Below, one piece after another: positions 1-50,942 of a DNA stretch of 50,942 bases. Numbering within the stretch: position 1 is the first letter of the stretch; each line of letters opens with the position of its first letter. This DNA comes from an uncultured Thermoplasmata archaeon (GTDB taxonomy: Archaea; Thermoplasmatota; Thermoplasmata; Halarchaeoplasmatales; Halarchaeoplasmataceae): contig CAYNQI010000005.1 of the NCBI GenBank assembly GCA_964399335.1, positions 1 through 50,942 of the forward strand, read 5' to 3'. The translations under genes were made by a program, and so were the position numbers. The notes below the pieces were generated by a model, which searched no databases, was not told where the DNA came from, and was given only the letters and a program-made list of their open reading frames with translations.

Positions 1-1117
1 TAAATTTTCTACCTATCATCTTAAAAATCAGAGTTATCCTAACGATCTTGATTCCACCGCTTGTAGAACCCGCTGAACCTCCTACAAACATCAATACCAA
101 TAAAAGCATCCTACCGAATTCTGGCCAGTTGTTGAAATTTGCAGTAGCATATCCCGTAGTCGTGATAATTGCTAACACTTGAAACATACCATCTCTTATT
201 GCATCTATAGGTGCAAGTCCTGTTCCTATAAGCATTATGGTTGTAATTGAAGCAGCTATAGAAATTATTATTAAGTAAGCTTGAAGCTCAGGATTTTTGA
301 AGACCTTTTTAACATTACCTTTGAAAAATTGGAAGTGTAATGAAAAATTCATCCCTGCGGCGACCATGAAGAATATTATTATCCAGTGTACAATTGGAGG
401 ATAGAAAGCGATACTGTTTGTATGGGGAGAAAATCCACCGGTAGATAGGGTTGTAAATGCATGGTAAACTGCGTTATATGGGCTCACTCCGGCCCCCAAT
501 AACAAAATAATCATACTAAAAGTCAATAGCCCATATATGTACCATAATATTTTAGCAGTTTCTTTAATCTTCGGTTTTAATCTTGTTATGGATGGTCCAG
601 GAGCTTCAGATTCAAGAAGATTTAATCCACCTCTTGATAGTTTTGTAAGTATGGCTACCGAAAGGACGATCACACCCATACCTCCCATCCATTGCAATAA
701 CCCCCTCCATAACATGATACTTTTAGGATACTGTTCAAGAGGATAATTGAGTACGGTTGCGCCGGTTGTGGTCATGCCGGACATAGCCTCAAAGAATGCA
801 TTTATCGGAGACTGGAATACTCCCATGAGTAAGAAGGGTATCGATGAAATAAATGCCAACATCAACCAGGTTGAACTTACGATAACTATAGCTTCTTCAT
901 TCCTAAAATCCTCTGCTATACCAATTGATTCAAAAAGAAACCCTAGAGAAAAAGTCCAAGATCCCATAAAAAGGAATATTATAACGTTAAAAGGAATAAG
1001 TCCAAAAATAATAGGGTCTTCAAAATAAGCAAAAGCTGGAATTATAGGAATAAAGAATGCAAAGCCAAACAATTTAAGGATCGAACTTAGGTTTCCTATA
1101 ACTACCTTCCATCTCAT
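1..1117 (-). CDS. trkH: Trk-type K+ uptake membrane subunit (TrkH/TrkG), running off the left edge of the window (partial)
   Basis: Missing from the ORF track, read by hand. ATG at 1117 gives MRWKVVIGNL..., then hydrophobic helices and the TrkH motifs AFFEAMSGMTTTGATV and LWRGLLQWMGGMGVIVL. Lies 1 bp downstream of the trkA stop. Confidence 0.92.
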   Translation of the reverse strand, partial: MRWKVVIGNLSSILKLFGFAFFIPIIPAFAYFEDPIIFGLIPFNVIIFLFMGSWTFSLGFLFESIGIAEDFRNEEAIVIVSSTWLMLAFISSIPFLLMGVFQSPINAFFEAMSGMTTTGATVLNYPLEQYPKSIMLWRGLLQWMGGMGVIVLSVAILTKLSRGGLNLLESEAPGPSITRLKPKIKETAKILWYIYGLLTFSMIILLLGAGVSPYNAVYHAFTTLSTGGFSPHTNSIAFYPPIVHWIIIFFMVAAGMNFSLHFQFFKGNVKKVFKNPELQAYLIIISIAASITTIMLIGTGLAPIDAIRDGMFQVLAIITTTGYATANFNNWPEFGRMLLLVLMFVGGSAGSTSGGIKIVRITLIFKMIGRKF

Positions 1118-1118
1118 A

Positions 1119-2447
1119 TTAGAATAGCCCCTCAACCTCGTCTAATCTATCTTTCAAAACAAAGATTATTACTTTATCACCATCTTTAAACTGCTGGTCT
1201 CCATGAGGTATTATAGTTTTACCCTCTCTTATGATAGCTCCAACAATTCCTTTTGTAGCCATTTCAGATTCTTTTAATGACTGCCCTTTAATTTTGGATT
1301 TTGGTTTCACATTCATCTCAAGTATGTATAGGTCACCTCCATGTATTGGAGTGGCCTGTAGAGGGTTTAATTCTTTAGCTAACCTCAGCATAGTTTTCGC
1401 AGTGTCAAGCTCAGGGGATGCAGCAAAATCGATTCCAACTGTTTCAATCAATGATTTCAAACCTAGTTCCCTAACAGTTGCGATGGTCTTTTCTACACCG
1501 TATATCTTTGCTAATAAAGAAACAAGTACATTAAATTCTTCCGAAGATGTTGCTGAGGCAAAAGCGTCCATACGTAATATACCTTCTTCTATCAATATTC
1601 TCTTATCCCTAGCATCACCTTTTAAAACTGTTACATTTTTCAGCATCTCGGCAGCATTTCTTGCTCTTTTTGTTGAATTATCTATAAGGGTGACAGAGAT
1701 TCCATTTTCTTGCAATTTTTTAGAAACGTTTATACCAATATCAGTAGCACCGATGATCATGGCATTATTTACTTGATTTTTTCTTTTACCAACTAATTTA
1801 ACCATTCTTTTCTCAGCTTTTCCTCCACTAGTGATCACAATCAAAGTGTCATTTTCCTTCAGCTTATCGTTACCATGGGGGACTAAAACACGGTTTTCTC
1901 TAATTATGGCACCTAAATTTACATTGGACGGAAATCGTATCTCTTTTATTTTCTTATCAACTATTTTAGATTTTTCTAAAACCTTAAATTCTAAAACATT
2001 TATCTTTCCACCCATAAATAGGTTCTTATCGATAGCTGCTGGAACATTAATAATATTAGAGATTTTATTTGCTATGATCAGCTCAGGAGAAACAGCATAA
2101 TCAACACCTATCTGTGAAAAACGTTTTGATACTGGTTTTGAAATATACTCTAAACCATTTATTCTAGCGATGGTATTACATCCAGCTGATTTTGCAATCG
2201 AACAAGCTACTAGGTTCGTTTCATTTCGATTAGTTACTGCAAAGAAGTATTTAGTAGATTTAATGTCGAGAGAATCTAATAGTTCTGGTCTTGCACCATT
2301 ACCATTTACAACTTTTACATCTAAAGCTTTTGCATTTTCACATGCCTTTCTACTTTTATCAACAATTATTACATCATGACCTTTCCTACGGATAGACTCC
2401 GCAAGTTCATACCCAACCTCTCCAGCACCGATTATTAAAACCCTCAT
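1119..2447 (-). CDS. trkA: Trk K+ uptake NAD-binding subunit TrkA (two RCK N/C pairs)
   Basis: Starts MRVLIIGAGEVG, has a second Rossmann motif AMIIGATDIG, is 442 aa and sits next to trkH. Confidence 0.95.
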   Translation of the reverse strand: MRVLIIGAGEVGYELAESIRRKGHDVIIVDKSRKACENAKALDVKVVNGNGARPELLDSLDIKSTKYFFAVTNRNETNLVACSIAKSAGCNTIARINGLEYISKPVSKRFSQIGVDYAVSPELIIANKISNIINVPAAIDKNLFMGGKINVLEFKVLEKSKIVDKKIKEIRFPSNVNLGAIIRENRVLVPHGNDKLKENDTLIVITSGGKAEKRMVKLVGKRKNQVNNAMIIGATDIGINVSKKLQENGISVTLIDNSTKRARNAAEMLKNVTVLKGDARDKRILIEEGILRMDAFASATSSEEFNVLVSLLAKIYGVEKTIATVRELGLKSLIETVGIDFAASPELDTAKTMLRLAKELNPLQATPIHGGDLYILEMNVKPKSKIKGQSLKESEMATKGIVGAIIREGKTIIPHGDQQFKDGDKVIIFVLKDRLDEVEGLF

Positions 2448-2469
2448 AATCTCACATTTTTGATTTTGT

Positions 2470-2751
2470 CTATAGCAGTTTAGTTAATATACTTTCATGT
2501 TTTCTTAAATTAACCTTATCTCCTTTAGATATATTTAATTTGTTTATATCTTGTTCTCTTAACATTATTCCCCCATCATCAACAAAATTATCTGAGAATG
2601 CACTTACCAATATATCTTTAGTTTTAGAGCTTACTATGGCTAACTCACCCTCATCTAAATTAAGTTCTTCAATTGTATTAGGGTTAACTCTAGCCCTTCC
2701 CCCGACCTTCACCGGACTTCTGTCCACCGTTAGAACTTTCTCTTTTGTCAT
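2470..2751 (-). CDS. Small stand-alone double-psi beta-barrel protein, Cdc48/VAT N-domain-like
   Basis: The pattern G-RARV-P-TIEELNL-EGE-A-V...V...D..V..G.I.L.......L.I.KGD.V.LRK resembles CDC48_N/DPBB. Pattern recognition only. Confidence 0.6.
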   Translation of the reverse strand: MTKEKVLTVDRSPVKVGGRARVNPNTIEELNLDEGELAIVSSKTKDILVSAFSDNFVDDGGIMLREQDINKLNISKGDKVNLRKHESILTKLL

Positions 2752-2796
2752 TAATAAGTTTAAAGAATAATAGATAGATAAGTATTTTTCTAATTT

Positions 2797-3492
2797 TTAT
2801 GACTTAGGTTTAGGATATCCTAAGGAGAGGTATTTATCCGCTGCTTCTTTGCAGTTTCTGCTTTCCCATACTCTTTCTATATCGGGGTTTAAAAGTAGAT
2901 TTTTAATTTCTTCAACCAGTCTTTTTAAATTACAAGAAAAACTCCAGTTTTCTATATAATCTATTTTAATCTCTCCTCCCTTTTTAGGTAATTTTATATT
3001 AGGATGGAATATATCGGTTTCCCATCTTATTTTTGGACGGAAATATGGATATGATCTAGGGATTTTCAATTCAAAAATATGCTGGAATGATAAAGCGATA
3101 TTGGAACCGATCTTTACTGGTCCGGGTGTATTAATAACTTTAAAAGTACATGAAAATGATTCATCGTCAAAATGTTCCTCTATAACTTCTACATCATTTT
3201 CCTTTATTATATCCATTTCATTTTTCAATCGAGATTCCCAGATTTGCTTGGGTAGGCGTATATCTTTATTTTTCCTTTCAATCAGCACAAAATCTCCTTC
3301 TTTGATATCTGTCCTTGACCATTTTTGATCCAAGCACAATTCAGATCCATTATACAATATTTTAATTTCCTCTTCAATATCCCAGTATGAAATGATTCCA
3401 GAGATACTTTCGATAATTTTTTCTGTAGGATCAATCCTTATTGAGATTCTGCTTCCCTCTCCTTGTTTTCCTATCTCGATATCAAAGGACAT
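2797..3492 (-). CDS. Ubiquitin-like (beta-grasp) domain fused to a UBC/E2-fold domain, with the catalytic Cys position occupied by Lys (UEV-like)
   Basis: aa 1-74 align by eye with ubiquitin (ISIRIDPTEKI...ILYNGSEL...DIKEGDFVLI). aa ~80-222 carry the E2 hallmarks YPYFRPKIRWETDIFHPNI, GEIKIDYI..W and LLLNPD. Confidence 0.82.
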   Translation of the reverse strand: MSFDIEIGKQGEGSRISIRIDPTEKIIESISGIISYWDIEEEIKILYNGSELCLDQKWSRTDIKEGDFVLIERKNKDIRLPKQIWESRLKNEMDIIKENDVEVIEEHFDDESFSCTFKVINTPGPVKIGSNIALSFQHIFELKIPRSYPYFRPKIRWETDIFHPNIKLPKKGGEIKIDYIENWSFSCNLKRLVEEIKNLLLNPDIERVWESRNCKEAADKYLSLGYPKPKS

Positions 3493-3512
3493 AGATTCGG
3501 TTATTGGTAATC

Positions 3513-3528
3513 ATTTATATTGTTTTTT
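3513..3528 (-). promoter_or_regulatory. BRE/TATA-like promoter for a probably leaderless Ubl-E2 transcript
   Basis: The minus strand reads AAAAAACA-ATATAAAT about 21 nt upstream of the ATG at 3492. Confidence 0.5.
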
Positions 3529-3728
3529 GTCTTTCTTAATCTTTAATTTGAACTTTTGATCTAGATTTAAGAAAGTTCTAAATATCAACAATCTCCAATA
3601 TCTTGTTTCCGAAAAGTATAAATCACCATAAACCGGTTGGAAAACCCCGACAATAGAAAGGTTTTTGAAGTGAATTCGCTTATAGAATTAATGAGGAATC
3701 AACCTTCGGATTGCGGAGATGAAATATC

Positions 3729-6700
3729 TTGGCTGGAAAATATCTAAAAGCAAGACAACTCGCAAAAGAGATTGAAAAAAAGGCAAAAAAAACTGCCGAG
3801 AAAAAGAAAAAAGCTAAAGAGGGTTTAGAACAGGCAGAGGAGTTGCTGGACACATCTGAAGATTTAGGTATAGATATATCTGAAGTTGATGGAATTATTA
3901 AGGATGCTCGTGAAGATTTTGAAGATAAGAAATTTGAAGAATCCTCTAAAAAAATAAATCAATGTTTAGATGGTTTACAAGAAATTTATTCTGAAAAATT
4001 AGATGAAATGATAGAGGATATCAAGGACCTTCATGATTATTTAGATCTAGAAATAGAAGAAACTGATTATGAGGAAATGTTAAATGAAGCAAATAAACTT
4101 TTTGACCAGGGTAAGTATAAAGAGTCTATTATTAAAACTGATGAAATTTTTACATACGTGAAAAAAGATGTTGAAGAGCTTTATGAAGATTGGTTATATG
4201 AAATTGAATCTAAAATAGAAACGTTAAGAACTTTAAATGGTGATATTAATAAATTTGAACAAAGTATATCTTCTGCCGAGGATTTATTGGACGAATTTGA
4301 AATTGAAAAAGGAAAGCAAGCTTTAGATTCATTAGAAGATGAGATTAACCGAGAATTAAAAAATATTGTTACCGGAAAGATTGAGGAAATCGAAAAGATT
4401 GAGGAATTATTGCGTAAAAATGGTATATCTACTAAAGATGTTGAGGAAACAATTAGCGAAATTAAGGCAAAAAATAAAAAAAATGAGTATGCTGAAATAG
4501 TCAATCTTTTTGGAAAAATCGAAAGAGAGCTCAGTGATAGGAAAGATGAGTTAGTATCCAAAATGGTTAAAAAATTAAGAGATGAGATTGAAAAGGCTAG
4601 AGAACTTGGAGCGCCTCAAAGTAAGATAAAAAGCATAAATGAAAAAATAAATGAACTACAAGAAATAGAAAATTTTGGTAATATCATTAATCTGATTGAT
4701 GAACTTTTTGAGAAGGTAGAAGAAGCTAAATTTCATAAAGTTTTGAAGACAATTGCAGAGTCTAGGGAGAATTTTATTAAAGCAAAGGAGATCGGGATCG
4801 ATATTACTGAACCTATGGATATTCTGAATAAGGCAAGAACTTCTTTGAAAGAAGGAAATCATAGAGAAGCTTTGGACTGGGCTAAAAAAGGAAGAAAAAA
4901 AGTTCGGGATATGGTAAAGGAACATGAAAAAACAGAAAATGAATTAGAAAAAATTAAAGAAATAACGGAAGGTTTGAATGAATTCGAACTAGATTTATCT
5001 TTTGTTGATGATAGAATTGAAAAAGCTGAAGAATATCTTGAACAAAAAGAATATTCTAAATCTAGAGAAATATTAGAAGAAATTGAAAGTGATATAGATG
5101 AAAAAGCTTATGAAAAAATTATGGAATTTGTCGAAGAATTTGAGGTAAATATATTGACTTTAGAAAGGATGGGTTTAGATAGCGGTGAATATACAGAGAT
5201 GCTTGAAGAGGCTATCGCTAATACCAAAACCATGGATTATATTGAGGCCGGTAAAATAGCTTTGAAAGGTAAAAATCAAATTTTAGAGAAAATTAAAAAA
5301 GAGATCGATTTTAAAATAGAAACTGTTTCCAGATTAGCAGATAATATAAAAGAATCGATAGATTCTGAAGACATTGAAGATGAATTAAAAAACGTAGAAA
5401 ATCTAATTGACAAGGCATTAAAAGAAAAAGACAAATCCAATTATAAAACATCCTATGATAAACTTCAAGAAGCAGAAGAGACGGTAAATGAGTGGCAAGT
5501 AGGAGAAGCTGATCAAAAGTATAATGAAGCAAAGGAAACTTTAGAATTAGTCGAAGATATAGACTTTGAGGGTATAGATATAGATGATTATCTGACCAGA
5601 TTAGAAGACGCTAAATTGGATATAGAGGGTAAAAATTATCCAGAGGCAATCCAAAAGATCGATGAAATACTTGATGATTTAAATGTTAAATTAAAAAAGA
5701 AATCAGAAGAGTTCTTTACGAATGCAAAAGTCGAGGTTGTGAAGGCAAAAAAGTCTGGTGTGGATATAAATAAGATGAGAGAGGAACTAATTGAATGTAA
5801 AAAAAATATAAAACAAGAAAATTTTACTAAGGCTATTAGTTTATCTGTAAATGTTGAAAAAAGAGCTAAAAAAGTTATAGGCGAACGTTCTGAAACTAAA
5901 AAACTCATCTCAGATCTAAATGAGACTGTAAGAAAATTAAGAGAATCAGATGATTTACAAAATTTAAAACCAGCTATAAAGTTACTCAAAGAAGCTAAAA
6001 GCAGTTTTCAACAGAGAAATTATGTTGAATCCAAAGAACTAGCAAACAAGACTAAGATGAAACTAGATGAGTTGAAAATGAAAAATGAATTTGAGACTTA
6101 TCACGATAACTATAAAAAGTTATTAAAAAGAGCTGATATAATCTCTGTAGATACTGAAGACATTCAAGATGAAGTCAATACAATTTTAAATAAAGCAGAT
6201 GGAAATGATTATAGTTCTGCAATAGAAATGATTCAAGAAATAAATGATGAATTATTAAATAAAATTAAAGATTCTGTAGAACCGAGGATAAATCATACTC
6301 AAGAAATTATAGAATCTGCTAAAGAAATTGGAATAGATATATCTTCCCAAGAAGTATTACTAAGCAAAGCTAAAGAAAATTTTGAAAATAATGAATTCAA
6401 GGCCGCCGTAGAGAAAATAAATGAATGTCAAAATGAGATCCAAGAGATTAGAGACCAAAGTAAAAAGGCCGCCCGGAGTGTGAAGAAGGCAAAAAATAGG
6501 TTAGAAGAAGCTATGGATATTCATGCAGATATATCAACTGCTAGAAAAGAATTACAAGTTTCTATGGAAGCAATAAAAAATGATGAATATGAAAAAGCAA
6601 TTGATACTGCTGAAAAAGCATTGAGCAGTATTCGATTAGCTGAGAGGAATAGAGTTGAAAAAATATTGTCTACATTTAAAGAAAAGATTAATGAGATGAG

Positions 6701-8114
6701 GGTAGATGGAGTAAACACATCATTTGCTGATAATTTAATAGCACGTGCTGAAAAAGCCAAGAAAAATGAAAATTATAAGGAAGCAATAAATCTAGCTATG
6801 CAAAGTGAAGGTGAGCTAGAAAGGATTGAGTTACAGCAAGATATTGCGAAAAGAAGTATCTCTACAACTACAAATAAATTGTCTAAGGCAAAAAACGAGG
6901 GAATGAATATTGAAAAACCAGAAAAGATTTTAAAAGAAGCAAAAAAAGCATATGATGGTGGTTTTTATGTCAAAGCTTTTGATAAAGCAGTAAAAGCTGG
7001 TGAGATACTAAATAATATAATTAAAGCTTATACAGAATCTAAAAGCATTTTAGATGATATCGAACAAGTATTAGATAAGTTAAAAGTTCTTGGTATGGAA
7101 GAAATTGAACTTATGGATAAATATTCAAAAGCTGTTGATGCATTTGAAAATGATAATTATGAAAAATCATATTCTTTAGCCAATAGGGCTAAAGAAACAT
7201 TAAGTAACGTCAAAAAAGAATTGCCAGACCAGATTTCAGACATGGAAGATGTTATCGATGATCTAAAATCAAAGAGAGATGTTGGTAAGTCTGAAAAGTT
7301 ATTGAACAAAGCTAAGGCTAATTTAAAAATGGGCAATATTTTAGAGGTTTTTGATCTTCTAGCTAAAGCTAAAGAGGAGTATGGTGGGAAATATTTCGAA
7401 GAGTATGAACAATTCATCGGGGAAGCATCAAAATTAGTTAAGAAAGCAAATAAATTTGGAACCGACGTTAGTGAGGCTAAAGAAATTATAAATGAGGCAA
7501 GAGGTTTAAGAGATGAAAATATCAAAAAAGCTAGTTTGAGGGCTAAAGAAGCTTTAGTTGAGATTGAGAAAATACTTGCACCTTACAGCCCTAATATTGA
7601 GGTAGAGATGAACGATAAACTTAGACTTGATACGTGGAATAAAGTGAATATGTCTGTAAAAAACACAGGCGGAGGAGTTGCTAAATCACCATCTATAAAA
7701 ATAAAAGGTGCAAAGAATAAAGATATAGAATTACCCTCTATGTTAAAAGCAAACGAAAGTTTTGAAACTGAAACAAAAATTAAACCTACTGAGGATAAAG
7801 TGATTATTGAAGGAGTTGGGACAAGAATTTTTGATAATAAAGATATATCATACCAATTAGAGATTGAAGTTACTGAAAGTAATTTTAAAATAATTGATGC
7901 AACCGGAAATGAAAAATGTGGTATATGTAAAGGTGAAATTAAAAAAGGTTTAGACGTTATTATTTGTGATTGTGAATCACCATATCATAAGTTGTGTGGT
8001 GAAAGAAAGGGTGAATGTCCAGAATGCGGGCTAGATTTTACCTTAGATGAGGAAGAAAAGAAGGAAGAGAAGGGAGGCAAAAAAGCCTCTAAAAGAGTAG
8101 CCCTTCGGATCTGA
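3729..8114 (+). CDS. Giant helical-repeat/coiled-coil protein with a C-terminal Ig-like (CARDB-type) domain and a prokaryotic RING-type zinc finger
   Basis: TTG start. About 1280 aa of E/K-rich repeats (A...G.D......L..A...), then a beta-rich segment (SVKNTGGGVAK), then C-x2-C-x12-C-x-C-x4-H-x2-C-x6-C-x2-C at 7917-8027. Confidence 0.78.
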   Translation: MAGKYLKARQLAKEIEKKAKKTAEKKKKAKEGLEQAEELLDTSEDLGIDISEVDGIIKDAREDFEDKKFEESSKKINQCLDGLQEIYSEKLDEMIEDIKDLHDYLDLEIEETDYEEMLNEANKLFDQGKYKESIIKTDEIFTYVKKDVEELYEDWLYEIESKIETLRTLNGDINKFEQSISSAEDLLDEFEIEKGKQALDSLEDEINRELKNIVTGKIEEIEKIEELLRKNGISTKDVEETISEIKAKNKKNEYAEIVNLFGKIERELSDRKDELVSKMVKKLRDEIEKARELGAPQSKIKSINEKINELQEIENFGNIINLIDELFEKVEEAKFHKVLKTIAESRENFIKAKEIGIDITEPMDILNKARTSLKEGNHREALDWAKKGRKKVRDMVKEHEKTENELEKIKEITEGLNEFELDLSFVDDRIEKAEEYLEQKEYSKSREILEEIESDIDEKAYEKIMEFVEEFEVNILTLERMGLDSGEYTEMLEEAIANTKTMDYIEAGKIALKGKNQILEKIKKEIDFKIETVSRLADNIKESIDSEDIEDELKNVENLIDKALKEKDKSNYKTSYDKLQEAEETVNEWQVGEADQKYNEAKETLELVEDIDFEGIDIDDYLTRLEDAKLDIEGKNYPEAIQKIDEILDDLNVKLKKKSEEFFTNAKVEVVKAKKSGVDINKMREELIECKKNIKQENFTKAISLSVNVEKRAKKVIGERSETKKLISDLNETVRKLRESDDLQNLKPAIKLLKEAKSSFQQRNYVESKELANKTKMKLDELKMKNEFETYHDNYKKLLKRADIISVDTEDIQDEVNTILNKADGNDYSSAIEMIQEINDELLNKIKDSVEPRINHTQEIIESAKEIGIDISSQEVLLSKAKENFENNEFKAAVEKINECQNEIQEIRDQSKKAARSVKKAKNRLEEAMDIHADISTARKELQVSMEAIKNDEYEKAIDTAEKALSSIRLAERNRVEKILSTFKEKINEMRVDGVNTSFADNLIARAEKAKKNENYKEAINLAMQSEGELERIELQQDIAKRSISTTTNKLSKAKNEGMNIEKPEKILKEAKKAYDGGFYVKAFDKAVKAGEILNNIIKAYTESKSILDDIEQVLDKLKVLGMEEIELMDKYSKAVDAFENDNYEKSYSLANRAKETLSNVKKELPDQISDMEDVIDDLKSKRDVGKSEKLLNKAKANLKMGNILEVFDLLAKAKEEYGGKYFEEYEQFIGEASKLVKKANKFGTDVSEAKEIINEARGLRDENIKKASLRAKEALVEIEKILAPYSPNIEVEMNDKLRLDTWNKVNMSVKNTGGGVAKSPSIKIKGAKNKDIELPSMLKANESFETETKIKPTEDKVIIEGVGTRIFDNKDISYQLEIEVTESNFKIIDATGNEKCGICKGEIKKGLDVIICDCESPYHKLCGERKGECPECGLDFTLDEEEKKEEKGGKKASKRVALRI

Positions 8115-8135
8115 TTTTACATGGGGTGATTAAAA

Positions 8136-8666
8136 TTGGGAATACTCATTCATGCTTGTTGTGCACCCTGTTTGACTTACACTTATGAATATTTCAAAGA
8201 AAATTTTTCTGAGGACCCATCTGTTTTGTGGTTTAATCCAAATATCCATCCCTTTAAGGAATATGAGAAAAGGTTAGGATCGCTTAAGAAATATCAGGGT
8301 GAGATGGATATTGAAATTATATATAAAGATAATTACGATTTAGAAAACTTTTTAGAAGGAGCGTTAGGGAAAAATCCTAGGTGTCAGTTTTGTTATAGAT
8401 TGAGATTATCTAAAGCAGCTGAGGTCGCAAAAGAAAATGGTTTCAATGCATATACCACTACGTTGACTATTTCACCTTACCAGGACCATGATTTGATTAA
8501 AAAAATAGGTCGAGAGGAAGGCGAAAAAATAGGTATTGAATTCATATATGTTGATCTTACCGATGGATTTTATAAAAGCCATGATATTGCAGACGAGATG
8601 GATCTTTATAAACAAGGATATTGTGGATGCATTTTCAGTGAGATGGACAGATACAAAAAAGAGTAA
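8136..8666 (+). CDS. queH: Epoxyqueuosine reductase QueH (DUF208) family Fe-S protein
   Basis: Motifs HACCAPC, NPNIHP..EY..R, RCQFCYRLRL, TTTL..SP and YKQGYCGCIFS. TTG start with an upstream GGGGTGA SD. Confidence 0.85.
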   Translation: MGILIHACCAPCLTYTYEYFKENFSEDPSVLWFNPNIHPFKEYEKRLGSLKKYQGEMDIEIIYKDNYDLENFLEGALGKNPRCQFCYRLRLSKAAEVAKENGFNAYTTTLTISPYQDHDLIKKIGREEGEKIGIEFIYVDLTDGFYKSHDIADEMDLYKQGYCGCIFSEMDRYKKE

Positions 8667-8676
8667 TTAAGAAATT

Positions 8677-9459
8677 TTAATTTTCTTCTCTATAAAATTT
8701 TCCTTTTCCACCTTTCTCTTCTATTTTACTAAGTGCTTTTTTGGCTTGATTTCTGAATGTTTCTTCTGCAACTTTATAATCATCGGATTGAATATTTATT
8801 CGGTATTTTGGTGAAGCAATATAATCCACATCGATTTTTGCATCCTCAGTATCTTCGAATGCTGAAAGAGCATATTTTATGTCTTCAATTCCCGAAGGGT
8901 TAGGTGAAGTCAATTCGATAAATCCTGAAATGTTTATGTAGGGTGGTTTGATGTTGTCTTTTGCGACCTCTATGAAATGTTCAATCCAATCCCCATCAAA
9001 TCCTTTATTTTCTAAAATCTTTGGATGGATGGTTGTTTCTTCAAAAGCTTTGTATAAACTTCCAAATTCTTCACTAAGTTCCAAACCAAATTCGTCATAA
9101 CATCTATCTATATCCCAGTCTAATTCATCGGCCACTATTTGTAATAATTTTTCGGCTTTTTTCTGGTTTTTCCATGCTTGTATTTTTTCTCTTTTCTGAT
9201 GTTCGTTAACTTGCTTTAATGAAAGATCAATATGGCCCTTTGAACGATCAACATTCAAGACTTTGCAAACTCGTTTTTCGTCTTCTCTAATATAATCTTT
9301 AATTCTCTTAACCCATCCAGAAGAAATCTCAGAAATATGGATAAAACCTTCTTTATTATCATATTCTTCAAGTTCTAGGAATGCACCAAAATCTTTAACT
9401 GATTTAACGTAACCTATAACCAATTCACCATCACTGGGCCATTCATAATCCTCTGCCAT
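8677..9459 (-). CDS. eif2a: Translation initiation factor 2 alpha subunit (aIF2-alpha)
   Basis: S1 domain (WPSDGELVIGYV...GFIHISEISSGW) and position after L44e-S27e. Confidence 0.97.
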   Translation of the reverse strand: MAEDYEWPSDGELVIGYVKSVKDFGAFLELEEYDNKEGFIHISEISSGWVKRIKDYIREDEKRVCKVLNVDRSKGHIDLSLKQVNEHQKREKIQAWKNQKKAEKLLQIVADELDWDIDRCYDEFGLELSEEFGSLYKAFEETTIHPKILENKGFDGDWIEHFIEVAKDNIKPPYINISGFIELTSPNPSGIEDIKYALSAFEDTEDAKIDVDYIASPKYRINIQSDDYKVAEETFRNQAKKALSKIEEKGGKGKFYREEN

Positions 9460-9647
9460 TATTCTTCCTCTTCTAAATCAATTAGCTCACCTTTAAAATC
9501 TGCGATCCCTCCAGTAGGTTCTGCTAATTTAGTTCCGCAAACATTACAGCTCACTAAAGATGAAACTTTAAGAAAGGTTCTTTGCTCATTACCACAGTCT
9601 ATACATTTAACTTTCACAAATGATTCTTGAGTTTTTTTATTCTTCAT
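9459..9647 (-). CDS. rps27e: 30S ribosomal protein S27e
   Basis: FVKVKCIDCGNEQ...CNVCG..LAEPTGG. Confidence 0.97.
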   Translation of the reverse strand: MKNKKTQESFVKVKCIDCGNEQRTFLKVSSLVSCNVCGTKLAEPTGGIADFKGELIDLEEEE

Positions 9648-9661
9648 ATGTTATCACCAGT

Positions 9662-9940
9662 TTATTCTTTAAATTCGAATCTTCTAGATCTTTTACCTTT
9701 TTTCTGCCATGTTTTTCCGCACTCGGTACAGGTATATTTAAGGTAAACTCTCTTTACTGGTTTTCCAGCACCAGAAGGTTTTGACCACGGAAAGCCTCCA
9801 TATCCAGATGTAACTCTTCTGAACCTTCTTTGACCTTTCCGTAATTCACTACCTGGCCTGTTTTTACCTTTAGACAACTCCATATCTGTATGCGTGTCAC
9901 AACTCGGACAATAATCCTTTATTTTACGTGGTTTTTTCAT
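9662..9940 (-). CDS. rpl44e: 50S ribosomal protein L44e
   Basis: YCPSCDTHT...RRFRRVTSGYGGFP...CTECGK. Start moved to the second Met (9940), which follows an SD-like GAGG. Confidence 0.96.
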   Translation of the reverse strand: MKKPRKIKDYCPSCDTHTDMELSKGKNRPGSELRKGQRRFRRVTSGYGGFPWSKPSGAGKPVKRVYLKYTCTECGKTWQKKGKRSRRFEFKE

Positions 9941-10000
9941 ACTGATTCGCCTCATAAGTAGATTGCATATTAATATCTTACCCTTTAAATTAGAGTTTGT

Positions 10001-11203
10001 TCATATCCAATCCGCTTCTAATTTATCCAACTGGAGATTGACTCTTGTTTTTATATCTTTCGGATTCGGATAATCTTTTATAATTTCTCCATTTTCTATG
10101 TACATCTCTAACATAGGAATCATTGTTTCTCCACACTCACAAAATGGCTGGATATGTTTCTCCTTCCATGGTTTCATCTTATATTTAAAGCATGAAGGAC
10201 ATCTAAAAGCTTGCTTTTTACCACTAAATTTCCCTCTTTTTGCAACGAGTTCACCTTCTTTTTCAACGATATCCATAGCAAAATTAATAGTTCTAGCATT
10301 GGATATACTTGTTCCAACACCAAATGCATCAACCCCAGCATTTTTCAGATCGGGTATTGAGTATTCATTCATACCCCCTGAAGTTATGATCTTAGCATTG
10401 ATTCCTCTAGACTTCATTTCCCATTTTACTTCTTGCACTATTTTAACTAAGTCCCCTCTTCGTGAGGAAGGTGTATCTAATCTAACACCATATAACTTAT
10501 TCCCCATGGCTTCATAAGCCATCATAGTTTCCATCTTTTCGTCTTGGTATGTATCCACAAGAGCTATTCTTGAAATATCTTCTGATAAAGATTCATCGAA
10601 AGCTTTGAAAGCCTCTTTTGGATCCCCAAAAATAATGGATAATGAATGTGGCATGGTTCCAGTTGGTTTGATTCCAACTTCTTCAGCCCCTAATATACAT
10701 GAAATAGAATCGCAGCCACCGATGAAAGCTGCGCGATCGATAACAGGGGCGATACCCGGATGCATCCTTCTTATTCCAAAGGACATGACTTGACGATCAC
10801 CAGCCGCAAGCTTGACTCTAGCTGATTTTGTAGCGACTCCTGAAGCATGACAGATGCAACCCAGCATAGGAGTTTCATATATACAAAATTCATCATATGG
10901 TCCTTCTATGAACATTATCGGGGTATATACTCCGTTGATACCTCTTGCTCTAAAAATTGTACCCTCTGGGATTGAATATAAATCTAAATCTTTACCTTCT
11001 ACAAAATTAAAAACCTCATCAAGACCTACAAAGATACCCCATTCCCAGTCTTTTGGTAACGATGAGGTAGTAAACTCAGCCACAACATTTTCATCACCTA
11101 ATCCTTTTTTCTCGAATATTTCAATAGTATTTTCAAAATAAACATCTGTTGTTTTGCCTGAAAGTATATCGTCTTCATCAGCTATATGGAATCGATTCAT
11201 CAT
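10001..11203 (-). CDS. pncB: Nicotinate phosphoribosyltransferase (archaeal type)
   Basis: TTDVYF, SFGIRRMHP, GTMPHS, ALVDTY, GVRLDTPSSRRG, GVGTSI and a C-terminal Zn ribbon. Confidence 0.93.
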   Translation of the reverse strand: MMNRFHIADEDDILSGKTTDVYFENTIEIFEKKGLGDENVVAEFTTSSLPKDWEWGIFVGLDEVFNFVEGKDLDLYSIPEGTIFRARGINGVYTPIMFIEGPYDEFCIYETPMLGCICHASGVATKSARVKLAAGDRQVMSFGIRRMHPGIAPVIDRAAFIGGCDSISCILGAEEVGIKPTGTMPHSLSIIFGDPKEAFKAFDESLSEDISRIALVDTYQDEKMETMMAYEAMGNKLYGVRLDTPSSRRGDLVKIVQEVKWEMKSRGINAKIITSGGMNEYSIPDLKNAGVDAFGVGTSISNARTINFAMDIVEKEGELVAKRGKFSGKKQAFRCPSCFKYKMKPWKEKHIQPFCECGETMIPMLEMYIENGEIIKDYPNPKDIKTRVNLQLDKLEADWI

Positions 11204-11353
11204 TAATCATCATCTAATTCACGTATATTTTATTTATATTTTGTTTTTTTCTCAATAAATTAAATTTTTCTTGTAATAACTATCATACCAAAATTATTTA
11301 TATAAGCCATATATGGCGGAGGGAACAGGGACAAAATAACGGAAGTGAAACAG

Positions 11354-11419
11354 ATGTGCAAGAAAAGGAAAGAAGCGATAAAACTGATAGACGAGATAAT
11401 AGATGAGTTAAAACAATGA
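11354..11419 (+). CDS. Possible 21-aa small ORF (MCKKRKEAIKLIDEIIDELKQ)
   Basis: ATG-TGA frame preceded by a GGAAGTGA SD-like sequence and by TTTATATA at ~11298-11304. Amphipathic helix pattern. No homology evidence. Confidence 0.3.
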   Translation: MCKKRKEAIKLIDEIIDELKQ

Positions 11420-11456
11420 TTATACAAGGAACAGACTTGATTCAAGTGAGGATCCT

Positions 11457-13094
11457 TTAATATTTACCTCTTTTTATTATAATGGCCAACAACCATAGTC
11501 CTATCATAACCGATACTAAGAATATATAAGGTCCAAAGAGTGGTTGATCTGTTGCAAGTACTAAAAGTGCCGAACCTATTATTATCGAGGCTAAAATAAT
11601 TGTAAAACTCAATCGATTAGAAACTAATTCGATTGTATATTCCAGGTTATCCAATCCTTTATGTTCAATTGCAACAGCCAATTCTTCATTTTCTATTCTT
11701 TCCAAGATATTATTCATACGATCTGGTAATTTAGAGAATAAATCATGGAATCCTTTAGCTGTGCCTAATAATTTATCGATTTGTGTTTTTGGACCGTACT
11801 TTTGTTTTATGATCTCTTTAATTACTGGTTTTGCAGCTTCAAAAAAATCAAATTCGGGGTCTAATGCACTGCATACACCTTCAGTGGCTATTAGAGCCCT
11901 TTCCATCAGTAAGAAGTTTGGAGGTAATGTAATATTGTGTTTAAGAGCTATATTCATTATCTCTTCGTTTGCCCCCTCAAGGAACGAGATATCTCTTTTT
12001 CTTTTATAAAGTTCTAAGACATCTTCTATATCCCATTCTAATTCGTTTTTGTCTATTTTACCATGGACCATCCCTATATCCAATAAGATATCCATGATCT
12101 TTTTGGTGTCATTTCTCGCCATGGCTATGAACATGTCGATCAATTTTTTCCTTCGATTATCCGAAAGCCTTCCGATAGCCCCAAAGTCAAGTAATGCTAG
12201 AGTTCCATCTTCTTTGAAAAAGATATTTCCGGGAGAAGGATCTGCGTGGAAAACACCATGGATGAAAAATTGCTTCAACATAGCCCTAGCCATCTCTGTA
12301 GCTAGTTTTTTCTTAAGCTCCTTTGGATAATCACCATGAATAGCTTTTGTTATACTTTTACCCTTTATATTTTCAAGAACCAACACTTTTTTAGTTACAT
12401 ATTCCCAATAAACTTTTGGAATTTTAAGATCGTCATCATCCTCGAACGCATCATAAAATTTTTGTGCATTCCTAGCTTCGGTAGTAAAGTCCATCTCCTT
12501 CTCAAGCATCTTTTGGAATTCATTTATTGTATCTTCAGGATGGTACATTTCACTTTCTGGAATATGTCTTTCGATAAGTTTGGCTAACTTTTTAATCAAC
12601 TCCATATCGGCTTGGACCATCCTTCTAATTCCAGGTCTTTGAACTTTCACAACTACCTCTTCACCGGTTTTGAGGGTTGCCTCGTGAACTTGTCCAATAG
12701 AAGCTGCACCTAATGGATAGTTATAAAAGTCTTCAAAAATATCACAAAGATCACCATCTAATTCTTTTTCGATTATCTTTTTAGCCTTCTCGGGAGAAAA
12801 AGGTGTTGCTTCTTCATATAATTCATTTAGTTCGTTAGCAAATTGTGGTGGAACTAAGTCTGGTCTCATAGCTAAAAATTGCCCTAACTTTATGAAGGTA
12901 GGACCTAGATCCTCAAAAAGTCCCCTTATATCCTCAGCTTTTGTTTCTTTCATTTTTTCTTCAAGAGATTTTTCTAATCTTTCTTTAGAGATGAAACTTT
13001 TAAGCCCTAATTCTTCGATAAAGTCTATTAGACCATGTTCTAGTAGTATCTTAGCAATTTTTCTGAGTCGATCTATCTTGGTACGTCTTTTCAT
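11457..13094 (-). CDS. ABC1/UbiB (AarF) family atypical kinase
   Basis: LGPTFIKLGQ, AASIGQVH, VVVKVQRP, FHADPSPGNI, LLDFG and C-terminal TM helices. Confidence 0.93.
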   Translation of the reverse strand: MKRRTKIDRLRKIAKILLEHGLIDFIEELGLKSFISKERLEKSLEEKMKETKAEDIRGLFEDLGPTFIKLGQFLAMRPDLVPPQFANELNELYEEATPFSPEKAKKIIEKELDGDLCDIFEDFYNYPLGAASIGQVHEATLKTGEEVVVKVQRPGIRRMVQADMELIKKLAKLIERHIPESEMYHPEDTINEFQKMLEKEMDFTTEARNAQKFYDAFEDDDDLKIPKVYWEYVTKKVLVLENIKGKSITKAIHGDYPKELKKKLATEMARAMLKQFFIHGVFHADPSPGNIFFKEDGTLALLDFGAIGRLSDNRRKKLIDMFIAMARNDTKKIMDILLDIGMVHGKIDKNELEWDIEDVLELYKRKRDISFLEGANEEIMNIALKHNITLPPNFLLMERALIATEGVCSALDPEFDFFEAAKPVIKEIIKQKYGPKTQIDKLLGTAKGFHDLFSKLPDRMNNILERIENEELAVAIEHKGLDNLEYTIELVSNRLSFTIILASIIIGSALLVLATDQPLFGPYIFLVSVMIGLWLLAIIIKRGKY

Positions 13095-13201
13095 CCGGTT
13101 ATTAATACTAAGAAGAGTGATTTATAATTTAGGTTAGAAATTAACATGATTATCTTAAGGTAAAATTAATTATACTTGTCTGTATTCCTTTTTGTGAAAC
13201 C

Positions 13202-14569
13202 ATGAACGAACCTGAGCCTTTCAAAATCAAGATGGTAGAACCTTTAAAACGATTAGATAAAGAGGAAAGAAGGAAAAAAATAGTGGAAGCGGGTTACAAT
13301 GTTTTCAAATTAAGGTCATCTGATGTTTACATAGACTTGCTAACTGATTCGGGAACCTCCTCTATGAGCGATGAACAATGGGGTGAGATGTTCAAAACAG
13401 AACAGGCTTATGCTGGTAGTGACTCCTATTACCTTTTAGAAAAAACAGTCAAGGAAATATTTGGTTTTGATAAATTTGTTCCAGTTCATCAAGGGAGAGC
13501 GGCAGAAAATATATTGTTTTCAGAATTGGTGAATGATGGAGATTTTGTTCCAAATAATATGCATTTTGACACCACTAAAGCTAATGTTAAACACAAAGGT
13601 GGAACACCTGTGAACTTAGTCAGAGATGAAGCTTATGATATTGATAAAAAAGTAGATTTCAAAGGTAATTTGGATACTAAAAAACTAAGTGATTTCATTG
13701 AAGACAAAGGTACTGATAAAATACCTGTGATAATGTTGACCGTTACGAACAACACTGGAGGAGGGCAACCTGTATCTATGGAAAATATTGAGGAGGTTTC
13801 TAAAGTTGCAAAGGAGTATAGTATACCACTTTTCTTAGATGCCTGTAGATTTGCTGAGAATGCATTTTTCATTAAGGAAAGAGAAAAAGGCTACAATTCT
13901 AAGTCAATAAGAGAAATAGTTAAAGAAATGTTCTCTTACGTAGATGGCTTTACTTTTAGTGCTAAGAAGGAAGGTTTAGTAAATATCGGTGGATTGATCG
14001 GTGTAAGAGATGAAGAATTACAGGAAAGATGTGAAAACTTAGGGATCATAATAGAAGGGTTTCCTACCTATGGAGGAATGGCATGTAGAGAACTATCTGC
14101 CATGGCTAAAGGCATAGAAGAAGCAACTACCTATGAGTATCAAAAGTATCGACATCAACAAGTTCAATTTTTAGCAGATAGGTTAGTAGAAGCAGGCGTC
14201 CCTATTATTGAACCTGCTGGAGGACATGCTGTTTTCATAGATGCAAAATTCTTCCTTCCACATATATCTCAAGAGAATTTCCCTGCACAAGCCCTTACAG
14301 TACAACTTTACATAGAATCTGGTATACGTGGAGTAGAGTTAGGAACGAGTGCTTTTGGAGAGCTGGATAAAGAAGGTAACGTTATTCCAGCAGAGATGGA
14401 AACTATGAGGTTAGCCATACCTAGAAGGGTTTACACACTTAATCAATTAAATTATGTTGCTGAGTCGGTTATTAAATTATATGAAAATCGAGAAAGCATA
14501 AAGGGTCTAAAAAGAACATATGCACCAAAGTTGTTGGGACACTTTAAAGCTGAATTCGAACCTCTATGA
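13202..14569 (+). CDS. tnaA: Tryptophanase (beta-eliminating PLP lyase)
   Basis: EPFKIKMVEP, DLLTDSGT and the PLP-lysine motif SAKKEGLVNIGG. C-terminal GHF (His) fits tryptophanase better than tyrosine phenol-lyase (RFF). Confidence 0.85.
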   Translation: MNEPEPFKIKMVEPLKRLDKEERRKKIVEAGYNVFKLRSSDVYIDLLTDSGTSSMSDEQWGEMFKTEQAYAGSDSYYLLEKTVKEIFGFDKFVPVHQGRAAENILFSELVNDGDFVPNNMHFDTTKANVKHKGGTPVNLVRDEAYDIDKKVDFKGNLDTKKLSDFIEDKGTDKIPVIMLTVTNNTGGGQPVSMENIEEVSKVAKEYSIPLFLDACRFAENAFFIKEREKGYNSKSIREIVKEMFSYVDGFTFSAKKEGLVNIGGLIGVRDEELQERCENLGIIIEGFPTYGGMACRELSAMAKGIEEATTYEYQKYRHQQVQFLADRLVEAGVPIIEPAGGHAVFIDAKFFLPHISQENFPAQALTVQLYIESGIRGVELGTSAFGELDKEGNVIPAEMETMRLAIPRRVYTLNQLNYVAESVIKLYENRESIKGLKRTYAPKLLGHFKAEFEPL

Positions 14570-14580
14570 ATAAATAAATT

Positions 14581-14850
14581 TCATATATCTTGGAATTGGA
14601 CTACATATCTTCGATTAGGAGAAGGTGAAATCTTTAACAGGATTTCCTTATCAAGATTATAATATTTTCTTCTCCCTCTTGTTTCTGAAGAGATAATACC
14701 AGCATTTTCTAACAAGTTTAAATGATATTTAGCAGTTTTACCATCCATGCCCGCCTTTTCCATCAATTCAGATACATACATTTCACGTTCACTGAGTAGA
14801 TGAAGTATCTTTAAGCGAGTTTTCGATCCCAATATATCTAAACCGTCCAT
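14581..14850 (-). CDS. ArsR-family winged-HTH transcriptional regulator
   Basis: LGSKTRLKILHLL...MYVSEL...HLNLLENAGII....GRRKYY. Confidence 0.88.
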   Translation of the reverse strand: MDGLDILGSKTRLKILHLLSEREMYVSELMEKAGMDGKTAKYHLNLLENAGIISSETRGRRKYYNLDKEILLKISPSPNRRYVVQFQDI

Positions 14851-14925
14851 TTTCTCACCTTGTAAGTATATTTTTCCTAAGAAAAGTTATATGTATGCAT
14901 GTATTTTTTAATTTCGGTGAAAAAA

Positions 14926-15219
14926 ATGGCAGAAATACCTACAGAAGAAAAAAGTCAAAAAAGAGTCATAACTGAAGGAGATCTTGAACATGAAATTTAT
15001 CTGAATAAAGACCAGATGGCTGAGTTCTTGATCGCCCTTGGTGAACAGATGAAGAAAGGAGATGAAATTACTGTTAAAACTGCAGAATGGGAAATACCAT
15101 TCAAATTCAGGGAACCTATAGAATTAGAGATCGACTTTGAAGGATATGGTGAAAAAGAATTGGAGATCGAGATAGAATTCAAAGGAAAAAGAGAAGACGA
15201 GGCACCTCAGATCTCCTAA
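14926..15219 (+). CDS. Amphi-Trp domain-containing protein
   Basis: EHEIYLNKDQMAEFLIALGEQM...WEIPF...IELEIDF...ELEIEIEF. Start moved to ATG 14926, after a GGTGA SD. Confidence 0.75.
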   Translation: MAEIPTEEKSQKRVITEGDLEHEIYLNKDQMAEFLIALGEQMKKGDEITVKTAEWEIPFKFREPIELEIDFEGYGEKELEIEIEFKGKREDEAPQIS

Positions 15220-15264
15220 AACCATTTTCAAAAACTTTTTTTAGACTTTTTTTATTGTTTAAGT

Positions 15265-15795
15265 ATGAAGTCGAAAGAAGTAGAGGGTTCGATATTTGAA
15301 TTGGTTAAAGGAGACATAACTCAACAGGATACTGAAGCTGTGGTAAACGCAGCAAATAAACGCTTAGCTCCTGGCGGAGGTGTTGCAGGTGCTATACACA
15401 AAGCGGCAGGACCGGAACTTTACGAAGAATGTAAAACATTAGGTGTTTGTGAAACAGGGGAAGCTAAGATCACCAAGGGTTACAACCTAAAAGCTGATTA
15501 TATAATACATACGGTAGGACCAATATTCTCAGGTACTGAAAGAGATGAAATAGATCTGAGAAGAAGTTATAGAAACAGTCTTGCAGTCGCCTCAGTTGAG
15601 GACATAGAAAGTGTTTCATTCCCTTCAATCAGCACTGGTGCATTTGGGTACCCGACTAAGGAAGCAGCTTACATTGCTTTAGAAGAGATAAAGGAGTTTT
15701 TAGAGGGAAACAATTTACCAGAATTGGTAAGGATGGTTCTTTACAATGCAGAGGACTATCGTATACACGAAGAAGCTTTAGAGGAAATATTTTAA
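15265..15795 (+). CDS. Macro domain protein (O-acetyl-ADP-ribose deacetylase / ADP-ribosylhydrolase)
   Basis: GDIT...AVVNAAN..L.PGGGVAGAIH.AAG, IIHTVGP, FPSISTGAFGYP. Confidence 0.93.
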   Translation: MKSKEVEGSIFELVKGDITQQDTEAVVNAANKRLAPGGGVAGAIHKAAGPELYEECKTLGVCETGEAKITKGYNLKADYIIHTVGPIFSGTERDEIDLRRSYRNSLAVASVEDIESVSFPSISTGAFGYPTKEAAYIALEEIKEFLEGNNLPELVRMVLYNAEDYRIHEEALEEIF

Positions 15796-15900
15796 AAAAC
15801 TACTTGAAAATCTGGTAAAAATCTCCGAATGGCGTATGTTTTACTCATATATGCAATAACTATAAATATTACTAAACATATTAGTAATCAATGTGATAAT

Positions 15901-16269
15901 ATGCCAAGAGGAGATAGAACAGGACCAGAAGGAATGGGACCTAAAACAGGCAGAGGACTAGGACACTGTACAGGATATTCAACACCAGGATTTACTAAAG
16001 GACCAGGTAGAGGATTTGCGCGAGGTATCGGTAGGGGAATCGGTAGAGGTCTAGGAAGAGGTTTTAGAGGCCGTAGGAGACGAGTATTCTTTCCTGACAG
16101 AGAAATGATGCCAGTAGATATAGGTATGTCTAGGCTTGCTCGAGAAGATCCTTACTACAGTACTTACGACAAAGAAGATGAAATCGAAGACCTAAAAGAT
16201 TACGCCGAATCTTTGAAAAGTGAACTAGAACAAGTTGAAAGTAGATTAGAAGAACTTTCCGAAGAATGA
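15901..16269 (+). CDS. DUF5320 family Gly/Arg-rich protein
   Basis: MPRGDRTGPEGMGPKTGRGLGHC, GRG repeats and a C-terminal coiled coil. Start moved to 15901. Confidence 0.85.
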   Translation: MPRGDRTGPEGMGPKTGRGLGHCTGYSTPGFTKGPGRGFARGIGRGIGRGLGRGFRGRRRRVFFPDREMMPVDIGMSRLAREDPYYSTYDKEDEIEDLKDYAESLKSELEQVESRLEELSEE

Positions 16270-16296
16270 GATATCACTTATCTGGGAGGACCCATA

Positions 16297-16322
16297 TAAA
16301 ACCCTTTTTTTATCTTTTTTTA
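16297..16322 (+). terminator. Oligo(T) terminator candidate after DUF5320
   Basis: TAAAACCCTTTTTTTATCTTTTTTT, a short distance downstream of the stop. Confidence 0.5.
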
Positions 16323-16388
16323 GATTTGTTTAAAGCTTAGCGATATAAAATAATTGGAAAAGCTATTTATAGAATCCAGTATTATTTT

Positions 16389-16688
16389 ATGATGATGCCT
16401 AGGAGAAGAAAAAGAAGAGGAGAACGAAGAGTTGGATCGATCCCAAAAAGACGATGTTTTTCTCCGACTGAAGGAGAATCAAAAGAGGTTGTTCTTAGAG
16501 TTGAAGAAGTAGAAACACTTCGATTAGTGGATCTAAAGAATATGACCCAGGAGGAAGCTGCTAGAGAGATGGATATATCTAGAAAGACACTTTGGAACGA
16601 TCTAAAAAGTGCTAGAAAGAAGGTAGCAAAAGCGCTGAGCGAAGGACTTACGATACGGATAGAAGGCGGGAAGTACCAGTTAAGGTAG
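16389..16688 (+). CDS. DUF134 family predicted DNA-binding protein
   Basis: MPR.R..RRV...P....F.P...VVLRVEEVETLRLVD...TQEEAA..M.ISRKT. Confidence 0.9.
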   Translation: MMMPRRRKRRGERRVGSIPKRRCFSPTEGESKEVVLRVEEVETLRLVDLKNMTQEEAAREMDISRKTLWNDLKSARKKVAKALSEGLTIRIEGGKYQLR

Positions 16689-16698
16689 AGTATTTTGC

Positions 16699-17496
16699 TC
16701 AAAATAATTTTTCTATTTCTTCCATTACACTACGTTTGACGTTTTCTGGTGTAAACTCTTCTAAATGACCAGGCACTTTTGCAATCGGTACGCCATTTTT
16801 TTCTAAGTATTTTAGTGCAGGTATGGTCTTATCTTTGAATTCCTGTAATCTTGATCTAATCTTTTCTTCGGTATCATCTGAACGCTGAATAACTTCGGTA
16901 CCACATTCTTTACATTTGTTTTCTTCAGTGGGGGGATCATATTTCAAGTGATAGACTTTACCACATTCTGGACAGATCCTTCTTTTAGTCGTCCTCTCGA
17001 TAATGAGCTTATTAGAATTCTCTACCCATACAACAAAGTCGATTGCGGTTCCCTTTTCCTCAACCAATTCAAGAAGGAACTCAGATTGGGAAAGTGTTCT
17101 TGGATAACCATCGAGAACTTGCCCACTGAATCCACGTTCTTCAAAATAGGATTTAAAAAGCTGATTAGTTATACGATCTGGTACGAAAAGTCCTTTCTCT
17201 ACGAAATATTTAGCCTTCATACCCAATATAATAGATTCATCTTCTGTACCTAGTTTTTCTGCAATATCACTATCAGGTATGAAATCATCTCCATTCCAGA
17301 ACTCATTTAAGTCTTCATCGTAATCAAAACCATCGAATTTCCCCAGGTATTTCCTGAAAATATTTCCAGTTGAAAGCTGTTCAAGTTCAAATTCATCAAC
17401 TAAAACGTCGATCCTAGGTTGTTTGCCAGCACCGCTTTTTCCGGTTACTATCACATTTGAAAGTTCATCAGGTACATTCCAATCCATATTTATCAA
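16699..17496 (-). CDS. adk: Adenylate/nucleoside monophosphate kinase with a Zn-binding LID and a variant P-loop
   Basis: GKSGAGKQP, STGNIFR, GLFVPD, LDGYPRT, CPECG...CKECG, QRSDD. Confidence 0.85.
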   Translation of the reverse strand: MINMDWNVPDELSNVIVTGKSGAGKQPRIDVLVDEFELEQLSTGNIFRKYLGKFDGFDYDEDLNEFWNGDDFIPDSDIAEKLGTEDESIILGMKAKYFVEKGLFVPDRITNQLFKSYFEERGFSGQVLDGYPRTLSQSEFLLELVEEKGTAIDFVVWVENSNKLIIERTTKRRICPECGKVYHLKYDPPTEENKCKECGTEVIQRSDDTEEKIRSRLQEFKDKTIPALKYLEKNGVPIAKVPGHLEEFTPENVKRSVMEEIEKLF

Positions 17497-17560
17497 CCTG
17501 TGAAAAGGGAGGACTGTATTTAAGCCTAACCATCCTTTATTGAAAAAGATTCAAAATTTA

Positions 17561-17583
17561 TTATGATTAGACTTTAATCGTAA
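17561..17583. promoter_or_regulatory. Imperfect palindrome directly upstream of the por operon TATA box
   Basis: TTATGATTA-GACTT-TAATCGTAA (one mismatch), followed by GATTTATTATA. Confidence 0.35.
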
Positions 17584-17630
17584 GATTTATTATACAGTTG
17601 AATGTGACTAGCATAAATGGAGAGGAAAAA

Positions 17631-18179
17631 ATGTATGAAGTCAGATTCCACGGAAGAGGCGGTCAAGGTGCGGTAACAGCTGCACACACCCTTGCCGAAG
17701 CTGCTTATAGGGAAGATAAGGATGTTCAATCATTCCCTATGTTCGGTGTTGAAAGAAGGGGTGCTCCTGTTGCTGCTTTTGCCAGGATCGATGAAAAAGA
17801 GATAGATATAAAGACCCAGATATATGAACCAGATATTGTGATAGTTCTTGACATGAGTTTATTGGATGTAGTAGACGTCACTGATGGTTTGAAAAAAGGC
17901 GGTAAGATAATATTGAATACAGCTAAAAAACCATCTGAGTTCGATTTTGGAGATGCAGAGGTTTTTACAGTCAATGCTACCGATATTGCAGTTAAAAATG
18001 GATTAGGAACCGAAACAAATCCTATAGTGAACACCGCAATATTAGGTGCTTATTCTCGAGTAGCTGGTAATGTAGATTTAGATAACATAAAAAAGGCTAT
18101 AGTAAATAATGTGCCAGTCAAACATGATGAGAACAAAAAAGCTGCAGAAGAAGCTTATGAAAGTGTAGTCGGGGTGTAA
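17631..18179 (+). CDS. porC: Pyruvate/2-oxoacid:ferredoxin oxidoreductase gamma subunit
   Basis: [13 protein letters not shown] and [10 protein letters not shown]. Start moved to 17631. Confidence 0.93.
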
Positions 18180-18182
18180 ATT

Positions 18183-18452
18183 ATGACAAAAGTAAAGATA
18201 ACAATAGGCGGAATAAATAAAGATGCAGGAAGTTCGAAAGAATACAAAACTGGCGGATGGAGAACTATGAAACCAGAAGTCGACGTCGAAAAATGTATAC
18301 AGTGTTTGAAATGTTTTGATTATTGTCCAGATGGTGCAGTAAAAAAGACTGAAGATGCCATCGAATTCGATCTAGATTACTGTAAAGGATGTGGGATATG
18401 TGCTAAAGAATGTCCCGTGAAAGCGATAGTTATGAAAGTTGAGGAGAAATGA
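18183..18452 (+). CDS. porD: Pyruvate/2-oxoacid:ferredoxin oxidoreductase delta subunit
   Basis: KTGGWRT.KP and two CxxCxxCxxxCP motifs ([14 protein letters not shown]). Confidence 0.95.
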
Positions 18453-18456
18453 TAAA

Positions 18457-19653
18457 ATGGGAGAACAAAAAGGTTTAACGATTCAAGGTAATATGGCAAC
18501 TGCTCTCGGAGCGAAGCTATGTAGGCCAGATGTCATACCTGCTTATCCGATTACACCATCCACACTTTTCCCTGAAAAGATTTCAGAATACATAGCAGAT
18601 GGTGAGTTGGATGCTTCGATGATAAGAGTGGAAAGCGAACATTCAGCGATGAGTGCCTGTATAGGGGCGTCCTCTGCTGGTGCTAGAACATGTACTGCAT
18701 CAGCTTCACAGGGTATAGCACTGATGCATGAGATGTTGTTTATCGCATCTGGGATGAGGTTACCTATAGTTATGGCTGTAGGAAACAGAGCCCTTTCAGC
18801 ACCGATCAACATCTGGGCTGATCACCAGGACACAATCGCTTCAAGAGATTCAGGTTGGTTACAGTTCTATGCTGAAAAGAATCAAGAAGGTTTAGACTTG
18901 ATGATTTTAGCATTCAGAATAGCTGAAGACGAGAGAGTATTGCTGCCAGCCATGGTTGGTATAGATGGTTTCGTTTTAACTCACACTGTAGAAGGTGTAA
19001 AGGTACCCGCTCAGGAAGATGTTGACGAATTTTTACCAGATTATGAACCACCACATGGTATACTGGATCCTGAAAAACCAATGACCTTCGGATCGTTGGG
19101 TACACCTGAGTATTATCAGGAATTAAAATATGATCAAGTGGAAGCGATGGACAAATCACCTGAAGTAATTGACGAGATCTTCGATGAATTCGAAAAAGAA
19201 TTTGGAAGAGAGTACAACAGGATCACACCATACAAGTGTGACGATGCAGATATAATACTCCTAACGATGGGTTCCATGACTGGAACTGCTAGAGCTGCTG
19301 TAGATGAGATGCGTGAAGACGGAGAAAAAGTAGGATTAGCTAAACTTACAGTATTCAGACCATTCCCTGGAGACCTATTAAAGGAGATCGCAGGAGATGC
19401 CAAAGGTCTTGCAATTATAGATAGGAACATATCACCAGGATTCGGTGGAGCAGTTTTTGCAGAAAGTGCAGGAATATTTATCAACGAGAAGAAAAAACCA
19501 CTGATGAAGAACTTCATTGTTGGTCTAGGTGGTAGAGAGATATTCAAGAGGAATTTCAAAGAGATGTACGAGAAAACAAAGAAAGCAGTCGAAAATGGCA
19601 GTGTCGATAAGATGGTTGAATGGATCAATATGGACGAGGAAGTGATGAGGTGA
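18457..19653 (+). CDS. porA: Pyruvate/2-oxoacid:ferredoxin oxidoreductase alpha subunit
   Basis: AYPITPS, ESEHSAMSAC, TASASQG. Start moved to 18457. Confidence 0.95.
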   Translation: MGEQKGLTIQGNMATALGAKLCRPDVIPAYPITPSTLFPEKISEYIADGELDASMIRVESEHSAMSACIGASSAGARTCTASASQGIALMHEMLFIASGMRLPIVMAVGNRALSAPINIWADHQDTIASRDSGWLQFYAEKNQEGLDLMILAFRIAEDERVLLPAMVGIDGFVLTHTVEGVKVPAQEDVDEFLPDYEPPHGILDPEKPMTFGSLGTPEYYQELKYDQVEAMDKSPEVIDEIFDEFEKEFGREYNRITPYKCDDADIILLTMGSMTGTARAAVDEMREDGEKVGLAKLTVFRPFPGDLLKEIAGDAKGLAIIDRNISPGFGGAVFAESAGIFINEKKKPLMKNFIVGLGGREIFKRNFKEMYEKTKKAVENGSVDKMVEWINMDEEVMR

Positions 19654-19658
19654 TCAAG

Positions 19659-20540
19659 ATGTCTAAAAATGAAGATAAAGAAATGTTTGCATCCGGTCAT
19701 AGGATGTGTGCTGGATGTGGTGAAGGTATAGCTATGCGAGCCATTTTGAACGAAGCAGGTTCTAACACGATAGCAACTGTTGCAACGGGTTGTTTGGAAG
19801 TAACTACCACTGCTTACCCACAAACAGCATGGGAGATCCCTCTTATTCACTCAGCCTTTGAGAATGCAGCTAGTGTTGCAGCTGGTATAGAAGTAGCTTT
19901 GAAACAGATGGACAAAAAAGGAGAAACCAATATTATGTCCTTCGCAGGAGATGGTGGAACCTTCGATATAGGTTTCCAAGCTCTATCAGGTATGTTTGAA
20001 AGGAAGCATAATGTGACTCACATCTGTTTGGATAATGAGGCTTACATGAACACTGGTATACAGCGCTGCAGTTCGACACCATATGGAGCTTCTACAACAA
20101 CGTCACCATCAGGTAAAGTCAGTATCGGTGAAGATAGACCAAAGAAACCTTTAGCTAGGATCTCTGCTGCCCACGATATACCATATGCAGCAACAGCGAC
20201 GATCGCTCACATCAAGGATTTGAAGAAAAAAGTAAGAAAAGCACTTGATGCCGATGGACCAGCACTGGTACATGTTTTTGCTCCGTGTCCAACTGGATGG
20301 AGACATGCTAGTAATGATTCAGTAGAACTTGCTAGATTGGCAGTGGAAACGGGTGTTTTTGTCTTATGGGAAGCTGAAGACGGTGAGATATGCGACCTTA
20401 ATATCACTCACAAACCAAAGGAAAGAAAACCGGTAAAGGAATATCTGAAGAAACAGAGAAGATTCGCACATCTAACTGATGACCATATCGAGAACATACA
20501 AAAAGAGATCGACGAAAAGTGTGAGCAGTACGGCTTCTAA
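19659..20540 (+). CDS. porB: Pyruvate/2-oxoacid:ferredoxin oxidoreductase beta subunit
   Basis: GHRMCAGCG and the TPP motif GDGGTFDIG...LDNEAYMNTG. Start moved to 19659. Pyruvate versus ketoisovalerate specificity cannot be resolved. Confidence 0.93.
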   Translation: MSKNEDKEMFASGHRMCAGCGEGIAMRAILNEAGSNTIATVATGCLEVTTTAYPQTAWEIPLIHSAFENAASVAAGIEVALKQMDKKGETNIMSFAGDGGTFDIGFQALSGMFERKHNVTHICLDNEAYMNTGIQRCSSTPYGASTTTSPSGKVSIGEDRPKKPLARISAAHDIPYAATATIAHIKDLKKKVRKALDADGPALVHVFAPCPTGWRHASNDSVELARLAVETGVFVLWEAEDGEICDLNITHKPKERKPVKEYLKKQRRFAHLTDDHIENIQKEIDEKCEQYGF

Positions 20541-20622
20541 AACCCTTTCTTTTTTCTATTCTATACTTTTATATTTTTCAAACAGAATTGACTCTAAATC
20601 AAAGAGAAGATACACTCTTGTT

Positions 20623-20847
20623 TCATTCAGTTGTTTCAATGTAATATTGTACACCAGTACCTTCCAGGCTTGCATGTATTTTATCAGCAAACCAAATTGC
20701 ATCTTTGACTGTAGCTCCGTCATTCCATTTATATACCATGTCATATTCACCTTTTTGAGGTTCAAAACCTAAACCATATAGTATATCGACTATCTCAGAA
20801 GGCTTTCCACCGTCGCTGTTGAATATTAATTTCAGATACGTTTTCAT
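20623..20847 (-). CDS. Small conserved hypothetical protein (probable ferredoxin-like fold)
   Basis: MKTYLKLIFNSDGGKPSEIVDIL..LGF.P..GEYD.VY.W reads as a real protein. The overlapping 20556-20765 and 20479-20772 ORFs look like shadows. Confidence 0.65.
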   Translation of the reverse strand: MKTYLKLIFNSDGGKPSEIVDILYGLGFEPQKGEYDMVYKWNDGATVKDAIWFADKIHASLEGTGVQYYIETTE

Positions 20848-20938
20848 GTTTAACATATGTAATATAGCTTTATCCATTATTAATATTTTTGTAATTTTAG
20901 AGTTATTTGATGTATTAATTGAAATTGAATTATAAATG

Positions 20939-21529
20939 CTAATTTTTTCTCTTAAACCCTTTACCGATTATGTACATCTCAGAGCTCGATTCTCTTGAGG
21001 CTTTTGGGGAATGTGCTTTGACGAACGAAAACTGGGATTTTACATCTTCAAGAAAATTCTTAAAATCTTCTCCTTGAAAGATTTTAACAACAAAATTACC
21101 CCCTTCTTTCAAAGACATGTCGCAGAATTTCAAAGCACGTTGGGATAAGTATACCGATCGTGCATGGTCCATTGAATAATTTCCACTTATATTTGGGGCC
21201 ATATCTGAAACAACAACATCTACATCACCAGCGATTATTGATAATCTATTTAGAACTTCATCATCTGTGAGATCACCTTGATATGTTGATACCCCTTCGA
21301 TGTCTCTCATCCTTTCAAGATCTATGGCAACTACATTACCCCTTCCAACAACTTCAACAGCATACTCGCTCCAACTACCGGGTGCTGCACCTAAGTCTAC
21401 GACTACATCTCCTGGATTGAAAATATAAAACTTTTCATCTATCTGTTTTAACTTGTAGATTGCTCTAGACCGGTAACCTTCTTTTTTGGCTTTCCGATAG
21501 TAACCGTCTTTACGTTTATACGCACACAT
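20939..21529 (-). CDS. rlmE: 23S rRNA Um2552 2'-O-methyltransferase (RlmE/FtsJ)
   Basis: YRSRAIYKL, VDLGAAPGSW, VVSDMAPNISG, FVVKIFQG, SR..SSE.Y. Confidence 0.96.
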   Translation of the reverse strand: MCAYKRKDGYYRKAKKEGYRSRAIYKLKQIDEKFYIFNPGDVVVDLGAAPGSWSEYAVEVVGRGNVVAIDLERMRDIEGVSTYQGDLTDDEVLNRLSIIAGDVDVVVSDMAPNISGNYSMDHARSVYLSQRALKFCDMSLKEGGNFVVKIFQGEDFKNFLEDVKSQFSFVKAHSPKASRESSSEMYIIGKGFKRKN

Positions 21530-21623
21530 CTTTGTATTCTAGTATAAACATATACTTAATATTAGGGGAAAACTGGTAAAGAAACATCAAAAGATTTTAA
21601 TCTCCCTATATTTATAACATATT

Positions 21624-21914
21624 ATGCGTTCAAAAGATGCTTTTGATAAAGTCATGAAAACCGTAACGAAGATCAGGGAACAAGGAGAAAAACCTGAGGA
21701 AGATATTTACTCAATGGATAAATTTATATGTGATCTATGTCAAGGTGATTTTAAGAAAAAAGAGATCACGCAATGTGGATTCTGCGGTAGATGGATATGT
21801 AAAGAAACCTGTTGGGATAGTGACTTACGAGCATGTGAGAGTTGTAGTGGTTTGATCAAATTAGCAAGGAGTGAGGAATCAGAGGAGGGCCAGGAGAATG
21901 AAAAAGATCGATGA
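21624..21914 (+). CDS. Small 8-Cys zinc-finger protein (RING/FYVE-like spacing)
   Basis: C-x2-C-x11-C-x2-C-x4-C-x3-C-x7-C-x2-C at 21729-21845. Confidence 0.65.
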   Translation: MRSKDAFDKVMKTVTKIREQGEKPEEDIYSMDKFICDLCQGDFKKKEITQCGFCGRWICKETCWDSDLRACESCSGLIKLARSEESEEGQENEKDR

Positions 21915-22083
21915 ATTTTTCAATATTATGGAATGGGATGAAAGGTTAAATAAAATAGTCTACAAACCTGACGATAAAAAGCCGGGTAAAGGTAAAATAG
22001 CCCTTGTATTTTTTATAGCAGGATTATTATCGGGGATAATAATCATGGAGTACATGATCCCATGGATTTTGATATACATATGA
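21898..22083 (+). CDS. Small single-pass membrane protein
   Basis: ATG 21898 after GGAG. Hydrophobic C-terminus IALVFFIAGLLSGIIIMEYMIPWILIYI. Confidence 0.55.
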   Translation: MKKIDEFFNIMEWDERLNKIVYKPDDKKPGKGKIALVFFIAGLLSGIIIMEYMIPWILIYI

Positions 22084-22093
22084 AGGTGAAACG

Positions 22094-23980
22094 ATGAAGA
22101 TATTATTGATACACTCAGATTATTTGGAATATGAAGTGAAGAAAGATACACCTGTTGCTGAGAAGATAAGTGAAGACATGAAAAAAGGTCGTATGGATGA
22201 ATGCTTATCGGTTTTCACAGCAGTTGAAAAAAGGGACCAGGGTAATGAAAGCGATATTATTCGACAAGGTGTAAATGAGATCGAAAATACTGTTGAACAG
22301 TTGGGTGTTGAAAAGATCATGATCTACCCATATGCTCATCTTAGTTCAGAGTTATCCAATCCAGATACTGCAGTAAAAGTCTTAGAAGGTCTAGAGGAAT
22401 CATTGTCGAAAAAATATAACGTTCATCGTTCTCCATTCGGATGGTATAAAGCATTCAAATTAAGTTGTAAAGGGCATCCACTATCTGAGCTTTCTAAAGA
22501 GATCATACCAGAAGGCGAGGATGAAGAAGTTGTTTCTAAAGCTTTAGAAGCTGAAGAAGATATGGAATCTACATGGGGTATACTTGATGTCGACGGAGAG
22601 TTTTATGAACTCGAGATAGATGGTAATAAAGTGAATGGATTTGATTTCAATAAAAATGAAAATCTAAAAACCTTTATTGCTTATGAAGCGGGACAAAAAG
22701 AAAAAGGCGGAGAGGAATCATCTCATATAAGACTGATGCAAAAGCATGAACTGGTCGATTATGAACCCGGTTCAGACCCAGGAAATTTAAGATATTATCC
22801 AAAAGGAAGGATGATGAAAGGGCTTCTTGAAGAATACGTTAGTCAAAGAACCAGAGAATATGGTGCTATGGAGATAGAATCCCCTATCATGTACGATATG
22901 GAACATCCGACTTTGAAGAGCTATCTAGATAGATTCCCTGCTCGTCAGTATACTATAGATACACCAGATAAAGAGGTATTCTTAAGATTTGCTGCCTGTT
23001 TTGGACAATTTCTAATGGGTCACGATATGACCATGTCTTACCGAAATTTACCTGTACGGTTGTATGAATTAACTAGATATTCATTCAGGGTCGAACAAAG
23101 GGGAGAACTCACTGGATTGAGGAGATTACGATCTTTTACAATGCCGGATTCCCATGCACTATGTAAAGATATGGAACAGGCAAAGGAAGAGATGATGACC
23201 AGGATGGATCTAGCCATGTCAGTAGTTAATAAGATCGGTATCGATGTCCCTGATGATTTAGAACTTGTACTGAGGTGTACTAAAGACTTTTATGAGGAAC
23301 AAAAAGAACATCTTGATAACATAGTTCAAGCTTACGGTAAACCTGCCTTGATAGAGATATGGGATGAGCGTTTCTTTTATTTCGTTTTGAAATATGAATT
23401 CAATTACATTGATCCGCTTGGTAGAGCTAGTGCACTCGTTACAGATCAAATCGACGTTGAAAATGGAGAAAGATATGGTATAGAGTACGTAGATGAGGAA
23501 GGGGAGAAAAAACATCCATATATATTACATCTCTCACCTAGTGGTGCTATAGAAAGAGTTATGTTTACTCTACTTGAGATGGCTGGAGAAGAGGAATCTA
23601 AAGGTGTAAAGCCTAGTTTCCCCTACTGGTTATCACCAACCCAACTCAGGTTGTTGCCTATTTCTGATGACCAACTATCTTATGTTGAAGAGATATCAGA
23701 TAAATTTCACGGCGTGAGAGTAGATATAGACGACTCCGATAGGACTGTTGGAAAGAAGATCAGGGATGCAGAGAAAGAATGGATCCCATATGTCGCTGTG
23801 ATAGGTTCTAGAGAGATCGAAAATGAAGAGTTATCTGTGAGGATACGCGGAGAGGAAAAGCAAAGAACTATGTCATTAAAAGAATTGAAAGATGAATTAA
23901 AAGATAAGCAGGGTAACATGCCATTTAGAGGATTGCCTCTCCCAAAACGATTATCGGAAAGACCTACTTTTGTGGGATGA
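22094..23980 (+). CDS. thrS: Threonyl-tRNA synthetase, archaeal type with N-terminal editing domain
   Basis: MKILLIHSD, IYPYAHLSS, PFGWYKAF.LSCKGHPLSE, RFAACFG, GLRRLRSFTMPD, SPSGAIER. Confidence 0.97.
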   Translation: MKILLIHSDYLEYEVKKDTPVAEKISEDMKKGRMDECLSVFTAVEKRDQGNESDIIRQGVNEIENTVEQLGVEKIMIYPYAHLSSELSNPDTAVKVLEGLEESLSKKYNVHRSPFGWYKAFKLSCKGHPLSELSKEIIPEGEDEEVVSKALEAEEDMESTWGILDVDGEFYELEIDGNKVNGFDFNKNENLKTFIAYEAGQKEKGGEESSHIRLMQKHELVDYEPGSDPGNLRYYPKGRMMKGLLEEYVSQRTREYGAMEIESPIMYDMEHPTLKSYLDRFPARQYTIDTPDKEVFLRFAACFGQFLMGHDMTMSYRNLPVRLYELTRYSFRVEQRGELTGLRRLRSFTMPDSHALCKDMEQAKEEMMTRMDLAMSVVNKIGIDVPDDLELVLRCTKDFYEEQKEHLDNIVQAYGKPALIEIWDERFFYFVLKYEFNYIDPLGRASALVTDQIDVENGERYGIEYVDEEGEKKHPYILHLSPSGAIERVMFTLLEMAGEEESKGVKPSFPYWLSPTQLRLLPISDDQLSYVEEISDKFHGVRVDIDDSDRTVGKKIRDAEKEWIPYVAVIGSREIENEELSVRIRGEEKQRTMSLKELKDELKDKQGNMPFRGLPLPKRLSERPTFVG

Positions 23981-24074
23981 TAGGTTAATATTAGGAAAAT
24001 TTTGATCGGTGTAAGGATAACCTTTATATGCTTGAAGTAATCTCTTCGCTCAAAACTGTAATGAGGAATTTAAT

Positions 24075-24272
24075 ATGGGCAATATCAGACCAACATACAT
24101 AAAAAGAGTTGCAATCGAACTCGTCGACAGGTTTCCAGAGGAATTTGATGCAGAGGATTACGAACATAACAAGAAAAAGGTAGATGAACTGACGGATGTC
24201 GAATCAAATATGATGAGGAATAAGATTGCAGGCTATATCGTTAGATATCTTAATCGTGGCAAAAATAATTAA
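24075..24272 (+). CDS. rps17e: 30S ribosomal protein S17e
   Basis: [11 protein letters not shown]...NKKKV...RNKIAGYI. Confidence 0.97.
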
Positions 24273-24490
24273 TCTATATTTTCTTCAGCTATAGTTACAC
24301 AGGCTAAAAAATCATCTAAAGTATGAAGTAATTTTTTTGGTGTTTCAGCTTTGGCTGAACATATTAAATTTGAACCATCTATTTTTAAATCAATATAATC
24401 CTCATTGTCAGGTGACACTGAAGAAGCAATCACTTCAGCACTTTTTGCGTCATCATATTCTAAAACCATTTTACAAGTTATATTAGACAT
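24269..24490 (-). CDS. pcc1: KEOPS complex subunit Pcc1
   Basis: [12 protein letters not shown]...[16 protein letters not shown]. Start moved to 24490. Confidence 0.8.
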
Positions 24491-24589
24491 ATATTTACTT
24501 AAACTAGAAATGGTTGATAAATAATTTTTTATCAAAAATCCTCGTCACAAAGAATTTTTAATATGAGTTACTTATTTGATAATGGTATC

Positions 24590-25087
24590 ATGACTAAAAT
24601 AATGGTTTGCTATTATTCAAAATCTGGGACCACTGAAGAGATGGCTAAAGAGATCGAGAAAGGTATAAAAGAAAGTGGATCAGATGTTAATTGCGATCTA
24701 AGGAAAGTATCTAATGCTGATGTCGAAGAATTGAAGAAGTACGATGGCCTTATACTGGGTTCCCCTACATATTATGGACTTCCTTCAGCCCAGATCAAAG
24801 AATTTATAGATGAAAGCATAGTGCATCATGGTAAGTTAGAATGGATGGTAGGCGGAGCATTTACTTCTAGTGCAAATCCTGCTGGAGGTAACGAAACAAC
24901 GCTAATTGCGATTTTAGACTCATTATTGATCCATGGGATGATAATCAAGGGTATGCCTAAGGGCGACCATTATGGACCAGTAGTGGTTGGTGAACCGGAT
25001 GAAAGAGAATTAAAACAATGTAGATTTTATGGAAAATGGATGGCAGATTTAACTAAAAGGGTGAGTAAATGGAATTTCAAGAAGTAG
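24590..25087 (+). CDS. Flavodoxin/WrbA-family NAD(P)H-dependent oxidoreductase
   Basis: YYSKSGTTEEMA, GSPTYYG, GGNETT, GDHYG. Start moved to 24590. Confidence 0.9.
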   Translation: MTKIMVCYYSKSGTTEEMAKEIEKGIKESGSDVNCDLRKVSNADVEELKKYDGLILGSPTYYGLPSAQIKEFIDESIVHHGKLEWMVGGAFTSSANPAGGNETTLIAILDSLLIHGMIIKGMPKGDHYGPVVVGEPDERELKQCRFYGKWMADLTKRVSKWNFKK

Positions 25088-25590
25088 TTAAGAAAAGAAG
25101 AAGTATAAGGAAGTTCAAAGAAAAAAGTATACCCGAGAAAGAGATCAAAGAGATAATCGAAATTGGACACTTGGCTCCGTCAGCTGGAAATCTCCAGGCA
25201 AGAGATTTTATAGTTGTTAGTGACGAAGATGGGAAAAGGAAATTATCTGATAATGCATATGGTCAAGAATTTATCTCAGTAGTACCATGGGTAATAGTGG
25301 TATGTGCTAATAAAGAAAGATCTGGACGTAAATATGGAGGTAGAGGAAGAAATTTGTATTCCATACAGGATGCAACAGCAGCAGTTGAGAACATGTTATT
25401 GGCAATTGTTGATAAAGGATATGCTTCTGTTTGGGTAGGCGCTTTTGATGAGAGCAAAGTTTCTGAACAGTTAAATATTCCTGAGAATGTTAGGCCTGTG
25501 GCGATCATCCCGGTTGGTTATCCTGATGGATCACCTAATAAACCTAATAAAATGAAATCTCAAGAAATAACTCATTATGAGAGATGGTAA
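25069..25590 (+). CDS. Nitroreductase family protein
   Basis: RRSIRKF, APSAGNLQ, SIQDATAAVENMLL, SVWVGAFDE, IPVGYP. Confidence 0.93.
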   Translation: MEFQEVVKKRRSIRKFKEKSIPEKEIKEIIEIGHLAPSAGNLQARDFIVVSDEDGKRKLSDNAYGQEFISVVPWVIVVCANKERSGRKYGGRGRNLYSIQDATAAVENMLLAIVDKGYASVWVGAFDESKVSEQLNIPENVRPVAIIPVGYPDGSPNKPNKMKSQEITHYERW

Positions 25591-25600
25591 GTGAGGATCG

Positions 25601-26452
25601 ATGCAGCAATATTTATTAAGATACGGGGAAATCGGGACAAAATCTCAAAATATTCAACGCAATTTTATCGATATATTGATACAAAATATAGAGAGGATTT
25701 TTTTAAAAAATAAAAAAGAAGTTTTTATTGAAAGAGAAAGGGGGAGAATTTTTCTTTTTACAGAGAATGAAAATGTACACCTTTTATCACGTATCTTTGG
25801 AATAGTTTCCTACAGCCCAGTTATCGAAACTTCTAGTGATATATCTAGTATGAAAGATGAGGTAAAAACAATAGCATCAAACCTATCGGGTACATTTGCT
25901 GTGAGAGCTCGAAGGGTTGGGCAACATGACTATACAAGCCCTGAAGCAGCTGGTGAAGTAGGGGCTGCTATATTGGAAGAGAATCCTAATCTGAAAGTAA
26001 ATCTTGATAATCCAGACAATGAGATTTACATTGAAATACGGAATGAGAGGGCATATATATTTGGGGAAATATTTAAAGGGCCAGGGGGTCTACCTTTAAG
26101 CAGTCAAGGAAAGATAGCTTCTTTTATTGAAGACCGAGATGATTTTTTAGCTACATGGTTGATGATGAAACGTGGAGCAAGGGCATATGTTTATCATACG
26201 CCAAATACGAATTGGATTGATGAATTAGATAAATGGGATCCCAATCTAATCATTATGGGTGAAGGAAATAAGAATGAATTTTTGGAACAAGATTTTCCAG
26301 ATGAAGTACAAGGAATAGTGTTAGGAGAAACATTAAAAGATGCTCAAGCAATCAGCCATGAATTACCTATATTTAGGCCGATAATAGCTTTTACAGAAAA
26401 AAGAATAGAAGAGAGCATAGAATTGATTGATCTATTATCTGATCTAAATTAA
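25601..26452 (+). CDS. ThiI-like THUMP protein with a degenerate PP-loop (probably inactive as a thiouridine synthase)
   Basis: LLRYGEI..KS, a THUMP domain, GPGGLP..SQGK and WLMMKRG are present. SGGxDS is replaced by FIEDRDD, the protein contains no Cys, and it is only 283 aa. Confidence 0.8.
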   Translation: MQQYLLRYGEIGTKSQNIQRNFIDILIQNIERIFLKNKKEVFIERERGRIFLFTENENVHLLSRIFGIVSYSPVIETSSDISSMKDEVKTIASNLSGTFAVRARRVGQHDYTSPEAAGEVGAAILEENPNLKVNLDNPDNEIYIEIRNERAYIFGEIFKGPGGLPLSSQGKIASFIEDRDDFLATWLMMKRGARAYVYHTPNTNWIDELDKWDPNLIIMGEGNKNEFLEQDFPDEVQGIVLGETLKDAQAISHELPIFRPIIAFTEKRIEESIELIDLLSDLN

Positions 26453-26598
26453 GAAAGACTTGCTAAACCTATTCTTAAATCTATTAAATTGCTTAAAATT
26501 AGTAAAAGATTTAAATTGTAGTATGTATTAGTCAAATCAATGAATCATAATATATCGTTTTTGCATAGGTGTTATTTTGAGGCTATATCGATAAAGAG

Positions 26599-27696
26599 GT
26601 GTTCCTTTTGAATTTTTCTTCTAATAAAAAAGGTGTTTTGCTTTACAACAAGATACACAGTATACACCGTGCTTCCATGGTGAGCCGTGAAAACCCAGAA
26701 CGATTAGAAAGGGGATACAAATTCATCAAAAACAGATCTGATATTTTGAAATATTATGATTTATTAGAAGACTATGATCCTGCTACAAAAGAAGAATTAT
26801 TAAAAGTACACGAAAAAACTTATGTAGATTTTATCGAAGGATATTGTAAAAAGGGGGGTGGTTTTTTAGGCGATTCTACATATGTTCAAAAAGGTTCTTG
26901 TAAAGCTGCTAGATATTCTGCAGGTGGAGCTATTGAATTATGTAAAAGAGTTCTAAAAGATTATCAAACTGGTTTTGCGTTGATCAGACCTCCGGGTCAT
27001 CATGCATTACCAGATAATTATGGTGGATATTGTTTGTACAATAATGCTGCAATCGCAGCTCGTTGGCTTCAAAATAATAAAAAAAGAAAAATCATGATAA
27101 TCGACTGGGACGGACATGCTGCTAATGGTACGATGAGAACATTTTACTCTGATCCAGATGTTTTAACAATCTCTATCCATCGAGATCCTGAGGGATTTTA
27201 TCCTCATGATGGTTTTTCTCATCAAATAGGAAAATCTGCAGGCAGAGGTTATAGTGTAAATATCTGTTTACCTAGAGGTTCAGGAGATACTGAATTGAAG
27301 AAATCTTTTAATGATGTTGTTTTCCCATTGGCTGAAGTCTTTGATCCTGATTTTGTTATTGGATGTAATGGATTTGATTCACATCAATCCGATTCTGTCG
27401 TTGGTTTAAACTACACATTAGACAGCTATTATTTCATATCGTCTGAACTTGGAAAACGTTATAAAAATAAATTAGGTTTAGTTATGGAAGGAGGATATGA
27501 GAAATTTAATGGAAAATTACTTCACGTTGTATTATCGGGTCTTTTAGGAAGAGAGAATCCTTATGGGGGGGTTGAACCAAACTTATCCTCATCGATTATC
27601 CAGAAAGGCAGTGTGTGTAAAGATACTATGGAAGAAATAAAAGAATTGAAATCTATTTTAAAGGAATTTTCCTTAGGGAGTAAAGCTTTCACATGA
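26599..27696 (+). CDS. Zn-dependent histone deacetylase / AcuC family deacetylase
   Basis: ENPERL, RPPGHHA, GYCLYNN, IDWDGH..NG, GFDSH..D, MEGGY. The start may be the TTG at 26608. Confidence 0.92.
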   Translation: MFLLNFSSNKKGVLLYNKIHSIHRASMVSRENPERLERGYKFIKNRSDILKYYDLLEDYDPATKEELLKVHEKTYVDFIEGYCKKGGGFLGDSTYVQKGSCKAARYSAGGAIELCKRVLKDYQTGFALIRPPGHHALPDNYGGYCLYNNAAIAARWLQNNKKRKIMIIDWDGHAANGTMRTFYSDPDVLTISIHRDPEGFYPHDGFSHQIGKSAGRGYSVNICLPRGSGDTELKKSFNDVVFPLAEVFDPDFVIGCNGFDSHQSDSVVGLNYTLDSYYFISSELGKRYKNKLGLVMEGGYEKFNGKLLHVVLSGLLGRENPYGGVEPNLSSSIIQKGSVCKDTMEEIKELKSILKEFSLGSKAFT

Positions 27697-27992
27697 GGAT
27701 AGAAAAAAAAATTTATCGGTTAAGGAAAAACGAAAGAATAGAATCAATTGAGATTTTGAAAGAAGAGAAGAGAATTTATTATAGTTATAATTATCAAATA
27801 TTAAAAGATAAAGAATGGAATACCTCCGTGAGATGGGATAATTTTCAAAAGAAACCTCATGTTGATAGTTATGATGAAAATGGTAACTTATTATACTCTT
27901 CTCCTACTAGGGTTAAAAGTTTGAAAGAAGTGCTTGAACTGATTGATATATTTGGAAAAAACATTGTTACCATGGATATAACTAAACTATGA
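27693..27992 (+). CDS. DUF6516 (TumE)/DUF7718-like small protein, candidate TA toxin
   Basis: YSYNYQ...VRWDNFQKKPHVD resembles the R-[YW]-D-N...P-H motif. Sits directly upstream of an HVO_A0114-like HTH gene. Confidence 0.55.
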   Translation: MRIEKKIYRLRKNERIESIEILKEEKRIYYSYNYQILKDKEWNTSVRWDNFQKKPHVDSYDENGNLLYSSPTRVKSLKEVLELIDIFGKNIVTMDITKL

Positions 27993-27993
27993 G

Positions 27994-28437
27994 GTGACAA
28001 CCATCAAAATAAAATTAAGGAAAACCCTTGATGAGATTGATAAAAAAGAGATTATAGATCATATATCCAAAGAATTCGGTTCTATTGAACGGTTAGAACA
28101 AAAAGTGTCTAGAACTGGTTGTAGAGAACCAAAACTAGTAGATAAATTAATGATCCTCAAATATCTTAGAGAAGGTGCAGAATATAAAACAGAAAGGATT
28201 TTATCTTCAGCCAAACCCCTTTCTGTGATAACTCATAGAAGAGTTTCTTTAATGGAGCATCTTTCAAAAGAAAAGGTAAGATCTATTCGGGACTTAGCGG
28301 ATGAATTGAACAGAGATTATAAGAATGTTTATGATGATGTAAATGTTCTTTTTGAAAATGGATTACTAGACTTGGAAAAAGATGGTAAAAGGAGAGTTCC
28401 AACTCTAAATGCAGATAACATATTGATAGAATTTTGA
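27994..28437 (+). CDS. HVO_A0114-like winged-HTH protein, candidate antitoxin/regulator
   Basis: SIRDLADELNRDYKNVYDDV..L...GL.....G....P....D.I.IEF. GTG start. Confidence 0.75.
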   Translation: MTTIKIKLRKTLDEIDKKEIIDHISKEFGSIERLEQKVSRTGCREPKLVDKLMILKYLREGAEYKTERILSSAKPLSVITHRRVSLMEHLSKEKVRSIRDLADELNRDYKNVYDDVNVLFENGLLDLEKDGKRRVPTLNADNILIEF

Positions 28438-28448
28438 AAAATCATGAT

Positions 28449-28517
28449 TTACATTTACTAATTATACCATATAAACATCTACATATACTGGCTATTACAT
28501 TTATATTTTATACCATA
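28449..28517. repeat. Two 23-bp direct repeats (TTACATTTA-N4-TTATACCATA), period 46 bp
   Basis: 28449-28471 and 28495-28517, identical at 19 of 23 positions. Confidence 0.75.
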
Positions 28518-28540
28518 GTATTATTTAGCATTATTATATC

Positions 28541-28555
28541 GAAACCTTTTTAAAT
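28541..28555 (+). promoter_or_regulatory. BRE-TATA promoter of the 28589-35303 operon
   Basis: GAAACC-TTTTTAAAT, about 35-45 nt upstream of the TTG at 28589. Confidence 0.55.
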
Positions 28556-28588
28556 GATTATGTACTCTACATATCCGGTGTATCCTCT

Positions 28589-29110
28589 TTGAAGGCTCAA
28601 AAGGTCGATGATGTTAAGTTCGAAATAGAAAATCATCATACTGATTTAAAATTTGATATATTGAAAAAAGAAGGTGGATTATTTTTATCTTTATCTAATT
28701 TGTTCTTTAGAAGTGATGAGAAATGGTATGAGATACCTTTAGAAAAATTAGAGAAGATCGAGATTATTCAAAAAAACCCTCCAAGGTTGGAATTTAGAAT
28801 CCCCTCAATGAAGATCACGGTTATGGGTAGTTATGCTGAGAAATTATTGGCCCTAAGACATCTTCTTTTACCTTATATTAATGAAGAAAGTGAAAAAGAA
28901 GAACCCTTGTTAGCCGTTTTAAAATTATGGGGTCTTGGTATCAATGATATTAAAGCGATCTCTGATTTAATAGGGTACGATGAATCTAAAATAGAAGAAT
29001 TAGTTGAAGAGGCTAATGATAAAGATCTTATTAAAAATAACGTAATTACCGAAAAAGGTAAAAAAGCACTAGAAGATGATGGAGATTTTTTGAAAGCATT
29101 GGAGGTATGA
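28589..29110 (+). CDS. Hypothetical protein: PH-like N-terminal domain plus C-terminal winged HTH
   Basis: Beta-rich N-half (WYEIPLEKLEKIEI...LEFRI) and a wHTH-like C-half (IKAISDLIG...LI....ITEKGK). TTG start. Confidence 0.55.
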   Translation: MKAQKVDDVKFEIENHHTDLKFDILKKEGGLFLSLSNLFFRSDEKWYEIPLEKLEKIEIIQKNPPRLEFRIPSMKITVMGSYAEKLLALRHLLLPYINEESEKEEPLLAVLKLWGLGINDIKAISDLIGYDESKIEELVEEANDKDLIKNNVITEKGKKALEDDGDFLKALEV

Positions 29111-29114
29111 CAAG

Positions 29115-29990
29115 GTGAATAAAAAAGGCGGATTGGCAAAGAAGATGGCCTCATTAGGTAAACTAACTAAATTGGAATCCGCAATTAATGCAGCTATTGA
29201 GTCATCTAAAGTTCCTGAATATGAAACAAGGAAATTGCTAAAAGCTAGAACATCGAGTCAGGCTAAAAATACTGCTGTTTTTCAATTTATGAGAAATTTG
29301 TTCTCCGAGATAGGTTTAGGAGTATTAACCCTAAAGAAAAAAGATAATTTTAAGATCGTTCTTGTGATAAAAGATAATAAGATTAAAAACCTATATCCCG
29401 ATGTAAAAGACAAGAAAACCTGTTACATAATTTCAGATGCCTTAACTGACTTTTTCACAGAGGATTTGTGTATCCCTGCTGATGTTAATGAAGTTACATG
29501 TACAAATGCAGGAGATGATGTTTGTACTTTTAAAGTAGATCTTCAACCTTTAGCGGTATATAAGATTGCACTTGATGAAATTGATAATAAGATAATCGAT
29601 GAAGTAGTCAAAAATAATACATCAAATGAAATATCAGAAAACCTAAATATTCCTGAAGAAAAAATTGAATATAGACTTGATATATTAAAATCATATCATA
29701 TCCTTAATACTGATTTATCATTGACTAAAATTGGGCAGACATACCATAAATATGGTCAAAGTGTAGTAAGTGACATATCTGATCAAAAAGAGCCTCCTTG
29801 GAAAACTATGTCCGAGATCTCTCAGGTGATCGCCGATTCGGATTCTTTAGCTGAAGCAATTAGTAGTAGTGTATCGGATGAAGAAGAGGAGATAGAATCA
29901 TCTGAAGTAGTAAATCTAGCTAGCGAGGCAGAAAAAAGTAAGAGTTTCGCTCAATTAGTTTCAAAACAACTTAAAAAAAATGAAAAATAG
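29115..29990 (+). CDS. V4R-domain protein with a C-terminal winged HTH and acidic tail
   Basis: Classic V4R signature C(YII)...EVTC.NAGDDVCTFKV, followed by SNEISENLNI...IEYRLDIL....L.LTKIG. Confidence 0.75.
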   Translation: MNKKGGLAKKMASLGKLTKLESAINAAIESSKVPEYETRKLLKARTSSQAKNTAVFQFMRNLFSEIGLGVLTLKKKDNFKIVLVIKDNKIKNLYPDVKDKKTCYIISDALTDFFTEDLCIPADVNEVTCTNAGDDVCTFKVDLQPLAVYKIALDEIDNKIIDEVVKNNTSNEISENLNIPEEKIEYRLDILKSYHILNTDLSLTKIGQTYHKYGQSVVSDISDQKEPPWKTMSEISQVIADSDSLAEAISSSVSDEEEEIESSEVVNLASEAEKSKSFAQLVSKQLKKNEK

Positions 29991-30013
29991 TAAAAATATA
30001 AAAAAATATCAAG

Positions 30014-30895
30014 GTGAAAAAAATGGTCAATAGAATAGAAACCGGATTATATGGAGTTGACCAGCTTGTGGAAGGTGGTCTGATTGAAAATTCCGCTATA
30101 ACTGTGGTAGGAGCAAGTGGTACTGGTAAAACAACTTTTGCGGTACAATTTGTTATGAAAGGAATTGAAAAAGGTGAACAGGCACTTTTTGTAACACTTG
30201 AAGAATCCCCAGAACAGATAATGGATGAAGCAGAGATGATGGGCTGGGATATGAGAAAGTATCATGAAGAATCTCTATTCTTTATACATTTGAGTGGACA
30301 AAACTTTAGAGAGATGATAGAGGAACAACTTCCAAAATTAGTTCAGGCTAGGAAAGATTATGACATCAAAACTAGAGTCGCTATAGATCCGTTAACGCCA
30401 GTAATTTGGTCTACAAAAGATAGATTAGAACAAAGAGAATTGATTGAAAAATTGTTTAGGCCTTTAAAAGAACTTGGAACGGTTATGGCTACTGTAGAAG
30501 AACATTCCAAACCTGGAGAGATTATCGGATCGGATGTTCTTTTACCGATATATCTATCGGACGGTGTGTTCCATTTAGAGTATTATCCTGTTGGAGGTGC
30601 CTTTAATAGAACCTTTAAAATAGTTAAAATGAGAGGTACCAATCATGGTGAAGGATTATACCCTTATGTGTTTGTTAGAGGGGCCGGTGTTATTGTTAGG
30701 TCTTCACCAGTAGAGATGACGGAAGATAAAAAAGAAAGTTATGATGAATCCTTTGATGATGCCTTACAAACTGCCCAACATAGAGACCTGCCCGATACGG
30801 TTATCGATAAGGTAAAAACAATGAAAGAACAATGGAACTATGACTATCCCCCAGATGAGATATTAGATATCATGCTTTCCTCTTATAAAAAATAA
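30014..30895 (+). CDS. KaiC-like / RAD55 family ATPase (single domain, C-terminal extension)
   Basis: TGLYGVDQLVEGG, Walker A GASGTGKT, VTLEE, AIDP, IVKMRGT.H. Confidence 0.9.
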   Translation: MKKMVNRIETGLYGVDQLVEGGLIENSAITVVGASGTGKTTFAVQFVMKGIEKGEQALFVTLEESPEQIMDEAEMMGWDMRKYHEESLFFIHLSGQNFREMIEEQLPKLVQARKDYDIKTRVAIDPLTPVIWSTKDRLEQRELIEKLFRPLKELGTVMATVEEHSKPGEIIGSDVLLPIYLSDGVFHLEYYPVGGAFNRTFKIVKMRGTNHGEGLYPYVFVRGAGVIVRSSPVEMTEDKKESYDESFDDALQTAQHRDLPDTVIDKVKTMKEQWNYDYPPDEILDIMLSSYKK

Positions 30896-30950
30896 TGAGT
30901 TGATTACAGTGTGTCCCCCACCTGGTAATAAGAAACGATTGGATAGAAGG

Positions 30951-31712
30951 ATGGAGGCAGAAAATGTCTCCCAACTAAAATACATGCTTGAGATGGAACT
31001 AAGTAATCTTCGCGAAAGTGCAGAAATAGATTTAACTTTATTTATTGGTGTAGGTGGTAGGATTTTCGCCACATCAATACCTGAAGATCTTAATCCCGAT
31101 CAGTATCGATTATTAAGTACTTTTAAAGGTAATCTATCTAATCTTTGCAGTAAATTGAAAGGTGAGAATCTAGAAGTTTCAATAGAACGATGGAAATCTG
31201 GTATGGCAATAGTTTCTGCGGTTGGCGACAATTCATTTCTTGCATCTCTACTCACGAAAAAATCTGAGATACGTGAGATGGGTAATAAGTTAGATGAGGT
31301 TGTTAAAGCATCTACTGTTTTAAAACATATATTTGAACAGAAGAGCTTTAATGATGAAGAAATAAAAAAATACCCGGAGGAAGTTCAAGAAGAACTAAAT
31401 CGTTTATCACGTCAGCTTTTTGTTGAACGTTTTACTCATACTAAGAGTTATAAGAAAAATGAGGAAATCTTAGAATTCATGAAGGGAAAAATTAAGGGTG
31501 CTATCGGTGTAGGTCAACTTGATCAAATCGTCTCGGTAACATTCAATGAGATGGGAACTTCTGCCCCTTATATGGAAGATGATATGTGGTACGATTTCTT
31601 AGAAAAAGTAGTTGATGATCATTTGCGTTCTATAGTAGGAGATATCCAGGCTGAACAATATAAAAAACAATGGAAAAAAGAATTAGAAAAGAAGCTAAAA
31701 AGCATCTTATAA
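30951..31712 (+). CDS. Roadblock/LC7 (MglB/profilin-like) domain protein with a helical C-terminal extension
   Basis: ELSNLRESAEI..TLFIGVGGRIFATSIP...VSIER..SG.AIVSAVGDNSFLASL fits the roadblock alpha-beta pattern. Start moved to ATG 30951. Confidence 0.6.
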   Translation: MEAENVSQLKYMLEMELSNLRESAEIDLTLFIGVGGRIFATSIPEDLNPDQYRLLSTFKGNLSNLCSKLKGENLEVSIERWKSGMAIVSAVGDNSFLASLLTKKSEIREMGNKLDEVVKASTVLKHIFEQKSFNDEEIKKYPEEVQEELNRLSRQLFVERFTHTKSYKKNEEILEFMKGKIKGAIGVGQLDQIVSVTFNEMGTSAPYMEDDMWYDFLEKVVDDHLRSIVGDIQAEQYKKQWKKELEKKLKSIL

Positions 31713-31731
31713 TTAAAGGTTTAAAATATAT

Positions 31732-33474
31732 ATGTCTAATAATAATACTTTCGAAAAAGGGGATAATCGACCCATTAAAGGACAAACAGATTCAGATAGG
31801 ATCGGTGGAGAGATAATTAATACTTTAGAAACTATTGAAAGTGATTATAGTCGTTTCAAAGATACCATCAACAATCTAAAAAATAACCTCCAGAATTTTA
31901 TGGAAAATACATCCTATGAACTGGGTGAGGTTAAGCAAAAGACTGAACAAAAAGCTGAGAAGCAACTTGTAGAAGAAAAGGTAGAAGACGTAGAGGAAGA
32001 TATATTCGATGTTGATGAGCGCTTAAATGAAGTCATGCGAGAGGTAGGTTTTGGTGAAGAGATAGAAGTTTCCAATATTCCACCAATACTTCTTGAAGAT
32101 ATTTATCAAAAAATTTTGGATGATTTAGTCCATGAGTTAAGAGAAAATCTTGGTAACCATGAAGCAAATCAGATAATTCAAAAAGAACTAGAAAATATGA
32201 GGATGCGAACTAGTGGAAGTGAACTATTTCAATATGATAGTCGAGATATTAACATCCGAAATCTAGTTACTAGCATAGAAAATAATCTTATATCACCAAA
32301 ACAGATACACAGTACCTTCCTAGAACTAGTACAAAAGCTGAGCGAAAAGATGCCCAATTATAAGCCAAGAAATTTTAGGGCCATGGTTAACGCAGAAGGA
32401 TTAGAATTCGTTATTAAGAAGACAACTTACTTACTTAATAAGACTTCCAATATAGAAGATAATTTACTAGAAGTAACGAAAAATGTTGAAAAATTAGGAA
32501 CAGATCTAGATTCTAAATTTTCTCATTTTAATTCAAGGCTATCAGATATCGAGGAAAAAATTGAAGAAGAGATTACCAACCAATATACTGATTTAGACTA
32601 TAGACTTTCTGAAATGGAAGAAATGTTAGATGAATTTAATTTTAATCAAATAACTGAGGGTTTTGAAGAGATAAGAGATAAAAATGAACAGATGGAAGAG
32701 ATGATAAAAAATAAAACATCTGATTTAGAAATGAATTTATCTATTGTTCAGGATGACATTGAAAATCTTAAAAAAGATATGGTTGACGAACCAATGACTG
32801 AGGATGAAAGATTCGTCTTTTATGCAATACCTGATGATGGGGCCACCTTTAACAAGCTCGAGAAAGAAATTGGGAAAGAAGTAGACGATATCCAATCAAA
32901 GTTAGACAGTTTATTAGAGAAAGGGAAAGTAAAAGATGAAAAAAGAGGACGATGGACCGTATATGTTAGGTCCGAAGAAGGATCATCTGAAGAAGAGATA
33001 CAGCAAGATGAAGAAGAAATTTTAGAAGAATCTGAACAAGATGATCAAGAATTGAGAGATTCTGAGGAAGCGGATGAAGAACCTATAGAAGAAATCACCA
33101 AGGAAGATTTTTCAGGTATAATATTTGATGAAGCTTTTACGAAAGTAACTGAAGAAAAGAGTGTAGATGAAGGATTAGAAGAGGAATCTGATGAATTAGA
33201 AGAGGAATCTGATGAATTAGAAGAGGAAATTGAAGGATTAGAAGAGGAATCTGATGAATTAGAAGAGGAATCTGATCTTACTGAATCGGAGAAACTTATT
33301 ATAGATGAGATAACTGAAGATGGATGTACTATTCATCATTTAGATAAACAATTTGAGGATTTAGATAAATCTGATATTGAAGAAATTTTAGAAAAACTTA
33401 TAGAAAAAAAAGAAGTATCCACAACAAAACGTAATAGGTGGACTATTTACTTAAAACAAAAGGAGGTAGAATAA
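31732..33474 (+). CDS. Coiled-coil protein with two C-terminal winged-HTH domains separated by an acidic linker
   Basis: Two similar modules: MTEDERFVF...G.TF..L...L.SLLEKGKV....RGRWTVYV and LTESEKLII...G.TI..L...LEKLIEKKEV....RNRWTIYL. Confidence 0.7.
   Translation: MSNNNTFEKGDNRPIKGQTDSDRIGGEIINTLETIESDYSRFKDTINNLKNNLQNFMENTSYELGEVKQKTEQKAEKQLVEEKVEDVEEDIFDVDERLNEVMREVGFGEEIEVSNIPPILLEDIYQKILDDLVHELRENLGNHEANQIIQKELENMRMRTSGSELFQYDSRDINIRNLVTSIENNLISPKQIHSTFLELVQKLSEKMPNYKPRNFRAMVNAEGLEFVIKKTTYLLNKTSNIEDNLLEVTKNVEKLGTDLDSKFSHFNSRLSDIEEKIEEEITNQYTDLDYRLSEMEEMLDEFNFNQITEGFEEIRDKNEQMEEMIKNKTSDLEMNLSIVQDDIENLKKDMVDEPMTEDERFVFYAIPDDGATFNKLEKEIGKEVDDIQSKLDSLLEKGKVKDEKRGRWTVYVRSEEGSSEEEIQQDEEEILEESEQDDQELRDSEEADEEPIEEITKEDFSGIIFDEAFTKVTEEKSVDEGLEEESDELEEESDELEEEIEGLEEESDELEEESDLTESEKLIIDEITEDGCTIHHLDKQFEDLDKSDIEEILEKLIEKKEVSTTKRNRWTIYLKQKEVE
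33175..33279 (+). repeat. In-frame 21-bp tandem repeat (about 5 units) encoding LEEESDE heptads
   Basis: TTAGAAGAGGAATCTGATGAA exact in units 1, 2 and 4; unit 3 is variant and unit 5 ends CTT. Confidence 0.9.
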
Positions 33475-33475
33475 A

Positions 33476-34105
33476 GTGTTAGATGTAGCTTTAGTGTCTT
33501 TGATAAAAAATATGAGCGAAAAAGCTGGTATTGAAGGAGCAATTCAATACTGGTCAAGAGTAGGAGAAAACCTAGCCAAAAGGATCGGTGAAGAAGCCTA
33601 TATGGGCTGGCCTTCTTTCAACGTTGCGTTAAAGGAAGGGAGAACAGCGTTTTCTATAGAGGGCGATGTCACTGCATTGACAGACCTGGCAATAACTGAT
33701 GTAGATGGTGATGTTGTAGGTTACATATATGCGTTAAAAGAGTGTGTTTTTACACCTACAATTAAACGAATAAGATACAGTGTAGGAGAGATTCCAGACG
33801 CAGACAGAGCAGTAGCTGAGGAATACAACAACACTGTTCAAAATACTGCGACTTGTAATTTCTGTGTTATCCATCAGAAATTCAGATCCGAAGTATCGAA
33901 GAACATAACTGTTGAGAACCAGCCTTTGGAATGTGTTCAACTGGCAAACCGTGGATTTAGAGGAGATACAAAGATAAACAGAGTAAGCTTAGATCGTATA
34001 GGTATTAATCCAGAGTACGTCAGAAGTCTTTTGAGAAATTATGCCTGTGTATATGGTATACTAATGAAAGGAGCTAGACTCCGAGGTAGCGAGGAGGATG
34101 AATAA
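33476..34105 (+). CDS. Divergent V4R-superfamily protein (paralog A)
   Basis: Shares Cys/His motifs with the next gene (ECVF, VAEEYNNTV, CVIHQKFR, RNYACVY). GTG start. Confidence 0.55.
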   Translation: MLDVALVSLIKNMSEKAGIEGAIQYWSRVGENLAKRIGEEAYMGWPSFNVALKEGRTAFSIEGDVTALTDLAITDVDGDVVGYIYALKECVFTPTIKRIRYSVGEIPDADRAVAEEYNNTVQNTATCNFCVIHQKFRSEVSKNITVENQPLECVQLANRGFRGDTKINRVSLDRIGINPEYVRSLLRNYACVYGILMKGARLRGSEEDE

Positions 34106-34107
34106 AT

Positions 34108-34740
34108 ATGAAAGAAGATCTATATGATGACCAATATAAAGCGAAGTTAGGAAGACACAATCCATTTGTTGATGTAGCAGCATATCTTTTCTTGGAAGAC
34201 ATAGGAGATAAACAGGGTGCAGCCGGTATGAACAATTATTTGATGAGCCTCGCAACATCTTTAGCTAAAAGCATGCCTAAAGAGGAATACAGTAGTTGGG
34301 ATGATTTCATGGAAAGCTTACTGAAAGGCGAATCTATAATATCAGCCTTTGAGGACGTACATTGCCCCACTGAGAATTGCGTCGTCACCGAAACTTGTCC
34401 TTTTACTGAAGGTTGGCAAGAGTATACTAAAAGAATCGGTGAATTTGCAGATATCCATAAAGAGGTTGCAGAGTATTACAACTCTACTGTGAAACCAGGG
34501 GCGGTAGATTCACAATGTATTATACATCAGACATTTAGAAAAGCAGCTGCACAGAGGATTAAGGTTGCAGGCAAAACTGTAAAATATGCTCAGATAGAGG
34601 CTGTTACCCCTAATGCTGATGAAAAACGAGCACCCAATGAATGGTTACCGATATTACTAGATAAAGCAGATGTTACTGAAACTGAATTGAATATGACTAT
34701 GCGGAACAATGACTGTGTTTGGATATTATATGCTGAATAA
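34108..34740 (+). CDS. Divergent V4R-superfamily protein (paralog B)
   Basis: TCPF, VAEYYNSTV, CIIHQTFR, RNNDCVW. Confidence 0.55.
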   Translation: MKEDLYDDQYKAKLGRHNPFVDVAAYLFLEDIGDKQGAAGMNNYLMSLATSLAKSMPKEEYSSWDDFMESLLKGESIISAFEDVHCPTENCVVTETCPFTEGWQEYTKRIGEFADIHKEVAEYYNSTVKPGAVDSQCIIHQTFRKAAAQRIKVAGKTVKYAQIEAVTPNADEKRAPNEWLPILLDKADVTETELNMTMRNNDCVWILYAE

Positions 34741-34754
34741 GATATAAAAGATGG

Positions 34755-35303
34755 TTGTTTAACTTGGAAGTCCTGAGAACCCACAGGAATAGAAATTATA
34801 TCCAGCTTACGGAACCTGAAGACGTAGATAGGTTCGTAATAGATGAAATAGGGGGAGCAAGTTTTTCCCTTCTTTATGATCTAGGGATCCAGGATTACAA
34901 TAAAACCTTTAAAACATGGTTAAGGAAGTTCCCAAGACCTATATTTATAATATGCGCAGAAAACAGAGAGATAATAGGCTGGGTATATGGAGAGGAATGG
35001 ACAGAATCTGCTTTAGATGGTGAACCGGTATATGTATTGAGAACAATAGAAACAGCTATTGGAGATAGAGGTGCAGGTATAGGTTATAGATTATTAATCC
35101 TTATGGCATTAGAAACTCCTGGATATTTGATAACAAAGCCGATCAATGAAAGAGCTAGAAAATTTTTTTTAAGGAATAAGTTTTTGGATAAAGATACTAT
35201 GGATAATCCTTCCATAGATCTACAAAGTTACCCTGGATACTTGATATTACCACCATATAGAAAACGTAAATTGATCGATGATGAGGATCAGTATTTTGAT
35301 TAA
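34755..35303 (+). CDS. GNAT-family N-acetyltransferase
   Basis: Acetyl-CoA motif A (IET...DRGAGIGYRL) and N..A.KFF (PINERARKFF). TTG start. Confidence 0.78.
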   Translation: MFNLEVLRTHRNRNYIQLTEPEDVDRFVIDEIGGASFSLLYDLGIQDYNKTFKTWLRKFPRPIFIICAENREIIGWVYGEEWTESALDGEPVYVLRTIETAIGDRGAGIGYRLLILMALETPGYLITKPINERARKFFLRNKFLDKDTMDNPSIDLQSYPGYLILPPYRKRKLIDDEDQYFD

Positions 35304-35305
35304 TT

Positions 35306-35815
35306 CTAATATTTTATATGATACTCACAAACTCCTTCTTCAGAATTTTGTATTATTATTGAACCATGTTTATTAGTACTCTCGAGTATACCTTCAAGGA
35401 TTCCTTTAAATGTAAGACATATTAACTCGTCATTTTCTGGTTTTTTTAAATGCACTTCGATGTTTCCTTCAGTACCTGTCACTATAAGTTCTCCAAAGTC
35501 ATAGATTTCTTCATATTCCTCTTCAATTTTTTTAGTAATTTTAAAAGGGGTATCATGTCTTACAATCCAAGAAAGATGACCTAAATTGCCTATCAAATAC
35601 TTACCGGCCACTTCAATATATTTCTCTCCTTTGTTTTTTTTGATCCAATTTAGAATGGATACCTTAATCTTGTGAGGATAGTATTTTCCATCTTTTATTT
35701 TATCATTGATACCTATTTCTTTAAGACACTCTTCTTTTCCAAATCTTCCCCATTTCATTTTGATGAAAGATAAATAACTATTGATTACACAACCACGTAT
35801 TTTTCTTTTATCCAT
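35306..35815 (-). CDS. H-NOX/V4R-like hypothetical protein
   Basis: IRG.VI.SYL.FI...WG..G, YYP, AG.Y....LG, C..FKGILEG.L, CEYHI.Y resemble the heme-NO-binding/4VR-type fold. Strongly Lys-rich. Confidence 0.55.
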   Translation of the reverse strand: MDKRKIRGCVINSYLSFIKMKWGRFGKEECLKEIGINDKIKDGKYYPHKIKVSILNWIKKNKGEKYIEVAGKYLIGNLGHLSWIVRHDTPFKITKKIEEEYEEIYDFGELIVTGTEGNIEVHLKKPENDELICLTFKGILEGILESTNKHGSIIIQNSEEGVCEYHIKY

Positions 35816-35968
35816 TATAAATAAATTATTTACGAAATGAATATATTAAACTTTGGTATGTTTACTAAAAATATTTTAGAGTTTAATGAACTTTTATGGT
35901 GTAATCATATGTATCGATGCGAAAGTTTAATTTATTTAATTGTAATAACCCTTAACGGTGGACGAAAT

Positions 35969-37783
35969 ATGCCTAAAGATAAATCGAGTAGCGCGGATGG
36001 AGTCAAATGGGACCTCTCAGATCTATATGATGATCATAATGATCCAAAGATTCAGGAAGATATTGATAAATCACTAGATGAAGCAGAAAAATTTAGAAAC
36101 GAATTTAAAGGAAAGATTGAAGAGGGTCAACTTACTCCAGAAGAATTAAAACAAGCTATGATTAAGTATGAAGATATATATGAGAAAATAGCTAAAGTAG
36201 CTTCTTTTGCACAATTATATTATTCATTAGATACTCAAGATCCGGATAGAGGTGCACTTGTTCAGAAGTCGCAGAAAAAGATGTCAGAAGTCAAAAACAA
36301 GATGGTATTTTTTGAATTGGAGTGGCAGAATCTTGGTCAAGATAAAGCAGAAGATTATATGATATCTGATGAGTTAAAAGACTATAAGAATTATTTGAGA
36401 CATTGGAGAAGATATGAACCCTATATGTTGTCTGAAAGTGAAGAACAGATTATCGAGTCAATGCAAAATACAGCAAAAGACGCTTTTGTTCGTTTATTTG
36501 ATCAAACAATAGGAGAAATTGAAGTTGAATTTGAATATGAGGATGAAAAACAAAAGATGGTTTTAGACCAGGCTTTATCTGTTTTATATGAAAGAGATAG
36601 AGAGAAACGTAAAATAGCCTCAAATGCAGTTACTGAAGCACTGAAAAACAAAAATAAAGTATTGACATTTATTTTTAATAATATTGTACAGAATCATACC
36701 ACAATATGTGAATTTAGAGATTACCCTGATCCGATGACCCCTAGAAATCTTGACAATCGAGTTGACAGAGATACCGTAGATGCGCTTATGGAAGCAGTGA
36801 TAGAGAACATGGATATCGTTCAGAATTATTACGAATTAAAAAAAGACATAATGGATCTGGATGAATTATACGATTACGATCGTTATGATCCATTACCTGG
36901 TACGATACCTGATGCAAATTTCGAAGAGAGTAAAGAAAAAGTTTTAGATGCCTATGAAAAGTTCTCTCCAAAGATGAGAGACATAGCTGAGAAATTCTTT
37001 AAAAACGACTGGATCGATGCTGAACTGAAGGCTGGTAAAAGAGGTGGGGCTTACAGTGCTAGTACCGTTCCTTCTGTACATCCATACATCCTATTAAACT
37101 TTACAGACAAGACCAGCGATACTATGACTATGGCCCATGAGTTAGGTCATGGTGTTCATCAATATCTAGCTAGAGATAAAGGTGTTTTACAGCAAAGCAC
37201 ACCTTTGACCACTGCTGAAATGGCTAGTGTTTTCGGTGAAATGCTTCTATTTGATAAATTGATGAATGAAACTGATGATCCTGAGAAGAGATTGATATTG
37301 CTTTCAGATAAGTTGCAAAGTGACTTCGCTACTGTCTTTAGACAGGTTATAATGACAAGGTTTGAACAAGAACTACATAAAGCGCAGCGTGAGAAAGGCG
37401 AATTAAAACCAGAACAAATTAATGATCTTTGGATAAAAGCAAATGAAAAAGAATTTGGAGATATCTTAGAGCTTAGAGAAGAATATGGATGGTGGTGGTC
37501 CTATGTCCTACACTTTGTACATTATCCCTTTTATTGCTACGCATATGCATTTGGTGAATTATTAGTACTTGCCTTATACGATATGTATAAAGAACAAGGA
37601 GAAGAATTTGTACCAAAATATATTGACCTATTGAAAGCGGGAGGATCAGACGATCCTAAGAATCTTTTACAGAGAATAGGTGTAGATATCACGGATCCCG
37701 AATTCTGGCAGAGAGGACTTGATGTTTTAAGAGATCATGTAGAACAAGCTAGGGAATTAGCTAAAGAAACAGAAAAGATATAA
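35969..37783 (+). CDS. pepF: Oligoendopeptidase F (M3B family)
   Basis: WDLSDLY, GKRGGAYS, HPYILLNF, AHELGHGVH (HExxH), AEMASVFGE, HFVHYPFYCYAYAFG. Start moved to 35969. Confidence 0.95.
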   Translation: MPKDKSSSADGVKWDLSDLYDDHNDPKIQEDIDKSLDEAEKFRNEFKGKIEEGQLTPEELKQAMIKYEDIYEKIAKVASFAQLYYSLDTQDPDRGALVQKSQKKMSEVKNKMVFFELEWQNLGQDKAEDYMISDELKDYKNYLRHWRRYEPYMLSESEEQIIESMQNTAKDAFVRLFDQTIGEIEVEFEYEDEKQKMVLDQALSVLYERDREKRKIASNAVTEALKNKNKVLTFIFNNIVQNHTTICEFRDYPDPMTPRNLDNRVDRDTVDALMEAVIENMDIVQNYYELKKDIMDLDELYDYDRYDPLPGTIPDANFEESKEKVLDAYEKFSPKMRDIAEKFFKNDWIDAELKAGKRGGAYSASTVPSVHPYILLNFTDKTSDTMTMAHELGHGVHQYLARDKGVLQQSTPLTTAEMASVFGEMLLFDKLMNETDDPEKRLILLSDKLQSDFATVFRQVIMTRFEQELHKAQREKGELKPEQINDLWIKANEKEFGDILELREEYGWWWSYVLHFVHYPFYCYAYAFGELLVLALYDMYKEQGEEFVPKYIDLLKAGGSDDPKNLLQRIGVDITDPEFWQRGLDVLRDHVEQARELAKETEKI

Positions 37784-37856
37784 AACATCCTTAACAAAAC
37801 CCTTTCCTTAACCTAATCTTTTTAATAGTATAACGTATTTTATGGTCCTAGATAAT

Positions 37857-38246
37857 ATGGCATGGGAACAAGACGAGATACGGAACCTAAAGGAAAATAG
37901 ATATTTAGTAATAGATGAAGAGCCATGTAAAATAAAAAAAATCGACGTTTCAAAACCAGGCAAACATGGTGAAGCAAAGGCTAGAATTGAAGCGATTGGT
38001 ATCTTTGATGGGAAGAAACATAGTATGGTAAATCCAGTCACTCATAAAGTTAAAGTCCCTATCATTGATAAAAAGAAAGGTCAGGTTATAAGTTTATCAG
38101 GGGATGAAGCTAAAATAATGGATCTTAATGATTATAATACGTTTAACATCGCTATTGATGACGATGAGATACTTGAAAACATTGAACAGGGCCAGGAAGT
38201 TAATTACATGACTGCTATGGGTAGAAAAAAGATAACTAGAGTATAA
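37857..38246 (+). CDS. eif5a: Translation initiation/elongation factor aIF5A
   Basis: Hypusine-site motif SKPGKHGEAK. Start moved to 37857. Confidence 0.97.
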   Translation: MAWEQDEIRNLKENRYLVIDEEPCKIKKIDVSKPGKHGEAKARIEAIGIFDGKKHSMVNPVTHKVKVPIIDKKKGQVISLSGDEAKIMDLNDYNTFNIAIDDDEILENIEQGQEVNYMTAMGRKKITRV

Positions 38247-38269
38247 TTTTATTTATATATATCTATCAT

Positions 38270-39112
38270 ATGTTTGCAGGAGCAAAATCTTCTTATGAAG
38301 AATCAAAATTTGTTATATTAGGTGTTCCTTTCGATAAAACATCTTCTTTTAGAGTCGGGTCTTATCAAGGACCCGATGCTATTCGTAATGCCTCCTTTTG
38401 TTTTGAACCGTACATGATGGAATACGGTCTTTCTTTGTCAGATATTGGGATCCATGACAAAGGAAATCTACAAGATTATGAAAATGTTAAGGATCTGGGT
38501 AAAGATCTAGAACAGGCGATCTCGAAAATTTTAGATGATGGTAAAGTTCCGATTGTTCTAGGTGGAGAACATTCTATTTCATATTTTACGGTCTCAGGTT
38601 TTAAAAATAAATTCGAGAAAATTGATGTTATAGTGCTCGATGCACATTTAGACTATAGAGATGAATATGAAGGCAATAAGTATAGTCATGCTACTCCTGT
38701 GAGGAGGATATCTGAATTAGATTTCGTAGAAAATTTAGTCGTTGGAGGTGTGAGATCGATGTCTAAAGAAGAGAGTCAATGTGATGACATTAGTTACATT
38801 ACTGCTGATAATTTTGACAGTGTTGAATTATCAAACATATTTGATGAAAATAATCCTATTTACTTATCTATAGATATGGATTTGTTAGATCCTTCATATG
38901 CCCCGGGAGTAGGTAACCCAGAACCATTCGGTGTAGAGCCTAGAAAGATAAAAAAGCTAATAAAAAGATTGTCTCATTTGATTGTAGGTATGGATATCGT
39001 AGAAACAAATCCTAAATTTGATGTAGGAGAAATAACCTCGAATCTTGCTGCTCGATTTGTATATGAGCTTTTAGGGGCTAAACAATCTAAAAAAAATAAA
39101 AAATGGTATTAG
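38270..39112 (+). CDS. speB: Agmatinase (ureohydrolase family)
   Basis: GVPFD.T.SFR.G, GGEHS, DAHLD, SIDMD.LDP..APGVG.PEP. Adjacent to aIF5A. Confidence 0.92.
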   Translation: MFAGAKSSYEESKFVILGVPFDKTSSFRVGSYQGPDAIRNASFCFEPYMMEYGLSLSDIGIHDKGNLQDYENVKDLGKDLEQAISKILDDGKVPIVLGGEHSISYFTVSGFKNKFEKIDVIVLDAHLDYRDEYEGNKYSHATPVRRISELDFVENLVVGGVRSMSKEESQCDDISYITADNFDSVELSNIFDENNPIYLSIDMDLLDPSYAPGVGNPEPFGVEPRKIKKLIKRLSHLIVGMDIVETNPKFDVGEITSNLAARFVYELLGAKQSKKNKKWY

Positions 39113-40200
39113 TATACTTGTTGGACTTGTTCGTCCTTTTTTGAATCTTTACCATAAATATGTTCAGATTTTACTCCTGTAGCAACTAGCATCACTCTTA
39201 GTTTATCATCTAATGTTGGATCAACTCTGCATCCCCAAATTATCTGTGCCCCGGGTTTGACTTTTTCTTCTATTCTCTCAGCTACAGTTTCAGCTTCGCT
39301 GACGCTCATTTCAGAACCTCCTGTAACGTTTAATAAAGCACCTGTAGCACCACTTATATCGACGTCCAATAAAGGTGAATTGATGGCTTGGTCTATCGCT
39401 TCTAAAGCTCTTTGTTTCCCATTAGCTGTGGATTCACCCATTCCGATCATAGCCTGTCCAGAATTTTCCATTATAGTTTTTAGATCGTTAAAATCTAAGT
39501 TTACAAGCCCAGGTTTGGTAACTATCTCAGTCATACCTTTAATTGATCTCATCAGTATCTCATCAGCCACTTTAAATGCTTTATTGAGTGAGAGTCTTGG
39601 AACAAGTTCAAGTAACTTATCGTTAGGAATGGTAATAACAGTATCTGCTACACCTCTCAAACGTTCTATACCCCAACGTGCATTTTCAGCTCTAGATTTA
39701 CCTTCTGCATCAAAAGGTCGGGTTAGTACTGCTATTGTGAGTGCCCCCGATTCTTTAGCAATTTTCGCAGCAGCTCCCACAGAGCCAGTTCCTGTCCCAC
39801 CTCCTAAACCACAAGTAAGGAAGACTATATCTCCATCGCCTAGTATATCTCTGAATTTATCTTCTACTTCTTCTGCTGCTTGTTGACCAACCTCTGGTTT
39901 TGCACCTGCACCTAAACCTCTAGTAATCCTTTTCCCCATCAATATTTTTCTATTTGCCCTTGTTGAAAGGAGGTCTTGTGCATCGGTATTTGCAGCTATC
40001 AATTCGGCACCTTTTATTCCCTCATCTGAAATTCTATTAATAGTATTGCAACCTGCTCCTCCAAGTCCAACGATGTATATTTTAGTTTTTAGATCTTTCA
40101 AAACACTTTTTAACTCTTCGTCCATTTGTTCATCTTTAAATTCATCTTCATTTCTACTAGCTTTTTGCTCGGAGAGTGCATCATTAACTATTGATTCCAT
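39109..40200 (-). CDS. ftsZ: Cell division protein FtsZ
   Basis: VGLGGAGCN, NTDAQDL, GLGGGTGTG, NLDFND. Confidence 0.97.
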   Translation of the reverse strand: MESIVNDALSEQKASRNEDEFKDEQMDEELKSVLKDLKTKIYIVGLGGAGCNTINRISDEGIKGAELIAANTDAQDLLSTRANRKILMGKRITRGLGAGAKPEVGQQAAEEVEDKFRDILGDGDIVFLTCGLGGGTGTGSVGAAAKIAKESGALTIAVLTRPFDAEGKSRAENARWGIERLRGVADTVITIPNDKLLELVPRLSLNKAFKVADEILMRSIKGMTEIVTKPGLVNLDFNDLKTIMENSGQAMIGMGESTANGKQRALEAIDQAINSPLLDVDISGATGALLNVTGGSEMSVSEAETVAERIEEKVKPGAQIIWGCRVDPTLDDKLRVMLVATGVKSEHIYGKDSKKDEQVQQVY

Positions 40201-40370
40201 CTTGATTCGCCCCTAATTATATTTCAAGTTTCTCAAACCATTATTTGCGAACCATTATTAATATTTATGGATTTTGTCAGATTGAAAAATAATTTTAAAT
40301 ATTTAAAATAATTAATGAAAAGGTTTAGATAAGAGGTTTTTTTGAAAAGGAACTTTTAAAGGAAAGTCCT

Positions 40371-40682
40371 TTAGAATAAAGAGCCTAAACCTGCAGCAGC
40401 TTCTTCTTTTTCCTTTTCTTCGTCTCTTTCCTCTTCTTCTTCCTCTTCTTCTTCCTCTTCTTCTTCCTCTTCAGTTGAGGTTGGTGCGGCTCCAGCTGTA
40501 GGCATTGCTATGCCTTCTTTAATAGCCTCTTCAATATCAACTTCTTCTAAAGAAGCAGTCAAAGCTTTTATCCTTGATTCGTCGGGTTCGACACCAGCAG
40601 CTTCGAGGATACTGCTAATAGCCTCTTCTGTGATATCTTTCCCAGCTGAGTGGAGCACCAATGCACTATATACATATTCCAT
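40371..40682 (-). CDS. rpl12: 50S ribosomal protein P1/L12
   Basis: [11 protein letters not shown], a poly-Glu hinge and C-terminal AGLGSLF. Confidence 0.97.
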
Positions 40683-40720
40683 ATTTCATACCTCCATATT
40701 GAATTTCATATTACTTTTTA

Positions 40721-41695
40721 TTATTCTTTTTGTTCGTTATTTTGTTCATTTTCTTCTGACGTTTCTTCATTATCTGAATCATCTTCATTTGATCCTTCTT
40801 TTTCTACATCGATACCAAGGTTCTCTAATAATTCATCATCCAATGCCGCAGGATCTAATTTAGCGGCGATACCAAGCATATCCTTTTGTGCCTCTGTAAG
40901 CTTTATCTTTATAGTTTCATTATTTAATATATCTGAGTTTATTGCTAGACTGAATGCATCATTGTGAGCTTTCATGATCAAAGAAGTTATGTTTTCCTTT
41001 GTTGGATATCCAGAATTTACAGATAAATTGAACGCCGATAAAGCTCCTTGTTTGATTTGATCTTTAAATTCTGAACTATCTATATCTAATACCTCTTTTT
41101 CATAGATTTCTCCATCCTCATATGTAACTCTTAGATCTAAACCAACCGTGATAGGTTGTATTTTTAGCCTAGTCAACATAGTAGCGAGGTCTTTAGAAAT
41201 GGTTTCGCCTTTCTTCACGACGACCTTTGTTTTATTGATCACAACTTTACCGCCTTTAATTGATGCAGGTATACCTGCTTTTTGAAGGTCTCCTACGATG
41301 GGTCCTGGTTTAAAGGGTGTGTCCCCTTTTTCTACTTTGATATTCTCTGGGGCTGTTTCCCCTCCTCGTGCGGGAGCTTTTGTTTTAGTTGCTTCCATCT
41401 TTTTAAACAGTTTGAAAGGGTTGGAATCAGTTGTAACTAAGGCAGTTTGTCCAGAAAGATAATCTTCTATTTTTTCTAAATTTTCTTTTTCCTGAGAAAT
41501 CTCTTCTAATGCTTTTTCGATAAGTGTGTTTCTAGATACTGTTAGATTAACACTACCCCTTAATTTTGCTCTCATTTGTTGCATCTGTAGTGAGGGGATC
41601 CCTTCTATATCAACTACCCCTACTACCGGACTATTTTTCAATAGATTAGACAACCGTTCTACTTCATTTTTTTTCCAAATTGGAATCCCGTCCAT
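40721..41695 (-). CDS. rplP0: 50S ribosomal protein P0/L10
   Basis: WKKNEV, QMQQMR, SRNTLI, TPFKPGP. Confidence 0.96.
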   Translation of the reverse strand: MDGIPIWKKNEVERLSNLLKNSPVVGVVDIEGIPSLQMQQMRAKLRGSVNLTVSRNTLIEKALEEISQEKENLEKIEDYLSGQTALVTTDSNPFKLFKKMEATKTKAPARGGETAPENIKVEKGDTPFKPGPIVGDLQKAGIPASIKGGKVVINKTKVVVKKGETISKDLATMLTRLKIQPITVGLDLRVTYEDGEIYEKEVLDIDSSEFKDQIKQGALSAFNLSVNSGYPTKENITSLIMKAHNDAFSLAINSDILNNETIKIKLTEAQKDMLGIAAKLDPAALDDELLENLGIDVEKEGSNEDDSDNEETSEENEQNNEQKE

Positions 41696-41704
41696 GTTAT
41701 CATC

Positions 41705-42343
41705 TCACATTATCCTCACTGCAGGACCCATTGTTGTTTTGATATAAACGCTTTTGATATTCATTTCCCGTCTTTCAAGATTCATAGTAATTCGCCTTAT
41801 AATTGTACTAGCGTTGTCAGCTAACTCTTCGATGCTCATTTTTTCGGTACCGATCGGTGCATGAAATGTCATCCTATCCCTAGATCGAACGTGTACTGTA
41901 TTTTTTAGAGAATTGATTGTATCTTTGATATCCATATTGGGTGTTACAGGATTGGGCATTTTACCTTTAGGTCCTAAGATAGCACCTAGTTCCCTACCTA
42001 TTACCGGCATGAGAGGAGGCTCAGCAAGGAAAAACTCGTGTTCTTCTGCTAATTTTCTAGCCCTTCTTTTATCATCTGAAAGTTCATCAATCTCCTCAGG
42101 TTCTATCACTGTATCAGCTGAATCCCTTGCATTAAGTGCCATTTCTCCACTTCCAAATACACCTACTTTTATGGTTTTACCTCTCCCATTTGGTAAAACA
42201 ATCTCTTCATTAATTCTGTTATCTGGATTAGAAAGGTCAATGTCCCTGAGATTAACAGCCAGTTCAAGACTTTCATTAAAATTCCTGTCTGGAGAATCTT
42301 CAAGTGCTTTTTTTATGCCATTGATTATATTTTCTTCTGCCAA
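41705..42343 (-). CDS. rpl1: 50S ribosomal protein L1
   Basis: RNFNESLELAVNL, LGPKGKMP, KTTMGP. TTG start. Confidence 0.97.
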   Translation of the reverse strand: MAEENIINGIKKALEDSPDRNFNESLELAVNLRDIDLSNPDNRINEEIVLPNGRGKTIKVGVFGSGEMALNARDSADTVIEPEEIDELSDDKRRARKLAEEHEFFLAEPPLMPVIGRELGAILGPKGKMPNPVTPNMDIKDTINSLKNTVHVRSRDRMTFHAPIGTEKMSIEELADNASTIIRRITMNLERREMNIKSVYIKTTMGPAVRIM

Positions 42344-42353
42344 ATTAATACCT

Positions 42354-42385
42354 CCTGTAGTCCTGACGGATCATCCTCCTACAGG
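42354..42385 (-). promoter_or_regulatory. L1-binding autoregulatory leader hairpin of the L1-P0-L12 operon
   Basis: RNA CCUGUAG-GAG-GAUG-AUC-CGUC-AGGA-CUACAGG, a stem with an asymmetric internal loop whose 3' arm overlaps the GGAGG SD. Confidence 0.7.
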
Positions 42386-42450
42386 TAGTGGGAGCACAGT
42401 ATACTCGTATATTTATATGTTTTGGTTTTCTAACTGGATCCACTAAGGAC

Positions 42451-42465
42451 AACGCTTTTATATAA
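42451..42465 (+). promoter_or_regulatory. BRE-TATA promoter of the S13-S4-S11-rpoD operon
   Basis: AACGCTTTTATATAA upstream of the TTG at 42523. Confidence 0.55.
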
Positions 42466-42522
42466 CTTATTGTTTAGCACAAAACCGAATTACTCCAATC
42501 CAATATAAATGGAGGACTTATC

Positions 42523-43002
42523 TTGGCAGATGATGAAGAATACGAAGAGGATTTCCAATACATAGTTCGATTAATGAATACCGATATAGATGGAGAGAAA
42601 CCCGTACTTTACGCTTTGAGACAGATAAAGGGTGTGGGTACAAGGGTATCCGAGACTATAGTTAAATCTAGTCATGTCGATCCATTGATTAAGATCGGTA
42701 AGTTAAGTGAAGAAGAGATTGATAAATTAAAGGAACATATCCAGAGTTTTTCTGAGGAAGTACCTGATTGGATCAAAAACAGGAAGAGAGATCCTGTTAC
42801 TGGAAAGGATGATCATCTATTCGGTACACAACTTGATAATGCGCATCGAGAAGATATCAATCGGATGAAAAAGATCAGTTCATATAAAGGAATCCGACAT
42901 GAAAGTGGACATAAGGTCAGAGGTCAGAGAACTAAATCTAATGGTAGAACTGGCATGGAACTAGGTGTCCAGAAGAAAAGGATTAGCAGGCAAGCTGAAT
43001 AG
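42523..43002 (+). CDS. rps13: 30S ribosomal protein S13
   Basis: YIVRLMNTDIDG, ALRQIKGVG, SYKGIRH..G.KVRGQRT. TTG start. Confidence 0.97.
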   Translation: MADDEEYEEDFQYIVRLMNTDIDGEKPVLYALRQIKGVGTRVSETIVKSSHVDPLIKIGKLSEEEIDKLKEHIQSFSEEVPDWIKNRKRDPVTGKDDHLFGTQLDNAHREDINRMKKISSYKGIRHESGHKVRGQRTKSNGRTGMELGVQKKRISRQAE

Positions 43003-43014
43003 GAGTGAATAAAC

Positions 43015-43614
43015 ATGGGAGATCCAAAACATAGTAGAAAAAAGTTCGAAAATCCTCCGCATCCTTGGCAACAAGATAGAATACAAGAGGAAAATGAATA
43101 TCTAAAGTATTATGGTCTAAGAAATAAAAAAGAATTCTGGAAAGCTAAATCATCATTGAAAAGAATAAGAGGTCAAGCTAGGAATTTACAGGCAAGGTTA
43201 AGATATGGTGATAAACAAGCAAATTTGGAAAAAGAAAACCTTATCGATAAATTGAGAACCAAAGGTTACTTGAAAGGGGAAGAAAATACACTGAATGATA
43301 TATTGAATTTGACCGTTGAAAATTTATTGAATAGAAGATTACAAAGCATAGTTTATCATAAAGGCCTATCACATTCACCGAAACAAGCAAGACAGTTTAT
43401 TACACATGGACATATACAAGTAGATGGTAGAAGAGTGACTGTTCCCAGCTATAAAGTAGGTAGAGAAGAGGAACCTACAATTGAATATCATAACTCATCT
43501 CCGCTTTCAGATGAATTGCATCCTGAACGTAGAGAAGAAGAAACAAGTCCTATGACTATTCCAGAACAGATGAGGAAAGAAAAAGAAAAACAAAAGTATA
43601 GTAGGAGGCGATGA
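43015..43614 (+). CDS. rps4: 30S ribosomal protein S4
   Basis: [37 protein letters not shown]. Confidence 0.97.
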
Positions 43615-44000
43615 AAATGGGAAAATGGGGTGTAGCACATGTTTATGCATCATATAATAATGTATTGATAACAATAACGGATATAACAGGAGCAGAAACA
43701 ATATCTAAGTATACCGGTGGCATGGTTGTTAGACAGGATAAAGATCAGTCATCGCCTTACGCAGCTATGGAAGCAGCCAGAAAAGCAGTGGATGAAGCTA
43801 AAGAAAAAGGAATTTCCAAATTGCATGTAAAGGTTAGAGCACCAGGTGGTAGTAAATCGCATTCACCGGGACCAGGGTCACAAGCAGCTATAAGAGCATT
43901 TGCTAGAGCTGGTGTGAAAATTGGTAACATCGAGGATGTTACTCCTATACCTCATGATACCACCAAACCTAAAGGTGGACGTAGAGGACGTCGGGTTTAA
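43611..44000 (+). CDS. rps11: 30S ribosomal protein S11
   Basis: [40 protein letters not shown]. Confidence 0.98.
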
Positions 44001-44006
44001 ACTAAG

Positions 44007-44852
44007 TTGATTAAAATGAAGTTAGAAAATAAGCGATTGGACGATCGTAAAGCTAGGCTCGTTATCGGGGATGTAAATCCTCCTTTGATAAACGCATTGA
44101 GAAGAGCCCTTATAGCCGATGTACCAAAACTTGCTATTGAAGATGTAGAATTTCATCTAGGTTCTATCGGTAGTGAAGATGAAGATAAAGAATACGAGAG
44201 TAATACCCCCTTATTCGATGAAATTATTGCACACAGACTTGGTATGATTCCTATACCTACAGATCTTGAATTATTTAATTATAGAGATGAGTGTAACGAA
44301 TGTGATGGTGAAGGTTGTCCAAATTGTACAATAATTTATAGTCTTAGTAAGAAAGGTCCCTGTACAGTTTATTCTGGTGATCTGAATCCAGTCGGAGAAA
44401 CGAATCTAAGAGTTGTTGATGACTTGATACCAATTGTAAAGTTAGAAGATGATCAGGCAATACTACTTTATGCAACAGCAGAACTAGGAACAGCAAAAGA
44501 ACACGCAAAATGGCAGCCAACTAGTGGTGTTGGTTACAAATATTATCCAGAGTTTGACTTTGATTCAGATAAATGTGATGAATGCGGAATGTGTATAGAA
44601 GCATGTCCAATTGATATCTTGGAAACCGAAAATGGAGATATAACAGTTACTGATATCGAGGCTTGCACATTATGTAATTCATGTGTTGATGTTTGCGATA
44701 AGAATGCTATCAATGTAAAAGGGCGGGAAGACAAATTCATACTTCGATACGAAACTGATGGGTCGTTGACTTCTGAAGACACATTAAAGAAATCATTAAA
44801 AATACTTGATGAAAAGTTCGCTGATTTTGTAAACATGGTAGACAAAATATAG
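44007..44852 (+). CDS. rpoD: DNA-directed RNA polymerase subunit D (Rpo3) with a ferredoxin-like insert
   Basis: INALRRALIADVP..AI, DEIIAHRLGMIP, G.AKEHAKWQP, CDECGMCIEACP...CTLCNSCVDVC. Confidence 0.97.
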   Translation: MIKMKLENKRLDDRKARLVIGDVNPPLINALRRALIADVPKLAIEDVEFHLGSIGSEDEDKEYESNTPLFDEIIAHRLGMIPIPTDLELFNYRDECNECDGEGCPNCTIIYSLSKKGPCTVYSGDLNPVGETNLRVVDDLIPIVKLEDDQAILLYATAELGTAKEHAKWQPTSGVGYKYYPEFDFDSDKCDECGMCIEACPIDILETENGDITVTDIEACTLCNSCVDVCDKNAINVKGREDKFILRYETDGSLTSEDTLKKSLKILDEKFADFVNMVDKI

Positions 44853-44974
44853 GATCAAACTTCATTCTTTTGACTTGTTATTCATGACAAATATTGAATG
44901 TGATAGTTTACAAATCAATTTAAGAAACCCTCAATTTTATATATATTGTATATCTACTCCATTTAACTCATACT

Positions 44975-45059
44975 GCGAGGGTAGCCAAGCATGGCCAACG
45001 GCGCAGCGTTGAGGGCGCTGTCCTATAGAGGTCCGAGGGTTCAAATCCCTTCCCTCGCA
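44975..45059 (+). tRNA. tRNA-Leu(GAG), 85 nt, long variable arm, no intron, CCA not encoded
   Basis: Acceptor stem GCGAGGG/CCCTCGC plus A; anticodon arm CAGCG-TTGAGGG-CGCTG; T arm GAGGG-TTCAAAT-CCCTT; followed by a T6 tract. Confidence 0.96.
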
Positions 45060-45363
45060 CTTTTTTACTAAATGAGTGGAGCGATTGAAGTGAAAAAGTA
45101 AGCAAAATCTCTGATTCTGTGACATTTATCACACTTCTTGAACGGATGCGAAAGAAGTTGATAAAAATGGGCAGCGAATGTTATTGAGTTGCTAGGAACT
45201 TTTTTGAGAACTAAAAACGTGTGGAGCTATCGAAGGTGAGCTTCAAAAAAGCAGGATCGGTAAGTTAACAGTTTTTCTATTTTTAATTGTCGATCCTTGC
45301 TAATATTCTGCCGAAAGGATTATATTACTCTTTAAACATTATTATTGTTAGGATATAGTATAT

Positions 45364-48300
45364 ATGAAAACAGCATATAGTAAGAGGTTTAAAAAAAAAT
45401 CCATATTGGCTATCTGCTTGGTTGTTATCATCTTTTCAAGTGTTTTCGTCTCGGCAGTCAGTTATGAAGAGAGCGATGGGGGATACGATGTGAATAATGA
45501 TGGGGACAAATTGACGGAGACGCCTCAATATCCTGAGAAGATAACGGTGGAGGTAAGAACGACGATAGAAACGGGACTCGGTGATACAGGAGTAGGAGAC
45601 TTAGATGTTTTTATACACCGTGTTGACAAAAGATTCATTTATCCTATATATGAACCCCCTTGGAATTTAGGTAAGTGGGATTGTAGAGATTCATACAATA
45701 ACTTTTTGTTCAACCCAGCATACGATAAAGATACTGTAGAGGAATACCCTGACACAGATTTAACGGTACATTTAGAAGACCCAGAAGCGGACTTTGAAGG
45801 TGCTGGCGGTCTACCGGTCATCGAAGTCGATGGTGAATGGCAGTTCAACCCGTTCGCAGACGCCGATATACGGCGGGCGGTAAATCATCTCATCGATAGG
45901 ACTTATATCGTTGAGGAGATGTATGACGACTACGGCTCTGAACGATTCATGGCGATGGGTCAAGAAACTGCAGGATACAAAGAATATTATAGGGACATAG
46001 TCGAAAGACTTGGTGTAGATGATCATGATCCTGAATTAGGTACACAGATGATACAAGACCGAATGGAATACTGGCGAGATACTGAATATATAGAAGATTG
46101 GACTGGTGAGTTAGTAACTGGTAATCAGGATGACGGATGGCATTTCGGTGGCGACGACATCGAACTTGAACTGATAATCAGGGTCGAAGATACTAGGCAG
46201 AGTATAGGACACTACTTTGGAGACCTCATGGAAGATCAAGGGTTTGTAGCAAACAGATACGAGCAGGAAGCTGCTACAGCCTTTCAACACACCCTGTTTT
46301 CCGATCCGGCTGATATGTTGTTCCACATGTATACGGGAAGATGGGAACATAGTGCAGCGAGTAAATACAAACATGAAACGATGAATAAGATGTACACGGG
46401 TTGGTATGGATGGTCACCTGGTTTACAGACACCTAGTTGGTGGCAGTACGAGGAACCTGAAGAGATAACAGAGTTAGGGAAAGATTTGATGGAAGGCAGG
46501 ATTCAAGACGAAGAGGCATACTGGGAAGCCATGCAGACCTTGGCAGAATACGGTATGAGATCCGGTATGAGAGTCTTCATCGTAACACCTCATGAAGCCT
46601 ATGTATACAACCCTGATAAGGTCTTTAATGCTGCACCAGATGTTGTTACTGGTTATTCCAGCATTTACACTCCTAGAACGTTGAAATTAGAGGATGATGA
46701 TCATCTGAGAGGAGCTCTATATTCGGCCTTTGGAGCATTGTATATAGATAACTGGAACAGGATAGACGGATCAAGGGGTAAGAATTCTCTTTATCTACAG
46801 GATATGGTCAGAGATCATGCTATGTACAACCATCCAGTTAAAGGGACTCCTATCGGTATAAGAGCAGATCACGAAGTTCATTTGGATTATGAATGGGTCG
46901 AAGAAGATGAATATACTCTTGAAAAAAATGTCACTGTACCTTCTGACGCCGTAGATTACGATACTTCAACTCAAGAGTGGTATGAAGTCGGTGAAGGTAT
47001 GGAAGCAGCTACTGCGGTAACTTTCGATTGGTTTGAGAACGGAGAAGGAGACCTAGGTACTTTTCATGATAGTAATCCATTGACCTACAGAGATATACTT
47101 GCGTGGTACGCCTTCTCTAAAGAACTATCATTCGATGAGGGAGATGGATACTATTACGGCCCATGGGCGACCGTCAACGAGGGATGGTTCGACAATGTCC
47201 AGGGCATAGAACTCCATGAAGAATGTGGTAATGTAACATCTTATACCATATATGGTGATTATACGTTCTCTTCAGACGATATCGTAGCTGAATACTACTC
47301 TCAGACCCCGTTCAAACCGTGGCAGGTATATGAAGCCGCAAGGATCATGGTAGCTCAATTGGATGAGGAATCTGATCTCTGGCAAGGTGTAGATGGCGCA
47401 GGAGAAACATGGAGCTGGTCAGAAGCAGAGAATTGGATACATTTCATCAGCAGCACACAGGGTGAAACATTCAAAGCAGTCATGGAGAACATGATCACAG
47501 AGGAGTGGGAACCTGCATACTTCGACAATATGCCAGAAGAGGTAGGCGGTATAGATGTTGCCTCTGAGATCCAAAGATCGATAGATTTCTACGATCAATA
47601 CGATCACTTCTTCATCTCACAGGGACCGTTCAAGATCATAGAAATAGATGAACCTAACATGGTCATTGAGATGGAAAGATGGGGCCTAGAAGATGGATAT
47701 CCATTAGCTCGTGATCACTGGGAAGATATCCTTTTAATAAGAAAGCTTGAATTGACCGACCATACGGTACCTTCTTCAATTGATGCTGGTGAAGAATTCA
47801 ATATTTCTGCAACCGGCCGTATACAGGAAGATTACCCTGTCAGAGAGTTATATGCTGCAGACGAGGGTGAAGTGACCTTTGAAATAATCGTTCCTGATGA
47901 AGAAGATCGAACTTTTACCATGTATGAACCTGTAGATGGTACGTTCGAGGATACGATCTCAGCAAACTTCACAGAAGGATTGAAAGGTACATACGATTGG
48001 CGATTAGAAGGAACTATCGAAGACGAAGTGAGGCCTTCCCTGAGAGAAGGGTCGATCACTATACAAGATGCAGAATTTGAGATCAGCGACTTCGAAGTTG
48101 ATCCGACTGAAGGCAATGCTACCCTGGATGTTGATATAACCGCATATATCGAAAACGTCGGGGATGCTGAAGGAACTATAGAACTTGTGACTGATGATGT
48201 AGAGATAAATAATTGGACTCTTAAACCTGAAGAGGATGTAACCATAGATGAAACATACACATACGCTAAAGAAGGAATATATCACGTTGAACTCGGTGAT

Positions 48301-48978
48301 GAAAATATTACTGTGGAGGTAGGTCCCATACCGACTTGTAGATTGACAGTAGAAACAGATGGGGAAGGTACAGTCGATATCGAGCCTGAGAAAGAGGAGT
48401 ACGAGCACGGTGAGGAAGTTACCCTTACAGCCTTACCCGATGAAGGCCATGAGTTCGTAGGATGGGATGGAACGGATGAAACAGGAGAAGAGATCACCAT
48501 CACGATGTACGATGATAAAGAAGTGACAGCTCACTTCCAGATCAATACCTACTCTGTAGAAATCGATATAGAAGGGGAAGGATCAGTAGAAATCGATCCG
48601 AAGCAGGATGAATACGAGTATGGAGAAGAAATCGAGTTGACCCCTGAACCCAAAGAAGGCTATGTATTCGATCACTGGGTTATCAACGGTGAGATCTACG
48701 AAGAGGAGACGATCGAGATCGAAATGTACGAGGATACAGAAATTACGGCACAATTCGATGAGAAAGAAAAAGATGGTGAGATACTGAATCCATTGATGAT
48801 AGCTGCGATCGTTATAGCAGTCGCTATCATCGGTGCCATCGTGGCTGTGATGATGAAAAAGGATGGCGAAGAATCTGTTGAAGATGAATTCGATGAAGAA
48901 GATTTGTTCGAGGAAGAACTAGGGGAAGCAAAAGATTCAGAGTACTCAGAGGAAGATGTGAATGAAGAGGAATTATAG
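45364..48978 (+). CDS. Surface-anchored family-5-like (peptide) ABC solute-binding protein with a CARDB-like domain, two InlB-B-type repeats, a C-terminal TM anchor and an acidic tail
   Basis: N-terminal signal peptide, FNPFADADIRRAVNHLIDR, SQGPFKI, two L.V..EGEG.V.I.P...EY..GEE..L...P.EG..F..W repeats at ~48331-48760, and a TM helix at ~48781-48855. Confidence 0.85.
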   Translation: MKTAYSKRFKKKSILAICLVVIIFSSVFVSAVSYEESDGGYDVNNDGDKLTETPQYPEKITVEVRTTIETGLGDTGVGDLDVFIHRVDKRFIYPIYEPPWNLGKWDCRDSYNNFLFNPAYDKDTVEEYPDTDLTVHLEDPEADFEGAGGLPVIEVDGEWQFNPFADADIRRAVNHLIDRTYIVEEMYDDYGSERFMAMGQETAGYKEYYRDIVERLGVDDHDPELGTQMIQDRMEYWRDTEYIEDWTGELVTGNQDDGWHFGGDDIELELIIRVEDTRQSIGHYFGDLMEDQGFVANRYEQEAATAFQHTLFSDPADMLFHMYTGRWEHSAASKYKHETMNKMYTGWYGWSPGLQTPSWWQYEEPEEITELGKDLMEGRIQDEEAYWEAMQTLAEYGMRSGMRVFIVTPHEAYVYNPDKVFNAAPDVVTGYSSIYTPRTLKLEDDDHLRGALYSAFGALYIDNWNRIDGSRGKNSLYLQDMVRDHAMYNHPVKGTPIGIRADHEVHLDYEWVEEDEYTLEKNVTVPSDAVDYDTSTQEWYEVGEGMEAATAVTFDWFENGEGDLGTFHDSNPLTYRDILAWYAFSKELSFDEGDGYYYGPWATVNEGWFDNVQGIELHEECGNVTSYTIYGDYTFSSDDIVAEYYSQTPFKPWQVYEAARIMVAQLDEESDLWQGVDGAGETWSWSEAENWIHFISSTQGETFKAVMENMITEEWEPAYFDNMPEEVGGIDVASEIQRSIDFYDQYDHFFISQGPFKIIEIDEPNMVIEMERWGLEDGYPLARDHWEDILLIRKLELTDHTVPSSIDAGEEFNISATGRIQEDYPVRELYAADEGEVTFEIIVPDEEDRTFTMYEPVDGTFEDTISANFTEGLKGTYDWRLEGTIEDEVRPSLREGSITIQDAEFEISDFEVDPTEGNATLDVDITAYIENVGDAEGTIELVTDDVEINNWTLKPEEDVTIDETYTYAKEGIYHVELGDENITVEVGPIPTCRLTVETDGEGTVDIEPEKEEYEHGEEVTLTALPDEGHEFVGWDGTDETGEEITITMYDDKEVTAHFQINTYSVEIDIEGEGSVEIDPKQDEYEYGEEIELTPEPKEGYVFDHWVINGEIYEEETIEIEMYEDTEITAQFDEKEKDGEILNPLMIAAIVIAVAIIGAIVAVMMKKDGEESVEDEFDEEDLFEEELGEAKDSEYSEEDVNEEEL

Positions 48979-49051
48979 GAACCGAAAATATCAAAGTGGA
49001 AAAATACTTTTCCTCTCACTTTCTTATATCTGAAAAAATTGGTTTAAAAGG

Positions 49052-49067
49052 TATTTGTATACAAATA
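49052..49067. promoter_or_regulatory. Perfect 16-bp palindrome TATTTGTATACAAATA (core TTGTATACAA repeated at 49140-49149)
   Basis: Directly visible. Follows a TTTAAAAG TATA-like element. Confidence 0.45.
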
Positions 49068-49075
49068 GTCGTTAT

Positions 49076-49089
49076 TCCCTCCCCTCGCA
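49076..49089 (+). repeat. 13/14 direct copy of the tRNA-Leu 3' end (att-like)
   Basis: TCCCTCCCCTCGCA versus TCCCTTCCCTCGCA at 45046-45059. Confidence 0.5.
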
Positions 49090-49556
49090 TAATTTTACTT
49101 TTCTTAACGATTGAAGAATATGAGGATTAGGGACAAATTTTGTATACAACTCTGCATAAGTTTCTGCTTTACCTGAATATACAATTCCATTTATCTTTTC
49201 ATCTAGTAGCCTCTCTAAACCGGTTCTAACACACGTTAGTTAACACACACGCCGTTTTATAAAATAGAGTTGGGAAAGTACAAGCGGAAACCGAGGTAAG
49301 AGCCTCTTGATCAGATAGACTAGGAATCGGTTTGATATGCTCTTCCTATCCTTAGGATTCGCATCAAACATATCTTAGACACCCCTATAATCCGACTCAA
49401 AGACTTAGAAGCAGATAAGATAGTAAACTTATCAAAATTCAAATCCCAAGATGTTTATATATCGGGCTATTTTGAATTTTTTGTTTCAAAAAATTATAAG
49501 GTCAAATTTTAAGGATTTGAATAAATGTAATTTAGATATCTTTCAATCTTTTGATT

Positions 49557-49994
49557 TTATTTTATCTTCCGGGTATTTTTTTCCGTCGAGTAATATACTC
49601 CACTTTTGTGTTCTAATTCCTGAATAGCATTTTCTAGATTATCACCAGGGATATAATATCTACCATTTTCTTTCTCCTTTTCTATAGATTCAGACTTATT
49701 GACTTCGTCTCTTACTACATTATAATCCATATTTAGGACGTTAGATATATCCCTTATACTTATTCCGATCTGATGGTCTTTGATGTGCCCTAAAGCACTA
49801 GCAGCTCTTCTGTATAATAGATAAACAATAACTTTCTTTTTCTTTTCCATTTCATAAAATTCTTCTAAAAAAACAGGCTCTCCTGTTGATTTATCTATGC
49901 CGACGAAGTGTTTTAAAGCTAAAAATAATCTCAATCGATCAACTTTATCTTTTTCAACATATAAGTTTGTGAGAGGGTCCTCTTTTGAAATCAT
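49557..49994 (-). CDS. Conserved hypothetical protein, probable C-terminal winged HTH
   Basis: Coherent 145-aa ORF. ISIRDISNVLNMDYNVVRDEV...GRYYIP suggests a wHTH. Confidence 0.55.
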   Translation of the reverse strand: MISKEDPLTNLYVEKDKVDRLRLFLALKHFVGIDKSTGEPVFLEEFYEMEKKKKVIVYLLYRRAASALGHIKDHQIGISIRDISNVLNMDYNVVRDEVNKSESIEKEKENGRYYIPGDNLENAIQELEHKSGVYYSTEKNTRKIK

Positions 49995-50112
49995 ATAAAA
50001 TTTATAAATCGAAGTTCTGATTTAAACTTTTTTGAAAGATTTGATTAAAGATTATTTTACGGATAATATCTATAGGGGAAAGTATTTTAGCGCGGAATAT
50101 TTTTATCAATCT

Positions 50113-50853
50113 ATGTTCAGAAAAGTTAGTTTTAAAGATAAATCAGGAAAAATCAATACCGGAAACTGGGAGCGAGATGGTATTGTTTACCGGGATAAAA
50201 TTTATGATCCCGCTGATGTAGAGATATTACCCCCTACAACTCCAACAAAGATTATCTGCGTTGGCAGGAATTATTTAAAACATGCTGAAGAGATGGATAA
50301 CGAACTCCCTGAAAAACCTCTTTTATTTATTAAAACTCCTAACTGTGTAGCCGGTCATGAAGATACGATCCAACTTTTAGAGGGAAAAGAGAGGATGGAT
50401 TACGAGGCTGAACTGGCTGTGATTATAGGTGAAAGGTGTAAAAATGTTAGTAGAGAAGATGCCCTTTATTTTGTTGAAGGATATTCTTGTTTCATAGATG
50501 TTACTAACAGGGACGATCAAAAATGGGAGAAGAATTGGGTGAGGGCTAAGGCATTCGATAATTCAGCTCCTGTTGGACCTGTTATCGTACCCTGTGGATC
50601 TGTTAGTGATGATGCAAGAATACAATGTAGACTAAATGATGTGGTCAAACAGGATTCGACTATTGATAATATGTACTTCTCAGTTCCTGAGCTTATCGAA
50701 GAGATCACTAAATATATGACCTTGGAGAGAGGAGATATAATCGCAACTGGTACTCCAGAAGGAGTTGGACAGTTACACGATGGAGATACGGTTGAAGTCG
50801 AGATAGATGGGATCGGAACGCTTAGAAATTATTTTGTTGAACCTAGCAAGTAA
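50113..50853 (+). CDS. Fumarylacetoacetate hydrolase (FAH) family protein
   Basis: PTKIICVGRNY..HA.E, P.LFIK.PN, DYEAELAV.IG, D.TNRD.Q, RAKAFD, GDIIATGTPEGVG. Start moved to 50113. Confidence 0.93.
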   Translation: MFRKVSFKDKSGKINTGNWERDGIVYRDKIYDPADVEILPPTTPTKIICVGRNYLKHAEEMDNELPEKPLLFIKTPNCVAGHEDTIQLLEGKERMDYEAELAVIIGERCKNVSREDALYFVEGYSCFIDVTNRDDQKWEKNWVRAKAFDNSAPVGPVIVPCGSVSDDARIQCRLNDVVKQDSTIDNMYFSVPELIEEITKYMTLERGDIIATGTPEGVGQLHDGDTVEVEIDGIGTLRNYFVEPSK

Positions 50854-50942
50854 GATGAAAGGCCCCAGCTATCTTTTTACCTTTCTTTAGTTCTTTGTTG
50901 TAAATTTCACATGCTTTTTTGGTGGGAACTGATTTAATTTTG

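Follow-up and report, generated by a model that had tools for sequence, protein, structure and literature searches.

At the start of the window, a 50,942-nt stretch from a soda-lake Thermoplasmata archaeon (genome G000, 80% complete), two genes are transcribed divergently from a 236-bp spacer (3493–3728). On the minus strand, gene P0002 (2797–3492) encodes a Ubl-pseudoE2 fusion protein of 231 residues, comprising an N-terminal β-grasp Ubl domain that lacks a Gly-Gly tail (residues 1–77; 3262–3492, minus strand) and a UBC/E2-fold domain (residues 80–231; 2800–3255, minus strand). On the plus strand, P0003 (3729–8114) encodes a giant helical-repeat protein of 1461 residues. Beyond P0002, also on the minus strand, lie P0001 (2470–2751), a stand-alone Cdc48-N(n)-like double-psi barrel of 93 residues, and, after a gap of 22 nt, trkA (1119–2447) and trkH (2–1135, running off the window), which overlap by 17 nt and were identified by Pfam matches to TrkA_N/TrkA_C and TrkH. 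The genes and coordinates stated in an initial annotation were confirmed. Contigs from independent soda- and salt-lake metagenome runs agree with this sequence at every position from 2139 to 3755. The layout and the lysine codon described below are therefore not assembly artefacts, and a chimera is ruled out.

Alignment of the spacer across eight loci from five genera points to two separate promoters. A nearly invariant BRE-TATA element (CCGAAAA-n-TATAAATC, at approximately 3608–3625) faces the giant gene, on whose side a GGAGATG motif and an invariant TTG start are found at 3715–3731. The ATG of the Ubl-E2 gene is preceded, at a distance of about 25 nt, by a weaker, TATA-like A/T box.

P0002 scores 49.3 bits with the Pfam UQ_con model (PF00179; cut-off 27); a Rad60-SLD match in Pfam is weak, and an NCBIfam search with the protein returned nothing. 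In its AF2 model (mean pLDDT 89.8), residues 82–230 superpose with the E2 structures of UbcH7, UBE2D2 and UBE2K (Z 13–14, rmsd of about 3 Å over 130–138 residues), and residues 1–77 with SUMO, ubiquitin and ISG15 (Z of about 12, rmsd 1.5–1.9 Å over 72–76 residues). The fusion of a Ubl to an E2 fold, as proposed in the initial annotation, therefore holds. Helix 1, the HPN motif (HPNI, invariant across orthologs) and the PGP loop are all retained, as is a W-S-F-S loop; in alignments, this last falls opposite the W-S-P-A loop through which eukaryotic E2s contact RINGs.

The catalytic position, a cysteine in canonical relatives, is occupied by K176 (codon 2965–2967), which aligns with the engineered lysine of Ube2K C92K. 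Among orthologs of the same family (f1, Halarchaeoplasmataceae-like), this position holds K, R, H, E, Y, W, S, G or N, and no alternative cysteine is conserved; it is likewise variable in 13 of 13 full-length cluster representatives (P0020–P0032) drawn from 1.84 billion proteins. Because the position is not conserved, we reject K176 as a working active-site lysine. The junction between the two domains reads ...LIERKNKD..., as against ...LIPDPEGG in relatives. The described loss of the Gly-Gly tail and of the catalytic cysteine is thus borne out in P0002 and, for the cysteine, in every ortholog.

The enzymes that would act on such a protein were sought more widely. The contig carrying P0002 has no ThiF, Prok-JAB or JAB, in agreement with the claim that no E1 or JAB lies in the window. 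A genome-wide search recovered one ThiF (334 residues, contig C61) and one small JAMM (contig C98) and no operon-type partners; a eukaryote-type JAB (PF01398) was not found in this genome. As G000 is only partly complete, the absence of E1 and JAB is judged mainly from its more complete relatives. A search of 35 f1 genomes found no orthologs of the operon-type E1 and JAB, which occur solely in genomes with a canonical E2. The sole ThiF of f1 genomes is a housekeeping type of about 335 residues, the same with and without the fusion, and a search of five of these genomes with the canonical Ubl as query found no free GG-ended Ubl. The suggestion that the fusion is a remnant paired with E1 and Ubl genes elsewhere is consequently unsupported. 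Having lost the Gly-Gly, the catalytic cysteine and its E1 and JAB partners, P0002, judged from its sequence, can be neither charged nor conjugated, which upholds the earlier view of the protein as conjugation-independent.

The origin of the fusion can be traced to ThiF(E1)-Ubl(GG)-E2(Cys)-JAB operons, which are uncharacterised but common in Thermoplasmata and are complete in sister families of f1. The Ubl domain of P0002 has a homologue in the 79-residue, GG-ended Ubl that the canonical operon encodes (E 6e-6), and its E2 domain is 28–35% identical to the E2s of these operons; unlike them, P0002 is a single polypeptide with neither Gly-Gly nor catalytic cysteine and with no dedicated E1 or JAB. 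The Ubl gene precedes the E2 gene in the canonical operons, which explains how the fusion arose. These operons are related to the E1/E2/RING/Rpn11 cascade of Caldiarchaeum subterraneum (PMC5654768), and a Thermoplasmatota E2 clade receives a passing mention in a preprint (bioRxiv 10.1101/2023.07.25.550441). In the part of the literature covered, we came upon no description of P0001, P0002 or P0003.

Ubl-GG-E2(Cys) fusions occur in other lineages (P0041, P0063, P0075, P0078 and P0154). They share the single-frame, Ubl-then-E2 architecture of P0002 but keep a PDPxGG junction and the catalytic cysteine, and a JAB gene lies downstream of P0041. For these reasons they look like processable, active precursors, with P0002 as a dead end-state. 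In a phylogenetic tree, the Ubl-pseudoE2 fusions group together as a single clade, borne on a long branch and confined to one family. The canonical operon has separate Ubl and E2 genes, some lineages have the two fused while keeping the internal PDPxGG and the cysteine, and a single fusion lineage in f1 has dropped the Gly-Gly, the cysteine and the E1 and JAB partners. These states make up a clean natural series for the decay of a ubiquitin-type cascade, in organisms other than eukaryotes and Asgard archaea, to a pseudo-enzyme.

Orthologs of P0002 are present in 20 of the 35 f1 genomes. The frame is intact (222–232 residues) in at least seven genera, at 30–60% identity and with its motifs conserved, and dN/dS is approximately 0.13–0.22, a value that indicates purifying selection and is only approximate because dS is saturated. 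Independent metagenomes contain no variants of the gene. By these patterns of substitution, P0002 is a maintained gene.

What is maintained resembles, in outline, the UEV proteins of other systems. UEV-type proteins have a central part in the ubiquitin signalling of eukaryotes. Like P0002, the UEVs (Mms2/Uev1a, the UEV domain of Tsg101/Vps23 and Asgard UEV-Vps23) have an E2 fold without a catalytic cysteine and are derived from an active E2; in them, the fold lives on as a module for non-covalent binding, and by analogy P0002 may bind in the same manner. P0002 differs in retaining the HPN motif, in carrying a fused N-terminal Ubl and in having no match to the Pfam UEV model (PF05743) at an E-value of 0.1 or better; the same model gives a canonical relative only 19.4 bits. 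It also arose independently, inside Thermoplasmata. Since the HPN motif and helix 1, like the PGP and W-S-F-S loops, have stayed intact under purifying selection, the best reading of P0002 is a conjugation-dead, UEV-like protein that would bind its partners non-covalently. An independent archaeal origin of a UEV-like protein, with a built-in Ubl, would mean that the route from E2 to reader or adaptor is easily taken.

The barrel protein P0001 scores 31.5 bits against CDC48_N (PF02359), below the cut-off of 35.1, and NCBIfam gave only noise for P0001 and P0003 alike. P0001 is 33% identical to the N-terminus of the 744-residue Cdc48/VAT of the same genome (E 2.5e-6), and a profile of its orthologs found no PDB matches other than weak ones to DPBB and Cdc48-N chains (E 0.004–0.4). 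The assignment to the Cdc48-N-like fold family made in the initial annotation thus stands. P0001 is homologous over its whole length to the Nn subdomain of Cdc48, p97 and VAT; unlike these proteins, it stands alone, ending after the barrel with neither Nc nor AAA modules. In established structures, Nc is the half of the Cdc48 N-domain that forms the UBX/Ubl-binding cleft.

The genomic context of the barrel is equally distinct. It lies 10–44 nt upstream of trkA-trkH in 13 of 13 loci, including those of genera g7 and g8, which have no E2 gene, and of g10, where the E2 gene is elsewhere, and it is present in all 35 f1 genomes, with or without the fusion. In three genera, genes on the opposite strand are inserted between the E2 gene and the barrel. 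Given this constant linkage, even where the E2 gene is missing, gene order indicates that the barrel is the leading gene of a trkAH potassium-uptake operon and not a part of the Ubl module, contrary to its earlier placement in a joint Ubl/E2/RING locus. A false lead is thereby removed, as the barrel is not a component of the ubiquitin system. In these salt-adapted archaea, it is instead a candidate for an accessory role in the Trk potassium system.

The giant protein P0003 is built from about 20 helical repeats with a period of about 62 residues, followed by an Ig-like β-sandwich (7593–7898, plus strand; AF2 pLDDT >90) and a C4HC3 RING-type binuclear zinc finger (7917–8027, plus strand). Structure searches (Foldseek, VIA-align) were filled by matches of the Ig-like domain, which are to generic Ig-like, CARDB, NBR1-FW and GAE domains (Z 7–8.7). 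The finger matches Prok-RING_1 (PF14446) with 30.5–33.7 bits, over the cut-off of 29.1, and has the pattern C-x2-C-x12-C-x-C-x4-H-x2-C-x6-C-x2-C. Its eight cross-brace-type ligands are conserved, seven cysteines being invariant and the histidine present in 18 of 19 orthologs, so the RING-type call of the initial annotation is sound. A profile of the finger aligns end to end with the RING-H2 of RNF165/Arkadia (E 1e-6) and also hits the Pygopus PHD (5e-5). The AF2 model shows a hairpin and a short helix (pLDDT 85–89). The spacing is PHD-like (C-x-C-x4-H), and no basic 'linchpin' residue follows the last cysteine.

Of the 151 genomes in the class, 85 encode a full-length ortholog of P0003 (1440–1625 residues); the giant RING protein was found in 21 of the 27 families, many of which have no E2, and an E2 also occurs without the giant. 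The two distributions are thus independent, and the RING does not depend on an E2. The zinc ligands and the putative E2-contact residues (C-x-hydrophobic-C and C-P-x-C) are equally conserved in lineages without an E2, which argues that the main job of the finger is not E2-dependent. The known association of Prok-RING_1 with Ub/E1/E2/JAB genes does not extend to P0003: its finger caps a 1461-residue rod, often in genomes with no E2, E1 or JAB, and the only such gene beside it encodes the dead E2, in one family only. From its composition and distribution, we take P0003 to be a Thermoplasmata-wide cytoplasmic rod that exists with or without any E2. Public clusters name it only 'hypothetical' or 'RING finger protein', and the ESM Atlas returned solely 'hypothetical protein' clusters from Thermoplasmatota.

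Throughout f1, the neighbourhood is conserved as a syntenic block, aIF2alpha-queH-giant / Ubl-E2 / barrel-trkA-trkH. In genus g10, the giant, Ubl-E2 and barrel genes each have a contig of their own, and their neighbours differ. We consider it probable that the locus comprises three separately inherited units lying side by side and not one system; this judgement is a joint one, covering P0002 as a pseudo-enzyme, the giant as a class-wide protein and the barrel as leader of trkAH. The initial annotation had treated the three genes as a single system, a view that does not survive, as the barrel tracks trkA-trkH and the giant is spread independently of any E2.

The remaining question is what P0002 binds. 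The pairing of RING and E2 is the best-established interaction of the E2 fold, and the best candidate partner of P0002 is the RING finger of the giant rod encoded on the other side of the spacer. Of the seven genera that bear the fusion, six have the Ubl-E2 gene and the giant gene side by side in divergent orientation, but this is not independent evidence, because the block is syntenic across the whole family. We put this specific contact forward tentatively, as less likely than not. If it is real, structural studies would have in the two proteins a minimal E2~Ubl/RING complex free of conjugation.

P0002 may instead be a maintained binder of some other partner, such as the proteasome, Cdc48/VAT, a small GTPase module or another RING or zinc-ribbon protein, its adjacency to the giant being simply inherited. 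We regard this as a possible but somewhat doubtful alternative. It accords with the synteny of the whole neighbourhood in f1, with the independent distributions of giant and E2, and with genus g10, where the fusion gene adjoins genes for a Ras-family GTPase and a DUF835 protein, far from the giant; it sits less easily with the primacy of RING among E2-fold partners and with the head-to-head arrangement in six of seven genera, which persists even where genes have been inserted on the other side of the fusion.

A more specific form of the RING contact draws on the cis-linked Ubl, which would make P0002 resemble a permanently 'loaded' E2~Ubl. P0002 could then be a hard-wired mimic of loaded E2~Ubl docked permanently on the giant's RING, the cascade having turned into a non-covalent E2/RING adaptor on a cytoskeleton-like scaffold. 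In this full form we think the proposal unlikely.

Far less probable is the scheme of the initial annotation, in which fusion, barrel and giant RING form one conjugation-independent scaffold feeding Cdc48/VAT or the proteasome. All three do have ubiquitin-system folds and are adjacent in the window; however, the barrel accompanies trkAH at every locus, is parted from the E2 gene by insertions in three genera and comprises the Nn half of the Cdc48 N-domain only, and the giant is far more widespread than either barrel or fusion. We hold it highly improbable that P0002 is still catalytic, with K176 or a nearby cysteine accepting Ubl through the lone ThiF or through E1 and Ubl genes elsewhere. The intact HPN motif, the ThiF and small JAMM of the genome, and the fact that ubiquitin can be loaded onto E2s engineered from Cys to Lys (title of PDB entry 6jb6) speak for it; the varied residues at the catalytic position with no conserved substitute cysteine, a single ThiF type irrespective of the fusion, and the failure to find either a GG-ended Ubl with the canonical query or a PF01398 JAB in G000 speak against it. 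That the fusion gene is a decaying, functionless relic is scarcely credible: every catalytic feature is lost and the gene was not found in f1 genera g7, g8 and g9, but the conserved frame, the low dN/dS and the lack of variants all contradict decay.

Two further features of the giant are recorded here. In other families, its gene lies directly after smc-scpA-scpB or ftsZ; an unrelated gene, for an aromatic-amino-acid lyase, is an even commoner neighbour, so this adjacency points to inherited gene order, and we treat a role in chromosome segregation or division as a mere lead. Following a disordered Lys/Glu linker of varying length, the protein ends in a basic tail, S-K-R-V-A-L-R-I (8085–8111, plus strand; pLDDT <50), which 17 of 19 orthologs share across families.

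Contig C5 belongs to a Thermoplasmata MAG (genome G000, 80% complete) whose near relatives carry the labels Candidatus Saliniplasma and order Halarchaeoplasmatales, and the window's DNA recurs in soda- and salt-lake metagenomes. On the minus strand lie trkH (2-1135) and trkA (1119-2447), both identified by gene calling and Pfam, the gene for the 93-residue Cdc48-N-like double-psi barrel P0001 (2470-2751), and that for the 231-residue Ubl-E2 fusion P0002 (2797-3492). A 236-bp spacer with two separate promoters divides the latter from the plus-strand gene of the 1461-residue giant RING protein P0003 (3729-8114), beyond which are queH and then aIF2-alpha. Contigs from runs other than the likely source cover 2139-3755 and 3726-8200 and show zero differences from the window in the Ubl-E2 gene; neither the gene layout nor codon 176 is therefore an artefact. 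Aligned across five genera, the spacer contains a near-invariant BRE-TATA about 100 nt upstream of the giant gene (3608-3625), a Shine-Dalgarno-like GGAGATG with the invariant TTG start of that gene (3715-3731), and a weaker TATA-like box about 25 nt upstream of the fusion's ATG. The BRE-TATA position implies a putative conserved leader of about 80 nt for the giant gene.

P0002 is a UEV-like pseudo-E2 with a fused Ubl. It matches UQ_con at 49.3 bits, and in its AF2 model (mean pLDDT 89.8) residues 82-230 superpose on E2 enzymes (Z 13-14) and residues 1-77 on SUMO, ubiquitin and ISG15 (Z ~12, rmsd 1.5-1.9 Å). HPN is kept; Lys176 occupies the catalytic position and matches, in alignment, the lysine engineered into Ube2K C92K. 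In every P0002-type protein this position is K, R, H, E, Y, W, S, G or N, differing even from genus to genus, and by alignment the Gly-Gly at the Ubl/E2 junction is gone in all of them. The frame (222-232 aa) is intact in at least seven genera, the gene has a dN/dS of 0.13-0.22 with dS saturated, and orthologs retain helix 1, the PGP loop, YPY...P, HPNI and a W-S-F-S loop, whose aligned counterpart in eukaryotic E2s is the RING-contact loop W-S-P-A. Given the intact frame, the dN/dS and these conserved features, P0002 is a maintained pseudo-enzyme rather than a pseudogene.

The nearest functional analogues of P0002 are UEV proteins, and its nearest relatives are uncharacterised Thermoplasmata E1-Ubl-E2-JAB operons. 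In other families of the class, an E2 homolog (28-35% identity to P0002) with HPNI...GG-x-V-C-T-K-L-L is encoded in a four-gene operon with a ThiF-type E1 (263-278 aa), a Ubl (79-91 aa) ending in PDPEGG, and a JAB/MPN protease that has HSHPG. This Ubl is a homolog of P0002's N-terminal domain (E 6e-6). A scan of 1.84 billion cluster representatives returned 13 further full-length P0002-type fusions (P0020-P0032), as well as fusions retaining both a PDPxGG junction and the catalytic Cys (P0041, P0063, P0075, P0078 and P0154), with a JAB gene downstream of P0041. Canonical operons and the two kinds of fusion can thus be ranked in steps: separate genes, then a processable fusion, then a dead fusion. 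The P0002-type proteins group as a single clade, borne on a long branch. E1 and JAB orthologs of the operon type were found solely in genomes with a canonical E2. Across 35 genomes of the window's own family (f1), with or without the fusion, we found no such ortholog, only a housekeeping ThiF of ~335 aa, and in five of them the sole match to the canonical Ubl was the fusion itself. Within its 80% complete assembly, G000 has one ThiF (C61) and, at the edge of contig C98, one small JAMM; PF01398 JAB was not found there.

The Thermoplasmata E2 clade receives a passing mention in bioRxiv 10.1101/2023.07.25.550441, and the archaeal cascade that has been reconstituted by experiment is from Caldiarchaeum (PMC5654768); a literature search of partial coverage returned no paper describing the fusion, giant or barrel. 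Two related architectures were seen elsewhere. At L071 (6548-8152), the 534-residue P0034 is a fusion of three parts: a Cys-less E2 of the P0002 subtype (GGDVHLGYIENW), a JAB/MPN protease that is intact, and a beta-propeller of the PQQ type. Its gene adjoins a second UQ_con gene, a DZR zinc-ribbon gene and grpE-dnaK-dnaJ. At L049 (5044-6004), in the fusion-less f1 genus g8, two tandem genes (166 and 152 aa) each encode an N-terminal P0002-type Ubl lacking Gly-Gly and an unrecognised C-terminal domain of ~80 aa, next to genes of 733 and 482 aa.

P0003 comprises ~20 helical repeats with a period of 62 residues, an Ig-like sandwich, and a finger at 7917-8027 (C-x2-C-x12-C-x-C-x4-H-x2-C-x6-C-x2-C) that scores above the Prok-RING_1 cut-off and whose ortholog profile matches RING-H2 domains along its entire length (E 1e-6). 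A disordered Lys/Glu linker and a conserved K-R-V-A-L-R-I end follow. Among orthologs the linker is highly variable in length, and Pro-rich in some families; the basic/hydrophobic tail (8085-8111; K-R-V-A-L-[KR]-I in orthologs) is missing from two families and resembles a short linear motif for docking or membrane binding. Outside f1, giant loci include L038 (5031-14718), L057, L061, L060, L065, L059, L040 (5094-10948), L053 and L056. The giant gene lies directly downstream of co-directional smc-scpA-scpB in families f15, f20, f22 and f25 (gaps of 84-172 nt) and 11-40 nt downstream of ftsZ in f14. Inherited gene order, and no functional link, may account for these neighbours, since a convergent aromatic-amino-acid lyase gene adjoins the giant even more often (14 loci).

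Among 151 sampled genomes from 27 families of the class, the giant and E2 are distributed independently of each other. The giant was found in 85 genomes (21 families) and UQ_con in 75; f2, f10, f13, f14, f16, f17, f19, f22, f25 and genus g8 have the giant without an E2, and f6 (13/17) and f26 (3/3) an E2 without the giant. Where both occur, the giant gene and canonical operon are on separate contigs. Where no E2 exists, the zinc ligands are conserved just as well, and so are the positions that touch E2s in eukaryotic RINGs; the finger's main role is therefore independent of any E2.

The giant's RING is the likeliest single candidate partner of P0002, because E2 folds bind RINGs and, by analogy with eukaryotic biochemistry, a Ubl linked in cis would resemble the loaded E2~Ubl state favoured by RINGs. 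Direct contact between the two is possible, though we consider it rather unlikely. Fusion and giant are head to head in six of seven fusion-bearing genera, a position that is probably ancestral, since in the tree the g10 fusion branches from within the fusion clade; the adjacency is weak evidence, as the entire block (aIF2alpha-queH-giant, fusion, barrel-trkA-trkH) is syntenic in f1. In g10 (L019, 8104-10491), the divergent neighbour of the Ubl-pseudoE2 gene is a Ras-family small GTPase gene, with a DUF835 (inactive KaiC-like) gene after it; mutL-mutS flank the Ubl-pseudoE2 gene on its other side.

The initial annotation had joined fusion, barrel and giant in one conjugation-independent ubiquitin-like scaffold system. 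Its three domain calls and their coordinates were borne out by Pfam, the AF2 model, and structure and profile matches; the observation therefore stands and its interpretation is supported in part, but the three-part unit is not supported, as the barrel tracks trkA-trkH and giant and E2 distributions are independent. P0001 is a Cdc48/VAT Nn-type double-psi barrel (CDC48_N at 31.5 bits, under cut-off; 33% identity to the N-terminus of G000's own 744-residue Cdc48), and its profile matches only DPBB and Cdc48-N entries in the PDB, weakly throughout. The proposed membership of the barrel fails on its distribution: it was found in 35/35 f1 genomes, among them those of genera g7, g8 and g9, in which the search detected no E2, and in 13/13 loci examined it is co-directional with trkA-trkH and 10-44 nt upstream of them. 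This position holds in g7, where barrel and giant gene face each other as immediate neighbours and the E2 gene is missing from between them, in g8, whose giant gene is at another place, and in g10, where fusion, giant and barrel are on three contigs; in g3, g4 and g6, one or two opposite-strand genes intervene between fusion and barrel. In p97-adaptor structures the UBX/Ubl site is the Nn-Nc cleft, and P0001 holds the Nn half only. From this constant linkage, the inserted genes and the missing half, the barrel belongs with the Trk potassium-uptake genes, an association that plausibly fits a salt-in halophile. Most f1 genomes have 1-3 further stand-alone Cdc48-N-like barrel paralogs (29-39% identity) at other loci, including G011:C16:20716-20973, G023:C95:37724-37969 and G021:C109:5284-5538.

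Follow-up and report, generated by a model that had tools for sequence, protein, structure and literature searches.

In a 50,942-nt stretch of DNA from an uncultured Thermoplasmata archaeon (the window; Table 1), one gene encodes an N-terminal ubiquitin-like (Ubl) domain joined to an E2 fold that has no catalytic cysteine. We consider it very likely that the product is a UEV-like, catalytically inactive Ubl-E2 fusion in which Lys176 is incidental. The wider explanation, that this dead E2 fused to a Ubl works by binding, as a RING adaptor, is in our judgement reasonably probable. It draws on the fold of the protein, on the variability of its former catalytic position, on the active enzymes from which it appears to descend and on the genes that surround it.

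Table 1. Positions of the fusion gene, its domains and key codons, and the neighbouring genes in the window.
Feature	Positions	Strand	Basis and remarks
Stand-alone double-psi beta-barrel, 93 aa, putative Cdc48/p97 N-domain type	2470..2751	-	45 bp downstream of pseudo-E2
Ubl-pseudo-E2 fusion gene	2797..3492	-	231 aa, ATG start; stop codon 2797-2799; ORF list and translation
UBC/E2-fold domain without catalytic Cys, residues 80-231	2800..3255	-	Pfam UQ_con, PDB E2s, Foldseek
C214 codon, first turn of helix 3 (helix 212-224, DSSP)	2851..2853	-	Near-invariant
K176 codon AAA, catalytic-Cys column	2965..2967	-	Alignment to PDB E2s
HPN signature codons, H163-P164-N165	2998..3006	-	Identical in all fused (26/26) and all stand-alone (68/68) relatives
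N-terminal ubiquitin-like beta-grasp domain, residues 1-75, without C-terminal Gly-Gly	3268..3492	-	DSSP, hhalign
Divergent intergenic region, pseudo-E2 / giant RING	3493..3728	.	236 bp; ORF coordinates
Giant RING protein, 1461 aa, candidate partner	3729..8114	+	Helical/coiled-coil; Pfam PF14446
RING-type finger C-x2-C-x12-C-x-C-x4-H-x2-C-x6-C-x2-C	7917..8027	+	Pattern scan

Domain architecture and the catalytic-cysteine column

Pfam UQ_con (PF00179) matched residues 139-217 of the fusion protein with an E-value of 5.1e-13 (score 49.3 bits, cut-off 27). An AlphaFold model, built with 26 homologues as input, had a pLDDT of 92.2 and a pTM of 0.68 and consisted of an N-terminal beta-beta-alpha-beta-beta domain followed by the E2 fold. 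Foldseek matched this model to UBE2K, UBE2D, Ubc13 and UBE2S with TM scores of ~0.65-0.70 normalised to the target. The protein belongs to the UBC/E2 fold superfamily. The Pfam UEV model (PF05743) remained below its cut-off (E 0.11, 12.8 bits against 27); the protein counts as a UEV only when the term covers any UBC fold that lacks the catalytic Cys. Its full-length orthologues are 27-61% identical to it.

In the modelled Ubl, DSSP assigned strands to residues 3-9, 15-20, 43-47 and 68-73 and a helix to residues 26-36. Pfam Rad60-SLD matched residues 12-69 weakly, under the cut-off (E 0.0019). By fold, and by the homology described below, the domain is a ubiquitin-like beta-grasp. It is attached to the N-terminus of the E2 and not to the E2 active site, and its end, '...GDFVLIERKNKDIR', runs straight into 'LPKQIW' of E2 helix 1 with Gly-Gly absent between them. 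No member of the fused clade has Gly-Gly at the Ubl end, whereas the free Ubls of related operons carry ELIPDPEGG. An earlier, sequence-only reading of this DNA had described a Cys-less E2 fold fused to a non-conjugatable Ubl, and with a UQ_con match above the cut-off and a Ubl without Gly-Gly that description holds.

A phmmer search against PDB sequences paired 'GGEIKIDYIENW' with the E2 2pwq and placed K176 under the catalytic Cys. Over the longer stretch 'FHPNIKLPKKGGEIKIDYIENW' of the same alignment, H163-P164-N165 fell on the HPN of 2pwq. Both the intact HPN motif and the location of Lys176 in the catalytic-Cys position, as claimed by the sequence-only reading, are thus confirmed. Compared with an active E2, the protein has the HPN motif and lacks the catalytic Cys. 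The forward strand reads TTT at the codon of residue 176, hence AAA on the minus strand, and all three bases differ from TGT/TGC; the remark that this codon is more than one base from a Cys codon was correct. A sequencing slip, already thought unlikely, is ruled out because the column holds Cys in 0/28 members of the fused clade. The same reading erred in taking C187 for the only downstream Cys: cysteines are present at positions 53, 115, 187 and 214, and C187 is not conserved in orthologues.

The K176 column proved to be highly variable. Across 26 orthologues it is occupied by R (6), K (5), S (4), H (3), N (2), W (2) and one each of E, D, G and Y, and about 10-11 residue types occur in the fused clade (26-28 sequences). 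With an entropy of 3.0 bits it ranks 17 of 153 E2-domain columns for variability, and the HPN and W183 columns have zero entropy in the same 26-orthologue alignment. The six closest proteins (46-61% identity) carry W, S, S, W, K and R, the nearest of them, at 57-61% identity, W, S, W, K and R. Lys is found on at least four separate tips of the E2-domain tree. Five members have a Cys at the position following the K176 column, which is otherwise I, M, L or F; we read this as a conservative replacement at what would be a buried hydrophobic position. The comparison of homologues thus shows that Lys is not selectively maintained at the catalytic column, that Lys176 is very probably just the present occupant of an ex-catalytic position, and that the idea of a natural Cys-to-Lys E2 is unsupported.

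These observations bear directly on the proposal, made in the sequence-only reading, of a natural Lys trap, in which K176 would take a SAMP or other Ubl from an E1 and hold it through a stable isopeptide, so that the E2 would remain permanently loaded. The position of K176 in the catalytic-Cys column agrees with such a trap, engineered Cys-to-Lys E2-Ub conjugates are among the best PDB matches, and the host genome encodes two Ubls ending in GG, one UbaA/MoeB-type E1 and a small JAMM protein. However, only 5 of 26-28 orthologues have the Lys, on scattered tips, and the closest relatives mostly have W, S or R. The Cys-to-Lys PDB entries match due to the K in that column and not through a common function, and loop 8, whose residues support catalysis, has decayed, as described below. 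We regard a Lys trap or SAMP-modified site as extremely improbable. The Ubl-E2 unit may, as the same reading also suggested, mimic a permanently loaded E2; the data point neither way.

Origin from an active conjugation module

Full-length relatives were found only in Thermoplasmatota metagenome genomes by word-indexed and exhaustive HMMER searches, and named examples among their hosts are Candidatus Saliniplasma and Haladaptatiplasma, of the order Halarchaeoplasmatales. In a maximum-likelihood tree of E2 domains, the 28 Cys-less sequences of the fused clade, all from halophilic Thermoplasmata, were monophyletic (SH-aLRT 92) and sister to a clade of stand-alone E2s with Cys (98). Because the Cys-less sequences form one clade and the column is so varied, we conclude that a single loss removed the catalytic Cys and that the site has been free to drift ever since.

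Methanomassiliicoccales and other Thermoplasmata are the source of the stand-alone sister E2s (n=68, ~168 aa), which have the motif 'GG[YFH]VC[TI]KLL', with the catalytic Cys in 100% (68/68). Their genes usually lie between those for a ThiF-type E1 and a JAB peptidase, a setting not shared by the fused clade. The gene immediately upstream encodes a classical Gly-Gly Ubl of ~79 aa, which ends in 'ELIPDPEGG' plus 0-2 residues and has weak Pfam matches to ubiquitin, YukD and Rad60-SLD. The fused Ubl aligned with this free Ubl family with an hhalign probability of 98% (E 1.7e-13), and the alignment stopped just before the PEGG tail. Six more distant Ubl-E2 fusions (P0030, P0052, P0064, P0067, P0071 and P0143) keep both the junction Gly-Gly and the Cys, and P0052 lies in a JAB/ThiF/Ubl-E2 gene row. 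Since the fused Ubl is homologous to the free Ubl and the distant fusions retain both Gly-Gly and Cys, the pseudo-E2 is best seen as the product of a Ubl-E2 gene fusion that subsequently lost both chemical handles.

We compared conservation in 16 fused and 68 stand-alone sequences. In the PNPxxP motif of loop 8, the counterpart of the N114/D117 loop beside the UBE2D active site, every active-clade sequence carries N204 and P208 (100%), and the fused clade varies at both positions. Loop 8 of the protein encoded in the window reads P-D-I-E-R-V and is not the PNPxxP of an active E2. The fused clade is also relaxed at D171, M167, S187, G195 and E197, positions that, together with N204 and P208, are 87-100% conserved in the active clade. 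Residues conserved at ~100% in both clades are L80-P81, R88, N91 and E92 in the helix 1 region; H138; Y148-P149-x3-P153 in loop 4; W157, I161 and HPN; G172-G173; W183-x-F185 in loop 7; and P203, C214 and A217. The fused family has 15 invariant columns. In E2s, helix 1, loop 4 and loop 7 are the elements to which E1 and RING proteins bind, and the same features are labelled in PMC5654768. Catalytic surroundings that have decayed around apparently preserved docking surfaces fit a binding pseudoenzyme.

A decaying gene without function would equally have lost its catalytic residue and the GG, and the gene is indeed absent from three genera of the order. This seems hardly credible for a reading frame that is intact in 28+ lineages at 27-61% identity, with its 15 invariant columns and a confident fold model.

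We searched the genomes for other parts of a conjugation system. The host genome (1.57 Mb, 80% complete) had a single UQ_con match, the pseudo-E2 gene, and a single ThiF match, a 334-aa MoeB/UbaA-like protein encoded next to a PP-loop ThiI-like gene. It also encodes one small Prok-JAB (JAMM) and two ThiS/MoaD-type (SAMP-like) proteins ending in GG; no PF01398 (Rpn11-type) JAB was detected in this 80% complete genome. Five further fused-clade genomes (G001-G005) each had one UQ_con match, and four of the five had one MoeB-type ThiF each, with none in G002. PF01398 JAB was detected in none of the five, and one small Prok-JAB was present in each of the four searched for it (G001, G002, G003 and G005). 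At the pseudo-E2 locus itself there is no adjacent E1 or JAB gene. Fused-clade genomes, with absences subject to genome incompleteness, seem to hold an ordinary SAMP-type set without the dedicated E1 and JAB of the sister operons.

Cys214 is retained in 25/26 fused orthologues and in 66/68 stand-alone relatives. It is the sole Cys in 10/26 of the fused orthologues, in which Cys makes up only 0.8% of residues. By sequence, its mapping onto helix 3 of UBE2L3/UBE2D is ambiguous by 3-4 residues. In the active enzymes C214 exists side by side with the canonical Cys, so that it is not a replacement acquired after the loss of the catalytic Cys. Its strict conservation asks for a specific role, whether structural, redox or as a second thiol near the cleft.

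The protein could accordingly be imagined as still an enzyme, with C214 as the nucleophile that delivers a SAMP-type Ubl and the giant RING protein (Table 1) as the E3 that selects the targets. The near-complete retention of C214, the invariance of HPN, H138 and the docking elements, and the presence of SAMP-like Ubls and a UbaA-type E1 in the genome are in line with this idea. Yet C214 is just as conserved where the canonical Cys persists, no cognate E1, GG-Ubl or JAB of the sister-operon kind was found in the incomplete genomes, and loop 8 has decayed, so that we consider such an enzyme improbable. The more specific version, in which C214 and HPN form a relocated active site that is charged with a SAMP-type Ubl by the UbaA-type E1 and served by the giant RING as E3, strikes us as quite improbable. 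Were it true, it would amount to a genuine E1-E2-E3 SAMP cascade in a euryarchaeal-type archaeon. To our knowledge, the SAMP system has so far been considered E2-independent.

The strict retention of C214 and HPN also counts against the binding explanation, since a pure binding role does not account for it.

Neighbouring genes and a candidate binding role

The gene facing the pseudo-E2 encodes a protein in which helical repeats take up ~1280 aa; towards its end come a beta-rich segment, a Prok-RING_1 finger (PF14446, 30.5 bits, cut-off 29.1) and a basic tail that is conserved. All ten orthologues compared share the eight zinc ligands of the finger and the tail 'SKRVAL[KR]I'. The two genes are arranged head-to-head in 10/11 fused-clade loci with upstream DNA, and the RING pattern was found near active E2s in 1/69 loci. 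At that one locus, L074, the genes form a giant-RING / E2(Cys) / JAB row. This gene row suggests that RING proteins of the giant type do partner with the E2 family.

We then set the distribution of the three genes side by side across 43 genomes of the order. Orthologues of the giant RING (~1450-1485 aa) were present in 40/43 and the barrel protein encoded downstream of the pseudo-E2 in 41/43, and full-length pseudo-E2 was present in 19/43 (genera g1, g2 and g4-g8). The pseudo-E2 is absent from genera g3, g9 and g10, though these kept both the giant RING and the barrel. Across the 43 genomes the pseudo-E2 showed no specific co-occurrence with either protein, both being near-universal. As g3, g9 and g10 show, the giant RING can do without the pseudo-E2, which is therefore an accessory element and not an obligatory RING partner.

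The arrangement also varies between genera. In g3 the barrel gene directly faces the giant RING gene, and in G006 (locus L011) and G023 the pseudo-E2 lies away from the RING gene. In g9 the giant RING gene keeps its position but is faced by unrelated ORFs of 216 and 226 aa, which were considered as degenerate copies of the pseudo-E2 and rejected (hhalign probability <1%). QueH, eIF2-alpha and TrkA/TrkH are also syntenic near fused-clade loci. Since all fused-clade loci come from one order and QueH and eIF2-alpha are conserved there too, the conserved adjacency is partly plain synteny. A complex prediction for the E2 domain (residues 76-231) with the RING finger gave no verdict (score 0.00); run without controls, it was counted neither way.

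On the other side of the fusion gene, the barrel gene lies 0-1.5 kb downstream of the pseudo-E2 in 15/16 loci. Its product matched Pfam CDC48_N with an E-value of 2e-7, at 31.5 bits below the cut-off of 35.1. The AlphaFold model of the barrel protein (pLDDT 89.8) was matched by Foldseek to p97/CDC48 N domains with TM scores of 0.82-0.86 and an rmsd of 1.0-1.6 A, and also to an Aeropyrum VCP-like DPBB. The model indicates that the protein has the double-psi barrel fold of the Cdc48/p97 Nn subdomain.

This neighbour raises the possibility of a non-catalytic role unrelated to RING proteins, in which the pseudo-E2 would be a UEV-like reader of proteins modified by a SAMP or other Ubl, or a Ubl adaptor for Cdc48/VAT or for the barrel protein. 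The p97 N domain holds its UBX site between its two halves. The barrel gene is close by in nearly all loci and its fold was confirmed, a 744-aa Cdc48/VAT-like ORF is present in the host genome, eukaryotic p97 N domains bind UBX/Ubl beta-grasp domains according to PDB entry titles, and the giant RING persists without the pseudo-E2 in 24 genomes. Against these points, the barrel corresponds to only half of a p97 N domain and is present in 41/43 genomes regardless of the pseudo-E2, so specific co-occurrence is missing here as well. We regard a RING-unrelated role as unlikely, though of some weight.

The RING adaptor explanation assigns the pseudo-E2 a more specific function, in which its fixed E2-Ubl unit would bind to the neighbouring RING protein. 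Such a role is suggested because the docking elements are conserved and the RING adjacency is specific to the fused clade, and we put it forward tentatively, as a candidate that falls a little short of even chances. The ancestor had neighbouring Ubl(GG) and E2(Cys) genes, as in the Thermoplasmatota E1/Ubl/E2/JAB operons, and the two became joined in one lineage of halophilic, Halarchaeoplasmatales-like Thermoplasmata. That lineage has lost the Gly-Gly, the catalytic Cys and the loop-8 PNPxxP, and the dedicated E1 and Rpn11-type JAB are not found. The E1/E3-docking elements (R88/N91/E92, YP-x3-P and W-x-F), along with HPN, H138 and C214, are conserved no less strictly than in active enzymes. 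The resulting pseudo-E2 most probably acts through binding and may dock on the giant RING as a non-transferring E2-Ubl, serving as an adaptor, a regulator or a structural subunit, with the fixed Ubl as a possible recognition handle.

Comparison with known systems

UEVs and other E2-variant pseudoenzymes act by binding and not by thioester chemistry. The fusion protein resembles Mms2/Uev1, the UEV domain of Tsg101/Vps23, AKTIP/Ft1 and Drosophila Peo in having a UBC fold without the catalytic Cys. It differs from UEVs in its intact HPN, in retaining both C-terminal E2 helices and in its N-terminal GG-less Ubl. Mms2 and Tsg101 are not known to carry HPN. Peo has an Asp at the Cys site and HPH in place of HPN (PMC4481407). 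Further differences from UEVs are the host, a euryarchaeal-type Thermoplasmata, the pairing with a giant Prok-RING gene, and that no active E2 partner was found.

The literature on UEV-type pseudo-E2s deals mainly with eukaryotes and Asgard archaea. UEVs of Asgard archaea are mentioned in PMC10936438. Our literature search, which had incomplete coverage so that an earlier mention is possible, found nothing on the fused pseudo-E2 or on ubiquitin systems of Halarchaeoplasmatales. The family represents an independent origin of pseudo-E2s in Thermoplasmata, and because sister lineages still have the active ancestor type, the steps are directly comparable. It is a clean natural case of a ubiquitin-type conjugation module turned non-catalytic: the Gly-Gly, the Cys and the loop-8 motif have disappeared, as have, so far as the incomplete genomes show, the E1 and the deubiquitinase, and the docking surfaces, HPN and the RING association remain. 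It also flags a giant coiled-coil RING family that is widespread in halophilic Thermoplasmata.

The engineered conjugates UBE2K C92K (6jb6/6jb7) and UBE2L3 C86K, which were among the top PDB matches, share the Lys in the catalytic column. In contrast to these constructs, the natural family appears to be without selection for Lys, and the likeness is probably coincidental for this one orthologue.

The E2s of the eukaryote-like Caldiarchaeum subterraneum E1/E2/RING/Rpn11 operon (PMC5654768) and of the Thermoplasmatota operons have the invariant helix-1 Arg, HPN, loop 4, the loop 7 W-x-[PF]-[AS] and the loop 8 Pro in common with the pseudo-E2. Unlike these systems, the pseudo-E2 is without the catalytic Cys, the GG and an adjacent E1 or JAB, and its RING neighbour has 1461 aa, compared to the small RING finger protein of the Caldiarchaeum-type operon. 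The stand-alone E2s of the Thermoplasmatota sister clade probably represent the direct ancestor type of the pseudo-E2. The Ubl-E2 fusions of JAB/E1 operons (P0052, locus L006) have the same layout of N-terminal Ubl and C-terminal E2. They keep the Cys and a junction Gly-Gly ('DPVGGA'), so that a JAB peptidase could release the Ubl. In the pseudo-E2, in contrast, the fusion is permanent, because Gly-Gly and Cys have both been lost.

Conserved cysteines in the E2 domain

Three cysteines are conserved in the alignment of the 68 stand-alone E2s of the active clade (loci L020-L086). Two of these are the catalytic Cys and the equivalent of C214. The third occupies the I96 position of helix 1; this residue is Cys in 87% of the active clade and Leu in the fused clade. 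Within the fused clade, one subclade (L014, L016, L019, P0011 and P0018) has Ser or His in the catalytic column and a Cys immediately after it ('GGNVSCTYI'); in the fused proteins outside this subclade, the column right after the catalytic one is hydrophobic.

RING proteins and gene neighbourhoods

A basic tail, 'KKASKRVAL[KR]I', closes the giant RING protein after the finger and is invariant between the protein encoded in the window and its orthologues in L005, L007-L010, L012, L014, L015 and L018. Up to five additional proteins of 850-1500 aa with the same RING type were observed per genome of the order. A finger of the same kind is present in the 1827-aa protein of L074, a locus of a Cys-bearing relative in which the genes for this protein, the active E2 and a JAB peptidase follow closely on one strand, with gaps of 6 and 15 bp. 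The pseudo-E2 gene does not adjoin the giant RING gene in one genus (L091 and L011); at L091 it is divergent from a gene for a Ras/Roc-family small GTPase, which is followed by one for a DUF835 protein.

Each protein of the L087 and L089 tandem pairs has a related N-terminal Ubl with a 'YW' motif and, in its C-terminal part, an unrelated domain of ~70 aa ('AE+WL..NIG'). The pairs are neighboured by a large ORF of ~730 aa and an amidohydrolase-like gene.

SAMP-type and barrel proteins of the same genome

A SAMP-type set was found in the window's own genome, G000. It includes two ThiS/MoaD-like proteins with a GG end (85 and 63 aa), a single UbaA/MoeB-like E1 of 334 aa with a ThiI-like PP-loop gene as its neighbour, and a single small JAMM. 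The 744-aa ORF of this genome is presumably its Cdc48/VAT ATPase. A second family of small barrel paralogues is present in the order.

Locations of the features (Cn, contig n of G000; Lnnn, loci of relatives)
Feature	Location	Strand	Remark
Giant RING protein	window 3729-8114	+	
744-aa ORF	C1:22629-22913	-	N-terminal weak match to barrel profile
SAMP-type set	C3:5168-5398	-	
SAMP-type set	C6:38717-38887	+	
SAMP-type set	C61:1869-2567	-	
SAMP-type set	C98:103-264	+	
1827-aa protein with C4HC3 finger, active E2, JAB peptidase	L074:185-6799	all same	
Pseudo-E2 with GTPase neighbourhood	L091:4105-6492		same place as L011
Tandem N-terminal Ubl fusions, about 150-170 aa	L087:5044-6004		genus without pseudo-E2
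Tandem N-terminal Ubl fusions, about 150-170 aa	L089:4861-5821		genus without pseudo-E2

Matches to engineered E2s

The best PDB matches to the pseudo-E2 were engineered Cys-to-Lys E2s, UBE2K C92K and UBE2L3 C86K. Their top rank could mislead a quick annotation; these entries head the list because they share the Lys at the catalytic column with the pseudo-E2, and for no other reason.

Follow-up and report, generated by a model that had tools for sequence, protein, structure and literature searches.

The window, that is the whole stretch of 50,942 nucleotides analysed here, from an uncultured Thermoplasmata archaeon, carries on its plus strand (3729-8114) the gene of a giant RING protein of 1461 amino acids, which in the best explanation is a cytoplasmic rod-like scaffold. 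It has the look of a ligase scaffold that persists after its enzyme cascade has gone. It is proposed with a probability of about 0.55 that the protein would act as a scaffold or adaptor and not as a catalyst, its RING permanently docking a Ubl-pseudoE2 encoded beside it. The literature searched yielded no description of the rod, of its fixed count of 20 repeats, of the Ig-like domain, of the tail or of the pairing with a pseudoE2.

Gene and overall organisation of the protein

The open reading frame begins with TTG, about 11 nt downstream of a GGAG sequence, and ends with a stop codon at 8112-8114. The start is backed by homologues opening with M-x-G-[KR]-YLKARQLAKE, and in the homologue alignment the N-terminus is conserved from residue 3. 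About 50 full-length homologues are available, the conservation goes far beyond chance and the reading frame is a real gene. Residues 1-30 (3729-3818, plus strand) make up a basic N-terminal helix of pI 10.35 with the pattern YLKARQLAKE-x-E-x-KAK, which the conservation profile places among the most conserved segments and which is kept in RING-less homologues too. The architecture put forward by the sequence-only reading (rod, Ig-like domain, RING and tail) was confirmed by the repeat HMM, AF2, Pfam and the alignment. The same reading had stated that Walker motifs and transmembrane helices are missing, and this also holds: no Walker A, strict or loose, was found in the protein by motif search, it has neither a signal peptide nor a transmembrane segment, and since its highest 19-aa Kyte-Doolittle hydropathy amounts to 0.66, no transmembrane helix is expected.

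Rod, Ig-like sandwich and C-terminal tail

The acidic helical repeats, estimated from sequence at about 1280 residues, are resolved by the repeat HMM into a rod of 20 tandem repeats of ~63 aa (aa ~31-1285; 3819-7583, plus strand) with a pI of 4.8 and a D+E content of 23.9%. In the AF2 model, which covered aa 960-1461 with a pLDDT of 86, each repeat is a three-helix unit whose last helix runs on as the first helix of the next unit, and the matches of the modelled rod in VIA are small three-helix bundles and the EzrA/EbhA rods. The count of 20 repeats is constant among homologues down to 28% identity, and the conservation profile of the rod has its maxima at aa 331-390, 661-690 and 991-1050. The rod may be some 50-60 nm long.

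An Ig-like beta-sandwich follows at aa ~1288-1390 (7590-7898, plus strand). Its predicted strands (model residues 331-431, corresponding to aa 1290-1390) lie in a block of pLDDT 84-93 and agree with the beta-sandwich-like segment that had been read from the sequence at ~7590-7875. The structural matches in Foldseek and VIA, at Z ~8, comprise the NBR1 FW domain (4ole), a FixG-related structure (2r39), DsbD-N, PKD and MG domains.

Behind the RING finger, a charged K/E-rich linker (aa 1438-1454; 8040-8090, plus strand) is predicted to be disordered (pLDDT ~40) and varies in length and composition between aligned homologues. The protein ends with the peptide K-R-V-A-L-R-I-COOH (8091-8111, plus strand), a putative docking peptide. 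Conservation of the C-terminal hexapeptide, a check proposed beforehand, is evident: most homologues, down to 23-24% identity, end in [KR][KR]-[VLM]-x-[LM]-x-[ILF]-COOH, with [KR][KR]-V-x-L-x-I-COOH as the typical form, and such a tail is absent from the most distant homologue group and from the operon-type giants described below. The alternating hydrophobic residues suggest a beta-strand-type motif.

The RING finger

The finger (aa 1394-1437; 7908-8039, plus strand) has the ligand pattern C4HC3 in cross-brace spacing, C-x2-C-x12-C-x-C-x4-H-x2-C-x6-C-x2-C, and the translation reproduces exactly the CGIC-x12-CDC-x4-H-x2-C-x6-CPEC noticed earlier (C1397-G-I-C1400-x12-C1413-D-C1415-x4-H1420-x2-C1423-x6-C1430-P-E-C1433). 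Across 45 aligned sequences, each of the seven cysteines occurs 42-43 times and His1420 39 times. Residues 1394-1430 match Prok-RING_1 (PF14446) with 30.5 bits at a gathering cut-off of 29.1, and with 33.7 bits in the genome scan. This family, prokaryotic RING finger family 1, reportedly goes back to Burroughs, Iyer and Aravind (2011, Mol Biosyst 7:2261).

Folded alone, the finger reaches an AF2 pLDDT of 87.6. In Foldseek, RING E3 entries take every one of ranks 1-21, RING-H2 domains leading the list (ARK2C/RNF165, ZNRF1, RNF12, RNF38 and RNF13; TMq 0.64-0.69, probability 1.00), and most of these top entries are structures solved with a bound E2. The VIA matches to RINGs have Z 7.0 and 6.4 over 56-58 residues, values that are middling on the VIA scale. 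The ligand order C4HC3 is that of a PHD finger, but the C6-C7 spacing is 6 whereas a PHD is expected to have 12 or more; no PHD finger is among the listed structural matches in Foldseek and VIA, and a Pygopus PHD matches weakly in sequence (E ~0.01). The choice between RING, generic Zn ribbon and PHD, which the sequence-only reading had left to Pfam and structure comparison, thus points to the first, and as judged from the profile match and the predicted fold the finger is a true RING.

That reading had also made its case depend on the hydrophobic positions by which RINGs bind E2s, and these are kept in part. The position C1+2 is hydrophobic (I/V/L/Y) in 39 of 43 sequences and C7+1 is Pro in 29 of 43; the linchpin Arg/Lys after the last ligand is absent (C8+1 is Gly in 33 of 43), and the C6-C7 loop of only six residues offers no Trp-type helix contact in this finger family.

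Homologues and operon-embedded relatives

The giant RING family is distributed across the whole of Thermoplasmatota. The top Prok-RING_1 scores in the phylum sample, 57-60 bits, belong to the C-termini of homologues of ~1,590-1,600 aa in f4 genomes, three of which are single-contig. Residues 37-1437 of the window protein are collinear with aa 1744-3147 of a 3,155-aa protein of locus L020 (BLASTP E 1e-36 over ~1,400 aa), and in the genome scan residues 1001-1437 match operon-encoded giants with E 8e-33. The order of genes in the L020 operon is a ThiF-type E1, the giant RING, a Ubl ending in GGG, an E2 with HPN and the Cys, and a JAB; the E1-giant-E2-JAB order recurs in L021 and partly in L022. 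These ~3,100-aa giants belong to another class than the window organism; in families of the window's own class that have an intact E1-Ubl-E2-JAB cassette, the giant homologues lack the RING. In 8 genomes from 4 families a giant gene has an E2 gene as its neighbour, divergently in f1 and within an operon in f13, f28 and f31.

In their operons the ~3,100-aa members take the place of the RING, or E3, gene, which makes the window protein kin to the ligase component of an archaeal Ubl tagging system. The earlier notion of an E3-like scaffold is thereby supported as far as ancestry is concerned, but nothing points to a functioning cascade in the window lineage.

Apparent loss of the cascade, and the neighbouring genes

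The window gene does not lie inside an E1-Ubl-E2-JAB operon: it is flanked by a divergent Ubl-pseudoE2 gene and by QueH, with no E1 or JAB in its neighbourhood. By profile search the window genome (G000, 80% complete) holds one UQ_con domain only, that of the Cys-less Ubl fusion, and the same is true of the sister genome G096, which is 99% complete. In neither genome did an operon-type E1 or JAB turn up, and their ThiF matches are only paralogues of 26-30% identity. The sole ThiF of the window genome adjoins a ThiI-like PP-loop gene, which suggests a sulfur-transfer type, and the only Ubl-like match of that genome is the fused, non-conjugatable domain. With Ubl and E2 fused, the catalytic Cys gone and a dedicated E1 and JAB not found, the cascade of this lineage looks decayed.

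The fusion gene (2797-3492, minus strand; Pfam UQ_con 49 bits and a weak Rad60-SLD match), whose product is the proposed partner of the RING, aligns in two collinear pieces, and in the same order, with the Ubl and the E2 that L020 encodes as separate genes. It keeps the HPN motif and has Lys at the catalytic position, which is occupied by His in L005 and L009. It adjoins the giant gene in the window genome, L005, L009 and L042, and lies elsewhere in the genome in G403; from the locus in L006 it is missing, and the giant there keeps its RING and tail. The fusion and giant genes have a divergent intergenic region of 236 bp (3493-3728) in common, in which A/T-rich, TATA-like stretches read by eye at ~3513-3520 and 3680-3689 may serve the minus-strand and the plus-strand gene respectively. 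Downstream lies a QueH homologue (8136-8666, plus strand; Pfam QueH E 1.8e-55). Of the same-strand genes downstream of the giant gene it is the one best conserved as a neighbour in the clade (L005, L006, L009, L042, L044 and L045), and in L005 and L042 the two genes overlap by 4 nt.

Proposed role and competing explanations

In the scheme considered most probable, the Ubl and E2 genes would have fused and lost the catalytic Cys, giving a Ubl-pseudoE2 that may physically resemble a charged E2~Ubl and could therefore dock permanently on the RING. Such docking is suggested by the adjacency of the two genes, by their co-occurrence and by the known affinity of RINGs for E2s, and the tail may recruit a further partner by strand addition. 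As the RING is kept despite the decay of the cascade in the window lineage, a retained binding role is argued for. Against this scheme stand the missing linchpin Arg and Trp-type contact, the RING-less giants of those families of this class that have an intact cassette, the L006 locus with RING and tail but no fusion gene, RING-plus-tail homologues in genomes in which UQ_con was not found, and a window genome only 80% complete.

An alternative, possible although rather unlikely, is that RING and tail work independently of any E2, as a general treble clef binding protein, lipid or nucleic acid on a cytoskeleton-like rod, the Ubl-pseudoE2 being a decaying relic that does not bind. RING-plus-tail homologues do persist in genomes without a UQ_con match (f4 0/4, f6 0/2 and G401), so the RING must have at least one E2-independent role. 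Rod-only and rod-plus-sandwich homologues of similar length exist, which would place the core function in the rod; Prok-RING_1 recurs at the C-terminus of many large proteins of the phylum, as a module that can be reused; and among the folds matching the finger, PARP zinc fingers and C1 domains come next after RINGs. Burroughs et al. in 2011 are said to have held that not all prokaryotic RINGs are ubiquitin-related. However, E2 genes stand beside giants in both of the arrangements given above, and the best structural matches of the finger are E2-binding RING-H2 domains. Moreover, across relatives of 33-100% identity the pseudoE2 has its reading frame, HPN motif and full UBC fold preserved, which looks like selection and not decay.

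A somewhat fainter possibility takes the protein as a ruler of fixed length or a cytoskeletal strut, with exactly 20 bundles, a number conserved across a Thermoplasmata clade, extending over perhaps 50-60 nm and a fossilised E3:E2~Ubl complex at one end, in which the RING would be locked onto a Ubl-pseudoE2 mimicking a charged E2. Were this so, parts of the ubiquitin system would have found a second use solely in linking proteins to one another, and the C-terminal peptide with its alternating hydrophobic residues would bind a further partner, or the Ig-like domain of another copy, via strand addition.

It is improbable that the protein is still a working RING E3, promoting Ubl transfer from an active E2 whose gene lies in the 20% of the genome missing from the assembly or which is of a family not yet recognised. 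The ligands and two E2-contact positions of the RING are intact, relatives stand in complete operons, and the 80%-complete genome has a partial Prok-JAB at a contig end; against this weighs the 99%-complete sister genome, with the Cys-less fusion as its single UQ_con, distant ThiF paralogues only and no operon-type JAB, along with the non-conjugatable Ubl and the sulfur-transfer context of the sole ThiF in the window's own genome. An SMC/Rad50-like coiled-coil ATPase or a secreted Ebh-like adhesin, for which only size, helical content and a weak VIA similarity to the EbhA rod speak, is hardly credible and is already contradicted by the lack of Walker A, signal peptide and transmembrane segment, by the absence of SMC or Rad50 Pfam matches at E <= 1 and by modelled helices that form short three-helix bundles and not a long antiparallel coiled coil. 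The mis-annotation as SMC-like that had been expected did not turn up among the source names consulted, which were 'RING finger protein', 'hypothetical protein' and 'TPR repeat protein'.

Comparison with known systems

The spectrin-like rods of EzrA (4uy3) and Ebh (2dgj) resemble the modelled repeats in that one long helix is common to successive bundles, but their VIA Z of 9.0-9.4 is within the noise range for helical proteins. Spectrin-type rods have a 106-aa repeat, against 63 aa here, and no sequence relationship to the window rod, with no spectrin Pfam match to the protein at E <= 1; the likeness is one of predicted topology only and serves as an analogy. Eukaryotic RING-H2 E3s are the best structural matches of the finger, with weak sequence matches (E ~0.005), and differ by their C3H2C3 ligands from the C4HC3 finger, the last loop of which has six residues and in which Gly stands where the linchpin Arg would be.

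In E2 variants such as Mms2/Uev1 and the Asgard UEV-Vps23, a Cys-less E2 fold is kept beside a RING protein as a binding module, the role proposed for the window pseudoE2, and in Asgard archaea the UEV domain binds its RING E3 (bioRxiv 10.1101/2023.07.25.550441). The window pseudoE2 differs in that its own Ubl is joined to it, and an active E2 partner was not found for it.

The ubiquitylation operons of Caldiarchaeum and Asgard archaea, in which a small RING finger protein (srfp) is the E3, combine, like the Thermoplasmatota giant operons, an archaeal RING with E1, E2, Ub(l) and a JAMM/Rpn11-type protease. The hydrophobic I30 of srfp is needed for activity, and W58 and R69 both matter (Hennell James et al. 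2017, PMC5654768). The hydrophobic C1+2 of the window family, taken as the position equivalent to I30, is kept, but equivalents of W58 and R69 are both missing; srfp is small, the window-family proteins are 20-60 times larger, and the window lineage is without an active cascade.

In the E1-giant RING-Ubl(GG)-E2-JAB operons of Thermoplasmatota, the giants have repeat type, sandwich and RING in common with the window protein, and the window's fusion corresponds by homology to their Ubl in one half and to their E2 in the other. Their giants of ~3,100 aa have ~45 repeats, against 20 in the window protein, and no KRVALRI tail, one relative even reaching 4,337 aa with ~66 repeats; the E2 keeps its Cys, the GG of the Ubl is free, and both E1 and JAB are encoded, whereas in the window lineage none of these was found. 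It is these operon-embedded giants that support an E3-type origin of the window protein.

Giant RING protein and its relatives in ubiquitin-like operons

The giant RING protein encoded in the window is a rod-like, cytoplasmic protein whose kin include the product of the gene at the E3 position in active Ubl operons; no working cascade is detectable in the window's own genome. Its gene is an open reading frame of 1461 open codons on the forward strand (3729-8114) with a TTG start and GGAG ~11 nt 5' of it; this start is considered sound because the homologues begin at the same position, with the N-terminus M-x-G-[KR]-YLKARQLAKE. A relative of 3,155 aa from another class of the phylum (locus L020) is collinear with aa 37-1437 of the window protein (E 1e-36), and its gene is flanked by a ThiF-type E1 and by a Ubl ending in GGG, the operon continuing with an E2 (HPN and intact Cys) and then a JAB protease. 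Related loci show the orders E1-giant-E2-JAB (L021) and giant ... E2-JAB (L022). Within the phylum sample, a giant gene sits next to an E2 gene in eight genomes from four families, and the arrangement of the pair takes two different forms. In the window's class, other families possess a compact E1-Ubl(...PDPEGG)-E2(Cys)-JAB cassette with no RING gene.

Several features of these loci can be mentioned on their own account. The JAB protein of L020 (14149-15069, +) has a weak Yip1-like C-terminal region and is possibly membrane-associated, and a 910-aa He_PIG/PKD/Big_9 Ig-repeat protein (L020:157-2889, +) is encoded just upstream of the E1 gene. In several families AP_endonuc_2-like and SIS genes flank the E1-Ubl-E2-JAB cassette (L025-L030; L025:1632-3220). 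The same pair (L007:1813-3400; 54-56% identity) is found 2.6 kb upstream of a tail-bearing giant RING gene at L007, in a genome with no UQ_con (E2 profile) match; no E1, Ubl, E2 or JAB cassette remnants were found near this giant gene.

Ubl-pseudoE2 and the state of the cascade

The upstream gene divergent from the giant gene (2797-3492, reverse strand) encodes a Cys-less Ubl-E2 fusion, called Ubl-pseudoE2, in which HPN is kept and Lys occupies the catalytic position; the four fusion copies read have K, H, H and E there. Two collinear pieces of the fusion align with the Ubl gene and the E2 gene that are separate in L020, so the fusion arose by the joining of neighbouring genes. It adjoins the giant gene in the window's genome (G000) and at three loci of relatives (L005, L009, L042); in G403 it is encoded at another place in the genome, at L006 it is missing from the locus, and in genome G401 it was not found. 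Since the giant gene is anchored beside QueH-aIF2alpha-S27e throughout the window's clade, it is the fusion gene that moved in beside it or was lost there in some branches. In G403 the fusion (L046:329-979, -) is divergent from the gene of a 216-aa small Ras/Rab-like GTPase (1084-1791, +) with the G1 motif GDGAVGKT.

The window's genome (1.57 Mb, 80% complete) holds one Prok-RING_1 match, one UQ_con match (the fusion), one ThiF and, where a contig ends, a partial Prok-JAB; its only Ubl-like match is the domain inside the fusion. The sole ThiF-type E1-like gene (334 aa) faces, in convergent orientation, a ThiI-like PP-loop gene carrying the SGGIDS motif (L003, contig C61 of this genome, 587-2220), and a role in sulfur transfer, not protein tagging, is suggested for it. 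The sister genome G096, 99% complete, has a single E2, which is the same fusion beside the giant gene; no operon-type JAB was found in it, and ThiF is represented only by 26-30% identical paralogues.

The RING finger

The finger proposed by the sequence-only reading stands with the spacing C-x2-C-x12-C-x-C-x4-H-x2-C-x6-C-x2-C and takes up seven of the ten cysteines of the protein. In Pfam it scores above the gathering score of Prok-RING_1 (PF14446), the eukaryotic zf-RING_2 giving 11 bits only. A PDB sequence search with the finger placed the RING-H2 of Arkadia/RNF165 first (E ~0.005) and Pygopus PHD fingers a close second (E ~0.01). When modelled alone (aa 1380-1441, pLDDT 87.6), the finger has as top folds the RING-H2 ligases ARK2C/RNF165, ZNRF1, RNF12, RNF38 and RNF13 (Foldseek TMq 0.64-0.69, probability 1.00), and the majority of matching RING-H2 entries were solved with their E2s. 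The VIA Z values against RING-H2 domains are 7.0 and 6.4; PARP zinc fingers and C1 domains rank after RING-H2, with no Zn ribbon at the top and no PHD among the structural matches listed. The Pfam and fold evidence speaks against a generic Zn ribbon and makes a PHD unlikely, and a hydrophobic residue is kept at one E2-contact position, C1+2 being I/V/L/Y in 39/43 sequences. Across the family each of the seven Cys ligands is kept in 42-43/45 members and the His in 39/45, and Pro follows C7 (C7+1) in 29/43 sequences. The finger departs from a textbook catalytic RING all the same: its linchpin position (C8+1) is Gly in 33/43 sequences and its C6-C7 loop has six residues only, without a Trp-type contact.

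The highest Prok-RING_1 scores in the whole phylum sample (57-60 bits) belong to the giants of family f4, three of them on single-contig genomes, hence Pfam has covered the finger of the giant family ever since Prok-RING_1 was defined. Prok-RING_1 fingers also occur in many unlike large ORFs (~450-5,400 aa) from several families of the phylum, with 5-9 matches in some genomes; as a module it is reused widely in the phylum.

Rod, sandwich and the giant family

The rod-like, acidic helical body described from sequence is borne out as well. This body has a pI of 4.8, and the hydropathy maximum (19-aa) of the protein is 0.66, in keeping with the claimed lack of a transmembrane helix, and Walker A is absent by strict and loose patterns; without Walker A and without coiled-coil topology, an SMC/Rad50 reading is ruled out. 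A repeat profile, seeded with one conserved repeat and then iterated on the window protein, detected 17-18 units directly, and because these are regularly spaced, 20 units of ~63 aa are implied between aa ~31 and ~1285. In an AlphaFold2 model of aa 960-1461, built with a family alignment of 43 rows (mean pLDDT 86.3), the predicted repeat unit is a three-helix element, with a ~40-residue helix common to adjacent units and then a 15-residue helix. The rod would accordingly be read as chained three-helix bundles, its N-terminal 960 aa being extrapolated from the repeat HMM and five modelled repeats. It resembles the three-helix-bundle rods of EzrA (VIA-align Z 9.4) and EbhA (Z 9.0) and the small three-helix bundle AF1782 (Z 10.8), values within the range of helical-protein noise, so that the likeness is one of analogy, not kinship. 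The sole match of the rod in Pfam and NCBIfam is a weak SAXB (36.9 bits vs a cut-off of 95), and the ESM Atlas returned unnamed Thermoplasmatota clusters only, every score <0.9. C-terminal to the rod, the supposed beta-sandwich is predicted with seven to eight strands at aa ~1290-1390 and matches the NBR1 FW domain, a FixG-related protein, DsbD-N, and PKD and MG domains.

About 50 full-length homologues are found, from Thermoplasmata/Thermoplasmatota metagenome-assembled genomes. Down to 28% identity they group around lengths of 1438-1486 aa, with an implied repeat number of 20 in every one. So strict a count suggests a structural role that depends on length, a kind of role rare among known archaeal proteins. 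The phylum sample gave a match to the giant family in 42/401 genomes, the phyletic patterns being drawn from few, related genomes, many of them incomplete. Among the more distant members of the class the C-terminal end differs between families: the f4 and f6 proteins (1589-1623 aa) keep sandwich and RING, those of f7, f9 and f10 (1436-1466 aa) terminate at the sandwich, the f8 (1419 aa) and f2 (1396 aa) proteins have no RING, and the f3 proteins end in repeats only. A RING-less f7 protein can be aligned with the family profile across 1356 columns (probability 100%), and the rod and the basic N-terminal helix are among the best-conserved parts of the family; these therefore form its conserved core. 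The best "longer" match to the C-terminal 460 aa of the window protein (E 8.8e-76) is P0056, a protein of 4337 aa on a JGI contig of 25 kb, with ~66 repeats detected or implied and a Prok-RING_1 annotation.

C-terminal tail and gene neighbourhood

The window protein ends in KRVALRI, as had been noticed, and the motif [KR][KR]-[VLM]-x-[LM]-x-[ILF]-COOH ends most homologues down to 23-24% identity; it is not present in the most distant group nor in the operon-type giants. The linker between finger and tail varies in length and composition, K/E-rich in near relatives and, in remote ones, made of P/A/T/E over as many as ~100 residues. The last ~22 residues are predicted to be disordered (pLDDT ~40), and the alternating hydrophobics of the tail would fit a strand that joins the sheet of a partner rather than an amphipathic helix. 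Ubl-pseudoE2 as the only tail partner is weakened by G401, which carries tail and RING without a UQ_con match. A 93-aa Cdc48-N-like barrel (2470-2751, reverse strand) is unsupported as a partner of the tail, being missing at the other loci examined that encode the tail. Within the window's class this query found the barrel solely in the family of the window; with the same query it is otherwise commonest in the unrelated family f25 (19/24 genomes). Only close relatives of the window have it together with TrkA/TrkH and the giant gene, and it probably does not belong to the RING system.

No neighbour conserved across the whole giant family was found, and the genes fall into three separate synteny groups, with aIF2alpha/QueH, Cgi121/GHMP kinase and aIF5A as housekeeping neighbours. 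Throughout the window's clade the giant gene is followed by a clear homologue of QueH (epoxyqueuosine reductase), encoded on the same strand (window 8136-8666, +; L005:10320-10838; L042:7320-7841), and its overlap of 4 nt with the giant gene's stop in two relatives suggests that both genes may be co-transcribed. A conserved QueH is odd here because archaea are not known to make queuosine.

Proposed role of the RING

It is considered somewhat probable (roughly 0.55) that the RING has been retained as a docking site for Ubl-pseudoE2. With its Ubl tethered to an E2 fold, the fusion would resemble a charged E2~Ubl, and a scaffold of fixed length would carry the pair of RING and Ubl-pseudoE2 at one end as a permanent adaptor, the tail recruiting something other than Ubl-pseudoE2. 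RING-plus-tail proteins persist in genomes with no E2 match, and within the window's class families with active cassettes carry RING-less giants; for these reasons a RING that acts independently of E2 is entertained as a tentative, rather unlikely alternative. That the protein is an active E3 whose E2 is hidden is improbable.

Comparison with known systems

The known archaeal RING E3s studied to date are small and come from Aigarchaeota and Asgard archaea, and no paper on giant RING proteins of Thermoplasmatota was found in the literature searched. In this phylum the RING stands at the end of rods of 1,400-4,300 aa encoded inside complete E1-Ubl-E2-JAB operons, and a natural series of states is available: active operons, a cascade collapsed to Ubl-pseudoE2 beside the RING, RING only with no E2, and rod only. 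This series makes testable the building of ubiquitin-type machinery onto scaffolds, the fate of an E3 after cascade loss, and pseudo-E2/RING pairs as pure adaptors. Thermoplasmatota E2s have been placed deep in the archaeal E2 tree (preprint, bioRxiv 10.1101/2023.07.25.550441). At the level of the system, the closest known counterparts are the Caldiarchaeum and Asgard operons, in which a small RING finger protein was shown to act as E3 (PMC5654768). In contrast to these operons, the window family is characterized by a giant repeat rod, a fixed repeat number, an Ig-like domain, a tail, and a cascade collapsed into a pseudoE2 partner.

Follow-up and report, generated by a model that had tools for sequence, protein, structure and literature searches.

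A conserved eleven-gene cluster of Thermoplasmatota encoding a KaiC-like ATPase, roadblock and V4R/Bet3-fold proteins and a linked GNAT/HDAC pair

Organization of the locus

The window analyzed here, a 50,942-nucleotide stretch of DNA from an uncultured salt-lake archaeon of the phylum Thermoplasmatota, contains eleven genes arranged as two neighbouring operons (Table 1). The genes o1–o8 are co-directional (28589–35303) and separated by successive gaps of 4, 23, 4, 19, 1, 2 and 14 bp, exactly as in the eight-gene apparent operon with gaps of 1–23 bp delineated by an earlier sequence-only reading, nearly all of whose domain calls were upheld by profiles or predicted folds.

Table 1. Genes and regulatory features of the cluster
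Feature	Positions	Strand	Basis or remark
HDAC family deacetylase	26599–27696	+	Pfam Hist_deacetyl
Small DUF7718/TumE-like ORF	27693–27992	+	4-bp overlap with HDAC stop codon
HVO_A0114-family winged-helix (wHTH) protein	27994–28437	+	Pfam HVO_A0114
Conserved cis element	28454–28517	+	sequence comparison upstream of o1
Box 1, TTTAC-N8-CCATA	28454–28471	+
CTGG between boxes	28488–28491	+
Box 2, TTTAC-N8-CCATA	28500–28517	+
BRE/TATA-like promoter core (predicted)	28540–28554	+	direct reading of sequence
o1, PH-like (lead only) N-terminus + wHTH	28589–29110	+
o2, V4R + wHTH	29115–29990	+
o3, single-domain KaiC-like ATPase	30014–30895	+
o4, roadblock/LC7 + C-terminal helical domain (predicted fold)	30900–31712	+
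o5, coiled coil with two wHTH-like modules	31732–33474	+
o6, V4R/Bet3(TRAPPC3)-fold protein (predicted)	33476–34105	+
o7, o6 paralogue	34108–34740	+
o8, GNAT acetyltransferase	34755–35303	+
c9, convergent gene	35306–35815	-	V4R/H-NOX-superfamily paralogue family

The 151 bp between the wHTH gene and o1 contain a composite cis element built around two boxes. The strict box pair, with a spacing of 46–49 bp, lies upstream of o1 in 33 of 42 loci, and six further loci carry TTCAA/TTCAT-N8-CCATA variants in its place; taken together, the composite element precedes o1 in 39/42 loci and matches just twice elsewhere in 877 kb, and the strict pair occurs once in the 1.57-Mb genome. The predicted o1–o8 promoter core comprises CGAAA and TTTTTAAA, and its putative CGAAA-N-T/A-rich box aligns across loci.

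Conservation and co-inheritance of the cluster

The order o1–o8 is kept in all 64 related Thermoplasmatota loci, as far as the contigs allow; its recurrence in these 64 loci of different species puts the arrangement far beyond chance. The sequence-only reading had named two outcomes that would speak against it: genes that are not co-conserved, and unknown ORFs that resolve to unrelated housekeeping folds. Synteny analysis revealed that o1–o8 are co-conserved as one unit, and the first objection therefore fails; the unknown ORFs instead have predicted regulatory folds (roadblock, V4R/Bet3-like). The eleven-gene system is vertically inherited across Thermoplasmatota, with a gene order stable over the phylum.

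Upstream of o1, the small ORF (99 aa) matches Pfam DUF7718 (8.4e-6) and TumE (3.7e-4), and the adjacent wHTH gene matches HVO_A0114 (5.8e-19) and an ArsR-type HTH (5e-5). Their resemblance to a TumE toxin with a wHTH antitoxin, read earlier as a TA-like pair, would fit a mobile defence or toxin–antitoxin island lying by chance beside signalling genes, as would the KaiC-like and wHTH proteins known in some defence systems and the weak PADLOC matches to wHTH segments. However, the TumE-like gene is single-copy and present in 21/22 operon-positive versus 0/18 operon-negative relatives, counts that, like those for HDAC and the c9 family below, are drawn from related genomes and do not represent independent events. 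The HVO_A0114-type gene is conserved beside it, and the two stay paired where they are dispersed elsewhere in the genome. Judged by this single-copy state and strict co-inheritance with o1–o8, the pair at 27693–28437 acts like a built-in part of the cluster and unlike a mobile toxin–antitoxin module. The PADLOC matches (E 5e-6 or worse) cover wHTH segments, one P-loop region and one coiled-coil stretch, and the PADLOC search of the cluster found no defence-system signature. Together with housekeeping flanks, phylum-wide gene order and a base composition matching the surroundings, these data largely refute the island, which we regard as extremely improbable.

KaiC-like ATPase and roadblock protein

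The o3 product, called KaiC-like from the start, matches Pfam KaiC (2.4e-46) and solved KaiC structures (3e-44), and RadA marginally (3e-6). Across 30 orthologues, the Walker A motif and residues E63/E64, D125 and R207 do not vary, and a C-terminal tail of about 65 aa is conserved. As a true member of the KaiC family with its catalytic residues intact, o3 could be part of a slow oscillating or hourglass-type timer that parallels KaiABC but is differently built, in which the self-targeting promoter element would permit feedback and GNAT and HDAC would act as an antagonistic enzyme pair. We consider such a timer very unlikely: o3 has one domain, in contrast to double-domain clock KaiC, KaiA and KaiB were not detected in the locus, and the hosts, archaea of sediments, have no evident use for a daily cue.

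The AlphaFold monomer model of o4 (pLDDT 84) comprises a predicted roadblock/LC7 domain (residues about 22–150) and a helical C-terminal domain (about 150–270). It resembles MglC (Z 15.3), MglB (Z 14.4; Foldseek 6e-6) and Asgard roadblocks (Z 11–14), a predicted fold consistent with the earlier roadblock-like assignment; the Robl_LC7 profile match is weak and present in 4/40 orthologues. Elsewhere in the same genome, the end of a roadblock gene overlaps the start of a GvpD-like KaiC-family ATPase gene by one base. The genome also encodes further KaiC, roadblock and V4R proteins and five Ras-like GTPases; the partner of o4 could therefore be a GTPase encoded elsewhere, and the description of the circuit as self-contained is uncertain. 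Profile searches of the cluster ORFs detected no histidine kinase, receiver or archaellum domain, in line with what had been noted before.

V4R/Bet3-fold paralogues

Neither o6 nor o7 matched Pfam at E ≤ 0.1, and o6 had no NCBIfam match and did not resemble Pfam V4R or o2 in sequence. The predicted o6 monomer (pLDDT 90) resembles BcsD (Z 8.1), the V4R domain of DmpR (Z 6.8), Bet3 (Z 6.4), the MJ1460 V4R domain (Z 5.2) and Thor-TRAPPC3 (Z 5.0; Foldseek TRAPPC3 1e-3). On these models o6/o7 have a V4R/Bet3/BcsD/H-NOX-type fold with a moderate structural match (Z 5–8), and their designation as two V4R-like paralogues holds at that level. The o7 protein, about 27% identical to o6 and encoded next to it in every locus, shares the motifs C-x-F, C-x-x-H-Q-x-F-R and R-N; within alignment A1 of the two paralogues, C90, C130, H133, Q134, F136 and R137 show conservation of 90% or more. 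Identity of o6 is 69–99% over full-length loci (68% in a single partial match), with aIF5A there at 68–97%; o6, o7 and KaiC all exceed aIF5A in conservation at the same loci.

Fusions join distant members of the o6/o7 family to KaiC (P0076, known from one metagenome contig of 1.9 kb; hhalign 98.8%) or to an Arf-like GTPase (P0090). Other distant o6/o7-like genes share operons with roadblock and V4R genes and with genes for KaiC or Ras-like proteins (L085, L088). The window copy of c9 has no significant profile match of its own; members of its family match DUF2378 (9/21), HNOB (5/21) and V4R (4/21). The earlier H-NOX/V4R-like assignment holds at the level of this family. The c9 gene belongs to a multi-copy family (2–6 copies per genome) that tracks the operon (20/22 operon-positive, 3/18 operon-negative relatives) and is found at the convergent position only within the host's family. 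The input candidates o2, o6/o7 and the c9-family paralogues all carry conserved Cys/His sites.

DNA-binding-type proteins

The C-terminus of o1 matches wHTH-PRTase_assc in 25/31 orthologues (best 2e-8), bearing out the wHTH half of its earlier PH-like plus wHTH assignment; for the PH-like N-terminus there are only leads, namely the ESM Atlas candidates CheF-arch (0.91) and, by structure, GRAM/bPH (TM about 0.45–0.5). In a divergent o1 clade the N-terminal domain stands alone and the boxes are absent. All 30 of 30 o2 orthologues match V4R (best 7.8e-10), with additional matches to HTH families, as first proposed; C103, C129 and C137 are invariant. The o5 protein, a long, length-variable coiled coil and the least conserved cluster member, contains the two anticipated wHTH-like modules, which are 36% identical to each other (E 2e-11) and separated by an acidic linker. 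It has weak Penicillinase_R/TrmB matches and a Rad50 match at only E 0.06.

With wHTH modules in four to five cluster proteins, two of them of DNA-binding type in the long o5 coiled coil, the cluster might be a chromatin or genome-maintenance module in which a RecA-superfamily ATPase and o5 organise or repair DNA and GNAT/HDAC modify a chromatin protein. KaiC lies within the RecA/RadA superfamily, and conservation as strong as that of KaiC and o6 would suit a core cellular role. However, the o3 scores favour KaiC far above RadA, o5 lacks an SMC/Rad50 ATPase head and is the least conserved of the proteins, and a linked nuclease, helicase or histone gene is absent. The system is moreover missing from most Thermoplasmatota sampled (13/401) and therefore does not serve a core genome-maintenance function; we judge this module distinctly unlikely.

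GNAT/HDAC pair

Profiles support both enzyme calls. The HDAC (Pfam Hist_deacetyl, 2.3e-75) is class II-like, of the Zn-dependent family, and its translation shows RPPGHHA, DWDGH, NGFDSH and EGGY; its nearest solved relatives are HDAC6/Hda1/HDAH, with acetylpolyamine amidohydrolases ranking behind (1e-36). Acetyltransf_1 is found in 32/37 o8 orthologues (best 5.7e-7), whose best, though weak, solved relatives are AcuA-type GNATs (E 0.014). The proposed link between the two genes is real at the genomic level: they are adjacent or still linked after rearrangement, the HDAC gene having moved downstream of o8 in loci L073–L084; an orthologue of the HDAC gene is carried by 21/22 operon-positive versus 0/18 operon-negative relatives; and HDAC and GNAT are naturally fused in one ORF in three lineages/MAGs (L074, L077, L084).

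The fused GNAT–HDAC might just as well have a small molecule as its substrate. In such a circuit, GNAT and an HDAC-family amidohydrolase would make and destroy an N-acetylated metabolite, for example an acetyl-polyamine or acetyl-amino compound, that serves as V4R ligand; no protein would be acetylated, and KaiC and roadblock would merely transduce the signal. A fused synthase/hydrolase suits level control of a signal molecule, the HDAC family includes the acetylpolyamine enzymes, and V4R/Bet3-fold relatives bind small hydrophobic ligands, namely phenols (DmpR/PoxR) and palmitate (Bet3) (PMC10933270). Agmatinase and aIF5A are encoded downstream in the window, but this neighbourhood is kept only within the host's family; the HDAC is nearer to protein-lysine deacetylases than to polyamine enzymes, and AcuA, to which o8 is weakly related, is a protein acetyltransferase. 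We regard this circuit as unlikely, though worth weighing.

Proposed mechanism

From the co-conservation, predicted folds, fusions and cis element observed here, we infer all biochemical roles. With about even confidence, we favour a cytoplasmic switch built on an ATPase, in which sensors, adaptors and reversible acetylation are combined with autoregulated transcription. The o3 ATPase would be a nucleotide-driven switch, possibly autophosphorylating, with o4 and an o6/o7 heterodimer as its regulatory platform; by analogy with MglA/MglB, Ragulator and TRAPP, these may form the kind of partner set by which small GTPases are controlled. The V4R domains of o2, o6/o7 and perhaps free c9-family paralogues may bind small ligands or respond to redox state, and o8 and HDAC would act as writer and eraser of a reversible acetylation on a system component. 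The proteins o1, o2, o5 and the HVO_A0114-type protein probably bind DNA, at least one winged-helix protein acting on the double box at the operon's own promoter, which would provide autoregulation. Conservation of o6 is unusually strong for a mere signalling accessory, which counts against the switch.

Comparison with known systems

Archaeal KaiC-like ATPases were reportedly described as "signal transduction hubs" by Makarova, Galperin and Koonin in 2017 (mBio 8:e01959-17). Like those hubs, the cluster places a single-domain KaiC-like ATPase amid predicted sensor, adaptor and wHTH genes, and histidine kinase and receiver are absent; it adds a putative roadblock-plus-helical-domain partner, an apparently dedicated heterodimer family with V4R/Bet3 fold and no annotation, and a GNAT/HDAC pair that is co-inherited and in some lineages fused. 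Passages of PMC5847659 and PMC4858521 cite the 2017 study. Our literature search found no paper describing the combination of KaiC, roadblock, V4R and GNAT/HDAC genes, which the sequence-only reading had not recognised either, and no description of the fixed eleven-gene set among archaeal KaiC hubs.

The predicted o4 roadblock domain matches MglC/MglB (Z 14–15) of the MglA/MglB and Rag/Ragulator type (PDB 6izw, 3t12, 7cy1, 6ehr), and other archaea pair roadblock genes and Ras/Arf-like GTPases with the o6-like family. In contrast to MglA/MglB, the NTPase encoded next to o4 is a KaiC hexamer-former of RecA type and no Ras-like GTPase, and o4 carries a further helical domain, about 120 aa long. 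With the TRAPP core Bet3/TRAPPC3 and Asgard Thor-TRAPPC3 (PMC10933270; PMC2253512), o6 shares a two-layer alpha/beta fold in its model, and the o6/o7 paralogous pair resembles Bet3–Trs33. A Cys/His cluster is retained in o6, as at the Zn site of Thor-TRAPPC3 and PoxR. In contrast to TRAPP, the cluster has no longin subunit or Rab.

MsvR is a redox-sensitive regulator of methanogens with wHTH and V4R domains. The domain order is reversed in o2, where V4R precedes wHTH and a long acidic C-terminal tail follows, and o2 scores far below the MsvR equivalog cut-off although its V4R domain matches the C-terminal V4R domain of MsvR (5.9e-7). In Bacillus subtilis, the GNAT acetyltransferase AcuA and the HDAC-family deacetylase AcuC control acetyl-CoA synthetase. 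As in the cluster, a GNAT and an HDAC-family enzyme with opposing activities are co-encoded; the gene for the target AcsA is absent from our locus, where the pair instead sits in a KaiC/roadblock/V4R cluster and, in some lineages, forms one polypeptide.

Organization of the locus and its flanks

The ORF map reproduces the gene layout that had been proposed from the sequence alone, including the run of eight co-directional ORFs (o1–o8, the operon), and profiles and predicted folds obtained for each gene bear out the accompanying domain calls in essence. Upstream of o1 lies a trio formed by a histone deacetylase-family (HDAC) ORF, a small DUF7718/TumE-like ORF and a winged-helix (wHTH) ORF; downstream of o8 is the convergent gene c9. 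The cluster shares the base composition of its flanks, which carry ordinary genes encoding a flavodoxin, a nitroreductase and a THUMP protein upstream, and oligopeptidase F, aIF5A and agmatinase downstream. The window corresponds to contig C5 of a MAG of 1.57 Mb that is 80% complete; the named relatives closest to it are 'Candidatus Saliniplasma' and further MAGs of Thermoplasmata from soda-lake and hypersaline sediments.

Features of the cluster and of the spacer upstream of o1
Feature	Position	Strand	Remark
HDAC-family ORF, 365 aa	26599–27696	+	ORF map
Small ORF, 99 aa	27693–27992	+	4-bp overlap with the HDAC ORF; ORF map
wHTH ORF, 147 aa	27994–28437	+	1 bp after the 99-aa ORF; ORF map
AT-rich spacer, 151 bp	between the wHTH ORF and o1
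Box 1, TTTAC-N8-CCATA	28454–28471		direct; in the spacer
CTGG	28488–28491		between the boxes
Box 2, TTTAC-N8-CCATA	28500–28517		same orientation as box 1
BRE/TATA-like CGAAA-TTTTTAAA	28540–28554		follows box 2 at a distance of about 25 bp
GGTG			8 nt upstream of the o1 start codon, TTG
o1–o8, eight ORFs	28589–35303	+	gaps of 4, 23, 4, 19, 1, 2 and 14 bp
c9 ORF, 169 aa	35306–35815	-	converges on o8

Two flanking features were recorded separately. At 37842–39112, aIF5A is directly followed by the agmatinase-family gene, a pair whose place downstream of the cluster is confined to the family. The 283-aa ORF at 25601–26452, flagged on its own as a 'pseudo-ThiI' in the sequence-only reading, contains ThiI ferredoxin-like and THUMP domains, and a domain search of this ORF returned no PP-loop/ATP-pyrophosphatase match.

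The operon is inherited as one unit

The o4 gene was detected in 22 of 40 sampled relatives (the window's own genome counted), spanning at least ten families of the class; genomes with and without it are referred to as operon-positive and operon-negative. The co-conservation of the genes was examined by synteny and holds: the order o1–o8 is kept wherever the contig allows, in 20 neighborhoods and in 64 further loci found with o6, and o1–o8 form one unit. Identities range from 69 to 99% for o6 (full-length loci), from 52 to 89% for the KaiC-like protein o3 and from 56 to 98% for o7. In the same family-level loci aIF5A is just 68–97% identical; o6 is more conserved than aIF5A, and the cluster is under very strong purifying selection. 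In an even sample of 401 Thermoplasmatota genomes, o6 occurred in 13, including families of other classes, and none of the well-sampled, complete-genome families in that sample carried it. The system is ancient within the phylum and patchily distributed. One locus with o6–o7–o8 at 68–75% identity (JAIMBL010000099.1) is binned as a Leptolyngbyaceae cyanobacterium MAG and is probably a mis-binned Thermoplasmatota contig.

A single-domain KaiC-like ATPase adjoins a roadblock protein

The o3 protein matches Pfam KaiC (PF06745) at 2.4e-46 and solved KaiC at 3e-44. Its RecA-like core shows Walker A (GxSGTGKT), tandem catalytic E63/E64, Walker B D125 and the Arg finger R207, all invariant across 30 orthologs. 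Behind the core comes a C-terminal tail, about 65 residues long and also conserved. With one KaiC domain in 293 aa, o3 does not have the clock-type double-domain architecture, and no ORF of the locus matched the KaiA or KaiB families; we regard a KaiC-based timer as highly improbable.

The o4 protein itself has no Pfam match, and a Roadblock/LC7 match was obtained for just 4 of 40 orthologs (best E 0.0032). Its AlphaFold model (pLDDT 84) places a roadblock/LC7 domain (PF03259) at residues 22–150, followed by a helical domain. The predicted structure has the alpha-beta-beta-alpha-beta-beta-beta roadblock fold (Foldseek match 6e-6), and residues 22–150 superimpose on MglC with a Z-score of 15.3 (rmsd 2.4 over 115 aa) and on MglB with a Z-score of 14.4. 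No cognate small GTPase gene lies beside o4, whose neighbor is the KaiC gene; Ras-like genes occur only elsewhere in the genome.

Two further loci of the same genome carry roadblock genes. On contig C19 (L091:1969–3869), a 129-aa roadblock protein is paired with a 504-aa GvpD-like KaiC-family ATPase, the end of the first gene and the start of the second sharing one base. On contig C7 (L093:1838–3712, minus strand), same-strand genes for hemerythrin, CBS-pair, V4R and roadblock proteins look like another small sensor module.

o6 and o7 are paralogs of a small V4R/Bet3-fold family

The o6 and o7 proteins are about 27% identical and share C-x-F and C-x-x-H-Q-x-F-R motifs; C90, C130 and H133 form a candidate metal-binding Cys/His cluster at least 90% conserved in both paralogs. 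The o6 model (pLDDT 90) adopts the two-layer alpha/beta fold of V4R, Bet3, BcsD and H-NOX, with moderate scores: matches at Z 5–8 comprise BcsD (8.1), DmpR (6.8), Bet3 (6.4) and MJ1460 (5.2), and likewise the V4R sensor domain of PoxR, TRAPPC3 (Asgard Thor-TRAPPC3 among them) and H-NOX; the Foldseek probability is 0.99. At the sequence level, neither protein had a Pfam match at E <= 0.1, and their profile found nothing significant among solved structures. Profile alignment with hhalign gave no sequence homology between o2 and o6/o7 (probability 0.3%) and nothing between c9, as a single sequence or as a profile, and o6/o7. The relationship among the V4R-type proteins (o2, o6/o7 and c9) is visible only at the fold or family level.

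When the combined o6 and o7 profile was searched against 1.84 billion representative proteins, only 111 clusters matched; the family is small, and no Pfam or NCBIfam model covering it was found. Its distant members keep recurring company. In P0076, a protein encoded on a single 1.9-kb contig, a KaiC ATPase is extended C-terminally by an o6-like domain (hhalign probability 98.8%), and in P0090 an Arf-family GTPase is extended in the same way. Stand-alone members lie in operons with roadblock, V4R/MetOD1 and either Ras-like GTPase or KaiC-like ATPase genes (L085, L088). In Asgard archaea (Hodarchaeales, Thorarchaeota), the domain is C-terminal in proteins of 490–510 aa, whose genes adjoin a wHTH-GTPase gene. 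What recurs is the combination of P-loop switch, roadblock protein and V4R-fold protein, and in the window's cluster the switch is KaiC. Two proteins read by eye as pseudo-GTPase, roadblock and o6-like fusions (P0079 and P0093) were set aside because their N-terminal part found no support.

Winged-helix proteins and the convergent gene

In 25 of 31 orthologs of o1 a C-terminal wHTH was identified. Matches of its N-terminal 100 residues to CheF, GRAM and bacterial PH domains are leads only towards a PH-like fold, and the o1 profile returned nothing significant against solved structures. The o2 protein carries a V4R domain ahead of a wHTH: Pfam V4R was matched in 30/30 orthologs (best 7.8e-10), the window copy scoring 24.3 bits, under the 31-bit cut-off. 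Three of its cysteines (C103, C129 and C137) are invariant, and among named proteins the best match is the V4R domain of MsvR, a redox regulator. The o5 protein is a coiled coil with two C-terminal wHTH-like modules 36% identical to each other (E 2e-11), and the wHTH ORF of the trio matches Pfam HVO_A0114 at 5.8e-19. A chromatin or DNA-maintenance module is another reading of the cluster, which we judge improbable.

The window copy of c9 gave no significant match, nor did the c9 profile against solved structures; paralogs of its family match DUF2378, HNOB and V4R. The c9 family, assigned to the V4R/H-NOX superfamily and with two to six paralogs per genome, often in tandem, is found in 20/22 operon-positive and 3/18 operon-negative relatives; the three exceptions are genomes 61–65% complete, from genera whose other members have the operon. 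The convergent position is occupied by c9 only within the host's family. As a lead, c9-family proteins could be exchangeable V4R-type input modules. In the closest relative (G001:C34, about 8899–9236 in L001/L022) the c9 ortholog is split and contains a stop codon, apparently a decaying pseudogene. Four c9-family paralogs stand in tandem on one strand at G006:C7:16538–18819, and such arrays occur in several relatives.

A conserved promoter element precedes o1

The spacer upstream of o1 contains a promoter element newly recognized here. A strict box pair with a spacing of 46–49 bp precedes o1 in 33 of 42 loci, even though protein identity there is only 30–45%, and the variant TTCAA/TTCAT-N8-CCATA is present in the same layout in 6 further loci. 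The composite element is found in 39/42 loci and at just two other places in 877 kb. Across the 1.57-Mb genome there is a single strict pair, and it alone is unique; the relaxed composite element is non-specific genome-wide (10 vs 7). No regulon of the box motif emerged, single boxes being at chance level (11 in the genome, 11 in the control), and no conserved motif was found upstream of the HDAC gene.

The double box resembles a dedicated operator set ahead of the core promoter, a location that would be typical of archaeal activator sites. In one clade (L073, L075 and L077) the first gene lacks its wHTH half and the boxes are also absent; this coincidence, a single evolutionary event, points to o1 as the candidate wHTH binder. 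The idea that the boxes track the adjacent HVO_A0114-type gene was dropped: loci without the adjacent pair carry the variant box and have the pair elsewhere in their genomes.

The deacetylase operon is tied to o1–o8

The HDAC ORF matches PF00850 at 2.3e-75, and its translation shows RPPGHHA, DWDGH, FDSH and EGGY, which correspond to the His-His dyad, the Asp/His/Asp Zn ligands and the catalytic Tyr. Among solved structures it is closest to class II enzymes (HDAC6, Hda1, HDAH), with polyamine amidohydrolases ranking behind them. For o8, an Acetyltransf_1/7 GNAT profile was matched in 32/37 orthologs (best 5.7e-7); the window copy, at 18.2 bits against a 20.7-bit cut-off, has RGAGIG in the region of the acetyl-CoA motif. 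The best solved relatives of o8, weak matches, are AcuA-type protein acetyltransferases. That the GNAT and the HDAC instead synthesize and degrade an acetylated small-molecule ligand is, in our estimate, unlikely.

The link between the deacetylase operon and o1–o8 rests on four independent lines: adjacency, rearrangement, co-occurrence and fusion. The trio lies directly upstream of o1–o8 in about 30 loci from several families, and in a divergent clade (L073, L074, L076, L077 and L084) the HDAC gene is instead downstream of o8. HDAC orthologs (at least 46% identity) and the single-copy TumE-like gene are each found in 21/22 operon-positive relatives and in 0/18 operon-negative ones, counts from related genomes that overstate the number of independent events. 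This co-occurrence holds even where the HDAC gene is on another contig or 20 kb away; HDAC paralogs at 39% identity or less occur in 37/40 sampled relatives. In three MAGs (L074, L077 and L084), one ORF of 563–608 aa encodes an o8-type GNAT followed by an HDAC domain. The fusion and the rearrangement of the HDAC gene are hard to explain other than by a shared function. At L076:11056–12786, the HDAC ORF is extended N-terminally by about 240 aa that lack a Pfam match, and a separate GNAT gene precedes this ORF; the arrangement may be what is left of the fusion or a step on the way to it.

The small ORF matches DUF7718/TumE-like at 8.4e-6. It and the wHTH ORF had been called a TA-like pair, and the layout is indeed that of type II toxin–antitoxin modules, in which a small toxin-like gene adjoins a DNA-binding gene. 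That the pair is single copy and co-inherited with the operon argues against a mobile, multi-copy module. In addition, PADLOC returned nothing beyond generic domains: its only matches, to wHTH segments, one P-loop region and one coiled-coil stretch, were weak (E 5e-6 or worse). Both observations contradict a defense or TA island, which we consider extremely unlikely.

A putative cytoplasmic switch complex

The best-supported reading, which we rate at about an even chance, is that the cluster encodes a cytoplasmic switch complex, in which we infer every functional role. In this reading, KaiC would hydrolyze ATP and perhaps autophosphorylate. Roadblock and Bet3-fold proteins set or read the state of small GTPases, and by analogy o4 and an o6/o7 heterodimer may dock on KaiC and set or read its state. 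The V4R domains could give ligand or redox input, the GNAT/HDAC pair might set an acetyl mark reversibly, perhaps as a readout of acetyl-CoA status, and the output would pass through the wHTH proteins, which would also feed back on the promoter of the cluster itself.

Ragulator and TRAPP, which regulate small GTPases in eukaryotes, are built from roadblock and Bet3/TRAPPC3 folds. A more specific and more tentative proposal, possible though doubtful at present, is that the roadblock protein and the Bet3/TRAPPC3-fold heterodimer form a platform controlling the RecA-type KaiC, whose state is set by a bifunctional acetyl writer/eraser. If true, it would be a class of archaeal signal-transduction machine not recognized before, and 'GTPase-regulator' folds would already be general NTPase-switch regulators in archaea. 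The cluster links roadblock and Bet3-fold proteins, discussed as forerunners of Ragulator and TRAPP, to a non-GTPase switch, a connection relevant to eukaryote origins.

Comparison with known systems

Archaea have few classical two-component systems, and KaiC-like ATPases have been proposed as signaling hubs; to our knowledge, a defined list of parts exists for hardly any of them. The cluster would provide one, with eleven genes in fixed order, natural fusions that suggest working partners (KaiC with a V4R-like domain, GNAT with HDAC) and a unique promoter element testable by gel shift. Because all hosts are uncultured, only heterologous tests are possible. It would also be a rare case among prokaryotes of a single regulatory module with its own acetyltransferase and deacetylase.

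The sequence-only reading did not recognize the combination as a described system, and our searches of the accessible literature found no published account of this cluster. The general idea of KaiC-like hubs is already published, as cited in PMC5847659 and PMC4858521, and so is, for Asgard archaea, the V4R/Bet3/roadblock theme (PMC10933270, PMC2253512). The cluster resembles AcuABC-type acetylation switches in the genetic coupling of a GNAT to an HDAC-family deacetylase, but differs in that no linked acetyl-CoA synthetase target was detected, no AMP-forming ligase being found among the ORFs of the locus. Clock KaiC is a double-domain protein working with KaiA and KaiB, whereas o3 is encoded as a single domain at a locus where neither was detected. 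Finally, GTPase–roadblock systems include a cognate small GTPase, whereas here the roadblock protein adjoins KaiC instead.
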